Below, one piece after another: positions 1 to 64,000 of a DNA stretch of 64,000 nucleotides. How positions within the stretch are numbered: the stretch's first letter is position 1; each line of letters opens with the position of its first letter. The notes under the pieces are model-generated. The model was given only the letters and a program-made list of their open reading frames with translations. It had not been told where the DNA came from and made no database searches. The stretch is from a virus: positions 1-64,000 of IMG/VR virus record IMGVR_UViG_3300032309_002930, one strand, 5' to 3'. The translations under genes and the position numbers were made by a program.

Positions 1-120
1 ATACAACTGATTACGAAGGATGTTAAAGATATAAGGAATTCCAGATTGTTTGATTCCGAAACTTACGGACTCAAAACTATCGGACTCGACTACATTGATT
101 GGTTTTTCGATTAATTTCAT
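1..120 (-). CDS. rIIA-like protein, N-terminus (runs off the window)
   Basis: Manual translation MKLIEKPINVVESDSFESVSFGIKQSGIPYIFNILRNQLY resembles the F.I....F.IL...LY start of rIIA/GHKL-type phage proteins; promoter TTGACA-17-TAAATT-6-ATG upstream. Confidence 0.55.
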   Translation of the reverse strand, partial: MKLIEKPINVVESDSFESVSFGIKQSGIPYIFNILRNQLY

Positions 121-163
121 ATATTGAATTTAAATTAAATTTAAAATGATGTCAAATAATATT

Positions 164-1276
164 TTATTCGTAGCTATCTCTATCAATAGCAACAACATAA
201 GGGAATCTTGGCACTTCATCTGGTGTGTAATTGAAGAATTTAATAGTGGCTTTCTTGCCCACTAATTCGTTTCTTTGTTTGTAAAGCTCTTTGAGATAAC
301 CAAAATCACCTTTGATGTTGCTCTTAAAGTATCTACCTTTAGCATTTGCAAATTCCATATATCCAGCAGTTCCTTTGCGGTTGCCTTCGCCTTCTTGGAC
401 TCCTTTGATAATAAACTCTGCATCCATAAACTCTTTTCTTTTAAGAAGAAACTTACTACGCTTATTCTCGTAAGGTCTATTAAGTCTAACCATTTGACCT
501 TCATAACCATTTTCCATATACATTTCGTATGCTTGGGTAAGTTCTTCTTCATTACTAACTTTTAAAGTTGTAACAACAACTATACTGCTATACTTTCTTT
601 TAGATAGAGCATTTGAAACCGCTTCATATCTTTCATAGAATAAATCTTTTTCATTTAACATTCCGATTTTAGGTGCATCATAAACCCAATACTGAATACT
701 ATCTGCACTTTCTTCTAGTTCTTCATCAGTAGGTTTAGTTCTTTTTACAAGAGAACAAATCTTGTTAAAGTCGTTTGCAAACTTATCACAATATAACTCA
801 CCATCAAGAATTGCATTAGGATAATCTTTAAAGAATAAATCTAGATTCTGGCGAATATGTGGTGCAGAAATAATCTTCTTGCCGTTTCTGCTAAACATTC
901 CATCTTTTGTTACGATACAACGAATACCATCAAGTTTAGGTTGGCTATAAACTGGATAATTAATTTCGTGATCTTCATACTTTTGTGCAAGCATTGGCTC
1001 AAAGTATTGAACCTTGTTAATATCTTTGATAGATTCAAAGTAACCAGATTCTAATTTCTTTTTGCGTTTTGCTTCTGCTTCTTTGATTGCTTGTTCTTCT
1101 GGAGTAGTAGCATTTGATCTGCCAGCATTTTTAATATCACAATCGCTCCAGTTATTAGTAATCTTTTCACCATCTGTTTGACCAGAAATAGTGCGGTATT
1201 GATTTCCTTTAACTTCAATAGTCCACTCTTGGACTTTGCCAGTTTTAGTCTTTTTATAAATTGTAGGTAGTTTCAT
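164..1276 (-). CDS. ATP-dependent DNA ligase
   Basis: EPMLA, QPKLDGIRC (KxDG), LDGELY, GYEGQMVR, LLKRK, PRFP motifs; start placed at ATG 1276 from promoter spacing. Confidence 0.93.
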   Translation of the reverse strand: MKLPTIYKKTKTGKVQEWTIEVKGNQYRTISGQTDGEKITNNWSDCDIKNAGRSNATTPEEQAIKEAEAKRKKKLESGYFESIKDINKVQYFEPMLAQKYEDHEINYPVYSQPKLDGIRCIVTKDGMFSRNGKKIISAPHIRQNLDLFFKDYPNAILDGELYCDKFANDFNKICSLVKRTKPTDEELEESADSIQYWVYDAPKIGMLNEKDLFYERYEAVSNALSKRKYSSIVVVTTLKVSNEEELTQAYEMYMENGYEGQMVRLNRPYENKRSKFLLKRKEFMDAEFIIKGVQEGEGNRKGTAGYMEFANAKGRYFKSNIKGDFGYLKELYKQRNELVGKKATIKFFNYTPDEVPRFPYVVAIDRDSYE

Positions 1277-1311
1277 ACTTCCAGTATATACTGGACTAAC
1301 CAATTCGTCAA
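1277..1311 (-). promoter_or_regulatory. sigma70-type promoter with a palindrome over the -10 element
   Basis: TTGACG (1306-1311) N17 TATACT (1283-1288) N6 ATG; perfect palindrome CCAGTATATACTGG at 1281-1294. Confidence 0.7.
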
Positions 1312-1496
1312 TTTTTGTTTTTTTTTGATTTAGAAGGACTTACAACTTTCAATAAACTCCAAGTGCCATCTTTGTTATCTTGCCAATCAATCGTATCACC
1401 GATTTTCCATCCCATCTTCTTCAAAAGAGAATCTGGTAATTCGATATATTGGTATCCATCTTGCTCTTTAACTTTGAGAATATGAGGTTTTTTCAT
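1308..1496 (-). CDS. AbrB/MazE-like small DNA-binding protein
   Basis: YIELPDSLLKKMGWKIGDTIDW matches the swapped-hairpin pattern. Confidence 0.7.
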   Translation of the reverse strand: MKKPHILKVKEQDGYQYIELPDSLLKKMGWKIGDTIDWQDNKDGTWSLLKVVSPSKSKKNKN

Positions 1497-2140
1497 CTTG
1501 GTGTTAAAATCCTTATAACTTTTCTAATACCCTTCCATTGTAACCAATTCAAGAAATTAATAATTTTGACAATCCCAATAGAAAGTTTCCATTCGATAAG
1601 ATTCATATTCTTAACATAATATTTAAAGTAAAAACTATAAACTGGACACTTCATTTTTCTTTCGTGATCGTCTAAATCTTTTTGAAATTGTTCATCTAAT
1701 TCTATTCTTGTTCCAGATGATCTTTTTTCTATTGGGTTGATTAAAGACATTTCTGTTACTAAACCTTTTACCACAACGCATTTCCAGTCTGGAAAGTAAT
1801 CATAGCTTTCCTTTGTTTTACCAGAGATATAAGCACCAAAAGTAAATGTGCCAGTATAATCATCTCTAAAAACTTCTTCTTCGCTATCTTTTACCAATTT
1901 ATTCTTATTAAAAAATTCACCAAATCTACTACCATCTTTTATATAATCTGGATTATCTTCCCAATGGCTAGTTATTTTTAATTCAAATAATCTATAATCA
2001 CGGATAATATAAGTAGACATAAGGCTTTCTTCTAATTCTTTTGTTTGAAATTCTTCTTTCTTGAAATCAATATCAAGAGCTTTCAACTCATCATTAAGAG
2101 GTAAGTCTTGCTCGACTTTGATATAATTAAACATACCCAT
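1493..2140 (-). CDS. hypothetical protein
   Basis: 215-aa ORF; MGMFNYI...FQTKEL start resembles conserved phage hypotheticals. Confidence 0.7.
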   Translation of the reverse strand: MGMFNYIKVEQDLPLNDELKALDIDFKKEEFQTKELEESLMSTYIIRDYRLFELKITSHWEDNPDYIKDGSRFGEFFNKNKLVKDSEEEVFRDDYTGTFTFGAYISGKTKESYDYFPDWKCVVVKGLVTEMSLINPIEKRSSGTRIELDEQFQKDLDDHERKMKCPVYSFYFKYYVKNMNLIEWKLSIGIVKIINFLNWLQWKGIRKVIRILTPR

Positions 2141-2159
2141 ATACTATATATTCTATCTT

Positions 2160-2822
2160 TTATTTAATTTTTGTCAATCTTATTTGATCTTTTTTATCTA
2201 TAACAACATAACCACATTCTTTTTCACAAAAACTACCAGTATTTATATATTTATTATCATCTTCTGGAAGATGCGTGTGACCACAGATTATCTTATCATA
2301 TCCATTCATACTAATATAATTCAAGGCATTTTGTTTAATATCCGAACTTTTCTCTACAAAATCGTTTGTATGGTGTTTAAATAATTTAAAGAAATCATCT
2401 GCAAATGGGGTATAATGTCTGATAAGATAATATATCTTAATAATAAAATTAGTAATCCATTTGTATTTTGTAAAGTAAATATCAAATATATCTCCGTGAA
2501 CAACTAATACTTTACTATCTTTTAATTCTATGATATGTTCGTCTTTACAATTAAAGCCAAGAAGAATACTCATAAATTCTGCTTTAAGAAAACAATGATT
2601 GCCAATCAAATAAATTATCTTGCATTTTTTAGAAAGTTTGCGTAATTTAGATAATACCTTCCAATGGGTTTTGTTTAGTCTATGAAGATTGTGGTGGTCA
2701 AAAAGATCGCCAGCAATTATAATTGTTTTTGCTTTGTTTTCTTTTAACGCTTTTAAAACTAAATCTGCTCTGGAATGTTTATCTCCAAGATGAATGTCTG
2801 ATATTATCAAATATTTATTCAT
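2160..2822 (-). CDS. calcineurin-like metallophosphoesterase (LpxH-like)
   Basis: ISDIHLG, AGDLFD, IGNH, VHGD, CGHTH, NTGS motifs. Confidence 0.88.
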   Translation of the reverse strand: MNKYLIISDIHLGDKHSRADLVLKALKENKAKTIIIAGDLFDHHNLHRLNKTHWKVLSKLRKLSKKCKIIYLIGNHCFLKAEFMSILLGFNCKDEHIIELKDSKVLVVHGDIFDIYFTKYKWITNFIIKIYYLIRHYTPFADDFFKLFKHHTNDFVEKSSDIKQNALNYISMNGYDKIICGHTHLPEDDNKYINTGSFCEKECGYVVIDKKDQIRLTKIK

Positions 2823-2914
2823 TACCAATGATGTATTGCATTAATTATAAGCACTATATTAGCAATTACACCAAGGATAACTATGAACATTTCATATAAT
2901 TTATGTGTCATAAG

Positions 2915-3142
2915 TTATTTTCCGTAAAATATATTTGCTCTATTTTTAGATTTTATTTTCTTACCTAAAAATTTATTTTTCTTTTTAGGAACAAAGTAAT
3001 TTTTATTTTCTTTTTTTAAAATCCGTGATATTTCTTTATTGTAAAGTTCTGGATTTGTTTTTTTACAAAATTTCATCCAAGAATTGTTTTCATATCTTCT
3101 TTCGATAGATTCTCTTAAATCTTGTTTGAAGGATTTTTTCAT
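2915..3142 (-). CDS. small basic hypothetical protein
   Basis: 75-aa ORF overlapping the uvsE stop by 4 nt. Confidence 0.55.
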   Translation of the reverse strand: MKKSFKQDLRESIERRYENNSWMKFCKKTNPELYNKEISRILKKENKNYFVPKKKNKFLGKKIKSKNRANIFYGK

Positions 3143-4038
3143 AGTTTAGCGAAAGATTGTTCTTTCATTTTTAATTCAAAATCAACATCTATATTATCAT
3201 AACCATAAGTATTAGGCAAAGACTTTGCATAGTCAGCGTGTTTTCTAGGATTTTTATGACCATCAATACTTTCTGAATAATGAAATAGTGGAGTATGATT
3301 GCCCCAAGTAATTCGTGCAAGATGAAATGCTTGTTCCTCTGATAGATTATCTTGATGACATTTATGATGAAGATAATCAAAAGTAATTGGAATATTAGAA
3401 ACAGAATGAAAATACTTCATAAGTTTTTTAATTGACCAGCAAGTATCTTTATCATCATTCTCAATAACTAATCTAGACTTAACATCATTTGATAGCTTTT
3501 CAAAGTTACTCATAAACTTTTTAACTATATGATTTAAATTGCCCTTGGAATTATGTATGTGCATATTCATAGGTGCATCATAGTTTAGTGGGCAACCAAT
3601 TTGTGTCATAAACCAACCATAATGATTTAATTCTTTGATTGTTTTAGTTACTGCATTATCATTATCACTTGCAAGAACATTAAATTCAGAGGGATGGCAA
3701 GATACTCTAACATTCCTAGATTGTATTAGATTCTTGATACTATCAAATGATGCTAGTATTCTGGTATAATCTGGTAAATTTTCGAGCTTAACATCTGCTT
3801 TATCATAAGTAATAAGAGGAAATAAGTCTGATGAAATTCTATATGTATGATTATGGTCTGCACAATATTTGATATAGTGATATGTAGTAAGCATATTGTT
3901 TAATATTCTAGAAGATAAAGTAGAAAGAGCTTCTTTCCTATCCATAGATGAGAAACGAGCATAAGTCATAGTATTGAACTTGATAGGATTATCTTGTTCA
4001 GTTAGACTTAATACAATACAACAAACTCCTTTTCTCAT
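3139..4038 (-). CDS. uvsE: UV-damage endonuclease
   Basis: YRISSDLFP, SCHPSEF, LVIENDD, FDYLHH, HYSES, HAD, ELKMKE motifs. Confidence 0.92.
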   Translation of the reverse strand: MRKGVCCIVLSLTEQDNPIKFNTMTYARFSSMDRKEALSTLSSRILNNMLTTYHYIKYCADHNHTYRISSDLFPLITYDKADVKLENLPDYTRILASFDSIKNLIQSRNVRVSCHPSEFNVLASDNDNAVTKTIKELNHYGWFMTQIGCPLNYDAPMNMHIHNSKGNLNHIVKKFMSNFEKLSNDVKSRLVIENDDKDTCWSIKKLMKYFHSVSNIPITFDYLHHKCHQDNLSEEQAFHLARITWGNHTPLFHYSESIDGHKNPRKHADYAKSLPNTYGYDNIDVDFELKMKEQSFAKL

Positions 4039-4084
4039 AGTAAAAGTATATTACTCTTTCTCAAATCTGTCAATACTCTAGATA

Positions 4085-4261
4085 TTATCTGTAAATATAT
4101 GTAGCTGAACCATTATGGTTTTTTAATTCTTTTTTAATCAACGACTTACGATCTTTATTTTTCCATTGTATGCTGTCATAGTTTTTTCTAAACCTATCAG
4201 AGAAACAATTTCGAGGTTTATCACCTTTTCCAGCTCCTTTATTTGGCTGATTTGTGTTCAT
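4085..4261 (-). CDS. small phage hypothetical protein (not in ORF track)
   Basis: Manual translation MNTNQPNKGAGKGDKPRNCFSDRFRKNYDSIQW..., 58 aa. Confidence 0.55.
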   Translation of the reverse strand: MNTNQPNKGAGKGDKPRNCFSDRFRKNYDSIQWKNKDRKSLIKKELKNHNGSATYIYR

Positions 4262-4352
4262 ATTTGGGATTTTTTCATTAGCAAATAGACTATATATTTG
4301 AGATTATTCTGTTCATAAATGACTCTTTATTTGCAAAAATCGCGTTCACAAA

Positions 4353-4646
4353 TTAACTTTTAAAATTTTTTGCAATTTCATTTACATGATTTTTAATATC
4401 ATTGTAAATATTTATTTCTTTTTGATTAGCTTTTCTTTCTACTTTTGATAAATCATTAAACTTATATTCTTTTAATTGGTGATGTTTAAAATGGTAAACT
4501 GGTTTATTTGAATAAATTTCATTCGTAAATCTAATATATCTAAAAGGAAAATCTTCTCCTTTAATCTTATAAAGAGTTCCTAAAGTTGGTTGCTCTTTTT
4601 CTTCTTGAAAAACTCCATCAATAAAGTTTAGGATTTTTTTTAACAT
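4353..4646 (-). CDS. hypothetical protein
   Basis: 97-aa ORF coupled to the upstream ORF. Confidence 0.6.
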   Translation of the reverse strand: MLKKILNFIDGVFQEEKEQPTLGTLYKIKGEDFPFRYIRFTNEIYSNKPVYHFKHHQLKEYKFNDLSKVERKANQKEINIYNDIKNHVNEIAKNFKS

Positions 4647-4825
4647 TTTTTATTTTTCCTTTTAGGTTTAACATACTTCCAAATTCTGCCTTCTTTATCT
4701 AGATCAACGCTCCATAACATTATTTTATTATAAACTTTAAATCCATATCCATCGCCCCAATTCATGATGGTTATACTTAATATATCTCCTAAAATATATA
4801 AAAAATAAGACAATATATATCTCAT
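4640..4825 (-). CDS. small hypothetical protein, hydrophobic N-terminus
   Basis: TTGACA-16-TATAAT-6-ATG upstream. Confidence 0.6.
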   Translation of the reverse strand: MRYILSYFLYILGDILSITIMNWGDGYGFKVYNKIMLWSVDLDKEGRIWKYVKPKRKNKKC

Positions 4826-4893
4826 AAAACTATTATATAAAATATATAAACTATGTCAAGCTTATATATTTGAGATTTTTTTGTTAGTAAATA

Positions 4894-5187
4894 TTACTTC
4901 TTGAAATCGCCAAGATCGCGATCAAAAGAAAATTTTCCAGTCTTTTCTACAAGACCTTCGTAAGTTTCTTCTGTGCATCCAGCCATTTCAGTAAATGGTG
5001 CTACTACTGCAAAGATACCAAACGCACCGATTGTTGCTGCGGTTGAAATTGGACGAACAAACACTAGATCACCAGCAGATAAAAAACCATCAGCTACTGG
5101 AGTAGATTCGTCTTGAGTACCTGTATCAGCTAGCCCTAAAGAGGCCGAGAGTAATGCAATTAATGCTAATGTTTTAATTTTGTTCAT
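4894..5187 (-). CDS. exported/membrane protein
   Basis: Signal peptide, then DLVFVRP..hydrophobic..PF..LV..F.R.LG, a pattern seen in small bacterial membrane proteins. Confidence 0.65.
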   Translation of the reverse strand: MNKIKTLALIALLSASLGLADTGTQDESTPVADGFLSAGDLVFVRPISTAATIGAFGIFAVVAPFTEMAGCTEETYEGLVEKTGKFSFDRDLGDFKK

Positions 5188-5231
5188 ATTAATTATTATA
5201 TAAGAAACAATAAAAAATCTCTAATAAATTT

Positions 5232-5318
5232 CGGGGCGAGTAGGATTCGAACCTACGAATGGATTTCTCCATCGGCAGTTTAGTAAACTGCTGTTTTAAA
5301 CCGCTCAACCATCGCCCC
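5232..5318 (-). tRNA. tRNA-Ser, anticodon ACU
   Basis: Acceptor GGGGCGA/TCGCCCC + G73; anticodon arm GCAGT-TTACTAA-ACTGC; long variable arm GATGG..CCATT; T arm GTAGG-TTCGAAT-CCTAC; no encoded CCA. Confidence 0.9.
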
Positions 5319-5320
5319 AT

Positions 5321-5392
5321 CTCCCAAACTAGGATTTGAACCTAGAACAGCCTCGTTAACAGCGAGGTGCTCTACCATTGAGCTATTTGGGA
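5321..5392 (-). tRNA. tRNA-Asn, anticodon GUU
   Basis: Acceptor TCCCAAA/TTTGGGA + G; D arm GCTC/GAGC; CCTCG-CTGTTAA-CGAGG; CTAGG-TTCAAAT-CCTAG; 2-nt spacer to tRNA-Ser; no CCA. Confidence 0.95.
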
Positions 5393-5398
5393 ATAAAT

Positions 5399-5773
5399 TT
5401 AAATTAATTTCTGTTTATTTATAATAATAATATCGCTTTTCCATTTTTCAAGTATATTTTCCATTTTATCGTAATCAATATTATCCTCGCACATTAAAAT
5501 AAATTTATTTTTAGGATTATATATTTTACAGCAAATCCTATTAAGAATATCTTTTAGTTCTTCTATAGATGATGCGTTATAAGAATAATTTATGCTTTGT
5601 ATACGATCTTGATACTCTGTAATAAATTGAGTCATAATATATCCATTATCATATTTATTGCCAATTAAAAGTATATTATACTTAAACTCTGGATTAGGAT
5701 TTTCGTTTTTAAAATTTAAATCTGAACAATAAAAATAAATACCAAAAAACTTTATTTTATCTGATATGAGCAT
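5399..5773 (-). CDS. hypothetical protein
   Basis: 124-aa ORF with TTGACT-17-TATTAT upstream. Confidence 0.55.
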   Translation of the reverse strand: MLISDKIKFFGIYFYCSDLNFKNENPNPEFKYNILLIGNKYDNGYIMTQFITEYQDRIQSINYSYNASSIEELKDILNRICCKIYNPKNKFILMCEDNIDYDKMENILEKWKSDIIIINKQKLI

Positions 5774-5818
5774 TATACAACATATAATATATAGTTATTA
5801 TAATAAAGTCAATATTTA

Positions 5819-6547
5819 TTATAAACTATAATAGTAATCAATTTGATCTTTAAAAAGTTTCTCTAAATCTTTTCTTCTATAATAGTTTCCAACATAAGAT
5901 TTTGTCTTAATTTGTTGTGGAAAATTGATATTTGTATTGAATATTTCACTCATTTTTTTATAACATTTATTTAAATTTGAAAGTGTGCCAATATAATTTA
6001 ATTGTTTAGGGTTGTATCCAAAAATTATTTCATCAATTATTTTATATTTTATTGAATCGCAGTAAATATTAATTACTTGTTCTTCTAAGAACAAATCAAT
6101 GAACTCTTTCTCAGATAGTATTTTGTTTTCTTTAGCGATTTTTATAGTTTCTTTTCCAAAAGAAGATTTGCATGTCCAATTATTAGGAATATAATTTTGG
6201 TTTATAATGTAGTTTTTATAATAATCATTATACTCTGAAATCAAACGACTTCTTCTTGCATAAAGCTCATATATATTATCTACTGGATGATTAATGATGG
6301 AAAAAATAAAATCATTTTCTTTTGTGTTTAGATGCTGGGAATCAAATGCTCCATATAAAAATCCATTAAATCTATTGTGTTTAAGATTAGGGGGCACTAT
6401 TTCTTCTATTAGTTTTTTATTATAATCAATATCTTTTTCTGGTTTTAATATAGACCAAAATTCTTGATTTTTAATATTTGTTGATGTTAGTATAGAATCA
6501 ATTAATATTGGATAAGACGTAAACGGCATTACTCTATATATTATCAC
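5819..6547 (-). CDS. degenerate sulfotransferase-like protein (paralog of 15689-16447)
   Basis: FSIINHP resembles the F.FVR.P sulfotransferase motif; KHNRFNGFLYG shared with the paralog. Confidence 0.45.
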   Translation of the reverse strand: MIIYRVMPFTSYPILIDSILTSTNIKNQEFWSILKPEKDIDYNKKLIEEIVPPNLKHNRFNGFLYGAFDSQHLNTKENDFIFSIINHPVDNIYELYARRSRLISEYNDYYKNYIINQNYIPNNWTCKSSFGKETIKIAKENKILSEKEFIDLFLEEQVINIYCDSIKYKIIDEIIFGYNPKQLNYIGTLSNLNKCYKKMSEIFNTNINFPQQIKTKSYVGNYYRRKDLEKLFKDQIDYYYSL

Positions 6548-6583
6548 TGTATATAATATATACTGATTATAGTATATTCTATA

Positions 6584-7849
6584 TTATTTATTTTTCTTAT
6601 ATTCTTCTAAGCAAGATTTGAATTTAGCTTTGTCGTCACCTTGTTTTGTCGGAACACATTGCTTTAGGAAATCATTAAATTTTTGACCTTCAGTAGTCAT
6701 CATACCTTTATATTCTTCATCATTTTCCATCTCATATTTTTCATCTTCTGAAGCTTTACTTTTACAATGTTGCTTTTGACTAAAACCTTTTGGATTGTTG
6801 CAGTCTATGCTTCTTTTGTACTTCGTGCTCCATTCTGCTTCAATTTTTTGTAATTGAACTTCTGTTTTACCAAGCATATCACCTTTTTTCCAAGTAGCTC
6901 CATCATTTGTGCATTCATAAACTACTGCATAACCCATATCATCTGGAAGATCACGAATTTCTTTCACTATGCCTTCGCTACCATAATGTTTGCATTTAGC
7001 ATTAACGTTCTTGACTTTATCTCCAACTTTAAACATTGTAGAAGCTTCGTTTTCTTGCATGTCTTCTGATTCTTCATTTTCTTTATTAAACATTACATAG
7101 TTATGAATTGTAATCATATAATCTTCTGCAAGAATTGCCATTTGTTGTAAAAATGGTTCTGTAAGATTTTCTTTTACCATTGGATCATTTAATTTTTCAA
7201 CTACATTTTTTGAATGTTGATAGATAGAATTAATTGAACCAACTATCATTCCATAAAAATCTTCTTTATAATCTTCGAATTCATCTTCTACTTCTTCAAC
7301 TTGAGCTAAACTTTTATCTTCTAAAAATACAATTTGATCAAACTCTGTTTCGCCATCCCATTCATAACTCTCATTTTCATAATCTGAGCCTTGTGCTTTT
7401 TTAAGAGCTTCTTGAGTTGGTCTATCTTTTGATCCTGGTTTTGCTGGACGATAATTTTTGCCCATTCTTTTTTTCTTTTGTTGGATATTGTACCAAAGTC
7501 CTTTATTTTTAGCTTGAACTTCTGCTTCTAAGGTAACTTCTTCTTCACTTCCAGTAATTTTACTAACTGGTTTTGCGCTCCACATTTTGCAACTCCAATA
7601 ATTAGCTTTCCATTTTGGGCCAGGATTATCGCAACCATGTCTTGATCTATATGCTTTGCGTCTAGCTGGATCATCTCTTTTAATTGACATGTTTGGATCG
7701 CCAAAAGTGACCTTAACAATATTACCTTTATCATTTTTAACATAAACGCCAAATTTCTTTTTGCTTCCAGAAGGAAGACGAAATGGTTTATTAAGTGGCG
7801 CTTTGCCCTTTTTAGCTGCTAGTATATCTTTTGAAAAGTCGATTTCCAT
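6584..7849 (-). CDS. modular putative virion-internal protein
   Basis: Series of small phage domains (KKFGVYV..FGDPNM..RHGC..ANYWSC; GLWYNI..RPT; KOW/SH3-like FKVGDKV; WSTKYKRSIDC..GFSQKQHC) joined by acidic linkers; begins MEIDFS. Confidence 0.6.
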   Translation of the reverse strand: MEIDFSKDILAAKKGKAPLNKPFRLPSGSKKKFGVYVKNDKGNIVKVTFGDPNMSIKRDDPARRKAYRSRHGCDNPGPKWKANYWSCKMWSAKPVSKITGSEEEVTLEAEVQAKNKGLWYNIQQKKKRMGKNYRPAKPGSKDRPTQEALKKAQGSDYENESYEWDGETEFDQIVFLEDKSLAQVEEVEDEFEDYKEDFYGMIVGSINSIYQHSKNVVEKLNDPMVKENLTEPFLQQMAILAEDYMITIHNYVMFNKENEESEDMQENEASTMFKVGDKVKNVNAKCKHYGSEGIVKEIRDLPDDMGYAVVYECTNDGATWKKGDMLGKTEVQLQKIEAEWSTKYKRSIDCNNPKGFSQKQHCKSKASEDEKYEMENDEEYKGMMTTEGQKFNDFLKQCVPTKQGDDKAKFKSCLEEYKKNK

Positions 7850-7896
7850 ATTGTTTAATATAGTTACACTATTTTACGCGGCGTGGTGGTGATTTA

Positions 7897-8328
7897 TTAC
7901 GGAGTTGTGCTGATGACTAGTGTTCCATTAACAGTAAAACCACTTCCTCCATATTGCCATCCAATTAAAGGAATTGATGATCCATTTGAAGCACAATATG
8001 CAGCCTGACCGTCATATGGAATCCAACTACCATACTCTTCATCATATACCTCCATATTAACTCTTAAAAGCCAATAGTTTTGGGAAAAAAAAAGCCTTCC
8101 AAATGATTGATTTTGCGCCCTCCATAAAGTATCGCTTTGCTTCTGATAAGGATTTATAAAATTACCATTTCTATATTGTTCATTTGGAACAAAGGTTAAT
8201 CCAGAAAAATAAAGATTAGGAGTAGAGAGGGGGAGTGTTGTTGGTGCAGCTGATATTCTTTTTCTAGGAACATATAAATTTATTCCTTTTTTAAAGTTTC
8301 CCAATTGGTTTGTTTTTTTGACTATCAT
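7897..8328 (-). CDS. putative virion accessory protein with shared N-terminal leader
   Basis: First 18 aa identical to 8341-8904; aromatic, beta-rich body. Confidence 0.6.
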   Translation of the reverse strand: MIVKKTNQLGNFKKGINLYVPRKRISAAPTTLPLSTPNLYFSGLTFVPNEQYRNGNFINPYQKQSDTLWRAQNQSFGRLFFSQNYWLLRVNMEVYDEEYGSWIPYDGQAAYCASNGSSIPLIGWQYGGSGFTVNGTLVISTTP

Positions 8329-8907
8329 ATAATTATATATTTAAAAACCATTTGTATTAGAGTTATAATAATAATATCCTAAACCGTTTGTTGTTTCTAC
8401 TATTGTTGGTGCTGAAAAACCAAGCGACATAACGTCATCGCCGCCACCCTCGCCATATTGTACTCTAATCGGATAATAAGTTCCAGCGACTAAACTTACT
8501 GGCTCTGAATCGACTCTATTCTCTGGATGACCATTGCCATTATTTATATTAGCGTTGGCAGTTGTAAAACCAGCAAGAGCATTTGCGCCAATCCAAAGAT
8601 AACTTGCATCATCAGAGCTTGTATAAAAAGTATAATTTTCAGTTGAACTTGCTTTGAAGTAGCCAAGCCATTGCCAACTATAATTCTCTGCAACATTAGT
8701 GAAACCATTTATACTAGTTAATTGATTAACGTCTCCATGAAGAGTCGCTGTATTAAACCAATTTACATTATCGTTAAAATACCCTTCGTATCTTTTACCA
8801 TACAATCCATTAGCATATGTGATTATAGATGCTCTCCTTTTTGGAGCATGTAAATTTATTCCTTTTTTAAAATTTCCCAATTGGTTTGTTTTTTTGACTA
8901 TCATATA
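8275..8907. repeat. 57-bp direct repeat (8275-8331 and 8851-8907)
   Basis: 56/57 identical; encodes MIVKKTNQLGNFKKGINL in both genes. Confidence 0.95.
8341..8904 (-). CDS. PA14/GLEYA-domain protein with shared leader
   Basis: YSWQWLGYF, YTFYTSSDDASYLWIG, YYPIRVQYGEGGG PA14 motifs. Confidence 0.85.
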   Translation of the reverse strand: MIVKKTNQLGNFKKGINLHAPKRRASIITYANGLYGKRYEGYFNDNVNWFNTATLHGDVNQLTSINGFTNVAENYSWQWLGYFKASSTENYTFYTSSDDASYLWIGANALAGFTTANANINNGNGHPENRVDSEPVSLVAGTYYPIRVQYGEGGGDDVMSLGFSAPTIVETTNGLGYYYYNSNTNGF

Positions 8908-8924
8908 GTCAATATAAAGTTAAA

Positions 8925-9317
8925 TTAACTTCTTTCCCAGCAAATATAACTTGAATTTAATCCACTAACACTAACTATTCCTGTATAATTAAGATCACTT
9001 AAACTTCCGCCATCACCACCTCCAGAAGCAGTAGTTGATGCTAAAACGAAATTAAATGAATTAACAGCAGCAGAAGTTCCATATTTTACATAAAGATTAC
9101 CGCTTTGTAAATTTTGAATAAAAAGTTCTTCGCGATTAGCATTTGCTTGTAATACTGTTCCATTTGTTCCGCTTTGTGTAAAATTAGATATTGTTCCACC
9201 TTTTGATGTTAAATCGTCTACTGTTATAGCTTCTTGGGCTTTATAAGAGTCTGTGGTTGCATCATAAACTAATGATATGCGTTTTTCTGTAGGATCATTT
9301 AAATTAATATTAGGCAT
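8925..9317 (-). CDS. putative virion structural protein
   Basis: S/T/G-rich beta protein (ANANREELFIQN..NLYVKYG); GTGTAA upstream. Confidence 0.55.
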   Translation of the reverse strand: MPNINLNDPTEKRISLVYDATTDSYKAQEAITVDDLTSKGGTISNFTQSGTNGTVLQANANREELFIQNLQSGNLYVKYGTSAAVNSFNFVLASTTASGGGDGGSLSDLNYTGIVSVSGLNSSYICWERS

Positions 9318-9361
9318 AGTACCTAATATTACACATTAAATATAAAAAATGATATTATAAA

Positions 9362-11068
9362 TTATAAATCTTCTACGCCATTGATTGAACAAATAACTGC
9401 TCCATTATTGTTGTTATCTATATTTGTAGCAGTAAGTATAAGCACTTCTCCAAATTCAACTGGAAATGGATCATCAAATACAATAACATTTTGTGTTGAT
9501 TTATTTGTTATAATATTTTGAACTAAAAATAAACTATCAAAAACTAATCTTGTTGCACTTGTATCTTTCCAAATTAAATTATAATTTGGAACTTGAGTAA
9601 ATCTTCCATCTTGTAAATTTCTAGGAGTACCAAGGTATAATTTCCAAAGAAACGCAGCTGCTGCATTTCCTTCTCCTATTATTTCAACGTTTGCCACATT
9701 TATGCTATCTATTAATAATCTTCTTCTATCAACAGTATTTAAATCAACATTAATTGGTGCAGCGCAAATTGATAAAATTGGAATTTCATCGCTAAAATTA
9801 CTTCCAGCACCATTATCTATTTGCCGTAAATTAGAAGCAATCGAAAATGGTGGAGCAAATTTAGTAACTTTTCCTTCTGTTGCGCCACAAACAGATGCTG
9901 TTTTAACTGTCGCAGTATCTAAACTAGTATCTCCTAAAGTTTTTTCTACTCTTATTCTAAATGGAAATCTTGGTTCATTAACCCAAGGTCTAATTGCTTT
10001 GTTGGTATTTGTCCAAGGTATTAAATGAATAGGATTAAATCCTTGAGCATCATCTTTCGCTATATTAAATTGAATTGGAAGAGATCCTAACCAACCAAAT
10101 TTAATATTATAAATATTAAATAATTGTGGATTAAAGTTCATTAAGCTAATTCCACTTCCATTCATTTTATCTATATTCCAATCAGGTTGCATATACCAAT
10201 CTTCTATTGCATTTTTACCAGCTCTAAAAGTAGAAAAAGATCCAGTTATTCCATTTCCACTTAATGTATAAGATCCAAGGACTGGTCCAGATTTTTGACG
10301 AACAAAATAAACAGAATTATCTAATTGATAACTTTTATAAAAAGTACCGCTATCTATGTAGCCAGTAAAATAATCAGCAAGTTCTTTACATAGTCCAGTT
10401 GTTGTATTTCCAGTTATACTTACTATATTATTATATCCATTTAATTTTACTGTAGCATTTCTAGTTCCAGCGTTTGATGCATTTGTTACTGTCAATTTTT
10501 GTAATTCTTGAGCGCCGTCATATCTGTGAAGAATACCGAAGTTAAGACCAGAGTATCCAAAAGCTAATCCTTCTTCATTATTTATAATTCCAACATATTG
10601 TAATATACCAGTTTTTGGAGTATCAAAAATTGCTGTAAATTTTGCATCGGCGCTAATTCCAGGTTGATAGCTAAGTACTGTTCTGCTTCTTAAATCAGCA
10701 TAAGCAATAGCTCCAGTCGAATTTGTAACTATAGCCATTCCAGAAGCGGTTCTTATATTATTTGCAACATTACCATTGTAAGAAATTTTTTGCCAAACTC
10801 TAGTGTCATAAACTCTATTTCCATAGGCTTGAACCATTGGTTCAGACTCTGTTACTAGTAATCTTCCAAAAGCGCTAGTAGATGTTCCACCAAGTTGTAC
10901 TTGTTGCACTACTGGGTTTGAGGCTATTTTTATTCCATTACCAGTTAAAATATCTTCTATACTATCTAATTTACTAAAATCAAGAGCTTGATAGCCACTA
11001 AAATCACTATTATAAACTAGCCCTATTCTTTTCTCTGTGTTGTCAAAATGTTGTTCGTTATTAATCAT
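9362..11068 (-). CDS. putative virion structural protein
   Basis: 568 aa; SAFGRL, YQPG, I.FGWLG motifs seen in large-phage structural proteins; GTGTAA upstream. Confidence 0.55.
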   Translation of the reverse strand: MINNEQHFDNTEKRIGLVYNSDFSGYQALDFSKLDSIEDILTGNGIKIASNPVVQQVQLGGTSTSAFGRLLVTESEPMVQAYGNRVYDTRVWQKISYNGNVANNIRTASGMAIVTNSTGAIAYADLRSRTVLSYQPGISADAKFTAIFDTPKTGILQYVGIINNEEGLAFGYSGLNFGILHRYDGAQELQKLTVTNASNAGTRNATVKLNGYNNIVSITGNTTTGLCKELADYFTGYIDSGTFYKSYQLDNSVYFVRQKSGPVLGSYTLSGNGITGSFSTFRAGKNAIEDWYMQPDWNIDKMNGSGISLMNFNPQLFNIYNIKFGWLGSLPIQFNIAKDDAQGFNPIHLIPWTNTNKAIRPWVNEPRFPFRIRVEKTLGDTSLDTATVKTASVCGATEGKVTKFAPPFSIASNLRQIDNGAGSNFSDEIPILSICAAPINVDLNTVDRRRLLIDSINVANVEIIGEGNAAAAFLWKLYLGTPRNLQDGRFTQVPNYNLIWKDTSATRLVFDSLFLVQNIITNKSTQNVIVFDDPFPVEFGEVLILTATNIDNNNNGAVICSINGVEDL

Positions 11069-11108
11069 ATATCTAACGGTAACTTAGGTTACACTTGAAA
11101 ATGATTAA

Positions 11109-11315
11109 TTAATGTACTTTATGTATTTTAACAAACTCGACTACAGTAGAGGTTCCTTGGTTAGTTTTGCTTATTACTTTATAGTTTAATTTATCTAATT
11201 GAGTTTTTAAATCTTCGAAGTATTTTTCATCAACTAAAACGAGTATGCTTTTTTCTGATTCTTTGTAATGAATCTTATTTGAGAACTCTTGACAAATTGC
11301 TATTTCTGCTTTCAC
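11109..11315 (-). CDS. hypothetical protein
   Basis: GTG start 8 nt after GTGTAA. Confidence 0.55.
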   Translation of the reverse strand: MKAEIAICQEFSNKIHYKESEKSILVLVDEKYFEDLKTQLDKLNYKVISKTNQGTSTVVEFVKIHKVH

Positions 11316-11346
11316 ATAATAATTTACACTATTGGGCTATATAATA

Positions 11347-11511
11347 TTATTTTTCTTGTATATAGAAATTTTTATGGTTTTTAGGTGAAATTTTCTGTAT
11401 GTAGGTTTTCGCCTCTTTATATCCTTCTTTTGATAATGGAAATACTCCATGAAGAAAATTATCGTTCTTTGATAAGATTGCGTAATATTTTTTTCTTTTG
11501 GTTTTGGGCAT
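11347..11511 (-). CDS. small basic hypothetical protein (not in ORF track)
   Basis: Manual translation MPKTKRKKYYAILSKNDNFLHGVFPLSKEG..., 54 aa, fills the gap between neighbours. Confidence 0.5.
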   Translation of the reverse strand: MPKTKRKKYYAILSKNDNFLHGVFPLSKEGYKEAKTYIQKISPKNHKNFYIQEK

Positions 11512-11512
11512 A

Positions 11513-11779
11513 TTATTTTTTCTTTTGAAGGACTCTTAATTCTTTTTCTAGGTTATCCATTGTTTGCATTTCTTTGTCGCTTTTATTTAATAAGTATTTT
11601 AATTCTTTCATGTACTCTTCAAATTTTTTATTGTAAGATGAGCAAAATTTATCGTTATCTAGTTCATCTAGTTTAGACAAGATATTGAAAGCTTTATTGG
11701 CAATCCACTCACAAGTGGCAATACAATAATTCGATCTATCTGTAAAATCTTTTACTTTATGAGCTTTTTTCTTTTTCAT
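11513..11779 (-). CDS. hypothetical coiled-coil protein
   Basis: 88-aa ORF. Confidence 0.55.
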   Translation of the reverse strand: MKKKKAHKVKDFTDRSNYCIATCEWIANKAFNILSKLDELDNDKFCSSYNKKFEEYMKELKYLLNKSDKEMQTMDNLEKELRVLQKKK

Positions 11780-11918
11780 ATTGTTCTAATAAGGTTCTTA
11801 ATAATTTTAAATGATGCACATCCCAATTGTCGCCAGTAGCATCTTTATCTTTGCTCATATTATCTTCCCAAATATTTTTTTGAATAATTTGATCTAATAA
11901 AATATATATCTTTTCCAT
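11757..11918 (-). CDS. hypothetical protein
   Basis: Start MEKIY placed by TTGACT-17-TATAAT-6-ATG. Confidence 0.55.
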   Translation of the reverse strand: MEKIYILLDQIIQKNIWEDNMSKDKDATGDNWDVHHLKLLRTLLEQYEKEKSS

Positions 11919-11989
11919 ACTACTATTATACATAAAATATTGATAAAAGTCAAAATCTAATGTAATATACATTATAGTTCTTTAACATT

Positions 11990-12375
11990 GGGCCCGTAAT
12001 GGTTTCGATTTTAAGAAAATAAATTGAAATGCAAGTGGAGGTTGAATCGAGGACTCCTTAAAAAGTTTCGCTTATATTAACTGCCAAAACAGCTAAATAT
12101 AAAGGTCATATTTCTGCAAGAGTTTCTCTTGTTGAGATGGCCGAATCTGTAGCCTAAGTTACAGCGTGATATCCACGATACATCTACTGGAATATTGCGT
12201 TATTAGATGTTTGAGTATTATAAGTTTTTTTATTCTTATAGTATTCAATATTCAAAATAAAATAGCTAAGTATGTTTGTTCTTTATCTATACAAGGCTAA
12301 AAATAAAAAGAACTAAACTTGTAGTGTTTTAATTTAAATTTTTAAAAGACAGAGGTTCAATTCCTCTCGGGTCCA
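11990..12375 (+). ncRNA. ssrA: tmRNA
   Basis: 5' GGGCCCG pairs with 3' CGGGTCC-A giving G3:U70; 5' GGTTTCGA; T arm AGAGG-TTCAATT-CCTCT; resume context TTAACT-GCC; tag ORF 12083-12157. Confidence 0.92.
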
Positions 12376-12441
12376 AGCAAACGAATCCCTGTGTCCGCAT
12401 TTTTACTAGACAATACAATAAGATTCATGTATGATACTTAT

Positions 12442-12996
12442 ATGAAGATAAAAAAGACAAAAATAATTTGCGCCGAATGTGGTAAAGAGCACGAAATAAG
12501 ACAAGGTGATTATAATAGAAAAATTAAAGCTGGCCAAGATAAATTTTATTGTAGTTTAAAATGCTCTGGAAAAGCTGATTACAAAAATAACCCAAGTAAA
12601 TTAGAAAAAAACAAAGGTAATATTAGTTTACTAAAGGGTTATGAAGCTAATAGATTAGATCAATATAGTCCTTTTAAGTATTCTTTAAATAAAGCTAGAT
12701 CAAGAAGTAAAAAAAGAGGAGAGGAGACGGATTTGACCTTGGAGTATCTTAAAGAACTATATGATAGTCAAAATGGTTTATGCACATATACAGAAATAAA
12801 AATGGAAATACCAAGAAGTTCTCAAGACGAAGATATTAAAAAAAGTCCAACAAAATTAAGTCTCGACAGAGTGCATTCTCATACTGGTTATTTCAAAGGA
12901 AATGTTGAATTCGTATGCTATTGTGTTAATGTAATGAAAAATGATTTCACTAAAGAAGAGATGGTTGATTTTATTAATTTAATTAAAAATAATTAA
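12442..12996 (+). CDS. zinc-finger + HNH-like (putative homing) endonuclease
   Basis: CAECG..FYCSLKC; SLDR..GY..GNVEFVC..VN.MK; TAGACA-17-TATGAT-6-ATG. Confidence 0.75.
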   Translation: MKIKKTKIICAECGKEHEIRQGDYNRKIKAGQDKFYCSLKCSGKADYKNNPSKLEKNKGNISLLKGYEANRLDQYSPFKYSLNKARSRSKKRGEETDLTLEYLKELYDSQNGLCTYTEIKMEIPRSSQDEDIKKSPTKLSLDRVHSHTGYFKGNVEFVCYCVNVMKNDFTKEEMVDFINLIKNN

Positions 12997-13985
12997 ATTA
13001 TACTTTTGTCGCCAGAAAATACTACATCGCAATAATCTTTTAATTCTCTAGATATATACTCTTTCATATTATCAAAATCATTAAACTTAATAAAATTAGG
13101 TCCAAGTTCATTGTCTAGTCTTATTTTAAATATATTTAACTCTTGCAGGATATCGCATTTATTGATTATTAATTTAGTTGTTCCAGATATTCTTATCGCA
13201 TTTAATAATTTATTAAAATTAAGCCAGTTAACAAGTCTTTTTCTGCCAGTTGTTGTCCCGTACTCTTTACCTAAATGTATTATTTTATTTAATTCTTCAT
13301 CGAGCCACAATGATTCTGGAAATAATGGATCTACTCCACTTTTTGTATCGTAAATTTTTGCTACTCCAATTATCTCTCTTATTTTCTTTGGACTAAAGCC
13401 TAAAGAACAAGCAGAGTATGGTAGAGTCTCACTACTTGTAACATATGGGTAATCTCCATAATTTAAATCTAACCAAAAGCTTTGCGCCCCTTCGCAAAGA
13501 ATTTCTCCATAAAGCTCCCCATCCCAAAGATACTGTTTATCTAAATAATTTCCAGCAAGTTTACCAGTTCGTAAAGCTTTATCAGCATAAGCTGGAGCAA
13601 TTCCTTGTCCAGTAGTTCCAAGTTTAGGCTTTAAAAATTTAAGATCATATTGAATATGCTTTTCAGTAATAATATGAGCTTTGGGGCTTACTTTAATTAA
13701 GGATGTGTCGAATCCTTCCCTTTTTAAATATTCTATCTCATCAAAGAATTTATCAATATTGATAACGCAATTTGGGCCGATGACACTAAGTTTATTTTGA
13801 AAAACACCACAAGGAATGAGATGAGTTTTATATTTTTTATCATTAAGATAAACTGTGTGACCTGCATTGGGGCCACCATTCCAGCGACAAACAATATCAT
13901 AATTTTTAGATATTGCATTGCTTATCTTGCCTTTCCCTTCGTCACCCCAAGCTAATCCGAAAATAATATCAACTGCTTTGATCAT
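12993..13985 (-). CDS. purA: adenylosuccinate synthetase, short form
   Basis: WGDEGKGK, GGPNAGHT, GTTGQGI.PAY.DK, EGAQ, YPYVTSS, EYGTTTGRKR, NKCD. Confidence 0.92.
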   Translation of the reverse strand: MIKAVDIIFGLAWGDEGKGKISNAISKNYDIVCRWNGGPNAGHTVYLNDKKYKTHLIPCGVFQNKLSVIGPNCVINIDKFFDEIEYLKREGFDTSLIKVSPKAHIITEKHIQYDLKFLKPKLGTTGQGIAPAYADKALRTGKLAGNYLDKQYLWDGELYGEILCEGAQSFWLDLNYGDYPYVTSSETLPYSACSLGFSPKKIREIIGVAKIYDTKSGVDPLFPESLWLDEELNKIIHLGKEYGTTTGRKRLVNWLNFNKLLNAIRISGTTKLIINKCDILQELNIFKIRLDNELGPNFIKFNDFDNMKEYISRELKDYCDVVFSGDKSII

Positions 13986-14211
13986 TTTTTGTTAATTGTT
14001 CTTGAGCTTTTTGAAGTTCATTCAAATAATCACCAAGAAGTTTTTTACAAAAATTACTACCATCTGCACCGCAACATTTTTTAAATTTCTTATTATTGAT
14101 TTGACAAATATCATTTCTTTGCATTTTTGGTGCAAGTCTTCGGATTGGGCCTCTAAAATATGGTTGAACATATAGTCCAACTTCATTAAGTTCTTGCTTA
14201 TGCTCTTCCAT
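13969..14211 (-). CDS. SEC-C-like motif protein
   Basis: QRNDICQINNKKFKKCC resembles RNDPCPCGSGKKYKKCC. Confidence 0.6.
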   Translation of the reverse strand: MEEHKQELNEVGLYVQPYFRGPIRRLAPKMQRNDICQINNKKFKKCCGADGSNFCKKLLGDYLNELQKAQEQLTKNDQSS

Positions 14212-14420
14212 TATAGTTCTTGAGCTGGGTTTCTAACATCAAAAATTGAAACTTTAGAATCTTCATTCTTATCATTTTTAACAATTATATTGCTTTCGTC
14301 AATAACTTCCGCTACTTCTCCATAAAAGTGCTCTAAAGTAGTATAGTTAGTTATTACTGCTACTCTTTTACCAAGCATTCTTTTTAAGACGTTTAATTTT
14401 TGAGTATTCTTTTGTTTCAT
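14211..14420 (-). CDS. small beta-barrel (Sm/SH3-like) hypothetical protein
   Basis: LGKRVAV..FYGEV..V.E.NIIV; TTGACT-17-TATACT-6-ATG. Confidence 0.5.
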   Translation of the reverse strand: MKQKNTQKLNVLKRMLGKRVAVITNYTTLEHFYGEVAEVIDESNIIVKNDKNEDSKVSIFDVRNPAQEL

Positions 14421-14432
14421 ATATTAAGTATA

Positions 14433-15686
14433 TTATATATATTCTTTGGAGTCAAGTTTTTTTGCAGCTTTAGTTAAGATTTTTATACCTCTGTCACATG
14501 TTTTTTTATCTATAATTAATGGAGGTAATATTACTATACTTTTACCATCTCCAGAAAAATTAAAAATTAAACCCATTTTAATGCATTCAAAAAATAATCT
14601 TCCAAGTATATATACTTCTTTTACTGATGGCGATATAGAAATCATTAATCCTAAACCTCTTACTTTGAAATTGTATTTTTTTAAATATTTACTGAAAATT
14701 TTATCAAGTTCGTCTTTTAAGTACAATCCAGTCTTTTCAGCATTTTGCTTTAAATTTTGTCTTTCTATAATTTCTATATTTTTTTTAGCTATAGCGCAAG
14801 AATATGGTGTCCAAGCAAATGAAGCATTTATGTCTGTGAAATTATATTTATTTAAATGCTCTTGTTTTATTAAAACAGCTCCTAAAGATGAATATCCAGA
14901 AGTTATGCCTTTTCCGAAAGTTATTGCGTCTGGAAATATATCAAAATACTCCGCAGCAAACATTACGCCTAGTCTACTAAAACCAGTTAAAACTTCATCA
15001 AAAATTAAAAAAACTCCATATTTTTTACAAATTTCATAAAAATTCTTCCAATAATTTTTTTCTGGAATAAAAACTCCTCCAGAACAAATAATTGGTTCTG
15101 CAATAAATATTTTAATATTACTATTATTTTTAAGTATATCTTCTAATTGTCTTAAAGATTCTTTTTCATCTATATTGAGTTTTGTATGAGGGAAATCAAT
15201 TTTAATTGTTTCGTATTGTTTTTTGACTCTTGGCATTTTAAAACCTTCTATTTCTCCCATTCCAAGAGTAGCCTGACTCCATCCATGATAAGCATTTTTA
15301 AAAGTTGCTACATCACCATTTGTTAAATTATAAAATACTGATAATGCTACTTCATTTGCGTTTGCTCCTCCAGTAGCTTTTAAACATTTTAATTTCTGGT
15401 TTGGAAAAAATGATACTAATTTTTCGGCTAATTCATTAGCTTCTTGGGTTGGCATAGAGTATGGAGCAAAATTAGATTTTTTAATTTGCCTTATTTGTTC
15501 TTTTATAATTTCTTTATTTTGCCATCCTATCGCTGCTACTCCATACCCTCCAGAAAAATCAACATAAGAATTGTTTTCTACGTCTTTGATTATTGAATTT
15601 TTACCTGTTTTATAACTAAATTTTATAATATAAGATAGATCTATTAATCTTTTACTTTGTTGATATATTGATTTATTCGAAATCAT
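14433..15686 (-). CDS. class III PLP-dependent aminotransferase
   Basis: YVDFSGG, GGANANE, AYHG, EPI, FDEVLTGFSRLG, FGKG (PLP Lys), RGLGLM. Confidence 0.92.
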   Translation of the reverse strand: MISNKSIYQQSKRLIDLSYIIKFSYKTGKNSIIKDVENNSYVDFSGGYGVAAIGWQNKEIIKEQIRQIKKSNFAPYSMPTQEANELAEKLVSFFPNQKLKCLKATGGANANEVALSVFYNLTNGDVATFKNAYHGWSQATLGMGEIEGFKMPRVKKQYETIKIDFPHTKLNIDEKESLRQLEDILKNNSNIKIFIAEPIICSGGVFIPEKNYWKNFYEICKKYGVFLIFDEVLTGFSRLGVMFAAEYFDIFPDAITFGKGITSGYSSLGAVLIKQEHLNKYNFTDINASFAWTPYSCAIAKKNIEIIERQNLKQNAEKTGLYLKDELDKIFSKYLKKYNFKVRGLGLMISISPSVKEVYILGRLFFECIKMGLIFNFSGDGKSIVILPPLIIDKKTCDRGIKILTKAAKKLDSKEYI

Positions 15687-15688
15687 TA

Positions 15689-16447
15689 TTAACTATTATA
15701 GTATAGACTTATTTGTTTATCCATTATATTCTCTAGTTCTTTTATTCTGTAATTTATATTAAAATTAAAATTTAAATCAAAATATTTAAAATCAATATTT
15801 TTTTTAAAAATATCAGATAAAAATATTTTGAATTCTTTTAAATTCTCTTTTTTGCCAATGAAAGAAAAATTTTTAAAATCAGAAACGCCATATATAAACT
15901 CTATTGGAGTTTTATAAGATACATCTTTATAGTTAAAAATAAAATCTTCATAATTTATAATTTTATCTACAAAATTTTCATATGTTATAGAAAATTTATT
16001 TTCATCAATTAAAACTAATTGAAGTAAATTAAAATCCCAAGCATCTTCTGAAATAGGCATTGTTGGATTGCCTTTTCTTTTTTTGTTTTTATAAAAAAAA
16101 TCATCAAAATTAGTTAATGTTTGATAGAATTTATAATAATTTTGTAACCAATGAAAATAATTATATATTTTAACAATAGGATGAAAAATAAAAGTAAACA
16201 TTGTATCTTCTTCACTATTAAAATTAGAATGACTTTCTTGAAATATACCATATAAGTACCCATTAAATCTTGGATGTTTAAAATTTTTCGACATTATTTT
16301 AAATATATTATTATTACTTGAAATAAAATTTTCATTTACTAATTCATATACATAATGGAATTGTAAATATGGTATTTCTATATTATATAATATTTTTTCG
16401 TTTATTATGGCATAAATATGAGACGGTTCGCCTTTATGTATTATCAT
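15689..16447 (-). CDS. degenerate sulfotransferase-like protein
   Basis: FTFIFHP, FIGKKENL; KHPRFNGYLYG shared with 5819-6547. Confidence 0.45.
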   Translation of the reverse strand: MIIHKGEPSHIYAIINEKILYNIEIPYLQFHYVYELVNENFISSNNNIFKIMSKNFKHPRFNGYLYGIFQESHSNFNSEEDTMFTFIFHPIVKIYNYFHWLQNYYKFYQTLTNFDDFFYKNKKRKGNPTMPISEDAWDFNLLQLVLIDENKFSITYENFVDKIINYEDFIFNYKDVSYKTPIEFIYGVSDFKNFSFIGKKENLKEFKIFLSDIFKKNIDFKYFDLNFNFNINYRIKELENIMDKQISLYYNS

Positions 16448-17240
16448 AAAAATTTTTATTTCTAAGGATGAAATCGATCATCCTAAAATGAGCTGGAGAT
16501 AAAGAGCTAATTTTTGATGGTTTTTGATCTATATGTTGTAAAATCAAATCTCCTGGTGGCAATAAAATATTTCCATAAAATGGATATTTATCCCCAATAT
16601 GTTTAAAAAATAAAATATCATATGGATTTAAATCTGCTAATTTAGTTTTTTCTATTTTTATGAAATTATTTCTTTTGAAGAAATCTTTTCTCAATTCGTA
16701 ATCCATTCTAAATGGATCATATCCAAATTTTTCTTTATGTAGTTTTGCCCATAGATGTTCGTCTTCATAAATTTCTCTACCAGGTTCCATGTTTTCTATT
16801 TTTATATTTAATTCATTTTCATAAAAATAATTTAATATTGACCAACAATCTGTTATTCCATTTCTGTATGGTATATCTATATATTTTTCATAATACTTGT
16901 ATTTTATTGCATCAAAATAATAAAATTTATCTTGTTTTGTATTGTATAAAGCATATGGTATATCATTTTTTAAGCTTTCTCGTATGTCTTCTGGTGAAAA
17001 TCCTCGATTATTAATATGAGAATGAAAACAACATAAAATTTTTCCTTTGAAATTCCATTTTTCGTAATCTTCTGGATTTATCAAAAAATTATTCTTTCTA
17101 TCAAAAGATATATTACGACAAGGTGCAAATTTTTGTTTCAAATTATTTATATAAATAAAACCACAGACTTCTTCTTTTGTGTTATTTAAAGAATATTCTT
17201 TAATTTTTTTTAATATATCGTTATTTAAAAAACTATACAT
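16434..17240 (-). CDS. JAB/MPN + NlpC/P60 protein (lambda gpK-like)
   Basis: EVCG, HSH-x6-S-x2-D JAMM-like motif; GITDCW; the expected NlpC/P60 His appears replaced (PFYG). Confidence 0.8.
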   Translation of the reverse strand: MYSFLNNDILKKIKEYSLNNTKEEVCGFIYINNLKQKFAPCRNISFDRKNNFLINPEDYEKWNFKGKILCCFHSHINNRGFSPEDIRESLKNDIPYALYNTKQDKFYYFDAIKYKYYEKYIDIPYRNGITDCWSILNYFYENELNIKIENMEPGREIYEDEHLWAKLHKEKFGYDPFRMDYELRKDFFKRNNFIKIEKTKLADLNPYDILFFKHIGDKYPFYGNILLPPGDLILQHIDQKPSKISSLSPAHFRMIDFILRNKNFYDNT

Positions 17241-18003
17241 ATTTTTTATGTCTTAATATATATGATATTTGTTTTAAATGACCTTTTCTAATTGATTCTA
17301 TTGAAGATATTGATTCATATCTTTGATGTAGAATTAAATCATCACCAATAAATAATGCTGCATGCGTTGGAACTCCTTTTTCAAGAGAAAAAATTATTAT
17401 ATCATAATTTTTAAAATCTTTTATATCTTTTAATGTAAATATTTGAAGTCCAACTCTATTATATTCGTCTTTATACTTTTCTAATGACCAAACGTGTTCT
17501 TTCGTATTTTTGAGATCATTGTATGATAAGCCTATTCTTCTTGGGCCATTTATATCTATATCTAAATTTAATTCATTTCTATAAAAATCTACAATTAATG
17601 TTCCGCAATCTTTAATTCCTAATTCATAAGGTCTATTTATATATTTTCTATAATTTTCTTTTTGTTTTGGGTCAAAAAAATAAAATTTATCTTTTTTGAT
17701 ACTGTATAAATAATAAGATAAATTATGTTTGAAACTATTAAAAATATCTTGAGCAGAAAAAGATGAACCTTTTATATGAGAATGAAAACATGCTAATATA
17801 TTACCATACGCCTTGGCTTTTATGTATTCTAACGGGTGAATTGTAAAAGAGTTTCTTGGATCTTTAGATTTATTCTCGCATTTTAAAAATTTTTTAGTAC
17901 CATTATCATCAATAATTAAACCGCATACTTCTGTAAATGGATTAAGTAAAGCATATTGTTTAGCTTCATCTAAGTATTCATTTTCCATGAGCAAAGCCTT
18001 CAT
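17233..18003 (-). CDS. JAB/MPN + NlpC/P60 protein (lambda gpK-like)
   Basis: EVCGLI, HSH-x6-S-x2-D; GIKDCG, PTHAALFIGD..ILH. Confidence 0.82.
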   Translation of the reverse strand: MKALLMENEYLDEAKQYALLNPFTEVCGLIIDDNGTKKFLKCENKSKDPRNSFTIHPLEYIKAKAYGNILACFHSHIKGSSFSAQDIFNSFKHNLSYYLYSIKKDKFYFFDPKQKENYRKYINRPYELGIKDCGTLIVDFYRNELNLDIDINGPRRIGLSYNDLKNTKEHVWSLEKYKDEYNRVGLQIFTLKDIKDFKNYDIIIFSLEKGVPTHAALFIGDDLILHQRYESISSIESIRKGHLKQISYILRHKKYV

Positions 18004-19084
18004 ACATGCTATTAGGAGTATTTCTTACCGCTTTTATTTCTCCAGTCCATAATCCGCCCCTCATCTCGTCTATAGATCTAAATCCAAGATAACTCATAGC
18101 ACTTCTAAGTCCATTAGCAAAATCATAAAGTATATCTTCAAGGGATTTGTCTTCTATAATTGGTATGAGAGTATTGTCTCCTTCTATGAAAAGATTTTTT
18201 TTCGTTCCATCATATAATTCATAATCCTCAACTACATCTTGACTTGCCATTCCTCTATATTTGGCATAGGCTTTGCCACCTTTCTGAATAACATCTTCAT
18301 CTTCGATAACATCGGCTAGACCAGCAAAAATTCTTCCACAAATTACAGCATCACAACCACTAGCAATAGCTTTAACTAAATCTTTTGGATAACGAATACC
18401 ACCATCCGCAAGAATACTTGGTCTATGTTCTGGATTGGGTTTGTCTTGTTTAAATAGATCTACTTGAGATAACTCCCAATTTCTTATGGCTTTCCAAGCA
18501 TAATAGTTGCCAGTTAAACTTGGGCATCCAATTCCAGTTTTAACTTGAGTTAAGCACATAGATCCTGGACCGATCAAATGTCTAAATCCATCAGCTTTAA
18601 GATTGGCTAATCTATAAACACTTTCTTTAGTTAAAGTATTTCCTACAATAATATCTTGCTTGTATCCAGAGGTTTTATACCATCTTAGAAAATCTTCTAC
18701 ATTTTTAGCTAATCCATTAGCTGTATCTACAAAATAAATATCAGTATACAACGATGTATCTCTAATTCTTTCTACCGCGTCTTTTAATCCAATTGCCGTA
18801 ATACAAAAATTACTTTCGTCTCTAATAATCTTAGCTTTTTTTGTTTGATCTTGTACGGACATGAAACGATGTAAAACTCCAGCGCCTCCTATTTTATTTA
18901 TTTTAATGCAAGATTTTACAGAAGAAACTGTATCCATTGGAGAAAGAATAATTGGTATATCAATATATTTATTTCTACTTATTTTAGTTGTTGTATCTAC
19001 TTCTTTTCTTGATGAGATATCTGAAAAATTTGGTAAAAGTGAAATATCATCATAGCTTAGAGCTTCTTTAAAGAGGTTTTTCAT
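17978..19084 (-). CDS. IMPDH/GMP reductase family enzyme, no CBS domains
   Basis: SPMDTV, GVLHRF, IGPGSMCLT (catalytic Cys), ADGGIR, YRGMAS, GLRSAMSYLG. Confidence 0.9.
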   Translation of the reverse strand: MKNLFKEALSYDDISLLPNFSDISSRKEVDTTTKISRNKYIDIPIILSPMDTVSSVKSCIKINKIGGAGVLHRFMSVQDQTKKAKIIRDESNFCITAIGLKDAVERIRDTSLYTDIYFVDTANGLAKNVEDFLRWYKTSGYKQDIIVGNTLTKESVYRLANLKADGFRHLIGPGSMCLTQVKTGIGCPSLTGNYYAWKAIRNWELSQVDLFKQDKPNPEHRPSILADGGIRYPKDLVKAIASGCDAVICGRIFAGLADVIEDEDVIQKGGKAYAKYRGMASQDVVEDYELYDGTKKNLFIEGDNTLIPIIEDKSLEDILYDFANGLRSAMSYLGFRSIDEMRGGLWTGEIKAVRNTPNSMYEGFAHGK

Positions 19085-19089
19085 TTTTA

Positions 19090-19383
19090 TTATTGAGGTA
19101 TACCATTAGCTACTGTACCAATTGGATAGGGCATTCTAACTATTGATTTATCATAATTTCTGTAAATATAGTCATTTTTAATAGTATATTGTGGATATGG
19201 AGTTCTTACGATTGATTTACTGTAATTTCTATAAATATAATTTCCTTGTACAACAAATTGCGGATATGGAGTTCGAACTATTGAATCAGAATAATTTCTG
19301 TAAATATATGTTCCTTGTTGAGTTTGTGCTTTTAAAGCTAATGGCATTAAAATTAATGCTAATGTATATATAATTTTATTCAT
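19090..19383 (-). CDS. secreted protein with three 23-aa repeats
   Basis: Signal peptide ending ALKA; YIYRNY-x2-SIVR-x-PYP three times. Confidence 0.75.
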   Translation of the reverse strand: MNKIIYTLALILMPLALKAQTQQGTYIYRNYSDSIVRTPYPQFVVQGNYIYRNYSKSIVRTPYPQYTIKNDYIYRNYDKSIVRMPYPIGTVANGIPQ

Positions 19384-19426
19384 TTATGTATCTTACTATA
19401 TTAGAAATTAAAATGCAAGATTTTTT

Positions 19427-19837
19427 TTAGATTTTTATTATTTCTATATTATAGAACTTGAATATATCTAAAGCCCCTTTATCAAGTAAGTATTCTTCGT
19501 TATAGATAACTTTTTTAATTCCATATGAAACTATATTCGAAGCACAAGCTGAACATGGAAGTAAAGTTGTAGCTAAAATATATGGTTCTTCTTCTCTTTT
19601 AACTCTTGATAAAGCATTTATTTCTGCATGAATAACATATTTTCTTCTTAAATCTCTATCCGACCAAAATTGATAATCCATTGTAATTTTTGGTAATAAT
19701 CCATTATATCCAGTTGATAATATTCTTCCTTCTTTATTCATTATGCAACATCCAACTTTTTTATGTAAATCTTCTGATCTTTTGGCGCATTCTTTAGCTA
19801 CATTTATAGCTAATTCTGCAAATGATATTCTACTCAT
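19427..19837 (-). CDS. dCMP deaminase
   Basis: KVGC, TGYNG, HAEINAL, PCSAC zinc deaminase motifs. Confidence 0.88.
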   Translation of the reverse strand: MSRISFAELAINVAKECAKRSEDLHKKVGCCIMNKEGRILSTGYNGLLPKITMDYQFWSDRDLRRKYVIHAEINALSRVKREEEPYILATTLLPCSACASNIVSYGIKKVIYNEEYLLDKGALDIFKFYNIEIIKI

Positions 19838-19957
19838 AATTTATGAAATAAATATACAGAAAATAATATTGTTATAATAAAACTTAATTCCATATGTTCA
19901 TATTACCATATAATTAATAACTTGACAAGATATTTTATTTTTATTATAATGATTGTT

Positions 19958-20542
19958 ATGATTATAGGCATAACTGGTGTTGCTAGATGCGGTAAAGACA
20001 CTTTCTATTCTATACTTAAAAAATATTTAGAAGAAAAGCAATTGAAATCTCAAAGATTAGCCTTTGCAGATGATTTAAAAAAAGAATTAAATGATTTTAC
20101 TAAAGAAAAATTTAATATAGATTTATTTAAATGCGATGGCGCAGATAAAGAATTAGTTAGGCCATTAATGGTTGCTTATGGAAAATGCAGAAGAAGTCAA
20201 ACTGAAGGTAAGTATTGGACCTCTCAATTAGATGTAAAAGTGGAAAAATTATTAAAAGATAATATCGTTCCTATCGTGACCGATGTTAGATATATAGAAT
20301 ATAAAGACGATGAATATTCTTGGTTAAAATCTCGGAATGGCATCTTGATTCATTTATCTAGAAAACTAGATGATGGATCTATCATACCTCCAGCTAATAT
20401 TGAAGAAAAATCTAACGACAATAAATTAAAGGCTGTTGCTGATTTTTCTATATGCTGGGATACTTGTCAAGATACAAACTTCTTGTACGAACTTATGCAA
20501 AAAAATTTAAGGAATATATATGACAGACTTAGACTTAATTAA
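19958..20542 (+). CDS. deoxynucleoside monophosphate kinase
   Basis: IIGITGVARCGKDT P-loop, AFADDLK, VTDVRY; start from TTGACA-17-TATAAT-7-ATG. Confidence 0.82.
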   Translation: MIIGITGVARCGKDTFYSILKKYLEEKQLKSQRLAFADDLKKELNDFTKEKFNIDLFKCDGADKELVRPLMVAYGKCRRSQTEGKYWTSQLDVKVEKLLKDNIVPIVTDVRYIEYKDDEYSWLKSRNGILIHLSRKLDDGSIIPPANIEEKSNDNKLKAVADFSICWDTCQDTNFLYELMQKNLRNIYDRLRLN

Positions 20543-21104
20543 AAATATAAGAAACAATCAAGACAATGAATCATTAAAATGCCTCATACATCGTCATAGT
20601 GGTATTTTTTGTGAGATTGTTAAAAGATATCAATCTTTTATAGTTCAAAAAGGACACGATCCAAAAGATCTCTACGAAGATAAAGATGTTATCGTATACC
20701 AATCTGCATTGTCATTTAATGAAGATAAAAATGTAAAATTCTCAACTTGGTTAGGAAATCAAGCTAGATATCATTGTCTAAATTTTCTAAACAAGAATGC
20801 AAAATTTTTACCCACTGACAATGAATATCTTCAAAATATGATAGAAAACTCTCAAGATCAAAAAGAGGATATGAAAAAAGAAAATTGCGAATATTTTCTT
20901 AATATTTTAAAATCTTTAAAAGATAAAAGAGTATATAAAATATTTAAAATGCGTTTTTACTCACCCAAGAAAAAAAATCGTTCTTGGAATGCTATTGGTA
21001 AAAAATTAAACATAAGCACTCAAACTGTTATCAATATATATAATAAACATATTAACTTCCTAAAAATTAAATCATTTAAAGATAATTTCAACGATCAGAT
21101 ATAA
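20520..21104 (+). CDS. sigma70-family RNA polymerase sigma factor
   Basis: Region 2 KFSTWL; region 4 HTH SWNAIGKKLNISTQTV. Confidence 0.8.
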   Translation: MTDLDLIKNIRNNQDNESLKCLIHRHSGIFCEIVKRYQSFIVQKGHDPKDLYEDKDVIVYQSALSFNEDKNVKFSTWLGNQARYHCLNFLNKNAKFLPTDNEYLQNMIENSQDQKEDMKKENCEYFLNILKSLKDKRVYKIFKMRFYSPKKKNRSWNAIGKKLNISTQTVINIYNKHINFLKIKSFKDNFNDQI

Positions 21105-21145
21105 TTTCTTGACTTTTTATAATAAAAGTATTATAATCATAAAAT

Positions 21146-21460
21146 ATGAATACAAATCAAACAAATACTAAGAATAATGAATGGTCTAAGAGGGATATTG
21201 GTGCTCTATGGAAAAGAGAAGGTAAGAGCGGAAAATATCTTTCTGGATACTTCAAGGATGAGCTTGGCGAGCAAGTAGAAATTGTAGTATTCACCAATAA
21301 ATTTAAAGGTGAAAATGCAAAAGCTCCAGATTTTAGAGTATATCTCTCTAAAGATACTAATGGATCTTCGACTGCTCCAAAAGCTACAGAAACTTCACAA
21401 CCAGTTAAAGCTAAGGCTCAAAAGCCTCAAGTTAAACAAGTAGAGGAAGACCTATTGTAA
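21146..21460 (+). CDS. DUF736-like protein (possible ssDNA binder)
   Basis: IGALWKR..GKYLSG..N..K....PDFRV; acidic tail EEDLL. Confidence 0.6.
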   Translation: MNTNQTNTKNNEWSKRDIGALWKREGKSGKYLSGYFKDELGEQVEIVVFTNKFKGENAKAPDFRVYLSKDTNGSSTAPKATETSQPVKAKAQKPQVKQVEEDLL

Positions 21461-21461
21461 A

Positions 21462-22544
21462 ATGGATATAGCTTTAAATATTCCTTTAAATAATGTAAGT
21501 TTTGGGCAAACTTCTTTTGCTTTAATTAAAAATTTATATAAAAGAAATTTTAATGCTAAAATATTTCCAATAGGTAACGTAGATCTTTCTAGTCAGAAAG
21601 TTGATAATGATCTTGGTTTATGGATTAAAAATTCTATAGACCAATCATTATCTTCTTTCTCTAGGAAGGAAAAGATTTTTAAACTATGGCATTTAATGGG
21701 CAGTCTTGAAAGTTTTTCTGAAAAACAAGTTTTGATGTCATTTTATGAGTTAGATTCTCCTACTAAACAAGAAATAAATATAGTCAAAAATAATTATAAG
21801 ACTATATTTACTTCTAAATATACATGCGATATATTTAAATCTGTTGGATGTGATAACGTAGAGTATATACCATTATTCTTTGATAAAAATAATTTTAATG
21901 TAAAACAAAAACAATACTTTCAAGATGGCAGAATAACTTTCAATCTAGTTGGTAAACTAGAAAAAAGAAAAAATCATAAAATGGTTATTCAATCATGGCT
22001 TAAGAAATATGGAAATAATCCTAAATATTTTCTACAATGTGCAATTTTTAATCCTTTTTTAAAAGCAGAAGATCAGCAAAATTTAATTAATTCAATACTT
22101 GAAGGCAAAAGGTATTTTAATATATCATTTTTAGGCTTCATGGAAAGTAATGAAACTTATAATGATTACTTAAATAGTGGAGATATAATTATTGGAATGA
22201 GTGGTGGAGAAGGATGGGGATTACCAGAGTTTCATTCGTTGGCTATAGGAAAACATGGGGTTATATTAAATGCTCATGTATATAAAGATTGGGCGAATGA
22301 AGAAAATGCTTGTTTAGTTGATTCTTGCGGAAAAATTGAAGCATATGATAATATGTTTTTTCATAAAGGAGCAGTTACTAATCAAGGAAATATCTATATG
22401 TTCAAAGAAGAAGATTTTATTGATTCTTGTGAAAAAGCAATTAAAAAATTTGAATCTAATAAAATAAATGAAAATGGTTTAAAATTGCAAGAACAATATA
22501 CCTCAGATAATACTTTATCTCAAATATTAAAATTAATGGATTAA
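21462..22544 (+). CDS. GT4-type glycosyltransferase
   Basis: GKLEKRKN, SGGEGWGLPEFHS. Confidence 0.8.
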   Translation: MDIALNIPLNNVSFGQTSFALIKNLYKRNFNAKIFPIGNVDLSSQKVDNDLGLWIKNSIDQSLSSFSRKEKIFKLWHLMGSLESFSEKQVLMSFYELDSPTKQEINIVKNNYKTIFTSKYTCDIFKSVGCDNVEYIPLFFDKNNFNVKQKQYFQDGRITFNLVGKLEKRKNHKMVIQSWLKKYGNNPKYFLQCAIFNPFLKAEDQQNLINSILEGKRYFNISFLGFMESNETYNDYLNSGDIIIGMSGGEGWGLPEFHSLAIGKHGVILNAHVYKDWANEENACLVDSCGKIEAYDNMFFHKGAVTNQGNIYMFKEEDFIDSCEKAIKKFESNKINENGLKLQEQYTSDNTLSQILKLMD

Positions 22545-22545
22545 T

Positions 22546-22896
22546 ATGCCAGAATATTTATATCAGCATCCTACTGATGGTAAAACTATTTGTTTGATAC
22601 AAAGAATTAATGATAAACATGAATATATTGATGCAAAAGGTGTTAAGTGGAATAGAATTTTTACTGCTCCACAGATAAATGCTCAAGAAAAACTATCAGT
22701 TAATTCTACTGAAAAAGACTTTGCAAGAGTTACTTCATCTCAAAGAGGTAATGTTGGCGATCTTTTTGATAGAAGCCAAGAGCTTTCAGATAAGAGAAAA
22801 AAAGTATATGGAAAAGATCCAATTAAAAATGAATATTTTAAAAATTGGAGTAAAAAAAGAGGTGGTAAAAAACACCCTAAATCATATGAGGATTGA
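22546..22896 (+). CDS. hypothetical protein (FmdB-like start)
   Basis: MPEYLY...WNRIFTAP. Confidence 0.55.
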   Translation: MPEYLYQHPTDGKTICLIQRINDKHEYIDAKGVKWNRIFTAPQINAQEKLSVNSTEKDFARVTSSQRGNVGDLFDRSQELSDKRKKVYGKDPIKNEYFKNWSKKRGGKKHPKSYED

Positions 22897-22897
22897 T

Positions 22898-23227
22898 TTA
22901 TTTTCTATTTAAATGGTTTTGTATTATATCAAAATTACGATCTAATTTAGCTTCGATTCTATCAAAATAAACTTCAAAAGATTCTTTAGTAACATATGTA
23001 GTACTTATTTTTAAGGCTAAATCTGCTATCTCTTGTTGATGTTTCCTTCCTTCTAATTCCATCTCTTTTCTTAAAGTAATAAAATCACTAAAGGTTTTAT
23101 CATTAATTTCTTTCATAAGATTCTCTTGCTTATCAAAAAGAGAGAATACTCTAGTGAATAACCATCCTCCAAGAAAGGATAAAGCTCCTAAAATAACATT
23201 AAATAGCATTGTAATATCTAAATTCAC
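22898..23227 (-). CDS. membrane-anchored coiled-coil protein
   Basis: N-terminal TM helix, YVTKE motif; GTGTAA-8-GTG. Confidence 0.6.
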   Translation of the reverse strand: MNLDITMLFNVILGALSFLGGWLFTRVFSLFDKQENLMKEINDKTFSDFITLRKEMELEGRKHQQEIADLALKISTTYVTKESFEVYFDRIEAKLDRNFDIIQNHLNRK

Positions 23228-23256
23228 ATAGATAATTACACATCAATTAATAGATA

Positions 23257-24321
23257 TTATAGCTTTAAATCTCCAAAATCTTTGTCTTCTATGTCTGTTT
23301 TTCTTGCGCCAACTTTATAGCTAGAAATCTCAGTTTCTTGAGGAGCAACTTGTACTTTGCTACTATCTAGATAACTATCATGCCATCCACCAATAGGGTT
23401 ATCTTTTTGGTTAAATATCTTCTTATAACCTAAGCTTCTTAGTCTGCTGTCACAAAGCCACTTAGAGTAACCGTCTAGAACCTCTGCATTTAATCCAAGT
23501 AAACTACCATTACTAAAAAGATACTTAGACCATTCACTTTCATTCTTGGCGGCTTGCTCATAAAAAGCATAGATTTTATCTTCGCTTTTCTTGACTATAC
23601 TTGTAAAACCTTCCTTATCTTCATCTCTTAATATTTTGAGTAAATTTTGGCTTACTGCAAAATGAAGAGCTTCATCACGTTGAATGAATTTAATAATTTT
23701 AGAATTGCCTTCCATCTTACCGCGATATCCAAAATAGAAAGAACAAGCAAAAGAAACGTAAAATACAAGACCTTCCATTACGTTGATAGAAAGAATAGCA
23801 TCAAAAATCTTTTGTTTAGGATCTTTCTTCTCGTCATCTCCAAGAATTTTATCAAAGTTATTTCTAATTAACTCTGCGCGACTTGTAATTTCTTTATCTT
23901 CCATAATACTATCAAAAAATTTAGTAGCATCTGGATATACATTATTCAAAAGATAAGAATAAGAATAACTATGAATGCCTTCAAATTGAGCCCATGTATT
24001 CATACAAATCTCAAGTTCTGGATTACTTACGTAGTCTTTAAGAGAATGGATACTTCTGGAAAGCATACTATCGCCAAGAGTTTGAAATCTTAAATTACTA
24101 TCAAAAACAAATCTTTCTGTTTCTGTTAGGTTATTATAATCACTACGATCTTTTCCTAAAGCTATTTCATGAGGCCACCAAAAATTTTCATTTTGTTTTT
24201 TAAATAACTCAAAGAATATTGGGTACTTAAACCGATCATATCTTTGAAGATTAAGATCTTCGCCAAGAAATAATGGTTGTTTAGTAGTATCTATATTTTT
24301 GAAATTTAATACTGTTTTCAT
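23257..24321 (-). CDS. nrdB: ribonucleotide reductase class Ia beta subunit
   Basis: FWWPHE, EGIHSYSY (radical Tyr), EGLVFYVSF, RDEALH, QVAPQETEISSY. Confidence 0.96.
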   Translation of the reverse strand: MKTVLNFKNIDTTKQPLFLGEDLNLQRYDRFKYPIFFELFKKQNENFWWPHEIALGKDRSDYNNLTETERFVFDSNLRFQTLGDSMLSRSIHSLKDYVSNPELEICMNTWAQFEGIHSYSYSYLLNNVYPDATKFFDSIMEDKEITSRAELIRNNFDKILGDDEKKDPKQKIFDAILSINVMEGLVFYVSFACSFYFGYRGKMEGNSKIIKFIQRDEALHFAVSQNLLKILRDEDKEGFTSIVKKSEDKIYAFYEQAAKNESEWSKYLFSNGSLLGLNAEVLDGYSKWLCDSRLRSLGYKKIFNQKDNPIGGWHDSYLDSSKVQVAPQETEISSYKVGARKTDIEDKDFGDLKL

Positions 24322-24324
24322 AGA

Positions 24325-26586
24325 TTATAGTTTACACGCACCACTTGAACAGTCTCTATCTTCTTTTTGGTCTAGTGATTGTTCTCTATCTCCATCGTCT
24401 GTGTTATTATAATAAAGACTAATTAATCCAAGACTATATGCATACATGATTTCTTTCATCACTTTAGCGTCTGGTAATATATTGTTTTCATAATGACTAT
24501 AATTGTAGTATACGTTAGTTGATATAGCCATGTCAATATATTTTTGAATTATTGCATTGATTTTTAATAATCCACTATTATCTTTAAGATCATAAGCTAA
24601 TTCATAATTATCATCATACTTACCAATTCCTGGAACCATTACTGGAAGTTTACCCATTTTACTAGTTTTATAAGTGATAAGACTACGAATAGGTTCAACT
24701 CCATTTGTAGAGGATTGAATAACCGAACTACTTTCACAAGGCATACAGGAAGATAATGTCGAGTGTCTTAAACCATGTTCTTTAATTTGTTTTCTTAGCT
24801 TTTCCCAATCAAGAGATAGTTTTCTTTTACATATTTCGTCTACTTTATCTTTATAAGTATCAATTGGTAATATGCCTTTAGAGTATTTTGTATGATTGAA
24901 TTTTTCGCACTTACCTTTTTCTTTGGCTAATTCTAGACTACTCTTTAAAAGGTAATATTGAAAGTATTCCATCCATTCATCAATTACTGGTAATGACTTA
25001 TCTGAACTATATTTTAATTCATTTTTAGCAAGAAAAGCTGCAAGATTAGTAATACCAATTCCAAGACTTCTACGTTTTTTAGCAAAATTTTCAGCAGCAA
25101 TATTAAAGTAATCTTGAAGTTCAATGATTTCATCAAGAAATCTTACGATAAGATCGCAAGTCTTTTCAAGATCCTGCCAGTTTTTTATTTCTAGCATATT
25201 TACTGCCGAAAGAATACACATACCGATTTCGCCTTCTTTGTCATTGTAATCGTTTAATGGAATAGTTGGATGGATAACTTCTGTGCAAAGATTACTCATT
25301 GTGACTTTATCATACCAAGCTCCATGCTCATTAGCATGATCTACATTAAGAATATAAATACGACCAGTTTCAACTCTTTCTTTAATTATCAAAGAGAATA
25401 ATTTTCTAGCAGACACTTTCTTTTTTAGTTTTAATTTTTTAGATTCACATTCTTTATATACTTTATCAAAGTCTTTAGTTCCCCAAGCTTCGTAAAGCTC
25501 TGGAACTTCTGAATTATTGAATAATGTGATATCTTCATCTTTCAAAACTCTATCATAGAATAATTTACTCATACCAACAGTATAATCAAGCTTACGAACT
25601 CGATTGTCATCTGTTCCAGCGTTATTCTTTAATACAACAATATCTTCAATTTCGTAATGCCACCATTGAATATTGCAAGTTGCGCTACCACCTCTTAAGC
25701 CATTTTGTTGCCAAGCTTTTACGCTACTTTCATAAATTTTTAAAAATGGAATTAAACCAGTATGAACAACTTCTCCATTCTTGATTGGTGATCCAATAGC
25801 TCTAATCTTACTAACATCAATACCAATTCCACATCTATTAGCTGTAGCTATACTAACAGCAGTTGCACTAGCTGTAATACTTTCTCTTGTGTCATCTACG
25901 CCAATTAAACAACAACTAGCATAATTCCTACTAGAAGTTCTTACTCCAGCCATTACTGGCGTTGGTAAATTAATTTTATGCTTACTAATAGCATCATAGA
26001 ATTTTCTTACATAATTCAATCTTGAATCTAATGGATATTTTGCAAAAGCATAAGATGCAATTAATATATAAGCAAATTGTGGAGTTTCATAAATTTGACC
26101 AGTGGTTCTATTTTTAATTAAATATTTATCGCAAAGTTGTTTAATTCCAGCATAAGTAAAAGTAAAATCTCTTTCGTGATCAATGAACTCTCCGATCTTA
26201 TTTATTTCGTCTTCGGAATAATTTTCTAAAATTGAACTATCGTATACTTTATTCTTTATGCCTTGATTTAAAAACTCTAATAGTCTTGGAGCATGTTTTC
26301 CTTTCCAAACGTCTTTTCTTAATTGATAATTTAAAAGTCTAGCAGCAACAAATTGATAATTTGGTTTTTCAGTTGAAATAAGATTAGCTGCACTTTCAAT
26401 CAATAGGTTGTGTATCTCTTTGCTTGTGATACCATCATGTATGTTTATTTTTGCGTTTATCTCTATATCTGTTAGACTTACTCCAGTATAACCATCAATT
26501 GCCCAATTGATAACTTTATTTATTTTCTCTACATCAAATTTTTCTGTTGCACCATTTCTTTTTTTTATAATAACGTTCTTGCTCAT
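24325..26586 (-). CDS. nrdA: ribonucleotide reductase class Ia alpha subunit with ATP cone
   Basis: KKRNG ATP cone, PTPVMAG, ASCC, SNLCTE, MPCESSS, C-terminal CSSGAC. Confidence 0.97.
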   Translation of the reverse strand: MSKNVIIKKRNGATEKFDVEKINKVINWAIDGYTGVSLTDIEINAKINIHDGITSKEIHNLLIESAANLISTEKPNYQFVAARLLNYQLRKDVWKGKHAPRLLEFLNQGIKNKVYDSSILENYSEDEINKIGEFIDHERDFTFTYAGIKQLCDKYLIKNRTTGQIYETPQFAYILIASYAFAKYPLDSRLNYVRKFYDAISKHKINLPTPVMAGVRTSSRNYASCCLIGVDDTRESITASATAVSIATANRCGIGIDVSKIRAIGSPIKNGEVVHTGLIPFLKIYESSVKAWQQNGLRGGSATCNIQWWHYEIEDIVVLKNNAGTDDNRVRKLDYTVGMSKLFYDRVLKDEDITLFNNSEVPELYEAWGTKDFDKVYKECESKKLKLKKKVSARKLFSLIIKERVETGRIYILNVDHANEHGAWYDKVTMSNLCTEVIHPTIPLNDYNDKEGEIGMCILSAVNMLEIKNWQDLEKTCDLIVRFLDEIIELQDYFNIAAENFAKKRRSLGIGITNLAAFLAKNELKYSSDKSLPVIDEWMEYFQYYLLKSSLELAKEKGKCEKFNHTKYSKGILPIDTYKDKVDEICKRKLSLDWEKLRKQIKEHGLRHSTLSSCMPCESSSVIQSSTNGVEPIRSLITYKTSKMGKLPVMVPGIGKYDDNYELAYDLKDNSGLLKINAIIQKYIDMAISTNVYYNYSHYENNILPDAKVMKEIMYAYSLGLISLYYNNTDDGDREQSLDQKEDRDCSSGACKL

Positions 26587-26724
26587 ATTTTCTTTCTAGC
26601 GTAAAGAATAGTTTACAGTATTTTTAATTTTTATAAAAGAAAAATAACTATATTAATGTTAATAACTTCATATCTTAATAAACAAGTGTACTGATCTAAT
26701 ATCTTTTCCTAATAAATATTTCCC

Positions 26725-27004
26725 AATGAGCTCCTTCAAAGCAGAGCTTTCCCTGTGTTTTACCACAAGTTCGCTTGAGCCGTTAGTTCAATTTCCCAAT
26801 TGAGTCCATAAGCCTTTCGGCTCCCTAACACTTATCGGATGTCGGTAGGATCATCCATCGCGTGTTAGCCCTTTCACCTACACTCCCAGAATTTCTTCTG
26901 GTTTCTCAGGTCGCAAGCTCTGTTAGCGTTGCCTGACGTTAAGAACTAATCTAACTCACCATTTTAAGGAGTATGGCAAACCTTTTCGCCTTTCAGCGAG
27001 ATGT
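26725..27004 (-). ncRNA. unassigned highly structured RNA (~280 nt)
   Basis: 111/240 GC in 26761-27000 within a very AT-rich genome; several GAAA-capped hairpins, long-range closing stems, two possible pseudoknots; dedicated promoter. Confidence 0.75.
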
Positions 27005-27010
27005 CGTATT

Positions 27011-27039
27011 ATAATACATCAATAAATATATTTTGTCAA
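27011..27039 (-). promoter_or_regulatory. sigma70-type promoter for the structured RNA
   Basis: TTGACA (27034-27039) N17 TATTAT (27011-27016). Confidence 0.75.
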
Positions 27040-27046
27040 ATAAAAT

Positions 27047-27727
27047 TTATTCAATCATTTTATAGTAATCATGATCAAAATGTGGATTTAAATTTATTAT
27101 TCCATTTTCTTTTATACAAAGTTTTTCAGCCCAATCATAGATTTCTTTATTAGTTCTATTTCCCATTCCAGAAACATGATAAGTATTCATTCCCCATCTA
27201 TATATCATAGTAGGATTTTTTAAAGATGTGAAGACTTTAGCATTATAATTACCAAAAGTTCTCATATCTTCAAGATAAGTTGTATCATTGCATACAAGTT
27301 TTTTTAAATATTTTTGAGTATAAATAACACCAGTGTTATAATTTCCGCTAGCACCCTTAAACTTATTATCTACAAAATAGTAATGAGCACTACTTCGATA
27401 TATATCATATCCAGGATTTTCTTTTATTGTTTCTTTTGATAAATTGACTGCATTACTAGCTAGCAAATCATCATCCTCCAACCTATAAATATAATCATTC
27501 TTACATTCTGTATAACCATAGTGATATTTACTCTCAATAGAGGCAAATCTTTCTTTTAAATTTACAATTTTAATATTTGGATGATTTAAAATATATTCTA
27601 CATTTTTATTATCATTAATAATAACCATCTCATCAGAATCATTTAAATTTTTTTGATTTAAAAAAGAATATATAGCTTCTTCTAATAGATGTTTCCTTTG
27701 ATATGTTATAGTAAGAAAGGAAATCAT
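27047..27727 (-). CDS. GT2 glycosyltransferase
   Basis: ISFLTITYQR..LEEAI.SF..Q, LEDDDL. Confidence 0.8.
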   Translation of the reverse strand: MISFLTITYQRKHLLEEAIYSFLNQKNLNDSDEMVIINDNKNVEYILNHPNIKIVNLKERFASIESKYHYGYTECKNDYIYRLEDDDLLASNAVNLSKETIKENPGYDIYRSSAHYYFVDNKFKGASGNYNTGVIYTQKYLKKLVCNDTTYLEDMRTFGNYNAKVFTSLKNPTMIYRWGMNTYHVSGMGNRTNKEIYDWAEKLCIKENGIINLNPHFDHDYYKMIE

Positions 27728-27735
27728 ACTATATT

Positions 27736-27763
27736 TTACACATATTTGTTGATTTTAGTGTAA
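27736..27763. promoter_or_regulatory. divergent pair of GTGTAA motifs
   Basis: Minus-strand GTGTAA at 27736-27741 and plus-strand GTGTAA at 27758-27763, each exactly 8 nt from an ATG (27727, 27772). Confidence 0.65.
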
Positions 27764-27771
27764 TGCTATAT

Positions 27772-28566
27772 ATGCCAATACCTCAACCAAACGACAATGA
27801 AAAACAAAACGATTATATGGGTCGTTGCATGCATTTTTTAAATAAAAAAGGCGAAACAAAAAGACCTCAAAATCAACAAGTTGCAATTTGCCTTAATACT
27901 TTTAAAGGACCAAAAAAGAAAAGTAAAGCAGAAGTTGAGATTGATTTTTCCGAACAAATTAAAAATCTGAAAAAAGAAGAAATCAAAACAGAAGAAGCTC
28001 CAAAAGTTGAAGCTAAAGTTGAAGAACCAATAAATACTGCTGTAACTGCACCAGCACCAGAAGTTAAAGCAAAAGAAGTAAAAATAGAAGAAGCATCAGC
28101 TTCTTGTGGTAAGCCAAATTGTGGTTCAGTTCAACAATTCGAAGAAATAAAAACCGAAGAAGTTAAAATTGATGAGACGAAAGCAGAAACTGATGGCAAG
28201 GGCGAATTGATTCAAACAACCCTTCTTCAAATGCAACATCAATATAAAATTCTTCATTGGCAAACTCAATCATTCTCACAGCATAAATCATTTGATGAAA
28301 TCGTAAGTAGCTTAATGGAAAATACTGATGAATTTATTGAAACTTACATGGGTAAATATAGTAGAGTAATTGCAGCTGGAACTTTTAATATTACTTTAGC
28401 TAATTATAAAGATACAGATTTCATGGCTCTTACAGATAAATATATTGAATTTTTAATTGGCTTATCTAATATACTTGACGCTTCAAAAGATTCAGATCTA
28501 TTAAATATTAGAGATGAAATTCTTGGTTCATTAAATCAATTAAAATATCTATTAACACTTCAATAA
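27772..28566 (+). CDS. modular protein with C-terminal Dps/ferritin-like domain
   Basis: MPIPQP..DYMGRCM..QQVAIC module, EIDFS, E/K/A/P linker, HWQT.SFSQHKSFDE..DEFIETYMGKY..LLNIRDEI. Confidence 0.75.
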   Translation: MPIPQPNDNEKQNDYMGRCMHFLNKKGETKRPQNQQVAICLNTFKGPKKKSKAEVEIDFSEQIKNLKKEEIKTEEAPKVEAKVEEPINTAVTAPAPEVKAKEVKIEEASASCGKPNCGSVQQFEEIKTEEVKIDETKAETDGKGELIQTTLLQMQHQYKILHWQTQSFSQHKSFDEIVSSLMENTDEFIETYMGKYSRVIAAGTFNITLANYKDTDFMALTDKYIEFLIGLSNILDASKDSDLLNIRDEILGSLNQLKYLLTLQ

Positions 28567-28567
28567 T

Positions 28568-28867
28568 ATGAGAAGAATCAAAGTCTTAGAATTTGACATT
28601 ACTCAAACTGAAGCTTATCAAAAAAACTATAAGGGTAAAAAAAGAAGCCAATTAAAAGATAGTGATTTTCTTTTTCCAGAAAAACGTTCATTTCCAATAG
28701 TATCTCCACAAGATGTAAGAGACGCAATTAATAATTACGGTCGCATGGGTGGAGGAATGAGTTATGACGCATTTATTAAAAAATTATATCAAAAAGCTAA
28801 AAGTAAAGGCCCAGAGTTCGTATCTGCTATTCCAGAAAAAACAAGAAAAGAACATAATTTAAGTTAA
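28568..28867 (+). CDS. conserved phage protein (DUF6582-like)
   Basis: RSQLKDSDFLFPEKRSFPI...VRDAI. Confidence 0.6.
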   Translation: MRRIKVLEFDITQTEAYQKNYKGKKRSQLKDSDFLFPEKRSFPIVSPQDVRDAINNYGRMGGGMSYDAFIKKLYQKAKSKGPEFVSAIPEKTRKEHNLS

Positions 28868-28918
28868 AATTATATTGACTTTTTATTTTAATTAAACTAT
28901 CATATAAATAACATTTAT

Positions 28919-29806
28919 ATGAATAAGAAGTATATATTGCTTGATGATCAATCAATAGAGATTGGCGGAACCAATTTAACCACATTGTCTATCCTAGAAG
29001 ACAGAAGTAATGAAGTGTTCACGTTAACTCCGAGTTCATTATCATTATATGATATTAATGACAATAAAGATAAATTATGGATAATTGGTAATATAATGAC
29101 TCTTTTAAATAATCCAAATAAAAATATAATTTTTGAATTATTTGAAAATATTAATTTTGTTAAATTAGAATTTGATTACAATTTCTGTCAATACAGAGGA
29201 GAAATTCCACATCAAAAATTAGCATCACAACCTTGTACTTGTCCACATGGTTTAACTGGAAATAAAGCCCTCTCTGATATCTATAATTTAATTACAACAA
29301 ATGCCAAACATTCGTTCTTTATGTCAGAAAGACAAAGAGCTATATATGCTAATCATATGCCTTTATTGAATTTTTCTAAAACAAGCATTCTTTCATCTTG
29401 TTTTTCAAAGAAAAATCTAGAAAACTTTATTTCATTAAGAGCAAATCCAAAAAATGAAAAATTTGCAATCTTAGAAGGTTTTGGTGGTTGGCACAGTACA
29501 GCTAAGGGTCTGGAAGAAGCAAAAAACTTCTGTACAATCAATAATATAGAGTTTGATATTTTGCCAGTTCAAGCTTACGATAAGCATATACAACTTTTAT
29601 CTACTTATAAAGGATTAGTTTTCTTACCTATTATTGATGATACTTGCCCTAGATGTATTATTGAAGCTAGGCTTTTAGGATTAGACGTTATAACAAACAT
29701 ACATTCACAACATGTAACTGAATGGTGGTGGAAAAAACCGCATTTAACTGAAGAGTATATAAAAGATAGACCTAAGCATTTTTGGAATATAATAGATTCT
29801 TTATAA
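28919..29806 (+). CDS. GT-B glycosyltransferase-like protein
   Basis: IGGTNLT, AKG, DTCPRCIIEARLLG. Confidence 0.7.
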   Translation: MNKKYILLDDQSIEIGGTNLTTLSILEDRSNEVFTLTPSSLSLYDINDNKDKLWIIGNIMTLLNNPNKNIIFELFENINFVKLEFDYNFCQYRGEIPHQKLASQPCTCPHGLTGNKALSDIYNLITTNAKHSFFMSERQRAIYANHMPLLNFSKTSILSSCFSKKNLENFISLRANPKNEKFAILEGFGGWHSTAKGLEEAKNFCTINNIEFDILPVQAYDKHIQLLSTYKGLVFLPIIDDTCPRCIIEARLLGLDVITNIHSQHVTEWWWKKPHLTEEYIKDRPKHFWNIIDSL

Positions 29807-29843
29807 AAGTAATAATTATATTAAGAATATAATTAGCAAATAT

Positions 29844-30560
29844 ATGAAATTAGGAATTTTATTACCCATCAAAAATTCTGCAGATAGTATAGACGCATGT
29901 TTATCTAGTATACAAAATCAAACTAGTTTTTTAAATAATAATTTTGAATACGAAATAGTATTGATAGATAATAATTCCAAAGATAATTTAAAAGAAAAAA
30001 TACAGAAATATAAAAATATAAAGTATTTATCTTGTGATATTGATGGTATAGTTCCCACTTTAAATACTGGGTTATTTTATATATTAAATAATTCAAATAT
30101 AAAATATATAGCTAGAATTGACGCAGATGATGAATGGCTTTCAAGTAAAATAGAAAAACAAATGACTTTTTTATTAAATAATAAGCATATACACATCTGT
30201 GGAACTCAAATGAATTTTATAAAAGCTAATGAAGATGTTAATCTACCATTTAAAATAACTCCATACCCAATTGATGATGCATCAATAAAAACCTCCTTAA
30301 TTAATGGAATGAATCCAATTGGTCATCCAAGTGTCATCTATAATAAAGAAATTTTTTTAAAATTTGGCGGATATGATGAAACATATAAACATGCAGAAGA
30401 TTTAGACTTATGGTTAAAATGTTTAAAATTTTTTAATTTTGCAAATATTAACGAACCACTAGTTAATTATAAATTTGGAAAAAAATGGTATAACGAAATT
30501 CAAAACAAAAACTGCAAACTTTTAAATAAAAGAACTGGGGATTTATATTTTAGTATATGA
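29844..30560 (+). CDS. GT2 glycosyltransferase
   Basis: IDNNSKD, ARIDADD, HPSV, AEDLDLW. Confidence 0.9.
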   Translation: MKLGILLPIKNSADSIDACLSSIQNQTSFLNNNFEYEIVLIDNNSKDNLKEKIQKYKNIKYLSCDIDGIVPTLNTGLFYILNNSNIKYIARIDADDEWLSSKIEKQMTFLLNNKHIHICGTQMNFIKANEDVNLPFKITPYPIDDASIKTSLINGMNPIGHPSVIYNKEIFLKFGGYDETYKHAEDLDLWLKCLKFFNFANINEPLVNYKFGKKWYNEIQNKNCKLLNKRTGDLYFSI

Positions 30561-31342
30561 TTATTTCTAAAATTCAAGGAGGACTAGGAAATCAATTATT
30601 TCAATGGGCAATAGCAGAAAATTTAGCCAATTTAAGTAATACAAATTATTCATTCGATATATCTTTTTATTTAAATCAAAATCATAGAAAGTTTGAACTT
30701 TATAAATTTAAAAATATTCCAATAAATATTAGTCAAGTTAAAGATATAAATATGTCAATGTTAAATATAATTAATGAATCTTCTATCTCATTCAATGAAA
30801 TATACTATAAAGATCCAACATATTTACATGGATATTGGCAAAATGAAATCTTTTTCAGAAAATCTAAAGATTTAATAAAATCAAAATTAAAAATAGATAA
30901 TAATTTAGATATTTATATTAAAAATAAATACCCTATACTTAACGAAAATACAGTATCAATGCACATAAGAAGAACTGATTATCTATCTCTTTCGGACTAT
31001 CATTATAATCAATCTTTAAATTATTATAATAATGCATATGATATTTTAAATGATAAAAATATAAACGTCATAGTATTCTCAGACGATATCAACTGGTGCA
31101 AAGAAAATATGAAATTCAATAATATTCATTATATTGAGAACGAAGATAATATTGTTGATCTTTATATTATGTCAAAATGTAAAAATAATATTATAGCAAA
31201 TAGCACATTTAGTTGGTGGGCAGCATGGCTAAATGAAAATACAGAAAAAAAAGTTTTTGCTCCTAAAAACTGGTTTAGCCACAAAGGTCCAGAAAAAACA
31301 AATTTACTTTTAGATCAATGGATTATTATTGACAATAATTGA
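30557..31342 (+). CDS. GT11 alpha-1,2-fucosyltransferase-like
   Basis: GGLGNQLFQ, GYWQ, HIRRTDY, FSDD, NSTFSWWAA. Confidence 0.92.
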   Translation: MIISKIQGGLGNQLFQWAIAENLANLSNTNYSFDISFYLNQNHRKFELYKFKNIPINISQVKDINMSMLNIINESSISFNEIYYKDPTYLHGYWQNEIFFRKSKDLIKSKLKIDNNLDIYIKNKYPILNENTVSMHIRRTDYLSLSDYHYNQSLNYYNNAYDILNDKNINVIVFSDDINWCKENMKFNNIHYIENEDNIVDLYIMSKCKNNIIANSTFSWWAAWLNENTEKKVFAPKNWFSHKGPEKTNLLLDQWIIIDNN

Positions 31343-31363
31343 TTATTATAATATAATAACAAA

Positions 31364-32665
31364 ATGCAAGATTTAAATTCAATTCTTTCTTCTTTAGAAG
31401 ATTATTTAAAGAACAATAAACCCAAATATCTTTACAATAAATCATTTATTCCTGGAAAAAGCACTGTATTATACTCTGGACCATACTGGGATGAAAAAGA
31501 AATTATGGCTGCAATCAGTACTTTCGTCACAGGAAAATGGGTTGTAGCTGGAGAGAATGTTCATAAGTTTGAAAGTGAATTTGCAAAAATGTTTGGAGTT
31601 AAGTACGCGCAGATGGTTAATTCTGGAAGTTCTGCAAATTTAGTTATGGTTGCATCGCTTAAAAAACATTTCAATTGGGAAGATAATTCAGAAATAATAG
31701 TTTCCCCAGTAGGTTTTCCAACCACAATTTCTACTATTATCCAAAATAATTTAAAACCAGTATTTGTAGATATAGAATACAAAACATTAAATTTTGATAT
31801 TTCTAAAATAAAAGAAAAAATTACAGACAAAACTAGAGCTATTTTTGTATCACCAGTTCTCGCAAATCCACCAGATATGGATGAATTAACTATATTATGT
31901 AATGAACATAATATTAAATTAATTGGTGATAGTTGTGATAGCATTGGTTCAAAATGGGATGGAAAAGATTTGAGTAGCTATTACACTGCTTGGTCATGTT
32001 CATTTTATCCTGCCCATCATATCTCGACTGGAGAAGGAGGTATGGTTTGTACCGATATATTAGAATTAAAAAAATTATTTACTAGTTTTTCTTGGTGGGG
32101 TCGCGATTGTTATTGTATTGGTTCGGCTAATTTACTAGCATGTGGAACATGTGGAAATCGTTTTGATAAATGGTTAGAATCATACGACGGAACAATTGAC
32201 CATAAATATGTTTTTACAAATATGGGATACAATCTTAAACCAATGGATTTGCAAGGCTCAATTGGGTTAGTTCAATTAACTCGATTCAAAGAAATAGATA
32301 GAAAAAGAAAAGAAAGTAAATTAAGAATTGAGTCAATTCTTCTTAAATATGTATCTGGACTCAAAGGAGTTCAAACTCTAGAAAAAGCTGATACTTGTTG
32401 GTTTGGTACTCCATTTATTTGTGAAAATAAAACTTTAAAAAATAAATTGGTGACATTTTTAGAAGAAAATAAAATTCAAACTAGAAATTATTTTGCTGGA
32501 AATGTTTTAATGCATCCAGCGTATAAACATCTTGATGATTTAACTAAATATCCAAATGCAAATCAAGTTTTAGATAAAGTATTTTTTTTAGGAGCAGCTC
32601 CACATTATGATGAAAATGTTTTCAATTACGTAGAAAATATTTTTAAAGAAAAATGGATTAATTAA
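31364..32665 (+). CDS. rfbH: CDP-4-keto-6-deoxyglucose 3-dehydrase (E1)-like enzyme
   Basis: NSGSSANL, SFYPAHHISTGEGG (His at the PLP-Lys position), GRDCYC..CG.RF Fe-S motif, GYNLKP. Confidence 0.88.
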   Translation: MQDLNSILSSLEDYLKNNKPKYLYNKSFIPGKSTVLYSGPYWDEKEIMAAISTFVTGKWVVAGENVHKFESEFAKMFGVKYAQMVNSGSSANLVMVASLKKHFNWEDNSEIIVSPVGFPTTISTIIQNNLKPVFVDIEYKTLNFDISKIKEKITDKTRAIFVSPVLANPPDMDELTILCNEHNIKLIGDSCDSIGSKWDGKDLSSYYTAWSCSFYPAHHISTGEGGMVCTDILELKKLFTSFSWWGRDCYCIGSANLLACGTCGNRFDKWLESYDGTIDHKYVFTNMGYNLKPMDLQGSIGLVQLTRFKEIDRKRKESKLRIESILLKYVSGLKGVQTLEKADTCWFGTPFICENKTLKNKLVTFLEENKIQTRNYFAGNVLMHPAYKHLDDLTKYPNANQVLDKVFFLGAAPHYDENVFNYVENIFKEKWIN

Positions 32666-32666
32666 A

Positions 32667-33200
32667 ATGAATATTATTAAAACTCCATTAGATGGATTGT
32701 TTGTTATTGAACCAAAAATTTTTGAAGATGTCAGGGGTTATTTTTTTGAATCTTATAATGCAAATGATTTTAAAAAATATGGTATACATACAAATTTTGT
32801 TCAAGAGAACCAGTCTAATTCATCCAAAGGTGTTTTAAGAGGTTTACATTTTCAATTTCCTCCATATGCTCAAGCTAAATTAGTTAAAGCAGTTACTGGA
32901 TCTGTTTTAGACGTAGCTGTAGACATAAGAAAAGATTCAAAAACATATGGAAAATACCATTCAGTTGTTTTGACTGGAAAAAATAAAAAAATGCTCTATA
33001 TTCCAGAAGGATTCGCTCATGGTTTTTTAGCCTTAGAAGATGACACGACAATTCAATACAAGTGCTCAAATTTTTATAACAAAGAGTGCGATGCTAGTAT
33101 CATTTGGAATGATTCAACTATTAATATTGATTGGGGTATAGATTATGAACCAATTATTTCTGAAAAAGATAAATTAGGAATGAAATTAGCTAATTTTTAA
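32667..33200 (+). CDS. rmlC: dTDP-4-dehydrorhamnose 3,5-epimerase
   Basis: D.RGYFFE, GVLRGLHFQ, DVAVDIR, GFAHGF. Confidence 0.95.
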   Translation: MNIIKTPLDGLFVIEPKIFEDVRGYFFESYNANDFKKYGIHTNFVQENQSNSSKGVLRGLHFQFPPYAQAKLVKAVTGSVLDVAVDIRKDSKTYGKYHSVVLTGKNKKMLYIPEGFAHGFLALEDDTTIQYKCSNFYNKECDASIIWNDSTINIDWGIDYEPIISEKDKLGMKLANF

Positions 33201-33213
33201 TCATTATTTTAAT

Positions 33214-33897
33214 ATGAAAAAAATACTTGTTCTTGGGGATGGATTGCTAGGCAAAGAAATAGTCAAACAGACTGGATGGCAATATGTATCCAGAAGATGT
33301 AAGAATTTTGATATAAACAGAATTGAAGAGTCTTTAAAAGATTTTGATATTAATATTATTGTTAACTGTATTGCAAATACGCAAACTTATTCCAAAGAAA
33401 AAGAATCTCATTGGGATGTCAATTGTAAATTTTTATCTAATCTAATTAATTACTGTAATCAAAAATCTATTAAATTAGTTCATATATCAACAGATGCTGT
33501 ATATTTTAATTCTGTAAATAACGCTTCAGAAGAGGATATTCCAATACATGGTAATAATTGGTATGGATATACAAAATTAATTGGAGATGCGCTAGTGCAA
33601 CTACAATGTAATAATTATTTATTAATTAGATGCCAACATAAACCAACTCCATTTCCATACGAAGCAGCTTGGATGAATCAAATAGGTAATTTTGATTATG
33701 TAGATATAATATCTAATTTAATATGCAAATTAATTAATAGCGAACAATCTGGATTATTTAATTTAGGAACCCAAATAAAAACAATGCATGAATTAGCAAA
33801 ATCAACCAATCCCTTAGTAAACAAATCGTTCACTCCACCTTATGTACCATCTAATACAAGCATGAATATTGATAAACTAAAAAATATTATAAAATAA
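33214..33897 (+). CDS. RmlD-like NAD(P)-dependent sugar reductase
   Basis: GDGLLG, HISTD, YGYTK. Confidence 0.8.
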   Translation: MKKILVLGDGLLGKEIVKQTGWQYVSRRCKNFDINRIEESLKDFDINIIVNCIANTQTYSKEKESHWDVNCKFLSNLINYCNQKSIKLVHISTDAVYFNSVNNASEEDIPIHGNNWYGYTKLIGDALVQLQCNNYLLIRCQHKPTPFPYEAAWMNQIGNFDYVDIISNLICKLINSEQSGLFNLGTQIKTMHELAKSTNPLVNKSFTPPYVPSNTSMNIDKLKNIIK

Positions 33898-34613
33898 TGC
33901 AAACTCAAACTATTTCTCCTTTTTTCTCTATTGCAATCCCAGCTTATGGATACAATGGTAAAGGTGTAGAATTTTTACAATATAATTTAGATATACTTAT
34001 AAAACAAAAATTTAAAAATTTTGAAGTTATTATAGCTGATCATAGCTCAGATGATACAATTAAAGAAGTTTTTAATCAATACGAATTTAAGCAAAATTTA
34101 TCAATTTATTATCACAGAACTAATTATGGACACGGATTCACTGCGCCTAATTTAAATAACGCCATAAGAAATTCTAATGGGAAATGGATTAAAGTATTAT
34201 TTCAAGATGATTTTTTATTTGACGAAAATTCTCTTCAATTTCAATATGAAAAATTAAAATCTAATTCAAACATAAAATGGTTAATTACAACATTTTGCCA
34301 TAGCAATGATGGAATTAATTTTTATAAATTATACAAACCATTTTTAAGTCCAAATATTTGGTCTGGAGCAAATACTCTAGGAAATCTTAGCAACTTAACT
34401 TTTGTAAACAATGACGTAATTTATTGTGACGAACAATTAAATTGGTTAATTGATTGTGATTACTATTATAAATTATTTTTAAAGTATGGAGAGCCAGAGA
34501 TATTAAATGAAATAACGGTAGTCAATAGAACTCATGGAAATGGATTATCAAACACTATTTCCACAGATCTAAAAATGCGAGAATTTGAAATGTTAAAAAA
34601 ACGATATGCTTAA
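33897..34613 (+). CDS. GT2 glycosyltransferase
   Basis: FSIAIPAY, DHSSD, LFQDD. Confidence 0.85.
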   Translation: MQTQTISPFFSIAIPAYGYNGKGVEFLQYNLDILIKQKFKNFEVIIADHSSDDTIKEVFNQYEFKQNLSIYYHRTNYGHGFTAPNLNNAIRNSNGKWIKVLFQDDFLFDENSLQFQYEKLKSNSNIKWLITTFCHSNDGINFYKLYKPFLSPNIWSGANTLGNLSNLTFVNNDVIYCDEQLNWLIDCDYYYKLFLKYGEPEILNEITVVNRTHGNGLSNTISTDLKMREFEMLKKRYA

Positions 34614-35265
34614 TTTAGATAATATAACACTAGTAGCTTTAACTTCTGTAAAATTAGAAAATACAGTAAAAGCTTTAATGCATAGTTGTAAAGATATTAA
34701 TTTTAATTCTATAAAATTAATTTCACATGAAATTCCAAAAAATTTACCATCTAAAATACAACATGAATTTTGTTCAAAAATGTCAAATATTGATGAATGG
34801 AATTATGCTGCAATTTATGAATTGCCAAAATACATAAATACAAAGTTTTGTATATTGATTCATGATGATGGGTTTATTGTAAATCCAGATTCTTGGAGAT
34901 CAGAATTTTTAGAATACGATTACATTGGTGCTCCATGGCCATTACCAAAAGATGATTTTTCATTCAAAACAATAGACGGTGAAATTATTCGAGTAGGAAA
35001 TAGCGTTTCTCTAAGAAGTAAAAAGCTATTAGATTTACCAATTAAATTAAATATGAAATGGGAGTCTTTTCATGGATATTATAATGAAGATGGTTATATT
35101 TGTGTTAATAATAGACATATATATAAAGAACATGGATGTAAATTTGCAGATATAAATGTAGCAAAATATTTTTCACATGAGACAATGATACCAGAAATTG
35201 AGGGGATAAAACCATTTGCTTTCCATAGGCATAATGGAACAAATTCAATTTATCCAAAATTTTAA
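34606..35265 (+). CDS. DUF5672-like glycosyltransferase-related protein
   Basis: IHDDGF, YDYIGAPW, NEDG, FAFH. Confidence 0.75.
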   Translation: MLNLDNITLVALTSVKLENTVKALMHSCKDINFNSIKLISHEIPKNLPSKIQHEFCSKMSNIDEWNYAAIYELPKYINTKFCILIHDDGFIVNPDSWRSEFLEYDYIGAPWPLPKDDFSFKTIDGEIIRVGNSVSLRSKKLLDLPIKLNMKWESFHGYYNEDGYICVNNRHIYKEHGCKFADINVAKYFSHETMIPEIEGIKPFAFHRHNGTNSIYPKF

Positions 35266-35266
35266 A

Positions 35267-35929
35267 ATGACTAAAGAAATTATTGTTGCGGCATACGACA
35301 AACCATTAGACTGGATATCAAATATTAATAAAGATGTAAAAATAACAATATATCGCAAAGGAAATATTCTTAATTCTTCTTTTGATGAAATTAAGATTGA
35401 ACCTAATGTAGGAAGATGCGTTCATACATTTTTTAATCATATATATACAAATTACAATTCTCTCGCAGATTATACTTATTTTTGTCAGGATTTCCCATTC
35501 GATCATTGGGGAAATATAATAGATATTATAAATAATGATCCTAATTTTTTAAATAAAACAGCATCATTAAATATTGGTGGGTATTATGGTTATCATAATA
35601 ATTTCTTTGGATCAGCATGGAATATGTTAAATTCTAATCAATTTGGTACAGGTAAAGTTTTAACTTGTTTAAGTAATGGATATCCACAAGATACAAATCC
35701 ACAAATAGATGTTAATAAATATTGGGAAATTCTATTTGAAGGTTGTCCACCTCAAACTTATGAATTTATTCCTGGAGGACATTTTTGCATTACTAGCGAG
35801 CATGTTAAACTAAGACCTTTGTATTTTTATTCTAAAATTACTGACTTATTAGAAAAAAATCCAATAGCTCCATGGTTAATTGAAAGATTAGAATGCTATA
35901 TATTCAACCCCAATTTTACAATTAAATAA
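35267..35929 (+). CDS. DUF3431-like protein
   Basis: IVAAY, NVGR..HT, F.Q..PFDH, PWLIER. Confidence 0.7.
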   Translation: MTKEIIVAAYDKPLDWISNINKDVKITIYRKGNILNSSFDEIKIEPNVGRCVHTFFNHIYTNYNSLADYTYFCQDFPFDHWGNIIDIINNDPNFLNKTASLNIGGYYGYHNNFFGSAWNMLNSNQFGTGKVLTCLSNGYPQDTNPQIDVNKYWEILFEGCPPQTYEFIPGGHFCITSEHVKLRPLYFYSKITDLLEKNPIAPWLIERLECYIFNPNFTIK

Positions 35930-35974
35930 TTATTTGATTTTAATATAAAAATAATTATAATATCTTAAGATAAA

Positions 35975-36787
35975 ATGATAACTACAGAAATATATAATGG
36001 ACAAGGCCCTGGAGATCAATTATGGGTTTATTTAACGACTAGATATATAGCTTATAAAAATGGTTATGATTTTGGCATAGGTCATCCAGAAAGATGGAAA
36101 TTAAAAAATTTGAATATTAATTTTGGATTACCAGTAGTTGGTGGAAGCAATGTTAAAGAAGGTGGACCATACATCTCTCTACCAGATGGAATATCTAAAT
36201 ATTATAAAGAAAAACATACTTGGAATATGAATTTTGATGATTGTAATGTTAGCGATGTTGATTGGGATTCATTTAAAGTAGAAGACTCTACAAAATTAGA
36301 AGGTTTATTTCATTATTCTTTTTTAATTAAAGAAAATGCAGAACTTTTTAAGGATTGGTTAGACTTTAATTCTATCATAGCTAGAAATCCAGTTGTACCT
36401 GGAAAAGTCATAGCTAATATTCGTGGTGGAGAATATAGGGGCGTTAGCGATTTAATTTTACCAAAAAGATATTGGGATATGGCTCTAGATCGTTTAGGAA
36501 ATCCTCCAGTAGAAATAGTTACTGATGATCCTATTTATGCATTAACCTTAATACCTAGTGCAAAAATATTCGAAGGCAATATGATTGATCATTTTGAAAG
36601 ATTATTTACTGCTGATAAACTAATATTATCTAATTCAGCTTTTGGTTTTTTTCCAGCAGCTTTAGGAAAAGCGTCAGAAGTTATTGCTCCAAAATACTGG
36701 AGTAGATGGAATGTATCTGATGGTTTTTGGGCCATGGAATGCGACAGATATGATGGATTTACATATATTGACAGAGACGGAAAATAA
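35975..36787 (+). CDS. divergent GT11-like glycosyltransferase
   Basis: GQGPGDQ, NIRGGEY, VTDD, SNSAF. Confidence 0.7.
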   Translation: MITTEIYNGQGPGDQLWVYLTTRYIAYKNGYDFGIGHPERWKLKNLNINFGLPVVGGSNVKEGGPYISLPDGISKYYKEKHTWNMNFDDCNVSDVDWDSFKVEDSTKLEGLFHYSFLIKENAELFKDWLDFNSIIARNPVVPGKVIANIRGGEYRGVSDLILPKRYWDMALDRLGNPPVEIVTDDPIYALTLIPSAKIFEGNMIDHFERLFTADKLILSNSAFGFFPAALGKASEVIAPKYWSRWNVSDGFWAMECDRYDGFTYIDRDGK

Positions 36788-36793
36788 CAGCTA

Positions 36794-37612
36794 ATGAATA
36801 TGAAGAAAAAAATAGCATTAGTAACAATGGCAAAAGAAGAAGATCTATATTTACAAGAATGGATTGATTATCATCTTAAATTAGGATTTGATGCAATTTA
36901 TATATATCAAAATAACTGGAGATTTAAAAATCAAATACCCAATGATAGAGTCCATTTTCTTGAATGGGATTTAGATTCATTGCCACAAAGTAATCCTAAC
37001 GCTCCATGGGAATGGAACAGGCATGCTATATGTTATAGTACATTTGGTAAAGATTATCATAATGAATACGAATGGGCTGCATTTTTTGATGTTGATTGTT
37101 TTTTAGATCTTAAAAAGACAGATAATGTAAAATCATTTATATCGGAATATGATAATATTAAAGAAAGCCATCTAGTAATTGATTTTGCAATTTTTGGAGA
37201 TAATGGGCATTCTGATTTTAGCCTAGATAATACGAGCGTCTTAGAAAGATTTACAAAACGTTGGGGTAAACCTTATAATCATTCATATTATGGATTTTTA
37301 CCAATTTGTAAGCTACATTCAAACTTTGGAAAACATGCTATACATTTTATCGATGGAGAAGAATGGTCAGATGTGAATTTCGTTATAGGTTCTGGTTTTG
37401 GATCAGTTTTAAATCATAATAGAATCATAACTTATGAAAAAGCTCAATTAAATCATTATTTTTGTAAGACATTACCAGAATGGATGATGAAAATGCAAAA
37501 AACTAGAGCTGAAGGAGATTCTTTTAAAAACTCAATGGAGGCATTTCATCAACATAATTTTAATGATATTGAAGATGCGCATGCTTTAGATTTTTTTAAA
37601 AAAAATATCTAA
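36794..37612 (+). CDS. GT2/GT92-like glycosyltransferase
   Basis: YLQEWIDYHLKLGFD, FDVD, LNHY. Confidence 0.8.
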   Translation: MNMKKKIALVTMAKEEDLYLQEWIDYHLKLGFDAIYIYQNNWRFKNQIPNDRVHFLEWDLDSLPQSNPNAPWEWNRHAICYSTFGKDYHNEYEWAAFFDVDCFLDLKKTDNVKSFISEYDNIKESHLVIDFAIFGDNGHSDFSLDNTSVLERFTKRWGKPYNHSYYGFLPICKLHSNFGKHAIHFIDGEEWSDVNFVIGSGFGSVLNHNRIITYEKAQLNHYFCKTLPEWMMKMQKTRAEGDSFKNSMEAFHQHNFNDIEDAHALDFFKKNI

Positions 37613-37621
37613 AATAAATTT

Positions 37622-38188
37622 ATGAAACCAATACACTTAAGAAATATACCGCCTCCAGGCGAAACATTCAATCATGTGGTTTTTTTAGATGGATTATTGC
37701 AATGGATTAAGCCAGAGCTTTATCTAGAATTAGGAGTTAGAGATGGTAGAAATTTTATTACAGCTGCAAAACATTGTACAAAAGCAATTGGTGTTGATAT
37801 TTCTGCTCCGCCATTTCAATTACAGCCAAACATGGAATATCATGTTTTAACTACCGATGAATATTTTAAAAATTTAAATCCAGAGATTAAATTTGACGTC
37901 GTGTTTATAGATGCTGATCATTCACACGAACAATCACTTATAGATTTTATGAATGTTAAGGATAAAGTAATTGAAGATGGTTTTATATTTCTTCATGATA
38001 CATATCCGTATGATCCAATTTTTTTTGATAAACATGCTTGTAATGATGTCTACAAAACAGCATTATATATAAAACAAAATTTAATTGATGATTTTGAAAT
38101 AGTAACTTTACCAATTAATCCTGGAGTTACAATCGTTAAAAAGATCAAAAGAAATAAACAACTCATCTATATTAATAATGAAAAATGA
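37622..38188 (+). CDS. class I SAM-dependent methyltransferase
   Basis: YLELGV, FIDADHS, LHD. Confidence 0.88.
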   Translation: MKPIHLRNIPPPGETFNHVVFLDGLLQWIKPELYLELGVRDGRNFITAAKHCTKAIGVDISAPPFQLQPNMEYHVLTTDEYFKNLNPEIKFDVVFIDADHSHEQSLIDFMNVKDKVIEDGFIFLHDTYPYDPIFFDKHACNDVYKTALYIKQNLIDDFEIVTLPINPGVTIVKKIKRNKQLIYINNEK

Positions 38189-39104
38189 AAAAATTTTTAT
38201 AACAGGTGGAGCTGGATTTTTAGGTAAAAATTTAATAAAATTATTATATAACGAAAATGAAATAACTGTATATTCAAGAGACGAATCTAAACATTATTTT
38301 TTAAAAAAACAATTTCCATCCGTAAATTTTATTATTGGAGACATAAGAAATAAAGACCTTTTAATTAGAAAATCTAAAAATCATACAGTAGGAATATTTG
38401 CGGCTTCATTAAAACAAATAGAAGCTTGTGATGAAAATTACGAAGAAGCGGCTAAAATAATAATAGATGGAGCTTTTAATTCTAGACTAGCTGCGGAAGA
38501 AAATAAATTTAAATCTGCATGCTTTATATCATCTGATAAAAGCAGAGCAGCTACAACTATTTATGGCGCCATGAAATATGTTGCTGGTGAAGGTTTTATA
38601 TCTGGAAGTTCTAACGTTAAATTAACTACAGCGATTTATGGAAACGTTATGAACTCAACAGGATCTATTATACCATTAATTTGGAATTTTATAAATAATA
38701 ATAAATGTTTAACTTTGTATGGAGAAAATATGACTAGATTTTTACTGGATGTAGAAGACGCTATTAATTTAATACTTAAATCTAGCAAATATGAAAATTG
38801 TAGTTTAATTCCTACTGCTAATTCATTTAAAATACAAGATTTATTTGAAATATACTCTAAAGAGTTTAAATTAAAATATAAAATATCTAAACCCAGAACA
38901 GGTGAAAAAATACACGAAATAATGTCATCAGCAGAAGAGATTAGAAGACTAGAATTTATACAAAATGATAATTTATATTTATTGCATCCTAAAAAAGAAA
39001 TCAATACAGTTTCATTTCAGAATGATGAATATTCTTCAAGAGATAGATGTTTAAGCAAAGACGAACTTTACGATTACTTAAAAAGTAAAAATTTTTATAA
39101 ATGA
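38178..39104 (+). CDS. UDP-GlcNAc 4,6-dehydratase-like protein (CapD/PseB/FnlA family)
   Basis: TGGAGFLG, YSRDE.K, SSDK, YGAMK, YGNV, MTRF, GEKIHE. Confidence 0.85.
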   Translation: MKNEKIFITGGAGFLGKNLIKLLYNENEITVYSRDESKHYFLKKQFPSVNFIIGDIRNKDLLIRKSKNHTVGIFAASLKQIEACDENYEEAAKIIIDGAFNSRLAAEENKFKSACFISSDKSRAATTIYGAMKYVAGEGFISGSSNVKLTTAIYGNVMNSTGSIIPLIWNFINNNKCLTLYGENMTRFLLDVEDAINLILKSSKYENCSLIPTANSFKIQDLFEIYSKEFKLKYKISKPRTGEKIHEIMSSAEEIRRLEFIQNDNLYLLHPKKEINTVSFQNDEYSSRDRCLSKDELYDYLKSKNFYK

Positions 39105-39910
39105 AATTAATATTATTTGGTTCAAATGGTATGCTTGGAAACTATTTAAAATCTTATCTTTCGGATAAATATCATACTTTAGCTTTAACTAGAAAAGATA
39201 TAGATTTAGCTCACGCTAGCGAATCTGAACTATTAATTTTTTTACAAAATAATGTAAAAAAAAATGATATTATTGTGAACGCGGCTGGAGTTATAAAACA
39301 AAGAGAATACGACGCAAAGGATATGATAATGGTTAACGCAATATTTCCTAATATATTAGCTAAATTTAAAGATGAAATTGGTTGTGAAATTATACATATA
39401 ACAACTGATTGCGTTTATAGCGGAAACAAAGGATCATATGATGAATCTAGTTTACATGATTGTACAGATGACTATGGCAAAAGTAAGTCTTTGGGTGAAA
39501 ATATAAAATTAACAAACATTAGAACTTCAATTATTGGCGAAGAAAAATTAAATAAAAAATCTTTACTAGAATGGCTCAGATCTAATAAAAATAAAACAAT
39601 AAATGGTTATGACAATCATTTATGGAATGGTATCACTTGTTTAGAATTATCTAAATTAGTTAATGATATAATTAAAACGAATTCTTATTGGCATGGTATA
39701 AGACATGTATTCTCACCAAATACTGTAAGTAAATACGAATTAACGAATATGATCAATGAAATTTATGATCTAAATATAAAAATTAATAAAATAACGACAA
39801 ATATAAATTGCTATAGGAATTTAAGTTCAAAATTTCCTAAATTAATAACAAAAATACTATACGAACAAATATTAGAATTAAAAAATTATAGCGATTATAA
39901 TATAATATGA
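39101..39910 (+). CDS. RmlD-like SDR reductase
   Basis: GSNGMLG, TTDCVYSG, YGKSK, RTSIIG. Confidence 0.85.
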   Translation: MKLILFGSNGMLGNYLKSYLSDKYHTLALTRKDIDLAHASESELLIFLQNNVKKNDIIVNAAGVIKQREYDAKDMIMVNAIFPNILAKFKDEIGCEIIHITTDCVYSGNKGSYDESSLHDCTDDYGKSKSLGENIKLTNIRTSIIGEEKLNKKSLLEWLRSNKNKTINGYDNHLWNGITCLELSKLVNDIIKTNSYWHGIRHVFSPNTVSKYELTNMINEIYDLNIKINKITTNINCYRNLSSKFPKLITKILYEQILELKNYSDYNII

Positions 39911-40761
39911 GAAAATTATACGACTGTTTTAATTTTTTTAATGAGTTGGATATTCTTGAGTTAAGATTAAATATTTTATACGACGTAGTTGATTTTTTTA
40001 TAATAGTTGAATCTGACTTAACTCATAGTGGACAAAAAAAACCTTTTTATTTTGAAGAAAATAAACATAGATTTTCTAAATTTTTGGATAAGATTATATC
40101 ATATAAAATATATGACAATCCTTCTGATTTTGTAAATTTACCTAATACACAAGATGTGGAATTGCAAAAGATTTATGATTTTATGAAAATTACAAAAAAA
40201 TTTAATCCATATTTTCAACCTGATTATGGTAGAGATTTTTTTCAAAAAGAAAGCGTCAGAAGAGCTTTGCAGAATTGCGATGAAAATGATATAATTATTA
40301 TTTCAGATGCTGATGAAATACCAGATCCTAAAGTACTTAAAGATATAGAAAAATTAGATCTAGATAATACCATATACTCTTTAAATCAACCCATGTATTG
40401 TTTTTATTTAAATGTTTTAAAAGAAAACGAATGGTGTGGTTCAAAAATTGGTATTTATAAGAATATGAAAAAATATTCATTTAATGAAATCCGAGGAGAT
40501 CATTCTTTAAGTTCTATTATACCCAAAGCTGGTTGGCATTTTAGTTTTATGGGTGGAGAAGAAATGGTTAAAAATAAAATACTATCTTATTCAGCCAGAG
40601 ATATGGTAGATAACAATGTTTTATCATCAATTAAAAATAATATGATTAATAATATTGACCCATATTTTAGATCTACCCTCACTAAAGTAGATATTCAATC
40701 TACGCACCCAAAATATATTTTAGATAATATTGAAAAATATAAAGATATGATAAAACTATAA
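39907..40761 (+). CDS. GT17-like beta-GlcNAc transferase
   Basis: FFNELDILELR, SDADEIP, GWHFSF. Confidence 0.85.
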   Translation: MRKLYDCFNFFNELDILELRLNILYDVVDFFIIVESDLTHSGQKKPFYFEENKHRFSKFLDKIISYKIYDNPSDFVNLPNTQDVELQKIYDFMKITKKFNPYFQPDYGRDFFQKESVRRALQNCDENDIIIISDADEIPDPKVLKDIEKLDLDNTIYSLNQPMYCFYLNVLKENEWCGSKIGIYKNMKKYSFNEIRGDHSLSSIIPKAGWHFSFMGGEEMVKNKILSYSARDMVDNNVLSSIKNNMINNIDPYFRSTLTKVDIQSTHPKYILDNIEKYKDMIKL

Positions 40762-40762
40762 A

Positions 40763-41665
40763 ATGTTAAATAAATACAAAGTAATAATTTGGGGACATAA
40801 ACTCCATTCGCACACCCATTCTTATATTCATAATGCTTACTACAAAGCTTTTAAATTTTTAGGATTTGAAACATATTGGCTTGATAATAGTGATGATATA
40901 TCCAATTTAAATTTTGATAATTGTATATTTTTTACAGAAGATCAAGTTCAACATAGCATACCATTAAACAAAAATTCATTCTATATTTTGCATCATTGTA
41001 AACTAGATAAATATATTGATAATGGACTTAGATATATAAATTTATGCAATTATGTAAATGATTGTCAATTAGGCAAATCTTATAATTATGAAAATTCAAA
41101 TGTAGAAAAAATAAATTATTATACATATTACGATTCAGTAAATAAAGCTTTATATCAACCTTGGGCTACAGATTTATTTCCAGAACAAATGGCTGATAAT
41201 TTTGTAAAACTAAATAAAAGTTTAAATAATATATATTATATAGGTTCTATTTGGGAAGAAAATATAAAAGAAATTCAAGATTTTAATAAAGCTTGTGTTG
41301 AAAATAACAAACAAATAGTTTCTATAAGAAACGTTGATGATGAAACAAATAAAAAATTAATAAATGAATCATACATATCTCCAGATATAAGATGCAAAGG
41401 ACATAGAGAAGTAGGATATATCCCATGTAGAATTTTTAAAAATTTAAGTTACGGACATATTCCAGCTACGAATTCTATTTATGTAAGAGATTTTTTTGGA
41501 ATAAATTCTCTCCCATATGCATCAAACTGTTATGATTTATTTAAAGTTAATGAAAATTTTATTAATAGTGATGAAAATTTAGAAAATTCAAAATTTCTCT
41601 TATCTGAAATAAAAAATAATCATACCTATATTACTAGAGTAAATTCTTTATTGAATTTTGTATAA
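40763..41665 (+). CDS. glycosyltransferase-like hypothetical protein
   Basis: HTHSYIH, GYIPCRIFKN.SYG, HTYITR. Confidence 0.55.
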   Translation: MLNKYKVIIWGHKLHSHTHSYIHNAYYKAFKFLGFETYWLDNSDDISNLNFDNCIFFTEDQVQHSIPLNKNSFYILHHCKLDKYIDNGLRYINLCNYVNDCQLGKSYNYENSNVEKINYYTYYDSVNKALYQPWATDLFPEQMADNFVKLNKSLNNIYYIGSIWEENIKEIQDFNKACVENNKQIVSIRNVDDETNKKLINESYISPDIRCKGHREVGYIPCRIFKNLSYGHIPATNSIYVRDFFGINSLPYASNCYDLFKVNENFINSDENLENSKFLLSEIKNNHTYITRVNSLLNFV

Positions 41666-41687
41666 TAAAATCATACAATCAATAGTT

Positions 41688-42860
41688 ATGAACGCAAATA
41701 TAAAAGATACTTATTACGGTAAAAAAATAGATACAGCTAATATCTTAAACATTGAAGACGCAAGTAAACTAATTAATAATAGGAAAACAATTATTGTAAC
41801 TGGAGTCACTGGTCAAGATGGCAGTCATATGGTGGATTTCCTACTTAAAAATACTGATTATCTTATTTTTGGTGGAGTCAGAAGATTAAGCGTATATAAT
41901 CATGAAAATATTAAGCATATTAATTCTGATAGATTTTATCTTATTAATTTTGATTTAACTGATGCTCATGCGATATCAAGGACAATAGAGAAGCTACAGC
42001 CAGATTATTTTGTTAATTTTGCTGCTCAAAGTTTTGTTGCAAGTAGTTGGGATTTTTCTAGACAAACTTGGCACACTAATTCAACGGCTGTTCTAGATAT
42101 ACTTGAAGCAATTAGATTGTATAAACCATCTTGTAGATTATATCAAGCTGGCTCTAGTGAAGAATTTGGAAATGTAAAATACTCTCCACAAGATGAAGAT
42201 CACCCATTAAAACCAAGAAGTCCATATGGAGCAAGTAAAGCTGCCTCTAGACAACTAGTAAAAGTATATAGAGAATCTTATGGCATATATGCAATTCAAG
42301 GTTGGCTATTTAATCACGAAGGGACAAGAAGAGGCGAAGAATTTGTCACAAGAAAAATTAGTAAAAATGTAGCGCGTATTTATAATGCAATTAAAAATAA
42401 TGAAGATTTTCAACCACTTGAATTAGGAAATATTGAAGCCAAAAGAGATTGGAGTGATGCAGAAGATTTTGTAGAAGGAGTCTGGATGATGTTGAATCAA
42501 GATAAATATAATAAAAATTATTCTGGCGAACCAAAGGAGTATATATTTTCATCAAATGAAACTCATACTATTAGAGAGTTTGTTGAAAAAGCTTTTCGAT
42601 ACGCGGATATTAATGGATCTTGGATTTACTTAGATCCAGACTGCAAAGCAGAAGATGAAATTTTTTGCACAAAAAAAGATAATGGTGAATACAAAGTACT
42701 AGTAAGAATTAATCCTAAATTCTATAGACCAGCAGAAGTAGAATTACTTCTAGGAGACTCAAATAAAGCAAGAGAAGAATTAAATTGGAAACCTAAAATT
42801 TCTTTTGATAATTTAGTCAAAAAAATGGTAGATTGGGATATACAGAAATCTAAAGAGTGA
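41688..42860 (+). CDS. gmd: GDP-mannose 4,6-dehydratase
   Basis: TGVTGQDGS, AAQSFV, PRSPYGASK, FNHE, FVTRKI, RDW, RPAEV; start from TTGAAT-17-TACAAT-8-ATG. Confidence 0.93.
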   Translation: MNANIKDTYYGKKIDTANILNIEDASKLINNRKTIIVTGVTGQDGSHMVDFLLKNTDYLIFGGVRRLSVYNHENIKHINSDRFYLINFDLTDAHAISRTIEKLQPDYFVNFAAQSFVASSWDFSRQTWHTNSTAVLDILEAIRLYKPSCRLYQAGSSEEFGNVKYSPQDEDHPLKPRSPYGASKAASRQLVKVYRESYGIYAIQGWLFNHEGTRRGEEFVTRKISKNVARIYNAIKNNEDFQPLELGNIEAKRDWSDAEDFVEGVWMMLNQDKYNKNYSGEPKEYIFSSNETHTIREFVEKAFRYADINGSWIYLDPDCKAEDEIFCTKKDNGEYKVLVRINPKFYRPAEVELLLGDSNKAREELNWKPKISFDNLVKKMVDWDIQKSKE

Positions 42861-43834
42861 ATATACTAGTAACTGGTGGGCTGGGTTTTATTGGTTCTAA
42901 TTTTATTAAATTTATAATTAATAAAAAAGAAACAAATATTATCATAAATATAGACACGACAACAAAACAACATTCTGCAGCCAATGAAAAAAACGTAAAA
43001 GATTTTAAAGATAACCCTAAATATAAATTTTATGATTTTTGGTTAGAGATGCTAGACAATGCTTTTATTAAAGATCAATTTAAACAATTGATCAAAGATC
43101 ATAATATAACTCATATAGTTCATTTCGCAGCCGAATCACATGTAGATAATTCAATATCTGATCCCAAACGATTTATTCAATCGAATATATTAGGTACATT
43201 TAATCTCTTAGAAATTATTAGAGATTTTCCAGAAATTAGATTTCATCATATATCTACTGATGAAGTTTATGGCAGTTTAGGAGATGAAGGAAAATTTACA
43301 GAAACAACAGCTTACGCTCCAAATTCTCCATACTCCGCTTCAAAAGCTTCTAGTGATATGTTGGTAAGAGCATATCACCATACATTTAAAGCTTTAGTTA
43401 CAATTTCTAATTGTTCAAATAATTATGGACCAAATCAACATAATGAAAAATTTATTCCAGTTGTCATAAATTCTATATTAAACAATAAAAAAATACCAGT
43501 TTATGGTAATGGAAAAAATGTAAGAGATTGGATTTTTGTTGATGATCATTGTGAGGCCATATGGTTTGTACTTAATAATGGCAGGATTGGAGAAACTTAT
43601 AATATAGGTGGAAATTGCGAAAAGACAAATCTAGATATCATTAATGATATTTGCAAAGTTTTAAATTTAAATCCTCAAGATCATATATCTTTCGTAGAGG
43701 ACAGAAAAGGCCATGATTTTAGATACGCAATTGATAATTCAAAAATTAATAAAGAATTAAATTGGTTTCCAACAACATCATTTGAAGATGGAATATTAAA
43801 GACTATAGATTATTATAAAAATAAAACTTGCTAA
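42857..43834 (+). CDS. rmlB: dTDP-glucose 4,6-dehydratase
   Basis: TGGLGFIGS, AAESHVD, STDEVYG, YSASK, NNYGP, DRKGHDFRY. Confidence 0.95.
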   Translation: MNILVTGGLGFIGSNFIKFIINKKETNIIINIDTTTKQHSAANEKNVKDFKDNPKYKFYDFWLEMLDNAFIKDQFKQLIKDHNITHIVHFAAESHVDNSISDPKRFIQSNILGTFNLLEIIRDFPEIRFHHISTDEVYGSLGDEGKFTETTAYAPNSPYSASKASSDMLVRAYHHTFKALVTISNCSNNYGPNQHNEKFIPVVINSILNNKKIPVYGNGKNVRDWIFVDDHCEAIWFVLNNGRIGETYNIGGNCEKTNLDIINDICKVLNLNPQDHISFVEDRKGHDFRYAIDNSKINKELNWFPTTSFEDGILKTIDYYKNKTC

Positions 43835-43862
43835 TATTATAAACTTATATTATAAATATAGC

Positions 43863-44216
43863 ATGTCTAGTAGTAAATTTACTCCCCATAAACTGTGTCA
43901 ATTTATAGTTAAAAAATATATTAAGAATAATGTAAATTGGCCTAGAGAAATAAAGATCGCTAAAACTTTAATCAAAACTAATAAAGGATACTCTTTTTGG
44001 AATAGTTTAAAGGAATTAAAATTACCTAGTTTGGCTTGGTTTTTAACAGATCAAGGAAAAGCTTTTCTAGCCATAGAACATAAAAAGAATGAATTATGTT
44101 TAGATAATAAACAAGAAAAAATAGTACTTAATGAAAATAAAGTGGGAGAAGATAAAAAAGTTTGTCAAAAACCTAAAAGTCTGTTAGAATTTATTACATA
44201 TGGCAAAAAAATCTAA
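43863..44216 (+). CDS. hypothetical protein
   Basis: 117 aa; first gene of the replication block; TTGCTA-17-TATAAA-6-ATG. Confidence 0.65.
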   Translation: MSSSKFTPHKLCQFIVKKYIKNNVNWPREIKIAKTLIKTNKGYSFWNSLKELKLPSLAWFLTDQGKAFLAIEHKKNELCLDNKQEKIVLNENKVGEDKKVCQKPKSLLEFITYGKKI

Positions 44217-45342
44217 AGAAGAAATTATTGAAGCATCTGGTCCAAGTGCATCAGATAGATTATTATCGTTTTTAAAAGACAACAAAGAGGATCATTATAA
44301 TTTTGAAGATGAGATATATTATAAGGTATCTACTGGTAGTTTAAATTTGGATATCGCTACGGGTGGTGGTTTATGTCCAGGTTTACATAGATTTATTGGA
44401 ATGAATGAGGGTGGTAAAACCTCAGAAGCATTAGAAGTAACAAAGAACTTTCTTAAATCAGTAGAAAACTCTAGAGCTTTACTATTCAAAGCAGAGGGTA
44501 GATTAAGCAAAGAAATTAAAGAGCGTTCTGGAATTAAATTCGTAACTGATCCCAAAGAATGGGTTGATGGAACTTGCTTTGTATTTGAATGTAATATTTT
44601 TGAAACTGTTTCAGAATTGATGAAGGATCTTATTCAATCTAATGATGAAAATAAAAGATATATGTTTATTCTTGATTCAGTTGACGGCTTGATGACAAAA
44701 GGTGATGCTCAAAAAAGCATGACAGAAGCAACAAAAGTTGCTGGTGGAGCAGTTATTTCATCAATGCTAATGAAGAAGATTTCCCTCGCTCTTTCTAAAC
44801 GTGGTCACATGGCAATCTTTATTAGTCAAGTTAGATCAGATATTAAACTTGACCCTTATGCAGCAAATAAGGATATTCGTCAAACTACTGCAACTGGTGG
44901 AAATGCATTATTACATTTTGCTAATTGGATTCTAGAATTCGAACCAAAGTTTAACAAGGATCTTATTCTTGAAAAACCAAATGACAGATATGACCCAGTA
45001 AAGAATAAGATAATTGGACATAATGTAAAAATTGCAATTAAGAAATCAACTAATGAATCCACAAATTCAAAAGTTCAATATCCAATTAAATATGGTCGCA
45101 AAGATGGTTCGTCAGTTTGGAAAGAATATGAAGTAATTGATCAAATTCTTTCTTGGGAATTTGCATCAGCTAAAGGGGCATGGGTAACATTCTCAGATGA
45201 AATTATCGCCGAACTAAAAGAACAAAATTTAGAACTAAAAAAGCAACACCAAGGTATAGATAATCTAAGATCTTATCTAGAAGAAAATAAACCAATTGTT
45301 GATTATTTTTATAATAAATTTATTCAAACCCTTGCTTCATGA
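44200..45342 (+). CDS. recA: RecA/UvsX-like recombinase
   Basis: STGSLNLDIA.GGG, GMNEGGKTS, ILDSV, FISQVR, TGGNAL. Confidence 0.9.
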   Translation: MAKKSKEEIIEASGPSASDRLLSFLKDNKEDHYNFEDEIYYKVSTGSLNLDIATGGGLCPGLHRFIGMNEGGKTSEALEVTKNFLKSVENSRALLFKAEGRLSKEIKERSGIKFVTDPKEWVDGTCFVFECNIFETVSELMKDLIQSNDENKRYMFILDSVDGLMTKGDAQKSMTEATKVAGGAVISSMLMKKISLALSKRGHMAIFISQVRSDIKLDPYAANKDIRQTTATGGNALLHFANWILEFEPKFNKDLILEKPNDRYDPVKNKIIGHNVKIAIKKSTNESTNSKVQYPIKYGRKDGSSVWKEYEVIDQILSWEFASAKGAWVTFSDEIIAELKEQNLELKKQHQGIDNLRSYLEENKPIVDYFYNKFIQTLAS

Positions 45343-45758
45343 GATTATTAAATGTTAACGGAACTCTCGTTAACAAAAATGTAAGGAAATATCTAGTAAA
45401 TTGGGATGGCAAATGCAGAAGCAAACTGCAATTTAAATTCAAACAATTCTTTTATCCTTACTGGAAAAATCACATTGTATACGAAGAGTTTCCAGTTTAT
45501 GGAAGCATGCTTAAAGTTGATTTATTAAATGCAACAAAAAAGATAGCAGTTGAGATACAGGGTGACCAGCATGAATCTTTTAATAAATTCTTTCATGATA
45601 ATTCTAGATTAAAATACCTTCAAAGCATCAAAAGAGATGTTAAAAAAGAAAAATGGCTTGAAATAAATGAATTTAAATTCCTTCAACTCTATGAATCTGA
45701 TTTAAAAACTTTATCACCACAATACATAGAAGAAAAGTGTGGAATTTTAATTATTTAA
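45339..45758 (+). CDS. Vsr/DUF559-like endonuclease
   Basis: EEFP..D..IAVEIQGDQH..RD..K. Confidence 0.75.
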   Translation: MRLLNVNGTLVNKNVRKYLVNWDGKCRSKLQFKFKQFFYPYWKNHIVYEEFPVYGSMLKVDLLNATKKIAVEIQGDQHESFNKFFHDNSRLKYLQSIKRDVKKEKWLEINEFKFLQLYESDLKTLSPQYIEEKCGILII

Positions 45759-45770
45759 GTGTAAAATTAG

Positions 45771-46037
45771 GTGGTGACTAATAAGAAAAAATTCAATTTT
45801 CCAGATGCACTTTTAAAGCAAATTGATGAATGCAGTTTCGGTGGATATGTTCTTTTTAATTTCTCAAATAAAGGCGAGCCTCAAGTATTCACAAAGTTTG
45901 ATAATCAAATAAATGCTATGGCGCTTTTATATTATTTAAATACTTGGAGCCAAAGCGTAGATCAACTTAATTTAGAAGCCACAACAGATTTAATTGCTAG
46001 AAAAAATGACGAAGAAGACCAAGAAGACGAAGATTAA
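45771..46037 (+). CDS. hypothetical protein
   Basis: 88 aa with acidic tail; GTGTAA at 45759-45764. Confidence 0.6.
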   Translation: MVTNKKKFNFPDALLKQIDECSFGGYVLFNFSNKGEPQVFTKFDNQINAMALLYYLNTWSQSVDQLNLEATTDLIARKNDEEDQEDED

Positions 46038-46075
46038 CTTGACTTTTAATTTTTAATATAGTATCATAATTGTTG

Positions 46076-47560
46076 ATGATTTATTCTATTCAAGTAGAAA
46101 GACATGTTTTAAGTGGTTTAATTAAATATCAAAATTTATTTGCAGAAGTAGATATTTTCTTAAATGATACTGATTTCTTTAATGAAGTTCATTCCACGAT
46201 ATATTCTGTTTACAAAAGCATAGCTCATAAAGGTGAAAAAGTAGATAAAGTACTTTTAGCGGAAAAGATTAAAAATCTTGGGATATCTTTTAAAGATGAT
46301 ATTAATATATTTGATTATATTGAGAATTTAGTTTTCTCACAAATCACAGAAGAAGCTACTATGAACGCTTGTAAAGAACTAATGAAATTAAGAATCCGCA
46401 GAGAGATAGTCCAAACAGCAGATAAACTAAAATCTTTTGTCACAAAAAATGGCGAAGATGCAATTGACAAGATCATCGCGGAAGCAGATTCTATTTATAA
46501 TAATAAAATTTCATCTTATATTTCGAAAGATGAACCAATTAATTTATTTGAAGGAGTTGAAGATATAATTGAGGAGTTAGGAAATAATCCTAGAGAAGAC
46601 TCTGGTTTGATTACTGGTTATCCAGAGTTTAATAGACTTTATGGTGGTTTAAAGAATGGAAACATTTACGCAATCGTAAGTCGTCCAGGCCAAGGAAAAT
46701 CTACTTGGATAAATGATATATGTTTTAATGTAGCGAAGAACCCAAAGAATAAAGTTAAAACGTTAATTCTAGATACCGAAATGCAGACCTTTGATATTCA
46801 ATTAAGAATGGTATCTTCTATATCAGACGTACCAATGTGGTATCTCGAAACTGGAAATTGGCGCAAAAATGAAGATATGACTAAAAAAGTTAGAGCAGCT
46901 TGGGCTCATGTTAAAAATTACGAACATTACCATTATCACGTTGGAAGTAAAAATATTGATCAAATCTGTTCTATGATTCGTAGATGGTACTTATCAAAAG
47001 TAGGAAGAGGAAACCAAGCTTTGATTGCTTATGATTACATTAAACTAACTGGAGAAAAGGTTGGGCAAAATTGGGCAGAACATCAAGCTATTGGAGACAA
47101 GATTGATAAACTTAAAAGAATTTCAGAAGAAATTAATTGCCCAATCGTAACCGCTATGCAACTTAATAGAACTGGAGAAAACTTTAATAGAAATGCTTCA
47201 GCAGTTGTTGATGATAGTTCTGCGATTTCTTTGTCAGATAGACTACAATGGTTTGCTTCATTTGTAGCGATTTTCAGAAGAAAAACATTAGATGAATTAG
47301 CTTTGGATGGCCAACAATTTGGAACTCATAAATTAATTCCAACCAAAACTAGATTTCAAGGTAGAGAAGCAGCTGGACATCAAGACTTGGTTAGAAGACT
47401 AGACGCTACTGGTAAAGAGACTTGGGCACAAAATTATTTAAATTATAATGTACAAAATTTTAAGATTGAAGAACGAGGATCTTTACATGATATCGCTACA
47501 AGACAAAGAGAGCAATATCAATTAAATGATCAAAGCGCAAATGACGGAGAATTATTGTGA
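46076..47560 (+). CDS. dnaB: replicative DNA helicase
   Basis: N-terminal ERHVLSG, SRPGQGKS, DTEM, YDYIK, QLNR. Confidence 0.93.
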   Translation: MIYSIQVERHVLSGLIKYQNLFAEVDIFLNDTDFFNEVHSTIYSVYKSIAHKGEKVDKVLLAEKIKNLGISFKDDINIFDYIENLVFSQITEEATMNACKELMKLRIRREIVQTADKLKSFVTKNGEDAIDKIIAEADSIYNNKISSYISKDEPINLFEGVEDIIEELGNNPREDSGLITGYPEFNRLYGGLKNGNIYAIVSRPGQGKSTWINDICFNVAKNPKNKVKTLILDTEMQTFDIQLRMVSSISDVPMWYLETGNWRKNEDMTKKVRAAWAHVKNYEHYHYHVGSKNIDQICSMIRRWYLSKVGRGNQALIAYDYIKLTGEKVGQNWAEHQAIGDKIDKLKRISEEINCPIVTAMQLNRTGENFNRNASAVVDDSSAISLSDRLQWFASFVAIFRRKTLDELALDGQQFGTHKLIPTKTRFQGREAAGHQDLVRRLDATGKETWAQNYLNYNVQNFKIEERGSLHDIATRQREQYQLNDQSANDGELL

Positions 47561-48216
47561 ATGTAAAATTAGTATCTATAACGAAACCAGATATTGAAGG
47601 ATTACAAAATGCAGAAGATCTAGTAGCTTATTGTGCCAGAGTAAGCAATCCATCTAATCAAATGAATTCTGAAACCGCTCCAAAATTACTTGGATTTCTA
47701 ATTAAGCATAAACATTGGAGCCCATTTGAAATGGTTGATATGACAGTGGAAATTAAAACAAGCAGAGCAATTGCAACCCAAATTTTAAGGCATAGATCAT
47801 TTAGTTTTCAAGAATTTAGTCAAAGATATAGCGCGGCAACAGATTTTGAAGATATTGAATTTAGATTGCAAGGAGATAAAAATCGTCAAGTAGGAGAGAA
47901 TTTATTAGATCCAACAGATTTAAGATATGCAGATTTATATACTTCAGTTAAAGAAGCTATGGAAGCTTCAATTATTGCTTATAATAAAATGATCCACAAT
48001 GGAATAGCAAAAGAAGTAGCGCGAATGATTCTTCCACTAACAACCGAAACAACAATGTACATGAAAGGCTCGCTTAGAAGCTGGGTTCATTATCTTGAGT
48101 TAAGAACAGAGAAAAATACTCAAAAAGAACATAGACTGATTGCGGATGAATGTAAAAATATTTTTATTAAAAATTTTCCAACAATAAGCGAGGCATTACA
48201 ATGGAAAGCGGAATAA
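47557..48216 (+). CDS. thyX: flavin-dependent thymidylate synthase
   Basis: HWSPFE, QILRHRSFSFQEFSQRY, E.AR, LR....Q.E. Confidence 0.96.
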   Translation: MNVKLVSITKPDIEGLQNAEDLVAYCARVSNPSNQMNSETAPKLLGFLIKHKHWSPFEMVDMTVEIKTSRAIATQILRHRSFSFQEFSQRYSAATDFEDIEFRLQGDKNRQVGENLLDPTDLRYADLYTSVKEAMEASIIAYNKMIHNGIAKEVARMILPLTTETTMYMKGSLRSWVHYLELRTEKNTQKEHRLIADECKNIFIKNFPTISEALQWKAE

Positions 48217-49115
48217 ATATTCACGAAGTGTTAACCAATATAGGTTATTCACTTAAGGATTGCGGAAAAGAATATAGAACAAGACCAATCTATAGAGATA
48301 GCGACAATGATTCTGTTTTAAGAATTTATAAAGACTCTGGAAATTGGGTTGATTTCAAAGAGAATATAAGTGGCGATTTCGCTAGTTTAATTAAACTTAG
48401 TTTAAAATTAGAAACTCAAGATCAAGCAAAAACATGGTTAAAAGAAAAGAACTTCGTAGGAACTACAGTTCTTAAAGATGAAAAACCAAAGATTAAATCT
48501 GCAAAAACTTTTGATAAAGATTTACTTTTGAAACTTAAAAAAGATCATTCTTATTGGATTAATAGAGGAGTATCACAAGAAACTTTAAACTTGTTTTTAG
48601 GTGGAGTAGCCGATAATGGAAAGATGAAGAATAGATATGTATTTCCAATTCTTAATAGCAAAAAAGATATTGTGGGATTTTCTGGAAGAGATTTGAATTC
48701 TCAAAGCAAAATTAAATGGAAACATTTGGGAGAAAAAATTAATTGGTGTTATCCTTTATTTTTGAATATTGATGAAATTCAAACTTCTAAAGAAGTATTC
48801 TTAGTAGAAAGTATTGGTGATTGTTTATCTTTATGGGAATCTGGAATTAAAAATACTATAGTCACTTTTGGGTTAGAAGTTAGCGTATCAATTTTAAATG
48901 TTTTACTAAAAGTAGATCCTACTAAAATTTATATATCATTTAACAATGATCAAGAAAAGAATAGCGCTGGTAATATTGCAGCAGATAAAGCTTATAATAA
49001 ATTATTAAGATATTTTGATTCAAAACAATTAGAAATTAAATTACCATCCAAGAAAGATTTCGGGGAAATGAATACCGAAGAAATATTACAATGGCAGAAG
49101 AAACCAAAAATTTAA
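48201..49115 (+). CDS. DNA primase (TOPRIM)
   Basis: RYVFPI, GFSGR, LVESIGD, FNND, KDFGE. Confidence 0.85.
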   Translation: MESGINIHEVLTNIGYSLKDCGKEYRTRPIYRDSDNDSVLRIYKDSGNWVDFKENISGDFASLIKLSLKLETQDQAKTWLKEKNFVGTTVLKDEKPKIKSAKTFDKDLLLKLKKDHSYWINRGVSQETLNLFLGGVADNGKMKNRYVFPILNSKKDIVGFSGRDLNSQSKIKWKHLGEKINWCYPLFLNIDEIQTSKEVFLVESIGDCLSLWESGIKNTIVTFGLEVSVSILNVLLKVDPTKIYISFNNDQEKNSAGNIAADKAYNKLLRYFDSKQLEIKLPSKKDFGEMNTEEILQWQKKPKI

Positions 49116-50053
49116 AAGTTCTTTCAGCTTCTAGAATCAAAACTCTTGAAACCTGTTCTTGGGTTTACTGGAATAACTATCATACTAAAGTTCCACAATC
49201 TCAAAATGATGGAGCTTTAAGAGGAACTATTTGTCATACAGTTTTCGAATTACTTTTAAACAAAAGACATCTTAATAATTACAAAAGAATAATAAAAAAG
49301 AACGCAATTAATGGAGATAAAGGTGTTGATGCACTAGTTAAGAAATTAGCGAAAAAAGTTAAGCTAGATGATAGTAATTATAAATTATTAAATGATATGA
49401 TTTTGGTAGGTTTAAAGCATGATTTCTTTGGTGAAGCTGGAGATATAGTTAAACCAGAATATCCATTTGATATTGAAAGTCAAGAGCCTAAATATCGTAT
49501 CCGAGGTTTTATAGATAAGCCAATTAAAACCAAAAAAGAAATGCATATAATCGACTACAAGAGCTCCAAATATAAATTCAGGGGTGATGACCTTGAGGCT
49601 AATATTCAAGCTATGATGTATAGTCTAGCGAGTAAAAAATTATGGCCAAAATTAAAGCCTATTGTAAAGTTCTTATTTCTTAGATTTCCAAAGCAACCTA
49701 TTCAAGAATTAACTTTTACTGATGAGCAAATTACTGGATTTGAGCACTATTTAGAGCATATCAATGACTATGTTGATAAGTTTGATGAAAATTCTGCGAA
49801 AGCAAATTTTGCAATAGATAATGAAAAAAATAAATGGATGTGCAAAATAGGTGGCTGGAAATGTCCATATAAAGATCCTTATGAATATTATGTTAAATTA
49901 AATGACAAAGGCGAAGTAGTTGAAACAAGTTTAGAGGATAACTTTAAAGATGTTAAAGGATTTAAAGTAGAAACTAGAAAATATGAAGGTTGTCCAAAAT
50001 GGCCACAGCTTAAACAAGGTGAGAATCATGATGCTTTTGCTGATTTAAATTAG
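49091..50053 (+). CDS. PD-(D/E)XK RecB/Cas4-like exonuclease
   Basis: LSASRI..C, GTICH, RGFID, IIDYKS, Q..MY, C-x5-CPY. Confidence 0.85.
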   Translation: MAEETKNLKVLSASRIKTLETCSWVYWNNYHTKVPQSQNDGALRGTICHTVFELLLNKRHLNNYKRIIKKNAINGDKGVDALVKKLAKKVKLDDSNYKLLNDMILVGLKHDFFGEAGDIVKPEYPFDIESQEPKYRIRGFIDKPIKTKKEMHIIDYKSSKYKFRGDDLEANIQAMMYSLASKKLWPKLKPIVKFLFLRFPKQPIQELTFTDEQITGFEHYLEHINDYVDKFDENSAKANFAIDNEKNKWMCKIGGWKCPYKDPYEYYVKLNDKGEVVETSLEDNFKDVKGFKVETRKYEGCPKWPQLKQGENHDAFADLN

Positions 50054-50091
50054 CTATTGACACTATAATATATATTAATTATAATACCCAA

Positions 50092-50844
50092 ATGGAAGTA
50101 TTGCCATTATTTAAGTCTCATTTTAGTATTGGAAGATCTATTCTTACTCTTGAAGATGAAGAGAAAGAAGAAAATCAACCAGATTCTATTATAGATATAG
50201 CTAAAGATAATAATTTAAAAGAAGTTAATTTAGTTGAAGATAATATGACTTCGTTTTTGCAAGCTTATACTAATACTAAGAAGTATAATATTAACTTAAG
50301 ATATGGATTAAGAATTTCTATAAATGATGATATGAACGAAAGGTCAGAAGAGTCTCGCCAAAAAACTTCTAAAGTAGTTATATTTTTTAAAAATGAACAA
50401 GGCTACAAAGATTTAATTAAAATATTTTCAACCGCTGCAAAAGATGGTTTTTATTATGAACCAAGAATAGACTTCAAAACTTTAAAATCATTATGGAGCG
50501 ACAAGAATTTGCTATTATGTATTCCATTTTATGATTCTTTTATTTTTAACAATACATTAAGGAGTATGGTTTGTGTACCAGACTTAGAATTCACCAAACC
50601 AATATTATTTATTGAAAATAATAGCCTTCCATTTGATCATATTATTAAGAATAAAGTTTTAGCTTACGCCAAAGCTAATAAATTAGAAATGTTAAATACT
50701 AAAAGCATCTACTATAAAAATGGCAAGGATTTTAAAGCGTATTTAACCTTCAGATGTATTAATAATCGAACCACTTTAAATAAACCAGAATTATCACATA
50801 TGACCAGCAATCGATTTTCTTTTGAAAGCCTAAATATTAAATGA
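50092..50844 (+). CDS. stand-alone PHP domain of DNA polymerase III alpha
   Basis: KSHFSIGRS, KNEQGYKDLIKI.S, FYYEPRID. Confidence 0.82.
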   Translation: MEVLPLFKSHFSIGRSILTLEDEEKEENQPDSIIDIAKDNNLKEVNLVEDNMTSFLQAYTNTKKYNINLRYGLRISINDDMNERSEESRQKTSKVVIFFKNEQGYKDLIKIFSTAAKDGFYYEPRIDFKTLKSLWSDKNLLLCIPFYDSFIFNNTLRSMVCVPDLEFTKPILFIENNSLPFDHIIKNKVLAYAKANKLEMLNTKSIYYKNGKDFKAYLTFRCINNRTTLNKPELSHMTSNRFSFESLNIK

Positions 50845-51329
50845 ATAAAAAAGTAAATGAGTATGGCACTAAATGCCGACAAAGAGAAGATACAGAAGAT
50901 CGTCTTATAGACTATAGAAACTGGAAGTATAAACAAAAATATTTATGGACTACAGATTTAGACCAAATAGAATGGACCAAACAAAATGGCGAAGATATTC
51001 CAGTAGCAATTTTAGAAATGACCAGAATAGATAATGATTATTCAATACCACCAAATTCATATTTTGATAGCATAATAGAAAGAATGTTCACTAGAGATAC
51101 TCAAGGAAGAAAAGCCGTTATTTTAGCCGATAAATTAAATGTGCCAGCTTTTATTGTAGCTTATTTAAAAAATATGACTTACTTTATAATGTATGATATG
51201 AAAAAAAGAGATGGATGGAAAGTTTTAAATGAAGATGAATACATAGACTGGCATTATAAAATTAGAAATATAGAAAGACCTATTCAGAAAACTCAAATAG
51301 AAGAAGATCCTTTCGCGGATATAATTTAA
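50841..51329 (+). CDS. hypothetical protein, possible PD-(D/E)XK fold
   Basis: TDLDQIEW...AILEMT. Confidence 0.5.
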   Translation: MNKKVNEYGTKCRQREDTEDRLIDYRNWKYKQKYLWTTDLDQIEWTKQNGEDIPVAILEMTRIDNDYSIPPNSYFDSIIERMFTRDTQGRKAVILADKLNVPAFIVAYLKNMTYFIMYDMKKRDGWKVLNEDEYIDWHYKIRNIERPIQKTQIEEDPFADII

Positions 51330-51330
51330 T

Positions 51331-51969
51331 ATGGACGAGCATTTATTAAGATACGATAAAAGTAAAACTTTTGTTTTTATTGATTTAGAAACATTTAATC
51401 TTTGTTTGAATTTCTGCCATAATCTACCTTGGCAAATTGGAATGATAAAAGCTAAAGGTGATTTTAAAATTGATAGCAAGAATTTTTATATTAAATGGAA
51501 TACTGATTTAAAGATCAGTGATGATGCAGCGAGAATAACAAGATACGACCACAAGAAAGTGCAAAGAGAAGGTCTTGATATTAAAGAAGCGTTTCCCACA
51601 ATAAAAGATTGGTTAGATCATGCGGATTATATTGTTGGACATAATATTCTTGGTTTTGATATTTTCTTAATTAAAGAACTATATGAATCCATGGGTTGTC
51701 ATTGGGATCATTTAATGAATAAGATAATTGATACTAATTGCATGGCTAGAGGAATAAAATATGGAACTCCATATAAACCTAATACTGATTTATTAGAATA
51801 TCAATATAAAACGTATCATACAAAACGAAAAGATGTAAAAAGTAGCTTGACATTCCTTGGTAAAGAGAATAGTATAGATCATGACTATGATAAATTGCAT
51901 GATGCAATTAACGATCTTGACCTTAATTTAAAAGTTTGGAATAAATTAAAGTGGCAAATTGAGTTATAA
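51331..51969 (+). CDS. DEDDh 3'-5' exonuclease (DnaQ-like)
   Basis: FIDLET, GHNILGFD, HDAIND. Confidence 0.88.
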   Translation: MDEHLLRYDKSKTFVFIDLETFNLCLNFCHNLPWQIGMIKAKGDFKIDSKNFYIKWNTDLKISDDAARITRYDHKKVQREGLDIKEAFPTIKDWLDHADYIVGHNILGFDIFLIKELYESMGCHWDHLMNKIIDTNCMARGIKYGTPYKPNTDLLEYQYKTYHTKRKDVKSSLTFLGKENSIDHDYDKLHDAINDLDLNLKVWNKLKWQIEL

Positions 51970-51970
51970 T

Positions 51971-52192
51971 ATGGGATCTTTAGATGATGTATATGATTTG
52001 ACGCAAAAGCTAGAAGATAATGGCATAGAGTATCTTCTTATAACTGTTCAAAAGGGCAAAAAGCAAGGCAAAGCAGATGTATTCTTTCATTTAAAAGATA
52101 AGTCCTCTATGAGAATTCTGGCTACTGGATTATCGGCTTTTGACAAAGAAATAGATAAAATACAAAAAGAAGAGGAAGAAGATGACGAATAA
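51971..52192 (+). CDS. hypothetical protein
   Basis: Short acidic ORF overlapping the dnaE start. Confidence 0.55.
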   Translation: MGSLDDVYDLTQKLEDNGIEYLLITVQKGKKQGKADVFFHLKDKSSMRILATGLSAFDKEIDKIQKEEEEDDE

Positions 52193-54743
52193 AGATTTTA
52201 ATAGTTTATTTGATCAAGTAGATTTAGCTCTTTATGGAGTAAGACTTCCAGAGTTTAAAATTGATAATGAATACAAGCATGACTTAGAAGTAAGTGAAGA
52301 TGTATCAAATTACGAATTTCTTAGAGCATTAGCTTTAAAAGGTTTTAAAAAATTAAATCTTAAGAAAGACTCAGATTTATATAAAAAATATATTGAAAGA
52401 GCAAAGTACGAATTAGAAACTCTTAAAGAACTAGAGTTTATTGATTATATTATTTTGGTTTGGAGTGTTATTGATTATTGTAATAAGAACAATATTCCAG
52501 TTGGATTAGGTAGAGGTTCAGCAGCGGGTTCTCTGATATTATATCTAATCGGGGTTACTCAAATTGATCCAGTTAAATATGATCTTTATTTCGAAAGATT
52601 TATATCCAAGATTAGAGCTAAAAAGCAAGTCGTTGATGGAGTAACCTATTTGGATGGCAGTTTAATGTGTGACGTAGATTTGGATATTTGTTATTATAAT
52701 AGACATAAAGTTCTACAATACCTAGAAGAACAATTCAAAGGTAAGACTAGCAAGATTTTAACATTAAATACATTAAGCGGAAAATTATTGATTAAAGAGT
52801 GCGGAAAAATTGTTGGAGAAAAATCAGAACAAGAGATGACGGAAGTATCATCTTTGATTCCTAAAATCTTCGGACAAGTTAAAGATATCACTACAGCTTA
52901 TGACGATGTACCTAAATTTAAAGAATGGTGCGACAATAATAAAGATATTTATGCTATTGCTCTTAGACTAAGGAACTTAATTAAAAATAAAGGTGTTCAT
53001 CCATCTGGAGTTTTGTTGTCTTATAATGATCTAGAGAATTCTTGTCCAACTGAATTATCTGGAGATAAAGAAGCAGTATCAAGTTTTGACATGAGCTGGG
53101 TTTCATTATTTAATATTAAACTTGACATTCTAGGTTTAAGAAGCGTTTCTGTAGTAGATGACGTTTGTAAAAGTATTGGTAAAAAAATAACGGACATTGA
53201 TTTAAATGATGAATCGATCTATAGAAATCTACAAGATTTAAGAAATCCTCATGGTCTATTCCAGATTGAAGCGGAAACTAATTTTAAAGTTTGTCAAAAA
53301 GTTAAGCCCAAGAATCTAGAAGAATTAAGCGGAGTTTTAGCTTTAGCTAGACCTGGAGCTTTGCAATTTGCAGATAAATATGCTGCTCATACTAATTTTC
53401 AACAATCAGAAAGTATTCATCCATTCTTTGATGATATATTAAAAGATACTGGTGGAGTAGCTTTATACCAAGAGCAATTAATGAAGATGGCTAATAAGAT
53501 TGGATTCACGCTGGATGAAGCAGAAATCTTAAGAAGAATTGTAGGTAAAAAGAAAACAGAAGAAATTAAAGCTTGGAAGAAGAAGATTGAAGATAAGATT
53601 AAACAAAATAAACTTCCAAAAGAAGTAGGAGAAATCTTATGGAAAATCTTGGAGGATTCAGCAAACTATTCATTTAATAAATCGCATTCAATTGCTTATG
53701 CAGCTTTAGCCGCGATTACTATTTATTTGAAGTTTAATTATCCTCAACAATTCTTTTTGTCTCTATTAAAGATGACCAGAAACGAACCAGATCCAATTGG
53801 TGAAATATCTAAGATTCAAAAAGAAATGGGACATTTTGATATTAAATTATTAAAACCCCATATTATTAAATCTGAAATGGATTTCTCTATAGAAGGTTCA
53901 GATATCAGATTTGGACTATTATCAATTAAAGGCATTTCAGATAAATCAATTGAAAAGCTAAACGGATTTAGAAATAAGTATTCTAATAAGTTTGAAATTT
54001 TTCAAGCAGCAGAAGAAGCAGATCTTAATATTGGAGTATTGTGCTCCTTAATTCAAGCTGGAGCTTTAACTGGATTTAAACAATCTAGAAGTAAAATAGT
54101 ACTAGAAGCACAACTTTGGAATATATTAACAGCAAAAGAAAAGAAGTATTCGATTTCATTTGCAGAGCAATTTGATTATGATCTTATTAGAATTATTAAA
54201 CATTTAAATACATTTACTGATGAAAAAAATAAAGTTATAATTAAGAGTTCTAGATTAGATACAATTAAATCTAAATATGAACCTTACCTTAAAATCTACA
54301 ATCAAAATAGTAAAAGTGAAAGTTTCGCTAATTGGTATTATGAAAAGAGACTTTTAGGTTATACTTACGAAAGAACATTAAAAGATATTTTTCACGAAAA
54401 GAGAGAAGACTTATTGAGTATTAACGAAATACTTGATTCACCAGTTAATACAAAAATAGCATTGGTCGGAGAGATAACAGATGTATACTCTGGAACATCA
54501 AAGAATGAAAAGAAAACAAAATACTTAAGACTTAAAGTATCCGATGAAACTGGAGATATTACTGTATTATTATTTAACGATAAGATAGAAAATTGTAAAA
54601 CTCTTAATGGTAATAAAAATCCAGATGAAAAGAATATTGTAATAGTTAAGGGCATCAAAAAAGAAGATTGTATATTTGCTGATTTAGTGGCAATTCAAGA
54701 TCATGAAATATATATGAAATTAAGCGAAATTAAAAAGATTTGA
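52182..54743 (+). CDS. dnaE: DNA polymerase III alpha, catalytic part lacking PHP
   Basis: GRGSAAGSL, FERF, DVDLD, HPSG, KLDILGL, YQEQ, FNKSHS, C-terminal OB fold. Confidence 0.95.
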   Translation: MTNKDFNSLFDQVDLALYGVRLPEFKIDNEYKHDLEVSEDVSNYEFLRALALKGFKKLNLKKDSDLYKKYIERAKYELETLKELEFIDYIILVWSVIDYCNKNNIPVGLGRGSAAGSLILYLIGVTQIDPVKYDLYFERFISKIRAKKQVVDGVTYLDGSLMCDVDLDICYYNRHKVLQYLEEQFKGKTSKILTLNTLSGKLLIKECGKIVGEKSEQEMTEVSSLIPKIFGQVKDITTAYDDVPKFKEWCDNNKDIYAIALRLRNLIKNKGVHPSGVLLSYNDLENSCPTELSGDKEAVSSFDMSWVSLFNIKLDILGLRSVSVVDDVCKSIGKKITDIDLNDESIYRNLQDLRNPHGLFQIEAETNFKVCQKVKPKNLEELSGVLALARPGALQFADKYAAHTNFQQSESIHPFFDDILKDTGGVALYQEQLMKMANKIGFTLDEAEILRRIVGKKKTEEIKAWKKKIEDKIKQNKLPKEVGEILWKILEDSANYSFNKSHSIAYAALAAITIYLKFNYPQQFFLSLLKMTRNEPDPIGEISKIQKEMGHFDIKLLKPHIIKSEMDFSIEGSDIRFGLLSIKGISDKSIEKLNGFRNKYSNKFEIFQAAEEADLNIGVLCSLIQAGALTGFKQSRSKIVLEAQLWNILTAKEKKYSISFAEQFDYDLIRIIKHLNTFTDEKNKVIIKSSRLDTIKSKYEPYLKIYNQNSKSESFANWYYEKRLLGYTYERTLKDIFHEKREDLLSINEILDSPVNTKIALVGEITDVYSGTSKNEKKTKYLRLKVSDETGDITVLLFNDKIENCKTLNGNKNPDEKNIVIVKGIKKEDCIFADLVAIQDHEIYMKLSEIKKI

Positions 54744-54774
54744 CATTTTATTAAACATAATATATTATCACTAT

Positions 54775-55323
54775 ATGATATCATTCTACAAACCTAATAG
54801 TAAAAATACTGGAACTGCTTGCAGCTTTACAGTAAACTCAAAAGATGCTTCAATTTGGAGTTCATTAATTAAACAGTCTTCTTGGAATGAAGCCAAGAAA
54901 ATTGGTTCATTTTCTGAAAATCAAAATAACCCAAATAAAAGTGTTAAAATTAAATTTTCTCTAACAGAAGCCGCTGGCCTTTTAGATGCTCTAGAAAGAA
55001 ATAGTGAATTTTCAGCATACCATACATCAGAAAAACAATCCACACAAATTAAATTATCTCCTTATCTTCGAGATGATAAGCAAGTTGGATTCTCTTATAT
55101 GGTATCTAAAACAGATAAGCAAAATAGTGAAAATAAACAGTCATATCTAATTGGTTTTTATTTTAATGAAGCACGTTTATTGAAACAGTTTTTATCTTAC
55201 GCATTGGATTCTGTATTTGAATCTCAAAGAATAGAAACAATTAAAAAACTTAAAAATTCTAAAAAAGATAATGACGAAGATCAAAATGATACCAAAGTTG
55301 ATAATGATGGCGAGCTTTGGTAA
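54775..55323 (+). CDS. putative ssDNA-binding protein (Whirly/PC4-like)
   Basis: ISFYK, FSLTEAAGLL, F.AYH, EARLL..FL; acidic tail ending ELW. Confidence 0.45.
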   Translation: MISFYKPNSKNTGTACSFTVNSKDASIWSSLIKQSSWNEAKKIGSFSENQNNPNKSVKIKFSLTEAAGLLDALERNSEFSAYHTSEKQSTQIKLSPYLRDDKQVGFSYMVSKTDKQNSENKQSYLIGFYFNEARLLKQFLSYALDSVFESQRIETIKKLKNSKKDNDEDQNDTKVDNDGELW

Positions 55324-57245
55324 TGTCTAGAAAAAAGAAATTTTTATATCATTCTGATTTTGCTTTAGCTAAAACTGGCTTTGGCAGAGTATCGAAATCT
55401 CTTTTAACTTACTTATATAAAACTGGTAAATATGATATCGTACATTATTGCTGTGGTATGCAAGAAGGTAATGCTGATCTATCAAAAACACCTTGGAAAT
55501 CTTTAGGAACATTACCAAATTCTCAAGCCGAAATAGAGCAGCTAAACAAAGATCCTAATCAAGCTAGAATGGCTAGTTATGGATCTTATTATATAGATAA
55601 AATTATTGAAACTGAAAAACCAGATGTTTATGTTGCTGCTCAAGATATTTGGGGAGTAGATTATAGCATAGCAAAACCTTGGTTTAGCAAAATTAAATCA
55701 GCGATTTGGACAACTCTTGACTCTTTGCCAATATTACCATCAGCAGTTTCATGCGCTTCAAAATTAAAAAACTACTGGATTTGGAGCGATTTTGCTACAA
55801 AAGCCTTACATGATTTAGGTCATAAAGATGTAAAAACGATGCATGGTCCAATTGATATAAATAATTTTTATAGATTATCTGAGGATGAAAGAAAAAATTT
55901 AAGAATTAAAAATAATATTAATCCAAACGCTTTTATTATTGGTTTTGTTTTTAGAAATCAATTAAGGAAAAGTGTTCCAAATCTATTAGAAGGTTACGCC
56001 ATGTGGAAGGCAAGAAATCCAGAAGTTAAAAATACTTATTTGCTTTTACACACTCATTGGGGTGAAGGATGGAATATTTATAAATTAGCAGAGGAATATA
56101 ATATACCAAAACAAGAAATATTAACAACCTACGTTTGCAGAACTTGTGGTAATTATGAAATAAAAAATTTTACTGGACAAGAACTTAATTGCAAATTTTG
56201 TAAAGCTGAAAAATCTCAAATAACTACTAATGTAGGAATTGGAATTAGTGAAAAGCAACTTAATGAAGTTTATAATTTAATGGATGTATATTGCCATCCA
56301 TTTACAAGTGGTGGACAAGAAATACCAATTCAAGAAGCCAAATTGACAGAACTTATTACTTTAGTTACAAATTATAGTTGTGGAGAAGAAATGTGTCTAG
56401 AGGAAGCTAATTCGCTACCTTTAGATTGGGCAGAATATAGAGAACATGGTACAGAATTTAGGAAGGCTTCAACTTTACCAAGTTCTATAGCTAAACAATT
56501 ACAAAAAGTATGGAAAATGCCGATAGAAAAAAGAAGAGAAATAGGCAAAGAAGCGAGAGAATGGACAATAGATAATTATTCATCCGAAGTCATTGGTGAA
56601 AAATTTGAAGAATTTATAGATTCAGCGGATTTTGCTGATTATAGTGATATATCAGTACAGCCAGAACAGCAAGATCCTTTATGCAAAATTCCACTAATAC
56701 AAGATAATTCTGAATGGTTAAAAGCTTTATATGCTAAAATCTTAAAAAGACCAGAAGTAGATGAAAATGATGATGGCCATAAATATTGGATGCAAGAATT
56801 ATCAAAAGGACAAAAGCGAGAAGATATTGAAAATTACTTTAGACAAGTAGCTTGGCAAGAAAATCAAAAGAATAAAAAAATAGAGTTCAAAGATCTTTTA
56901 GATAAAGATGATGATGGCAAAAGAATTTTGTATGTTATACCAGAAGATGAATCTGATGTATTTATTAGTACTAGTTTATTTCCATCAATTAAAAGATTAT
57001 ATCCAGATTATAATTTATATGTTGCTACTAAAAATGAATATTTTGATATTTTAGATGGCAATAATAATGTTCATAAAGTTATACCTTTCGTTCCTCAAAT
57101 GGAAAATCAGATATGGTGTGAAGGTAATAAAGATTTCAAAGGCTATTTTGAAATTGCATTTTTACCTTATTTTGGAACACAAAAAATATTAAATTATCTT
57201 CATAATGGAAAAGATAAAATTGAATTTGATATAAAGAATTTTTAA
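55323..57245 (+). CDS. multidomain GT4 glycosyltransferase
   Basis: TGFGR, RNQLRK, CxxC..CxxC insert, SGGQEIPIQEA; GT9-like C-terminus. Confidence 0.8.
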   Translation: MSRKKKFLYHSDFALAKTGFGRVSKSLLTYLYKTGKYDIVHYCCGMQEGNADLSKTPWKSLGTLPNSQAEIEQLNKDPNQARMASYGSYYIDKIIETEKPDVYVAAQDIWGVDYSIAKPWFSKIKSAIWTTLDSLPILPSAVSCASKLKNYWIWSDFATKALHDLGHKDVKTMHGPIDINNFYRLSEDERKNLRIKNNINPNAFIIGFVFRNQLRKSVPNLLEGYAMWKARNPEVKNTYLLLHTHWGEGWNIYKLAEEYNIPKQEILTTYVCRTCGNYEIKNFTGQELNCKFCKAEKSQITTNVGIGISEKQLNEVYNLMDVYCHPFTSGGQEIPIQEAKLTELITLVTNYSCGEEMCLEEANSLPLDWAEYREHGTEFRKASTLPSSIAKQLQKVWKMPIEKRREIGKEAREWTIDNYSSEVIGEKFEEFIDSADFADYSDISVQPEQQDPLCKIPLIQDNSEWLKALYAKILKRPEVDENDDGHKYWMQELSKGQKREDIENYFRQVAWQENQKNKKIEFKDLLDKDDDGKRILYVIPEDESDVFISTSLFPSIKRLYPDYNLYVATKNEYFDILDGNNNVHKVIPFVPQMENQIWCEGNKDFKGYFEIAFLPYFGTQKILNYLHNGKDKIEFDIKNF

Positions 57246-57252
57246 TATATAT

Positions 57253-58413
57253 ATGCATGTTTTAGAAGCATTCGCTACATCTTCTGGTTTAAAAATATCA
57301 AAGCCATATATTTATGATAAATATTATCCTTTAAATTTTGAAAAATATATAATAATTGAAACAAATGATGCGAAATATCAATCTAGAAACTATGATTATT
57401 GGCAAGAAGTAATAAATTTAATTCTACCCAAATTAAGAGAAAACAATATAAATATTTTACAATTTTGTGGGCAAAATGATCCTAGATTAATCAATACTTA
57501 TACTATAGTTGGCTGTACTATTAACCAAAAAGCATATTTAATTAAAAACTCGATAGTTTATATAGGATCTAACTCACTTGGTTTACAATTAGCTTCAAAT
57601 TATAACAAAAAAATTGTAGGTTTATATGGTAATATTTACGCATCTCAAAATAAACCTTATTGGAGTAAAGAAGAAGATTTAACATTAATTCAAGCTTTTG
57701 ATGAAAAATCAAAACCATCATATGCTCCTCAAGAAAATCCAAAAGTTATAAATAATATAAAACCAGATGTTTTAGCTAGAGCAATTTTAAATAATTTAAA
57801 TATAAATTATAATATTAAAACTAAATTTTCTTCTATAGGTTTTGGATATATGAATAAAACAATAGAACTTGTACCAAATATGGTAGTTAATCCATCTTCT
57901 TTTGGCGCACCAAGTATCATCGTAAGAATGGACATCGAATTTAATGAAAACGCTTTACAAGCTCAATTGACACAAAGTAAATGCTTGATTATAACAAATA
58001 AAGTTATTTCAGAAAATTTAATAAAAAATTATAAATCAAACATTACTCAAATAGTTTATAAAATTGAAAAAGAAAATAATCCTTCATTTGTGAGTTTTCT
58101 TAAAAGTGAAAATATTAGTTTTGTATTAATTTCAGATTTATCAGAAGAAGAAATAAATAATATTAAAATTAATTATATGGATTTAGGTTTAATATTAAAA
58201 TTAAATCATAAAAATAAAAATGATTATGATTATAAAAATATAAAATACTATAAAAGTAATCATTTCATATTAAGCAGCAATAAATTATACATGAGCGAAG
58301 CTGCGGTGGAAAAAGATTTGCCAATCAAAGATTTTGATCAAAACACTCAAGAAATTATAGATACTGATAAATTTTGGAAATACGCAGATAATTATGCTTT
58401 TTTAGTTGACTAG
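57253..58413 (+). CDS. GT9-like protein
   Basis: RNYDYWQEV, YIGSNS..QLAS..KKIVGLYG. Confidence 0.6.
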   Translation: MHVLEAFATSSGLKISKPYIYDKYYPLNFEKYIIIETNDAKYQSRNYDYWQEVINLILPKLRENNINILQFCGQNDPRLINTYTIVGCTINQKAYLIKNSIVYIGSNSLGLQLASNYNKKIVGLYGNIYASQNKPYWSKEEDLTLIQAFDEKSKPSYAPQENPKVINNIKPDVLARAILNNLNINYNIKTKFSSIGFGYMNKTIELVPNMVVNPSSFGAPSIIVRMDIEFNENALQAQLTQSKCLIITNKVISENLIKNYKSNITQIVYKIEKENNPSFVSFLKSENISFVLISDLSEEEINNIKINYMDLGLILKLNHKNKNDYDYKNIKYYKSNHFILSSNKLYMSEAAVEKDLPIKDFDQNTQEIIDTDKFWKYADNYAFLVD

Positions 58414-58441
58414 TTTATATAAATAGATTATCATACTAATA

Positions 58442-59248
58442 ATGAGTCCAAAAATTAAACAACAAGATCAAACAGCTTCAATTGGAAGCTCTGCGCTTTT
58501 CGATACCAATATTGCACAGGAATTAAATGAATCATTACTAGAAGTTGTTCCTCCAAAACTTATCACTAGAAATAAATATGGTCTAATTGAAGATAAAAAT
58601 ACTAATTATACATATAATGATGATGGAACTATTAATTGGCGCAAAATGGTTAAACAAGAATATCTTGTACCAAATAGACAAAAAACTCAAGAGACAGATG
58701 TATCTAAATTAGAAGATAAGGATCTACTTATTCTTTTGGGTGGTATTAAAGAACTTGCTCAAATTAGAGGTTATACTAGCGTTGAATATAAAGTAGTTGC
58801 TGCCAGTGAAAATTATTTCGCTACATCTTGTAAAATTACATGGATTCCTAATTATGAAACCAACGAAAGAGTTATTGAATTTGAAGCACTTGCAGATGCT
58901 ACTTTAAATAATACAAAGAGTTTTGCTAGATATTTTTTAGCTGCAATCGCAGAAAATAGAGCATTCGTAAGATGTGTTCGTAATTTCTTGAAGATTAATA
59001 TCGTCTCCCAAGAAGAATTGGGAGATGCTAAACTTCTTGAAGAAGCAGTAGCCTCAAATGAGAATCCAACTTCTCCACAAGTTCTACTAGAGAAAGTAAT
59101 GAAAGACAAAGGCGTTTCTTTTGATTATCTTAAAGAAAAATTAATTAAAGAAAAATTTGAAGGCGCAGAGAATCTTAGCACCGTTCAAGATATACCTAAA
59201 TCAAAGATATTTGAATTAATTGATAGAATTAAAAAAATTAAAAAATAA
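58442..59248 (+). CDS. Rad52/Sak-like ssDNA annealing protein
   Basis: GIKELA, ADA, AIAENRAFVRCVR. Confidence 0.55.
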   Translation: MSPKIKQQDQTASIGSSALFDTNIAQELNESLLEVVPPKLITRNKYGLIEDKNTNYTYNDDGTINWRKMVKQEYLVPNRQKTQETDVSKLEDKDLLILLGGIKELAQIRGYTSVEYKVVAASENYFATSCKITWIPNYETNERVIEFEALADATLNNTKSFARYFLAAIAENRAFVRCVRNFLKINIVSQEELGDAKLLEEAVASNENPTSPQVLLEKVMKDKGVSFDYLKEKLIKEKFEGAENLSTVQDIPKSKIFELIDRIKKIKK

Positions 59249-59254
59249 AATTAT

Positions 59255-62200
59255 TTACGCAAACCAAATTCCACTAGCTCCAGAGAAACCAAAAACAAAA
59301 TTTCTATTAGCTAAATTATTTAGTCCAAGAGAAATACTTGATAGCAATAAATTTCCATTACTATTATCAAGTATTCTATTTGTTCCAGTTGCATAAATAA
59401 CTAATGATTGATTAGATCTATTTCTTATTTCTATTTCTGCACCATGTATTCCAGTTGGAAGAACTAGTGCACCACCAGCTACAGCTCCAGTTACTATAAC
59501 TTTATCAGAATTTATTACTGTGGCAGAGAGTTGTGTTGTATTAGGCGCATTATAAGATTTTATACCTCTTAAAAATTTTCCAGTTATTAGAATCGTATTG
59601 TCATAATCTTTTCCAAGAGTTGCATTTCCATTTAAATTTAAATTTCCAGAAAGCACATTTATATTATAACCATTAGCTAAAGTTAAATTACCACTATTAA
59701 CTGCATTTAAAACAAAAGCATCTGCGGATGTTGTTAAATCTATACCATTACTTGTACCAAAAAGCGGCTCTGGATTTATTTGATCTAAAAACATTAAATT
59801 ATTTGCAGCATTTCTATTTTTTGGTGGGGTAGCAGTAGCAGTAAATATAAAATTTTGAGTTATTCCGCTTGGAAGACTTCCATAATTAATACTAGCAACA
59901 GAAGTAGATGTTCCATAAACAGTTGCACTTCCATTTGCAAAATCCTTACTATAAGAATTAATTAAATTTTGATCAAAATTTGTTCCAGCGCGAATTGCGA
60001 AATATCCACTTTTTACTATTCCTCCACCAACAGTATTTTTAAAACCTTCTTCAGTTAGAAAAACATTACCATTTTGAAATGCTTCTCTTAATTGTATACC
60101 GCTTGCGGCCAAGTTACTTATAAAATTAGCATATGGACTTGAATATTGAAGTTGCATAATTCTATTCAAATTACTTTCAGTTAAAAATCCAGTTCTAGAA
60201 ATAGAATTTGTAAAAAATAAATAAAGACTTCCCATGTTAGCTGGAACACTATTTAATATAATTTTAGCATTTCCATTTAAATCTATAAATCCATCACTAA
60301 TTTTAGTTTCATCAAAAGATAATTTTTCATTTTGAAAATTTCCTAAAAGATAACCATCTGTTCTGTCATATTCTGGTGAAGCTAATGTTGTTTGAGAGGT
60401 ATATTTTCCATTTCCATTTCTAATTTTTGCATCAACTGCAAAGAAAAATTTATCTATAACTTTATTTCCTAGTATTGATCTAAGATTATCTGAACTATAA
60501 CCAGTGCTTACTACAAAATCTCCTGCAGTTGCCTCTGGTTCATAATACTGTGTATCAATAAAAGCTTTATCATTCCAATTTCCAGTACCTAATCTAACTC
60601 TAAAAATAAGATCTTTAGCTTTAAGAATTTTTATTACAGGAGCTAGATTTGTTATCGACCATTCATAATCTATTTCATTATCATGAATTAAATTGTAATT
60701 ATTTAAATCTGCAAATGTTTTACTATCACTAGATGTTTGATATGATAAATTATTTAATTGCAATAAATTTGTATATTCACTTGCATAAATTGAGTTATAG
60801 TAAAAACTTCCAGTGACTACCCCAGCAGAATAATAATCTTTTTCATTAACTCCATAAACTCTAAAATAATAGGTCGTGTCATTTATTGTTGGAATAGTTC
60901 TGCCACTAATAAATGGATTAGTTACAGTTAAATTATCCACAAGATAAATTCCAGATGGAACTGATACGGTTGCACCATTTGAATTAATATATTGCAATTC
61001 ATAATCTTGGTTATTAAAATTAGTTCCACTTTTCATGTATACTCTCCAACTAGATGTTTGATAATTAACTGTATCTACTGCTCCACTTACTCTATATTGT
61101 ATATATATATTTTCATTTAAAGCTAAACTTAAACCACTTGGATAACTTGCATCTTTATATACTATTGGAGTTAAAACTGGAGAATCACTAAATGTAAATC
61201 CAGACTCTACAAATGCATATTTACTTGGATTATATTCCATTGCACTTACGCTAAATCTATTTGGGTCTATTTCGTTTATTGCTATTACCCTGTATAATTC
61301 AGTTTCTGTATTTAATCCATAACCAACGCCAGTTGTTTGACATGCCCAAATTGCTCCAGTTAATAAATTATAATTAGTGGTATCAAATACTTTATTGCAA
61401 TTTATTTTAGTCAATACTTTATCTTCATTATAACCCACTGCAGCTTGTAAAGAGTTTAAATTAAAATATCCAGATTGAATATCACTTTTATCATATCCAG
61501 TCAAAAAATCACTATAAGCATTACCTGTTACTCTATATCTTGGAGTATAGATTTCTAATTTATAAGTTTGATTTGGAAAATTATCATTAAAATATCCAGT
61601 TATATTTGAAAACTCTTCGTCTAAAATAAAATTATGTACGCCGCCTACACCAGTGCTTATATTTAAAATTCTACCACCCAAACGATTTAAAATCCTATTA
61701 GAGTCTTGTATTTTTATTACATCACCTGGTTTTAAATATAAAGAATCATAGCCCGCTACAAAATCTACAATTTCCGTTTCTAATTGTTCACTAGCTAGTG
61801 CCCATTTTCCGAGTCTATAAGCTTGACCACGACTTGTGCATCCAAATGCACCTAATTCAATTTTTCTAATTCCATATTTTCTAATACCCTCTGGATCCTC
61901 TACATGTTCTACTACTGGTTTATAAAAATTATTATTATCATTAAATCTAACTACCGCAATAGTATTTCTAGTTTTCTTACTACTACTTCCATAGCTAAAA
62001 TCACCATTTTCAACATTAGAATTAGTAAAAAGAATCATTGGATTTTTTGGCATATCAGCAATTGCAAAAATTGATCCATTTGCATAATATGACATTCCCC
62101 TGAATATACTAGTAAAATCATTTAGCATACTATAAGCATCAGAAAAATCATTTATTATAGCGTTACAAGTAAATCTTGGTTCTTTATCACCATACCCATC

Positions 62201-63472
62201 ATCAACAATTGTATCACAATATTGAGCAATTTGATATAAACTCCATTTATCAACTTGTTGATTTTTTATATACTTTCCTAAACCATACCTTTTATTTGTT
62301 AAAAGATCGTAATAACACCAAGCTGGATTATCTGTCCAATACAATCCTACTCCAGATGGATGATAAACATCAGAAAATCGACCATCCCAATCTCCAGCGT
62401 ATGTTTTGCTAATTGGATTATAATTACTTGGAATTTTTACTTTTAATAGTTTAACATCATATGATCTATCTGGAGCATTTGAAAAATATTCAGAAGTAAA
62501 CAAACTTTTAAAAATTGCACATTTTGGATATATATACTCTTCTTGAAAAACTTCTGTTAAAGCATGTACAGTAATGGAATCCCTAGCGTTTAAAGTTGTA
62601 CTCTCTTGGCTTCCTCTCTCTATTTCTATTCTCCATCCTAAATGAGATGTATCATTCGAGTCAAAATAATTTGTCAATGCAAATTCATGTTTTTCTATCA
62701 TTCCACTTGAAATTTTACCAGTTGTTGTAATATTTTTAGTTAAATTTGGCACAGAAATAATTCCATTTTTTGTTATTTTAGATACATATATAGTATATCC
62801 AATAGATCTGTCTCTTGTATCTCCAGCTGTTGTAGACATTTTTACTCTAACGCCACAACCTAAATTATAAGTTACCCTGTCTACATTCGGATCATTTTGT
62901 TGAAAAAACAAATTTTCAATTTTCATTGAAACAATTAAACTATTTATATTTGTGGTTCTAAAATCATAAACTTTTTTAAAAGTACTACCATATCTTAAAA
63001 TATCTCCAACTGATCTTGTTCTAGATGATTGCGGTAGAGAATTACCACCTATTTGACTAGTTAATCCGACTGCTGTTTTTTGAGTTCCATAATCTGCTTT
63101 AAAATTGATAGATGTAAAATTATATTGTCCAGCAGAATTCAATAATGGAACATTTTTCCAATAAACAGATCTCAAGTATGGATAAACTCCTGGATAAGGA
63201 ATAAAATTAGTATTAGTCCATCCAATATTTCCTACGGTTCCTATATAATTATATTTTCCAGATACTAAGCCTTCTATTGGTCCTTCTGAAATTAAATCAG
63301 TTATTTCTGTTTCTGTTCTTGATAATTTTTTAACTCCATTTATTATTAATCCTTCGGCAGCTTCTACTGGAGTATGAGGATCTGGAGGCGCTCCAGGAGT
63401 ACAGCTGTCACCTCCTCCTCCTCCTGCTCCTCGAATTATTTTAGGATATATTTTTTTTATTTCTGTAGGCAT
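59255..63472 (-). CDS. tail tip / central fibre protein (lambda gpJ-like)
   Basis: DLISEGPIEGL, KVKIPSNY, WTDNPAW, RYGLG, EPRFTCN, GCTSRGQAYR.G.W, PGDVI. Confidence 0.92.
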   Translation of the reverse strand: MPTEIKKIYPKIIRGAGGGGGDSCTPGAPPDPHTPVEAAEGLIINGVKKLSRTETEITDLISEGPIEGLVSGKYNYIGTVGNIGWTNTNFIPYPGVYPYLRSVYWKNVPLLNSAGQYNFTSINFKADYGTQKTAVGLTSQIGGNSLPQSSRTRSVGDILRYGSTFKKVYDFRTTNINSLIVSMKIENLFFQQNDPNVDRVTYNLGCGVRVKMSTTAGDTRDRSIGYTIYVSKITKNGIISVPNLTKNITTTGKISSGMIEKHEFALTNYFDSNDTSHLGWRIEIERGSQESTTLNARDSITVHALTEVFQEEYIYPKCAIFKSLFTSEYFSNAPDRSYDVKLLKVKIPSNYNPISKTYAGDWDGRFSDVYHPSGVGLYWTDNPAWCYYDLLTNKRYGLGKYIKNQQVDKWSLYQIAQYCDTIVDDGYGDKEPRFTCNAIINDFSDAYSMLNDFTSIFRGMSYYANGSIFAIADMPKNPMILFTNSNVENGDFSYGSSSKKTRNTIAVVRFNDNNNFYKPVVEHVEDPEGIRKYGIRKIELGAFGCTSRGQAYRLGKWALASEQLETEIVDFVAGYDSLYLKPGDVIKIQDSNRILNRLGGRILNISTGVGGVHNFILDEEFSNITGYFNDNFPNQTYKLEIYTPRYRVTGNAYSDFLTGYDKSDIQSGYFNLNSLQAAVGYNEDKVLTKINCNKVFDTTNYNLLTGAIWACQTTGVGYGLNTETELYRVIAINEIDPNRFSVSAMEYNPSKYAFVESGFTFSDSPVLTPIVYKDASYPSGLSLALNENIYIQYRVSGAVDTVNYQTSSWRVYMKSGTNFNNQDYELQYINSNGATVSVPSGIYLVDNLTVTNPFISGRTIPTINDTTYYFRVYGVNEKDYYSAGVVTGSFYYNSIYASEYTNLLQLNNLSYQTSSDSKTFADLNNYNLIHDNEIDYEWSITNLAPVIKILKAKDLIFRVRLGTGNWNDKAFIDTQYYEPEATAGDFVVSTGYSSDNLRSILGNKVIDKFFFAVDAKIRNGNGKYTSQTTLASPEYDRTDGYLLGNFQNEKLSFDETKISDGFIDLNGNAKIILNSVPANMGSLYLFFTNSISRTGFLTESNLNRIMQLQYSSPYANFISNLAASGIQLREAFQNGNVFLTEEGFKNTVGGGIVKSGYFAIRAGTNFDQNLINSYSKDFANGSATVYGTSTSVASINYGSLPSGITQNFIFTATATPPKNRNAANNLMFLDQINPEPLFGTSNGIDLTTSADAFVLNAVNSGNLTLANGYNINVLSGNLNLNGNATLGKDYDNTILITGKFLRGIKSYNAPNTTQLSATVINSDKVIVTGAVAGGALVLPTGIHGAEIEIRNRSNQSLVIYATGTNRILDNSNGNLLLSSISLGLNNLANRNFVFGFSGASGIWFA

Positions 63473-63999
63473 TACGAAGTCCTTGTTGAAGAATTGTCAA
63501 CATAATTAGTATTAAATGTAGCGCTTATACTTTTTGATCCGACTAGTACTGTTCCATAACCAATTGGAATTGGACCACCTTCACCATTAACATTAGTTGG
63601 TCCATCAAAAAGATATGATTTATTTCCTCCAGCCTTACTTTGAGTATTGGGCGAAGCAAATTCTGGAGCAACAAAAGGTGGAGGAGATGATAAAAGTGAT
63701 AAAAAACCTGCTGCAGCCAATCCAATACCAGCTACAACTAAACTTGCAGCAAGTGTAAATCCAATAATACCAGTAAGAGCTAATCCAACTCCAGTGGCGG
63801 CTAAAGCTACGCCTGCAATAAGAGCGCCAATTGCTAAAAAATTTCCACCACAACCTTCTAATATTGGAACAATATCGATACTTTGTAAATCATTATCTTT
63901 ATAAATAGTAGATAAATTTGAATATACAACTTTTTCAAAATCATTTTTTATATCTTCTTGATTTTTAAAAATTTTAAAATCTTTTTTATTAATTAATAC
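63472..63999 (-). CDS. tail assembly protein (lambda gpI-like), 5'-truncated by the window
   Basis: Frame open to the edge: ...IDIVPILEGCGGNF, hydrophobic stretch, SYLFDG..N..G.PIPIGYG..LVGS. Confidence 0.85.
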   Translation of the reverse strand, partial: VLINKKDFKIFKNQEDIKNDFEKVVYSNLSTIYKDNDLQSIDIVPILEGCGGNFLAIGALIAGVALAATGVGLALTGIIGFTLAASLVVAGIGLAAAGFLSLLSSPPPFVAPEFASPNTQSKAGGNKSYLFDGPTNVNGEGGPIPIGYGTVLVGSKSISATFNTNYVDNSSTRTS

Positions 64000-64000
64000 T

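Follow-up and report, generated by a model that had tools for sequence, protein, structure and literature searches.

This locus raises the question of what is made from a GC-rich noncoding island that lies upstream of nrdA in AT-rich phage DNA. The window, the 64,000-nt stretch of viral DNA analysed here, has a GC content of 28.2%, and that of the island is 46–48%. The initial annotation had proposed a compact RNA with tertiary structure, acting either as a ribozyme or trans-acting noncoding RNA (ncRNA) or as a leader regulating RNR. Judged by comparison with its relatives, the island is a free-standing gene for a predicted structured ncRNA of ~287 nt with its own sigma-70-like promoter of host type. 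The predicted RNA, referred to here as twin-box RNA, has a closed core of several helices, contains one or more pseudoknots and ends in two similar modules.

An RNA gene with its own promoter

The GC count of 46% given in the initial annotation is reproduced exactly (111 of 240 nucleotides in 26761–27000), and sliding windows give 0.47–0.48 inside the island and 0.21–0.33 in its flanks. The minus-strand TTGACA-17-TATTAT promoter is present as annotated; it ranks top among 18 promoter-like sites in 26000–28000 and matches the consensus at 11 of 12 positions. Across the five RNA subgroups of the family, TTGACAAA and a TAtAaT-like hexamer lie upstream of the RNA in 13 of 15 representatives, and a conserved 5′ end, ACAU, is found in 15 of 15, in the forms ACAUAG and ACAUC. 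The promoter pair is not evident in L059 and L068. The locus is organized as follows.

27011–27039, minus strand: sigma-70-type promoter, with TTGACA at 27034–27039, a 17-nt spacer and TATTAT at 27011–27016
26718–27004, minus strand: twin-box RNA gene, ~287 nt, running from the conserved ACAU at its 5′ end through box 2; these limits are the putative transcription start and 3′ end
26587–26717, minus strand: AT-rich spacer to nrdA, in which GTACAC, TTTTTCTTTT and AATACTGTAA are conserved among relatives with the same layout

A terminator-like site was not found in the window search, and the tails after box 2 are no more stably folded than shuffled sequences in 7 of 7 cases. The spacer lies outside the RNA fold, has no extra stability relative to shuffles (z = +2.36) and is a candidate promoter region belonging to nrdA itself.

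Fold of the RNA

The single-sequence fold has a predicted energy of −88.1 kcal/mol, as compared with −73.5 ± 4.9 kcal/mol for shuffled sequences (z = −2.96), and none of 100 shuffles is as low. Numbered from the 5′ end, the elements are the following.

26986–26999, minus strand: H1, 5′ hairpin UCGC-UGAAAG-GCGA; 4 of 4 pairs changed on both sides among relatives
26958–26977, minus strand: H2, hairpin GCCAU/AUGGU with ACUCC in the loop; covariation
26777–26957, minus strand: core, closed by H3 and H4; covariation
26953–26957 with 26777–26781, minus strand: H3, GAGUU with GGCUC; 100% paired, 2 of 5 pairs compensatory (closest subgroup)
26943–26949 with 26783–26789, minus strand: H4, UUAGUUC with GAACUAA; 100% paired, 5 of 7 pairs compensatory (closest subgroup)
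26906–26936, minus strand: H5, outer stem UCAGG/CCUGA, conserved CAA/A internal loop and inner stem CGC/GCG; covariation
26886–26901, minus strand: H6, CCAGAA-GAAA-UUCUGG; 3 of 6 pairs compensatory (closest subgroup)
26825–26868, minus strand: H7, CUAACAC/GUGUUAG, around H8, GGAUG/CAUCC, with CCUAC in the H8 loop; covariation
26845–26881, minus strand: pseudoknot PK2, GUAGG (26877–26881) with CCUAC (26845–26849); covariation
26810–26823, minus strand: H9, GAGCC-GAAA-GGCUU, the module 1 hairpin; pairing kept, length varying between subgroups
26791–26807, minus strand: module 1 tail, GGACUC-A-AUUGGGAAAU, with the box 1 core at 26791–26800
26738–26769, minus strand: variable hairpin H10 and small H11 (AAAGC/GCUUU), with an alternative fold via AGCUC/GAGCU
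26718–26734, minus strand: module 2 tail, GGAGCUC-AUUGGGAAAU, with the box 2 core at 26718–26727

Covariation supports the predicted multi-helix fold. Within the closest subgroup, pairing holds in 97.1% of cells, as compared with 34–48% when the partners are slid, and compensatory changes occur in 24 of 74 pairs, as compared with 1–4. Over all five subgroups, in an alignment not fitted to the structure, 83.3% of cells are paired (37–48% when slid) and 46 of 74 pairs are compensatory (14–25 when slid). The initial annotation had suggested a covariation test among homologs; compensatory changes are present both among close relatives and across all subgroups.

Relatives back most of the helices drawn in that annotation, namely the 5′ hairpin, UUAGUUC/GAACUAA, UCAGG/CCUGA, CCAGAA/UUCUGG, CUAACAC/GUGUUAG, GGAUG/CAUCC and GAGCC/GGCUU. 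H2 is 100% paired with compensatory changes in 3 of 5 pairs in the closest subgroup, and 98% paired with 5 of 5 pairs compensatory in all subgroups; H8 is 94% paired across subgroups, where 4 of its 5 pairs show compensatory changes. Within the closest subgroup, the H5 outer stem has one compensatory pair, and 9 of 18 sequences have lost an entire base pair; the inner stem of H5, CGUC/GACG, is replaced by UGUC/GACA in other subgroups. H1 differs in loop and stem length from subgroup to subgroup, and H6 is much longer in other subgroups.

Two loop pairings had been put forward as pseudoknots, and they fare differently. CCUAC/GUAGG (PK2) is 94.7% paired across 30 sequences in an alignment that is independent of the structure, and covaries through CCUAC/GUAGG, GCUAC/GUAGC, GCCAC/GUGGC and UCCAC/GUGGA, with ACUAC/GUAGU in L068 (model-fitted alignment). 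The pairing of AUACUCCU with GGGAGUGU fails beyond the closest subgroup: it is 88.9% paired there, with no compensatory change and three sequences that break it, and 62.5% paired across all subgroups. The annotated closing stem AGGUUUGC/GCGAACUU holds in 72.9% of cells in the closest subgroup, but competes with a rival closing helix, AGGUUU/RGAGCU, which is 100% paired yet nearly invariant; GGAGCU of the module 2 tail is able to pair in this way with AGGUUU at 26978–26983. Similarly, the 3′ hairpin AGCUC/GAGCU is 94.4% paired, but shows no covariation and competes with AAAGC/GCUUU. Overall, the proposal of a compact, promoter-led RNA with tertiary structure is borne out by the covarying helices and PK2.

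Distribution and gene order

The RNA is found in a clade of lake phages that are uncultured and AT-rich. The window copy shows the promoter and ACAU, the H2–H9 core with PK2 and twin boxes 73 nt apart; its score of 330 bits against the covariance model R1 is a match by construction, because the R1 alignment includes it, and independent support comes from the fold that it has in common with its relatives. Neither the RNA nor the tmRNA matched any of 50,697 phage records by blastn, and the closest isolate NrdA proteins are those of Pelagibacter myophages, at 53% identity. A pattern scan of viral sequences gave 42 stretches, of which 27 belong to the family and 15 to unrelated contigs with a GC content of 51% and GGTAGGTGCA-type repeats. 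From metagenomes, 77 stretches were obtained; 25 of the 44 passed to R1 matched, including 2 cut by contig ends, the other 33 having been left out of the R1 test, mostly because their match length was 50 nt, as is typical for the unrelated contigs. Among 185,579 species genomes of cells, scanned with a pattern that covers two of the five subgroups, 9 stretches were found and 0 of 9 matched R1. An R1 search of 34 records gave 2 matches and missed true copies in G009 and G022, and is hence no measure of absence.

A full-length copy is present at 46 of 80 nrdA loci. Whether homologs always precede nrdA was a check suggested in the initial annotation; 25 of the 46 do so, and the other 21 follow nrdAB on the other strand, their transcription converging on the end of the operon.

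Comparison with known RNAs

A search of the whole window with Rfam 15 (4,227 models) at the gathering score, a check suggested in the initial annotation, returned only tmRNA and two tRNAs, all located elsewhere than the RNA gene. Up to an E-value of 10, region 26400–27300 gave chance matches only (best E = 0.55), as did the divergent family member L067. The initial annotation had recognized no signatures of RNase P, group I intron or cobalamin riboswitch, and indeed none of these Rfam models matches. Its trans-acting ncRNA branch stands, because a compact, promoter-led, pseudoknotted RNA matches no Rfam 15 family.

Bacterial RNase P RNA was rejected, as no RNase P model reaches E = 10. The hallmarks of that RNA are the long-range helix P4, formed from conserved regions I and V, and the helix order P1–P18, and the helix order of twin-box RNA differs from what we take to be the RNase P order. 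A group I intron was rejected on the lack of an RF00028 match and on an intergenic position with an own promoter; a cobalamin or other riboswitch before nrd genes, on the lack of a model match and on the 21 of 46 copies convergent with nrdAB; and GOLLD, ROOL, raiA and HEARO, on the lack of a match to any of the family models.

GOLLD (RF01998), ROOL (RF03087), OLE and raiA-motif RNAs are nevertheless comparable systems, in that they too are free-standing, elaborate, carried by phages and often located near tRNA or tmRNA genes. Twin-box RNA has no sequence or structure match to them, is smaller (~290 nt) and has twin identical boxes, which to our knowledge have not been described for GOLLD, ROOL, OLE or raiA-motif RNAs. 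Large ‘ornate’ RNAs of phages, prophages and bacteria are the subject of a cryo-EM paper (bioRxiv 10.1101/2024.12.08.627333). No description of twin-box RNA was found in literature searches. The candidate RNAs from IMG/VR are reported in PMC10690425 as 29–151 bases long, and its supplementary tables could include pieces of twin-box RNA.

Twin boxes

Each RNA contains two purine-rich 10-nt boxes, 65–75 nt apart (73 nt in the window copy, between 26791–26800 and 26718–26727). Both belong to modules of the same plan, a hairpin followed by RGA-N-YUC and the 10-nt box; one module lies in the core junction and the other at the 3′ end. Across 53 of 53 distinct sequences, the two boxes of an RNA match each other exactly over 10 nt or more, and yet eight variants occur among them. 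The metagenome matches likewise have identical boxes in 22 of 22 distinct sequences and add no new box type. In L065, the only two substitutions absent from its eight closest relatives are mirrored U-to-C changes in the boxes. When very close relatives differ by such mirrored single-base changes, the cause could just as well be direct contact between the boxes or a copying process. The GGA of the box becomes AGA in several members, and no other column of the RNA varies in step with the two boxes.

The identical stretch is limited to 10–13 nt and the hairpins preceding the two boxes differ. A CRISPR mini-array or RNA anti-CRISPR, for which two or more identical full-length repeats of ~28–37 nt, hairpin included, are expected, was rejected on these grounds; the sole CRISPR-repeat match is on the opposite strand (E = 0.95).

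Duplex scans of seven representatives, covering the RNA itself with 150 nt upstream and 400 nt downstream, revealed no recurrent complement of the box. In three phage tmRNAs, the same best site was obtained regardless of box type, which gives no sign of a tmRNA partner. A pattern search of the window gave 16 matches as compared with 12.2 expected, a search of the 87-kb record for box complements with up to two mismatches found no other exact site, and exact box 10-mers occur at chance level in five records, with no extra copies beyond chance. The 11-mer CAAUUGGGAAA, present in the 5′ coding part of the neighbouring minus-strand genes 7897–8328 and 8341–8904, was treated as a coincidence: in both genes it encodes Q-L-G-N of a shared leader peptide that is spelled with different synonymous codons in relatives, and a further four group-A contigs have neither gene and no extra copies. 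Two further candidates were rejected. The H1 loop CCCAAUUA could pair with the box in just one subgroup and stays static when the box changes, and a hidden open reading frame from box 1 to box 2 reads open in L019 but not in the window copy when both are translated by eye.

Two known systems resemble the boxes in part. The boxB elements of lambdoid nutL and nutR form a near-identical pair of RNA sites in each phage, which differ between relatives and match a phage-specific partner; nut sites, however, are hairpins on two transcripts that act in cis on RNA polymerase, whereas the twin boxes are predicted to be single-stranded within one folded RNA. Sponge RNAs of the CsrB/RsmZ type also carry repeated short, purine-rich, GGA-containing sites after hairpins, but twin-box RNA has only two sites, a conserved pseudoknotted core and a box sequence that is not fixed.

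Proposed function and alternatives

We tentatively propose, with a probability of roughly 0.35, that twin-box RNA serves as a scaffold working in trans, on which two identical single-stranded boxes are offered to a single outside partner, rather than as a regulator of nrdA. The rigid core would display both boxes, and the RNA, acting in trans, would engage two copies of the same partner, which it does not itself encode. Most simply, this partner would be a nucleic acid or RNA-binding factor determined by the host; if it differs between hosts, both boxes would have to change together. The RNA may then be a decoy or an antisense-type regulator that is expressed early during infection. Because no partner was found, the argument for action in trans is one of exclusion.

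Alternatively, the identity covariation of the boxes, a constraint not known to have been described for any RNA family, might itself arise either from copy-choice or strand-transfer priming without reverse transcriptase or from a like-with-like parallel helix of the boxes, an explanation that we consider unlikely. Known template-switching pairs are the leader and body TRS of coronaviruses, retroviral R repeats and duplicated polypurine tracts. As with the twin boxes, two short copies of the same sense lie in one RNA and must be identical; those template-switching systems, however, belong to RNA viruses and retroviruses with their own RNA-copying polymerase, whereas the carrier of twin-box RNA is a DNA phage, and no reverse transcriptase was found in the five records searched (57–87% complete). 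If true, the strand-transfer cause would make this the first such RNA of a DNA phage, and either cause would be a new mechanism.

A related reading, improbable on the present evidence, links the RNA to replication: an RNA–DNA hybrid near an origin would prime phage DNA synthesis, and the copy of one box would re-pair with the other box (strand transfer or copy choice). It is favoured by the cumulative GC-skew minimum and main transcription divergence, which in 3 of 5 records (G000, G009 and G039) are found within 1–2 kb of the gene for the RNA despite differing neighbourhoods, and by the 10-nt purine-rich boxes and the lack of a terminator in the window; an identity constraint that needs only two changes would also suit a self-derived complement. 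Nevertheless, the skew minimum is 4–5 kb away in G040 and ~8 kb away in G022, and the skew test is weak because phage skew follows transcription direction. The two gene layouts have no conserved DNA in common 3′ of box 2, box copies elsewhere are not above chance, and reverse transcriptase (PF00078) is found in 0 of 5 records, which are 57–87% complete; a retron or other reverse-transcriptase-associated RNA was rejected on the same result. The ColE1 RNA II primer and the R-loop transcripts of T4 oriF/oriG are similar in being promoter-led and structured, with purine-rich stretches and no clear terminator; those primers are without twin identical boxes, and twin-box RNA differs in its inconstant position relative to the skew minimum and in its unconserved downstream DNA.

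A role alongside the phage tmRNA or in translation is quite unlikely; here the RNA would work with or on trans-translation or ribosomes, for instance by imitating a single-stranded region to which the ribosome or S1 binds. In 10 loci, a complete tmRNA gene lies 120–774 nt from the RNA gene and the two are transcribed divergently; in 1 further locus, the divergent tmRNA is truncated where the locus ends. Of the RNA-bearing records checked for the two genes, 6 of 6 have a tmRNA (G000, G009, G022, G039, G040 and G041), and G030 (217 kb), the sole complete relative without the RNA, is without tmRNA too. However, the two genes are 14.6–18.4 kb apart in G000, G039, G040 and G041, their co-occurrence may stem from one clade-level event, and phage RNA genes tend to cluster anyway. 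Nor is a co-varying box–tmRNA pairing seen, because the tmRNA 5′ halves of two subgroups are nearly identical while the boxes differ. A two-piece phage tmRNA with a glutamine riboswitch, as described in PMC9004378, has an arrangement different from that of the twin-box locus.

Direct contact between the boxes, for instance as a parallel-stranded like-with-like duplex, would make identity a folding constraint of the RNA itself. Identity rather than complementarity covaries (53 of 53), the two strands have the same polarity, no further partner varies in step with them, and both boxes are purine-rich; purine-rich strands favour parallel like-with-like pairing in vitro. Nevertheless, the boxes contain U and C positions, and we know of no natural precedent for a parallel like-with-like helix of 10 pairs; this reading is very unlikely. 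About as poorly placed, or slightly worse, is a ribozyme or self-processing RNA, whose conserved core would cut or join at two equivalent sites; the intricate core with its pseudoknot and GNRA loops, the two equivalent sites that each follow a hairpin and the one extra nucleotide always present in box 1 would fit, but no Rfam ribozyme family matches and the RNA is without an internal guide complementary to the boxes.

Finally, a cis-acting leader or riboswitch controlling nrdA, the other branch of the initial annotation, would agree with the window and 24 of 46 related loci, where the 3′ end of the RNA lies ~100–130 nt upstream of a same-strand nrdA, and with the lack of a terminator found in between, but is largely refuted by the 21 convergent loci, the distances from nrdA in G009 (10 kb) and L059 (1.2 kb upstream), the separate, conserved promoter-like elements between the RNA and nrdA and the lack of a riboswitch family match, and has almost no probability left.

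Implications

An intricate, uncatalogued RNA of ~290 nt that is present throughout a clade of abundant lake phages is likely to have a specific role during infection. Its twin boxes are a directly testable handle on whether identity itself matters, and the repeated pairing of the RNA and tmRNA genes is a second lead. Should twin-box RNA be merely another ‘ornate RNA’ without known function, it would still add a well-defined family with a solid structure model. The reader of the boxes, once found, would represent a new phage–host RNA interaction, or else a new mode of priming or folding.

An RNA gene between a glycosyltransferase gene and nrdA

The source record, an 86.9-kb IMG/VR virus, has 28% GC, whereas the stretch between a family-2 glycosyltransferase gene and nrdA has 46-48% GC and contains no conserved reading frame. 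This stretch holds a structured RNA gene of approximately 287 nt, here called the twin-box RNA.

27047-27727 (-), family-2 glycosyltransferase gene, one flank
27039-27011 (-), sigma-70-like promoter TTGACA-17-TATTAT
26718-27004 (-), twin-box RNA, with hairpin H2 (GCCAU/AUGGU) at 26958-26977, box 1 core at 26791-26800 and box 2 core at 26718-26727
26587-26717 (-), spacer with conserved GTACAC, TTTTTCTTTT and AATACTGTAA
24325-26586 (-), nrdA, the other flank, followed by nrdB

The promoter noted in the initial annotation lies just upstream of the RNA and is the top-ranked sigma-70-like site of the region. Among 15 representatives, TTGACAAA, a spacer of approximately 17 nt and a TAtAaT-like hexamer are kept in 13 and are not evident in L059 and L068 (L-numbers denote related loci, and G-numbers whole virus records); the 5' end ACAU(A/C) is kept in all subgroups. 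The single-sequence fold of the window RNA beats 100 of 100 shuffles (z -2.96). The RNA had been described as unassigned, and Rfam 15 contains no match at the gathering score and none that is convincing up to an E-value of 10.

Distribution and gene order

Scanning IMG/VR with the NrdA protein yielded 80 loci, 19 of which contain the RNA by blastn. A covariance model, R1, built from 18 aligned copies including that of the window, scores these 19 at more than 300 bits and adds 27 full-length copies at 30-57 bits (E 1e-7 or better). Four further contigs (L023/G012, L043, L057/G022 and L015/G009) have copies that are cut by locus ends or more distant, which brings the contigs with the RNA to at least 50 of 80. 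The true copies in G009 and G022 were missed by a first-pass RNA-model screen of records, whose negative tallies are untrustworthy for weak family members, and were recovered by cmsearch on their DNA (E 1e-13 to 1e-90). The sequences form five subgroups, A to E, with the window copy in A. The carriers come from lake and other freshwater metagenomes of 13 studies, with no RNA run among those listed; blastn found no copy in isolate phage records, and none of nine stretches from GTDB species genomes, retrieved with a pattern covering subgroups A and E only, matches R1. Fifteen unrelated contigs (L091, L094, L097, L099, L100, L103, L104, L107, L108, L110, L112, L114, L117, L120 and L121) were chance pattern matches from marine phage of approximately 51% GC; they contain arrays of GGTAGGTGCA-type repeats beside AAGTCATTGATTTATAA motifs, iteron-like in appearance.

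The initial annotation had raised the possibility of a leader regulating ribonucleotide reductase and had asked whether homologues always precede nrdA. Of the 46 full-length copies, 25 do so in the same orientation (subgroups A, D and E; 1.2 kb upstream in L059), but the other 21 (subgroups B and C) are found past nrdB and run convergently to the operon from the opposite strand, and in G009 the RNA gene is 10 kb from nrdA. Where the RNA comes before nrdA, separate conserved elements stand between the two: GTACAC, TTTTTCTTTT and AATACTGTAA, in a spacer shared with L036, L018, L046 and L030, are candidates for a promoter or control region of nrdA itself that is specific to the phage. Judged by gene order, the twin-box RNA is not a leader of nrdA, and such a role is extremely improbable. 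In none of seven cases is the DNA beyond box 2 more stably folded than shuffles, and only some subgroup-B copies have a weak AU-rich hairpin there, with a U run behind it.

Covariation and fold

The proposed multi-stem fold is borne out by its homologues. For subgroup A, aligned with MAFFT, pairing holds in 97.1% of cells, compared with 34-48% when partners are slid, and 24 of 74 pairs show changes on both sides, compared with 1-4. Across all subgroups, 83.3% of cells pair (37-48% when slid) and 46 of 74 pairs are compensatory (14-25 when slid) in a 30-sequence MAFFT alignment made without fitting to the structure, whose variable arms are partly out of register. Of the two pseudoknots suggested initially, GUAGG/CCUAC is well supported by its covarying forms CCUAC/GUAGG, GCUAC/GUAGC, GCCAC/GUGGC and UCCAC/GUGGA, together with ACUAC/GUAGU in L068 in a model-fitted alignment. 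The second, ACUC/GAGU, shows no compensatory change; three sequences of subgroup A disrupt it, and it fails outside that subgroup. In the 3' domain two folds compete, each excluding the other: the originally drawn closing stem and its companion hairpin AGCUC/GAGCU are paired in 72.9% and 94.4%, but the rival helices AGGUUU/RGAGCU and AAAGC/GCUUU, both almost invariant, reach 100% and 98.9%. That the twin-box RNA is a stand-alone, structured and uncatalogued RNA gene is firmly shown.

Two identical boxes

The 3' part comprises two similar modules, one inside the core junction and one at the 3' end, each running from a hairpin through a short linker and RGA-N(1-2)-YUC to a 10-nt purine-rich box; one extra nucleotide always precedes box 1, which is G in L051 and L096 and A elsewhere. 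All 53 distinct sequences, from 57 hits, have an exact repeat of 10-13 nt common to both boxes, 65-75 nt apart, and box identity extends to all 22 distinct hits from metagenomes, many of which share contigs. Identity is kept through eight core variants: AUUGGGAAGU, AUUGGGAAAU, AUUGGGAAAA, AUUGGGAAGA, ACUGGGAAGU, AUUGGAAAGU, AAAGAAAAGU and AGGGAAAAAG. L065 differs from eight close relatives at only two positions of a 330-column alignment, and these are mirrored U-to-C changes in the boxes; L069 has eight private differences, among them a mirrored pair of G-to-A changes and one ordinary compensatory pair in H2. These substitutions indicate that the boxes change in step, as the partners of a base pair do, but by identity rather than complementarity. 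No third position of the RNA changes together with them.

A recurrent box complement was found neither in the RNA or its flanks nor in the tmRNA, the window or the 87-kb record, and box copies are not in excess in five records. Two neighbouring genes (window 7897-8328 and 8341-8904, -) share the N-terminal peptide MIVKKTNQLGNFKKGINL, and this leader includes an 11-mer that matches box 1 exactly. Their paired arrangement is kept in relatives with synonymous codon variation, and the match was rejected as coincidence in ordinary coding sequence.

Possible roles

Replication priming or strand transfer is a doubtful explanation. The distance from the RNA gene to the cumulative GC-skew minimum is no more than 1-2 kb in G000 (the record of the window), G009 and G039, but 4-5 kb in G040 and approximately 8 kb in G022. 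The minimum coincides with the main transcription divergence point, and because skew follows gene direction in these phages, support for an origin is weak at best; for strand transfer, no reverse transcriptase was found in five records.

A role with tmRNA or in translation is unlikely, although the link with tmRNA is suggestive. Subgroups B and C have the RNA gene divergent from a one-piece tmRNA gene, and ARAGORN finds a complete tmRNA 120-774 nt from the RNA 5' end, usually at approximately 295 nt, in ten loci (L019, L067, L032, L035, L007, L026, L016, L124, L126 and L134); in L040 it is cut by the locus end, and the remaining 13 loci of this type, left out of the count, end 266-1,155 nt past the RNA. 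Six records with the RNA were checked for the two genes, and every one encodes a tmRNA; the distance between them is 0.3 kb in G009 and G022, and 14.6-18.4 kb in G000, G039, G040 and G041. Close variants of the window tmRNA adjoin the twin-box RNA in related phages.

11990-12375 (+), one-piece tmRNA with a 24-codon tag ending ESVA
5231-5393 (-), tRNA-Ser (anticodon ACU) and tRNA-Asn (GUU) side by side, a pair also present in G009

A more distant relative, G030 (complete, 217 kb; NrdA 79% identical), has neither tmRNA nor twin-box RNA. Its stretches (L137-L148) contain 17 clustered tRNA genes (18 ARAGORN calls, with one tRNA-Leu counted in the overlap of two stretches). The association may, however, stem from a tendency of RNA genes to cluster or from one event at the level of the clade, and the boxes are not in co-varying pairing with the tmRNA, because the 5' halves of subgroup-A and subgroup-B tmRNAs are almost identical although the boxes differ. 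Direct contact between the two boxes and self-processing of the RNA are both very unlikely.

Among the options of the initial annotation, we favour the trans-acting non-coding RNA. We suggest, with a probability of about 0.35, that it is a scaffold that would present its two identical boxes, both single-stranded, to one external partner. A single partner would explain how mirrored box changes need only two phage-side mutations, and that partner would probably be set by the host.
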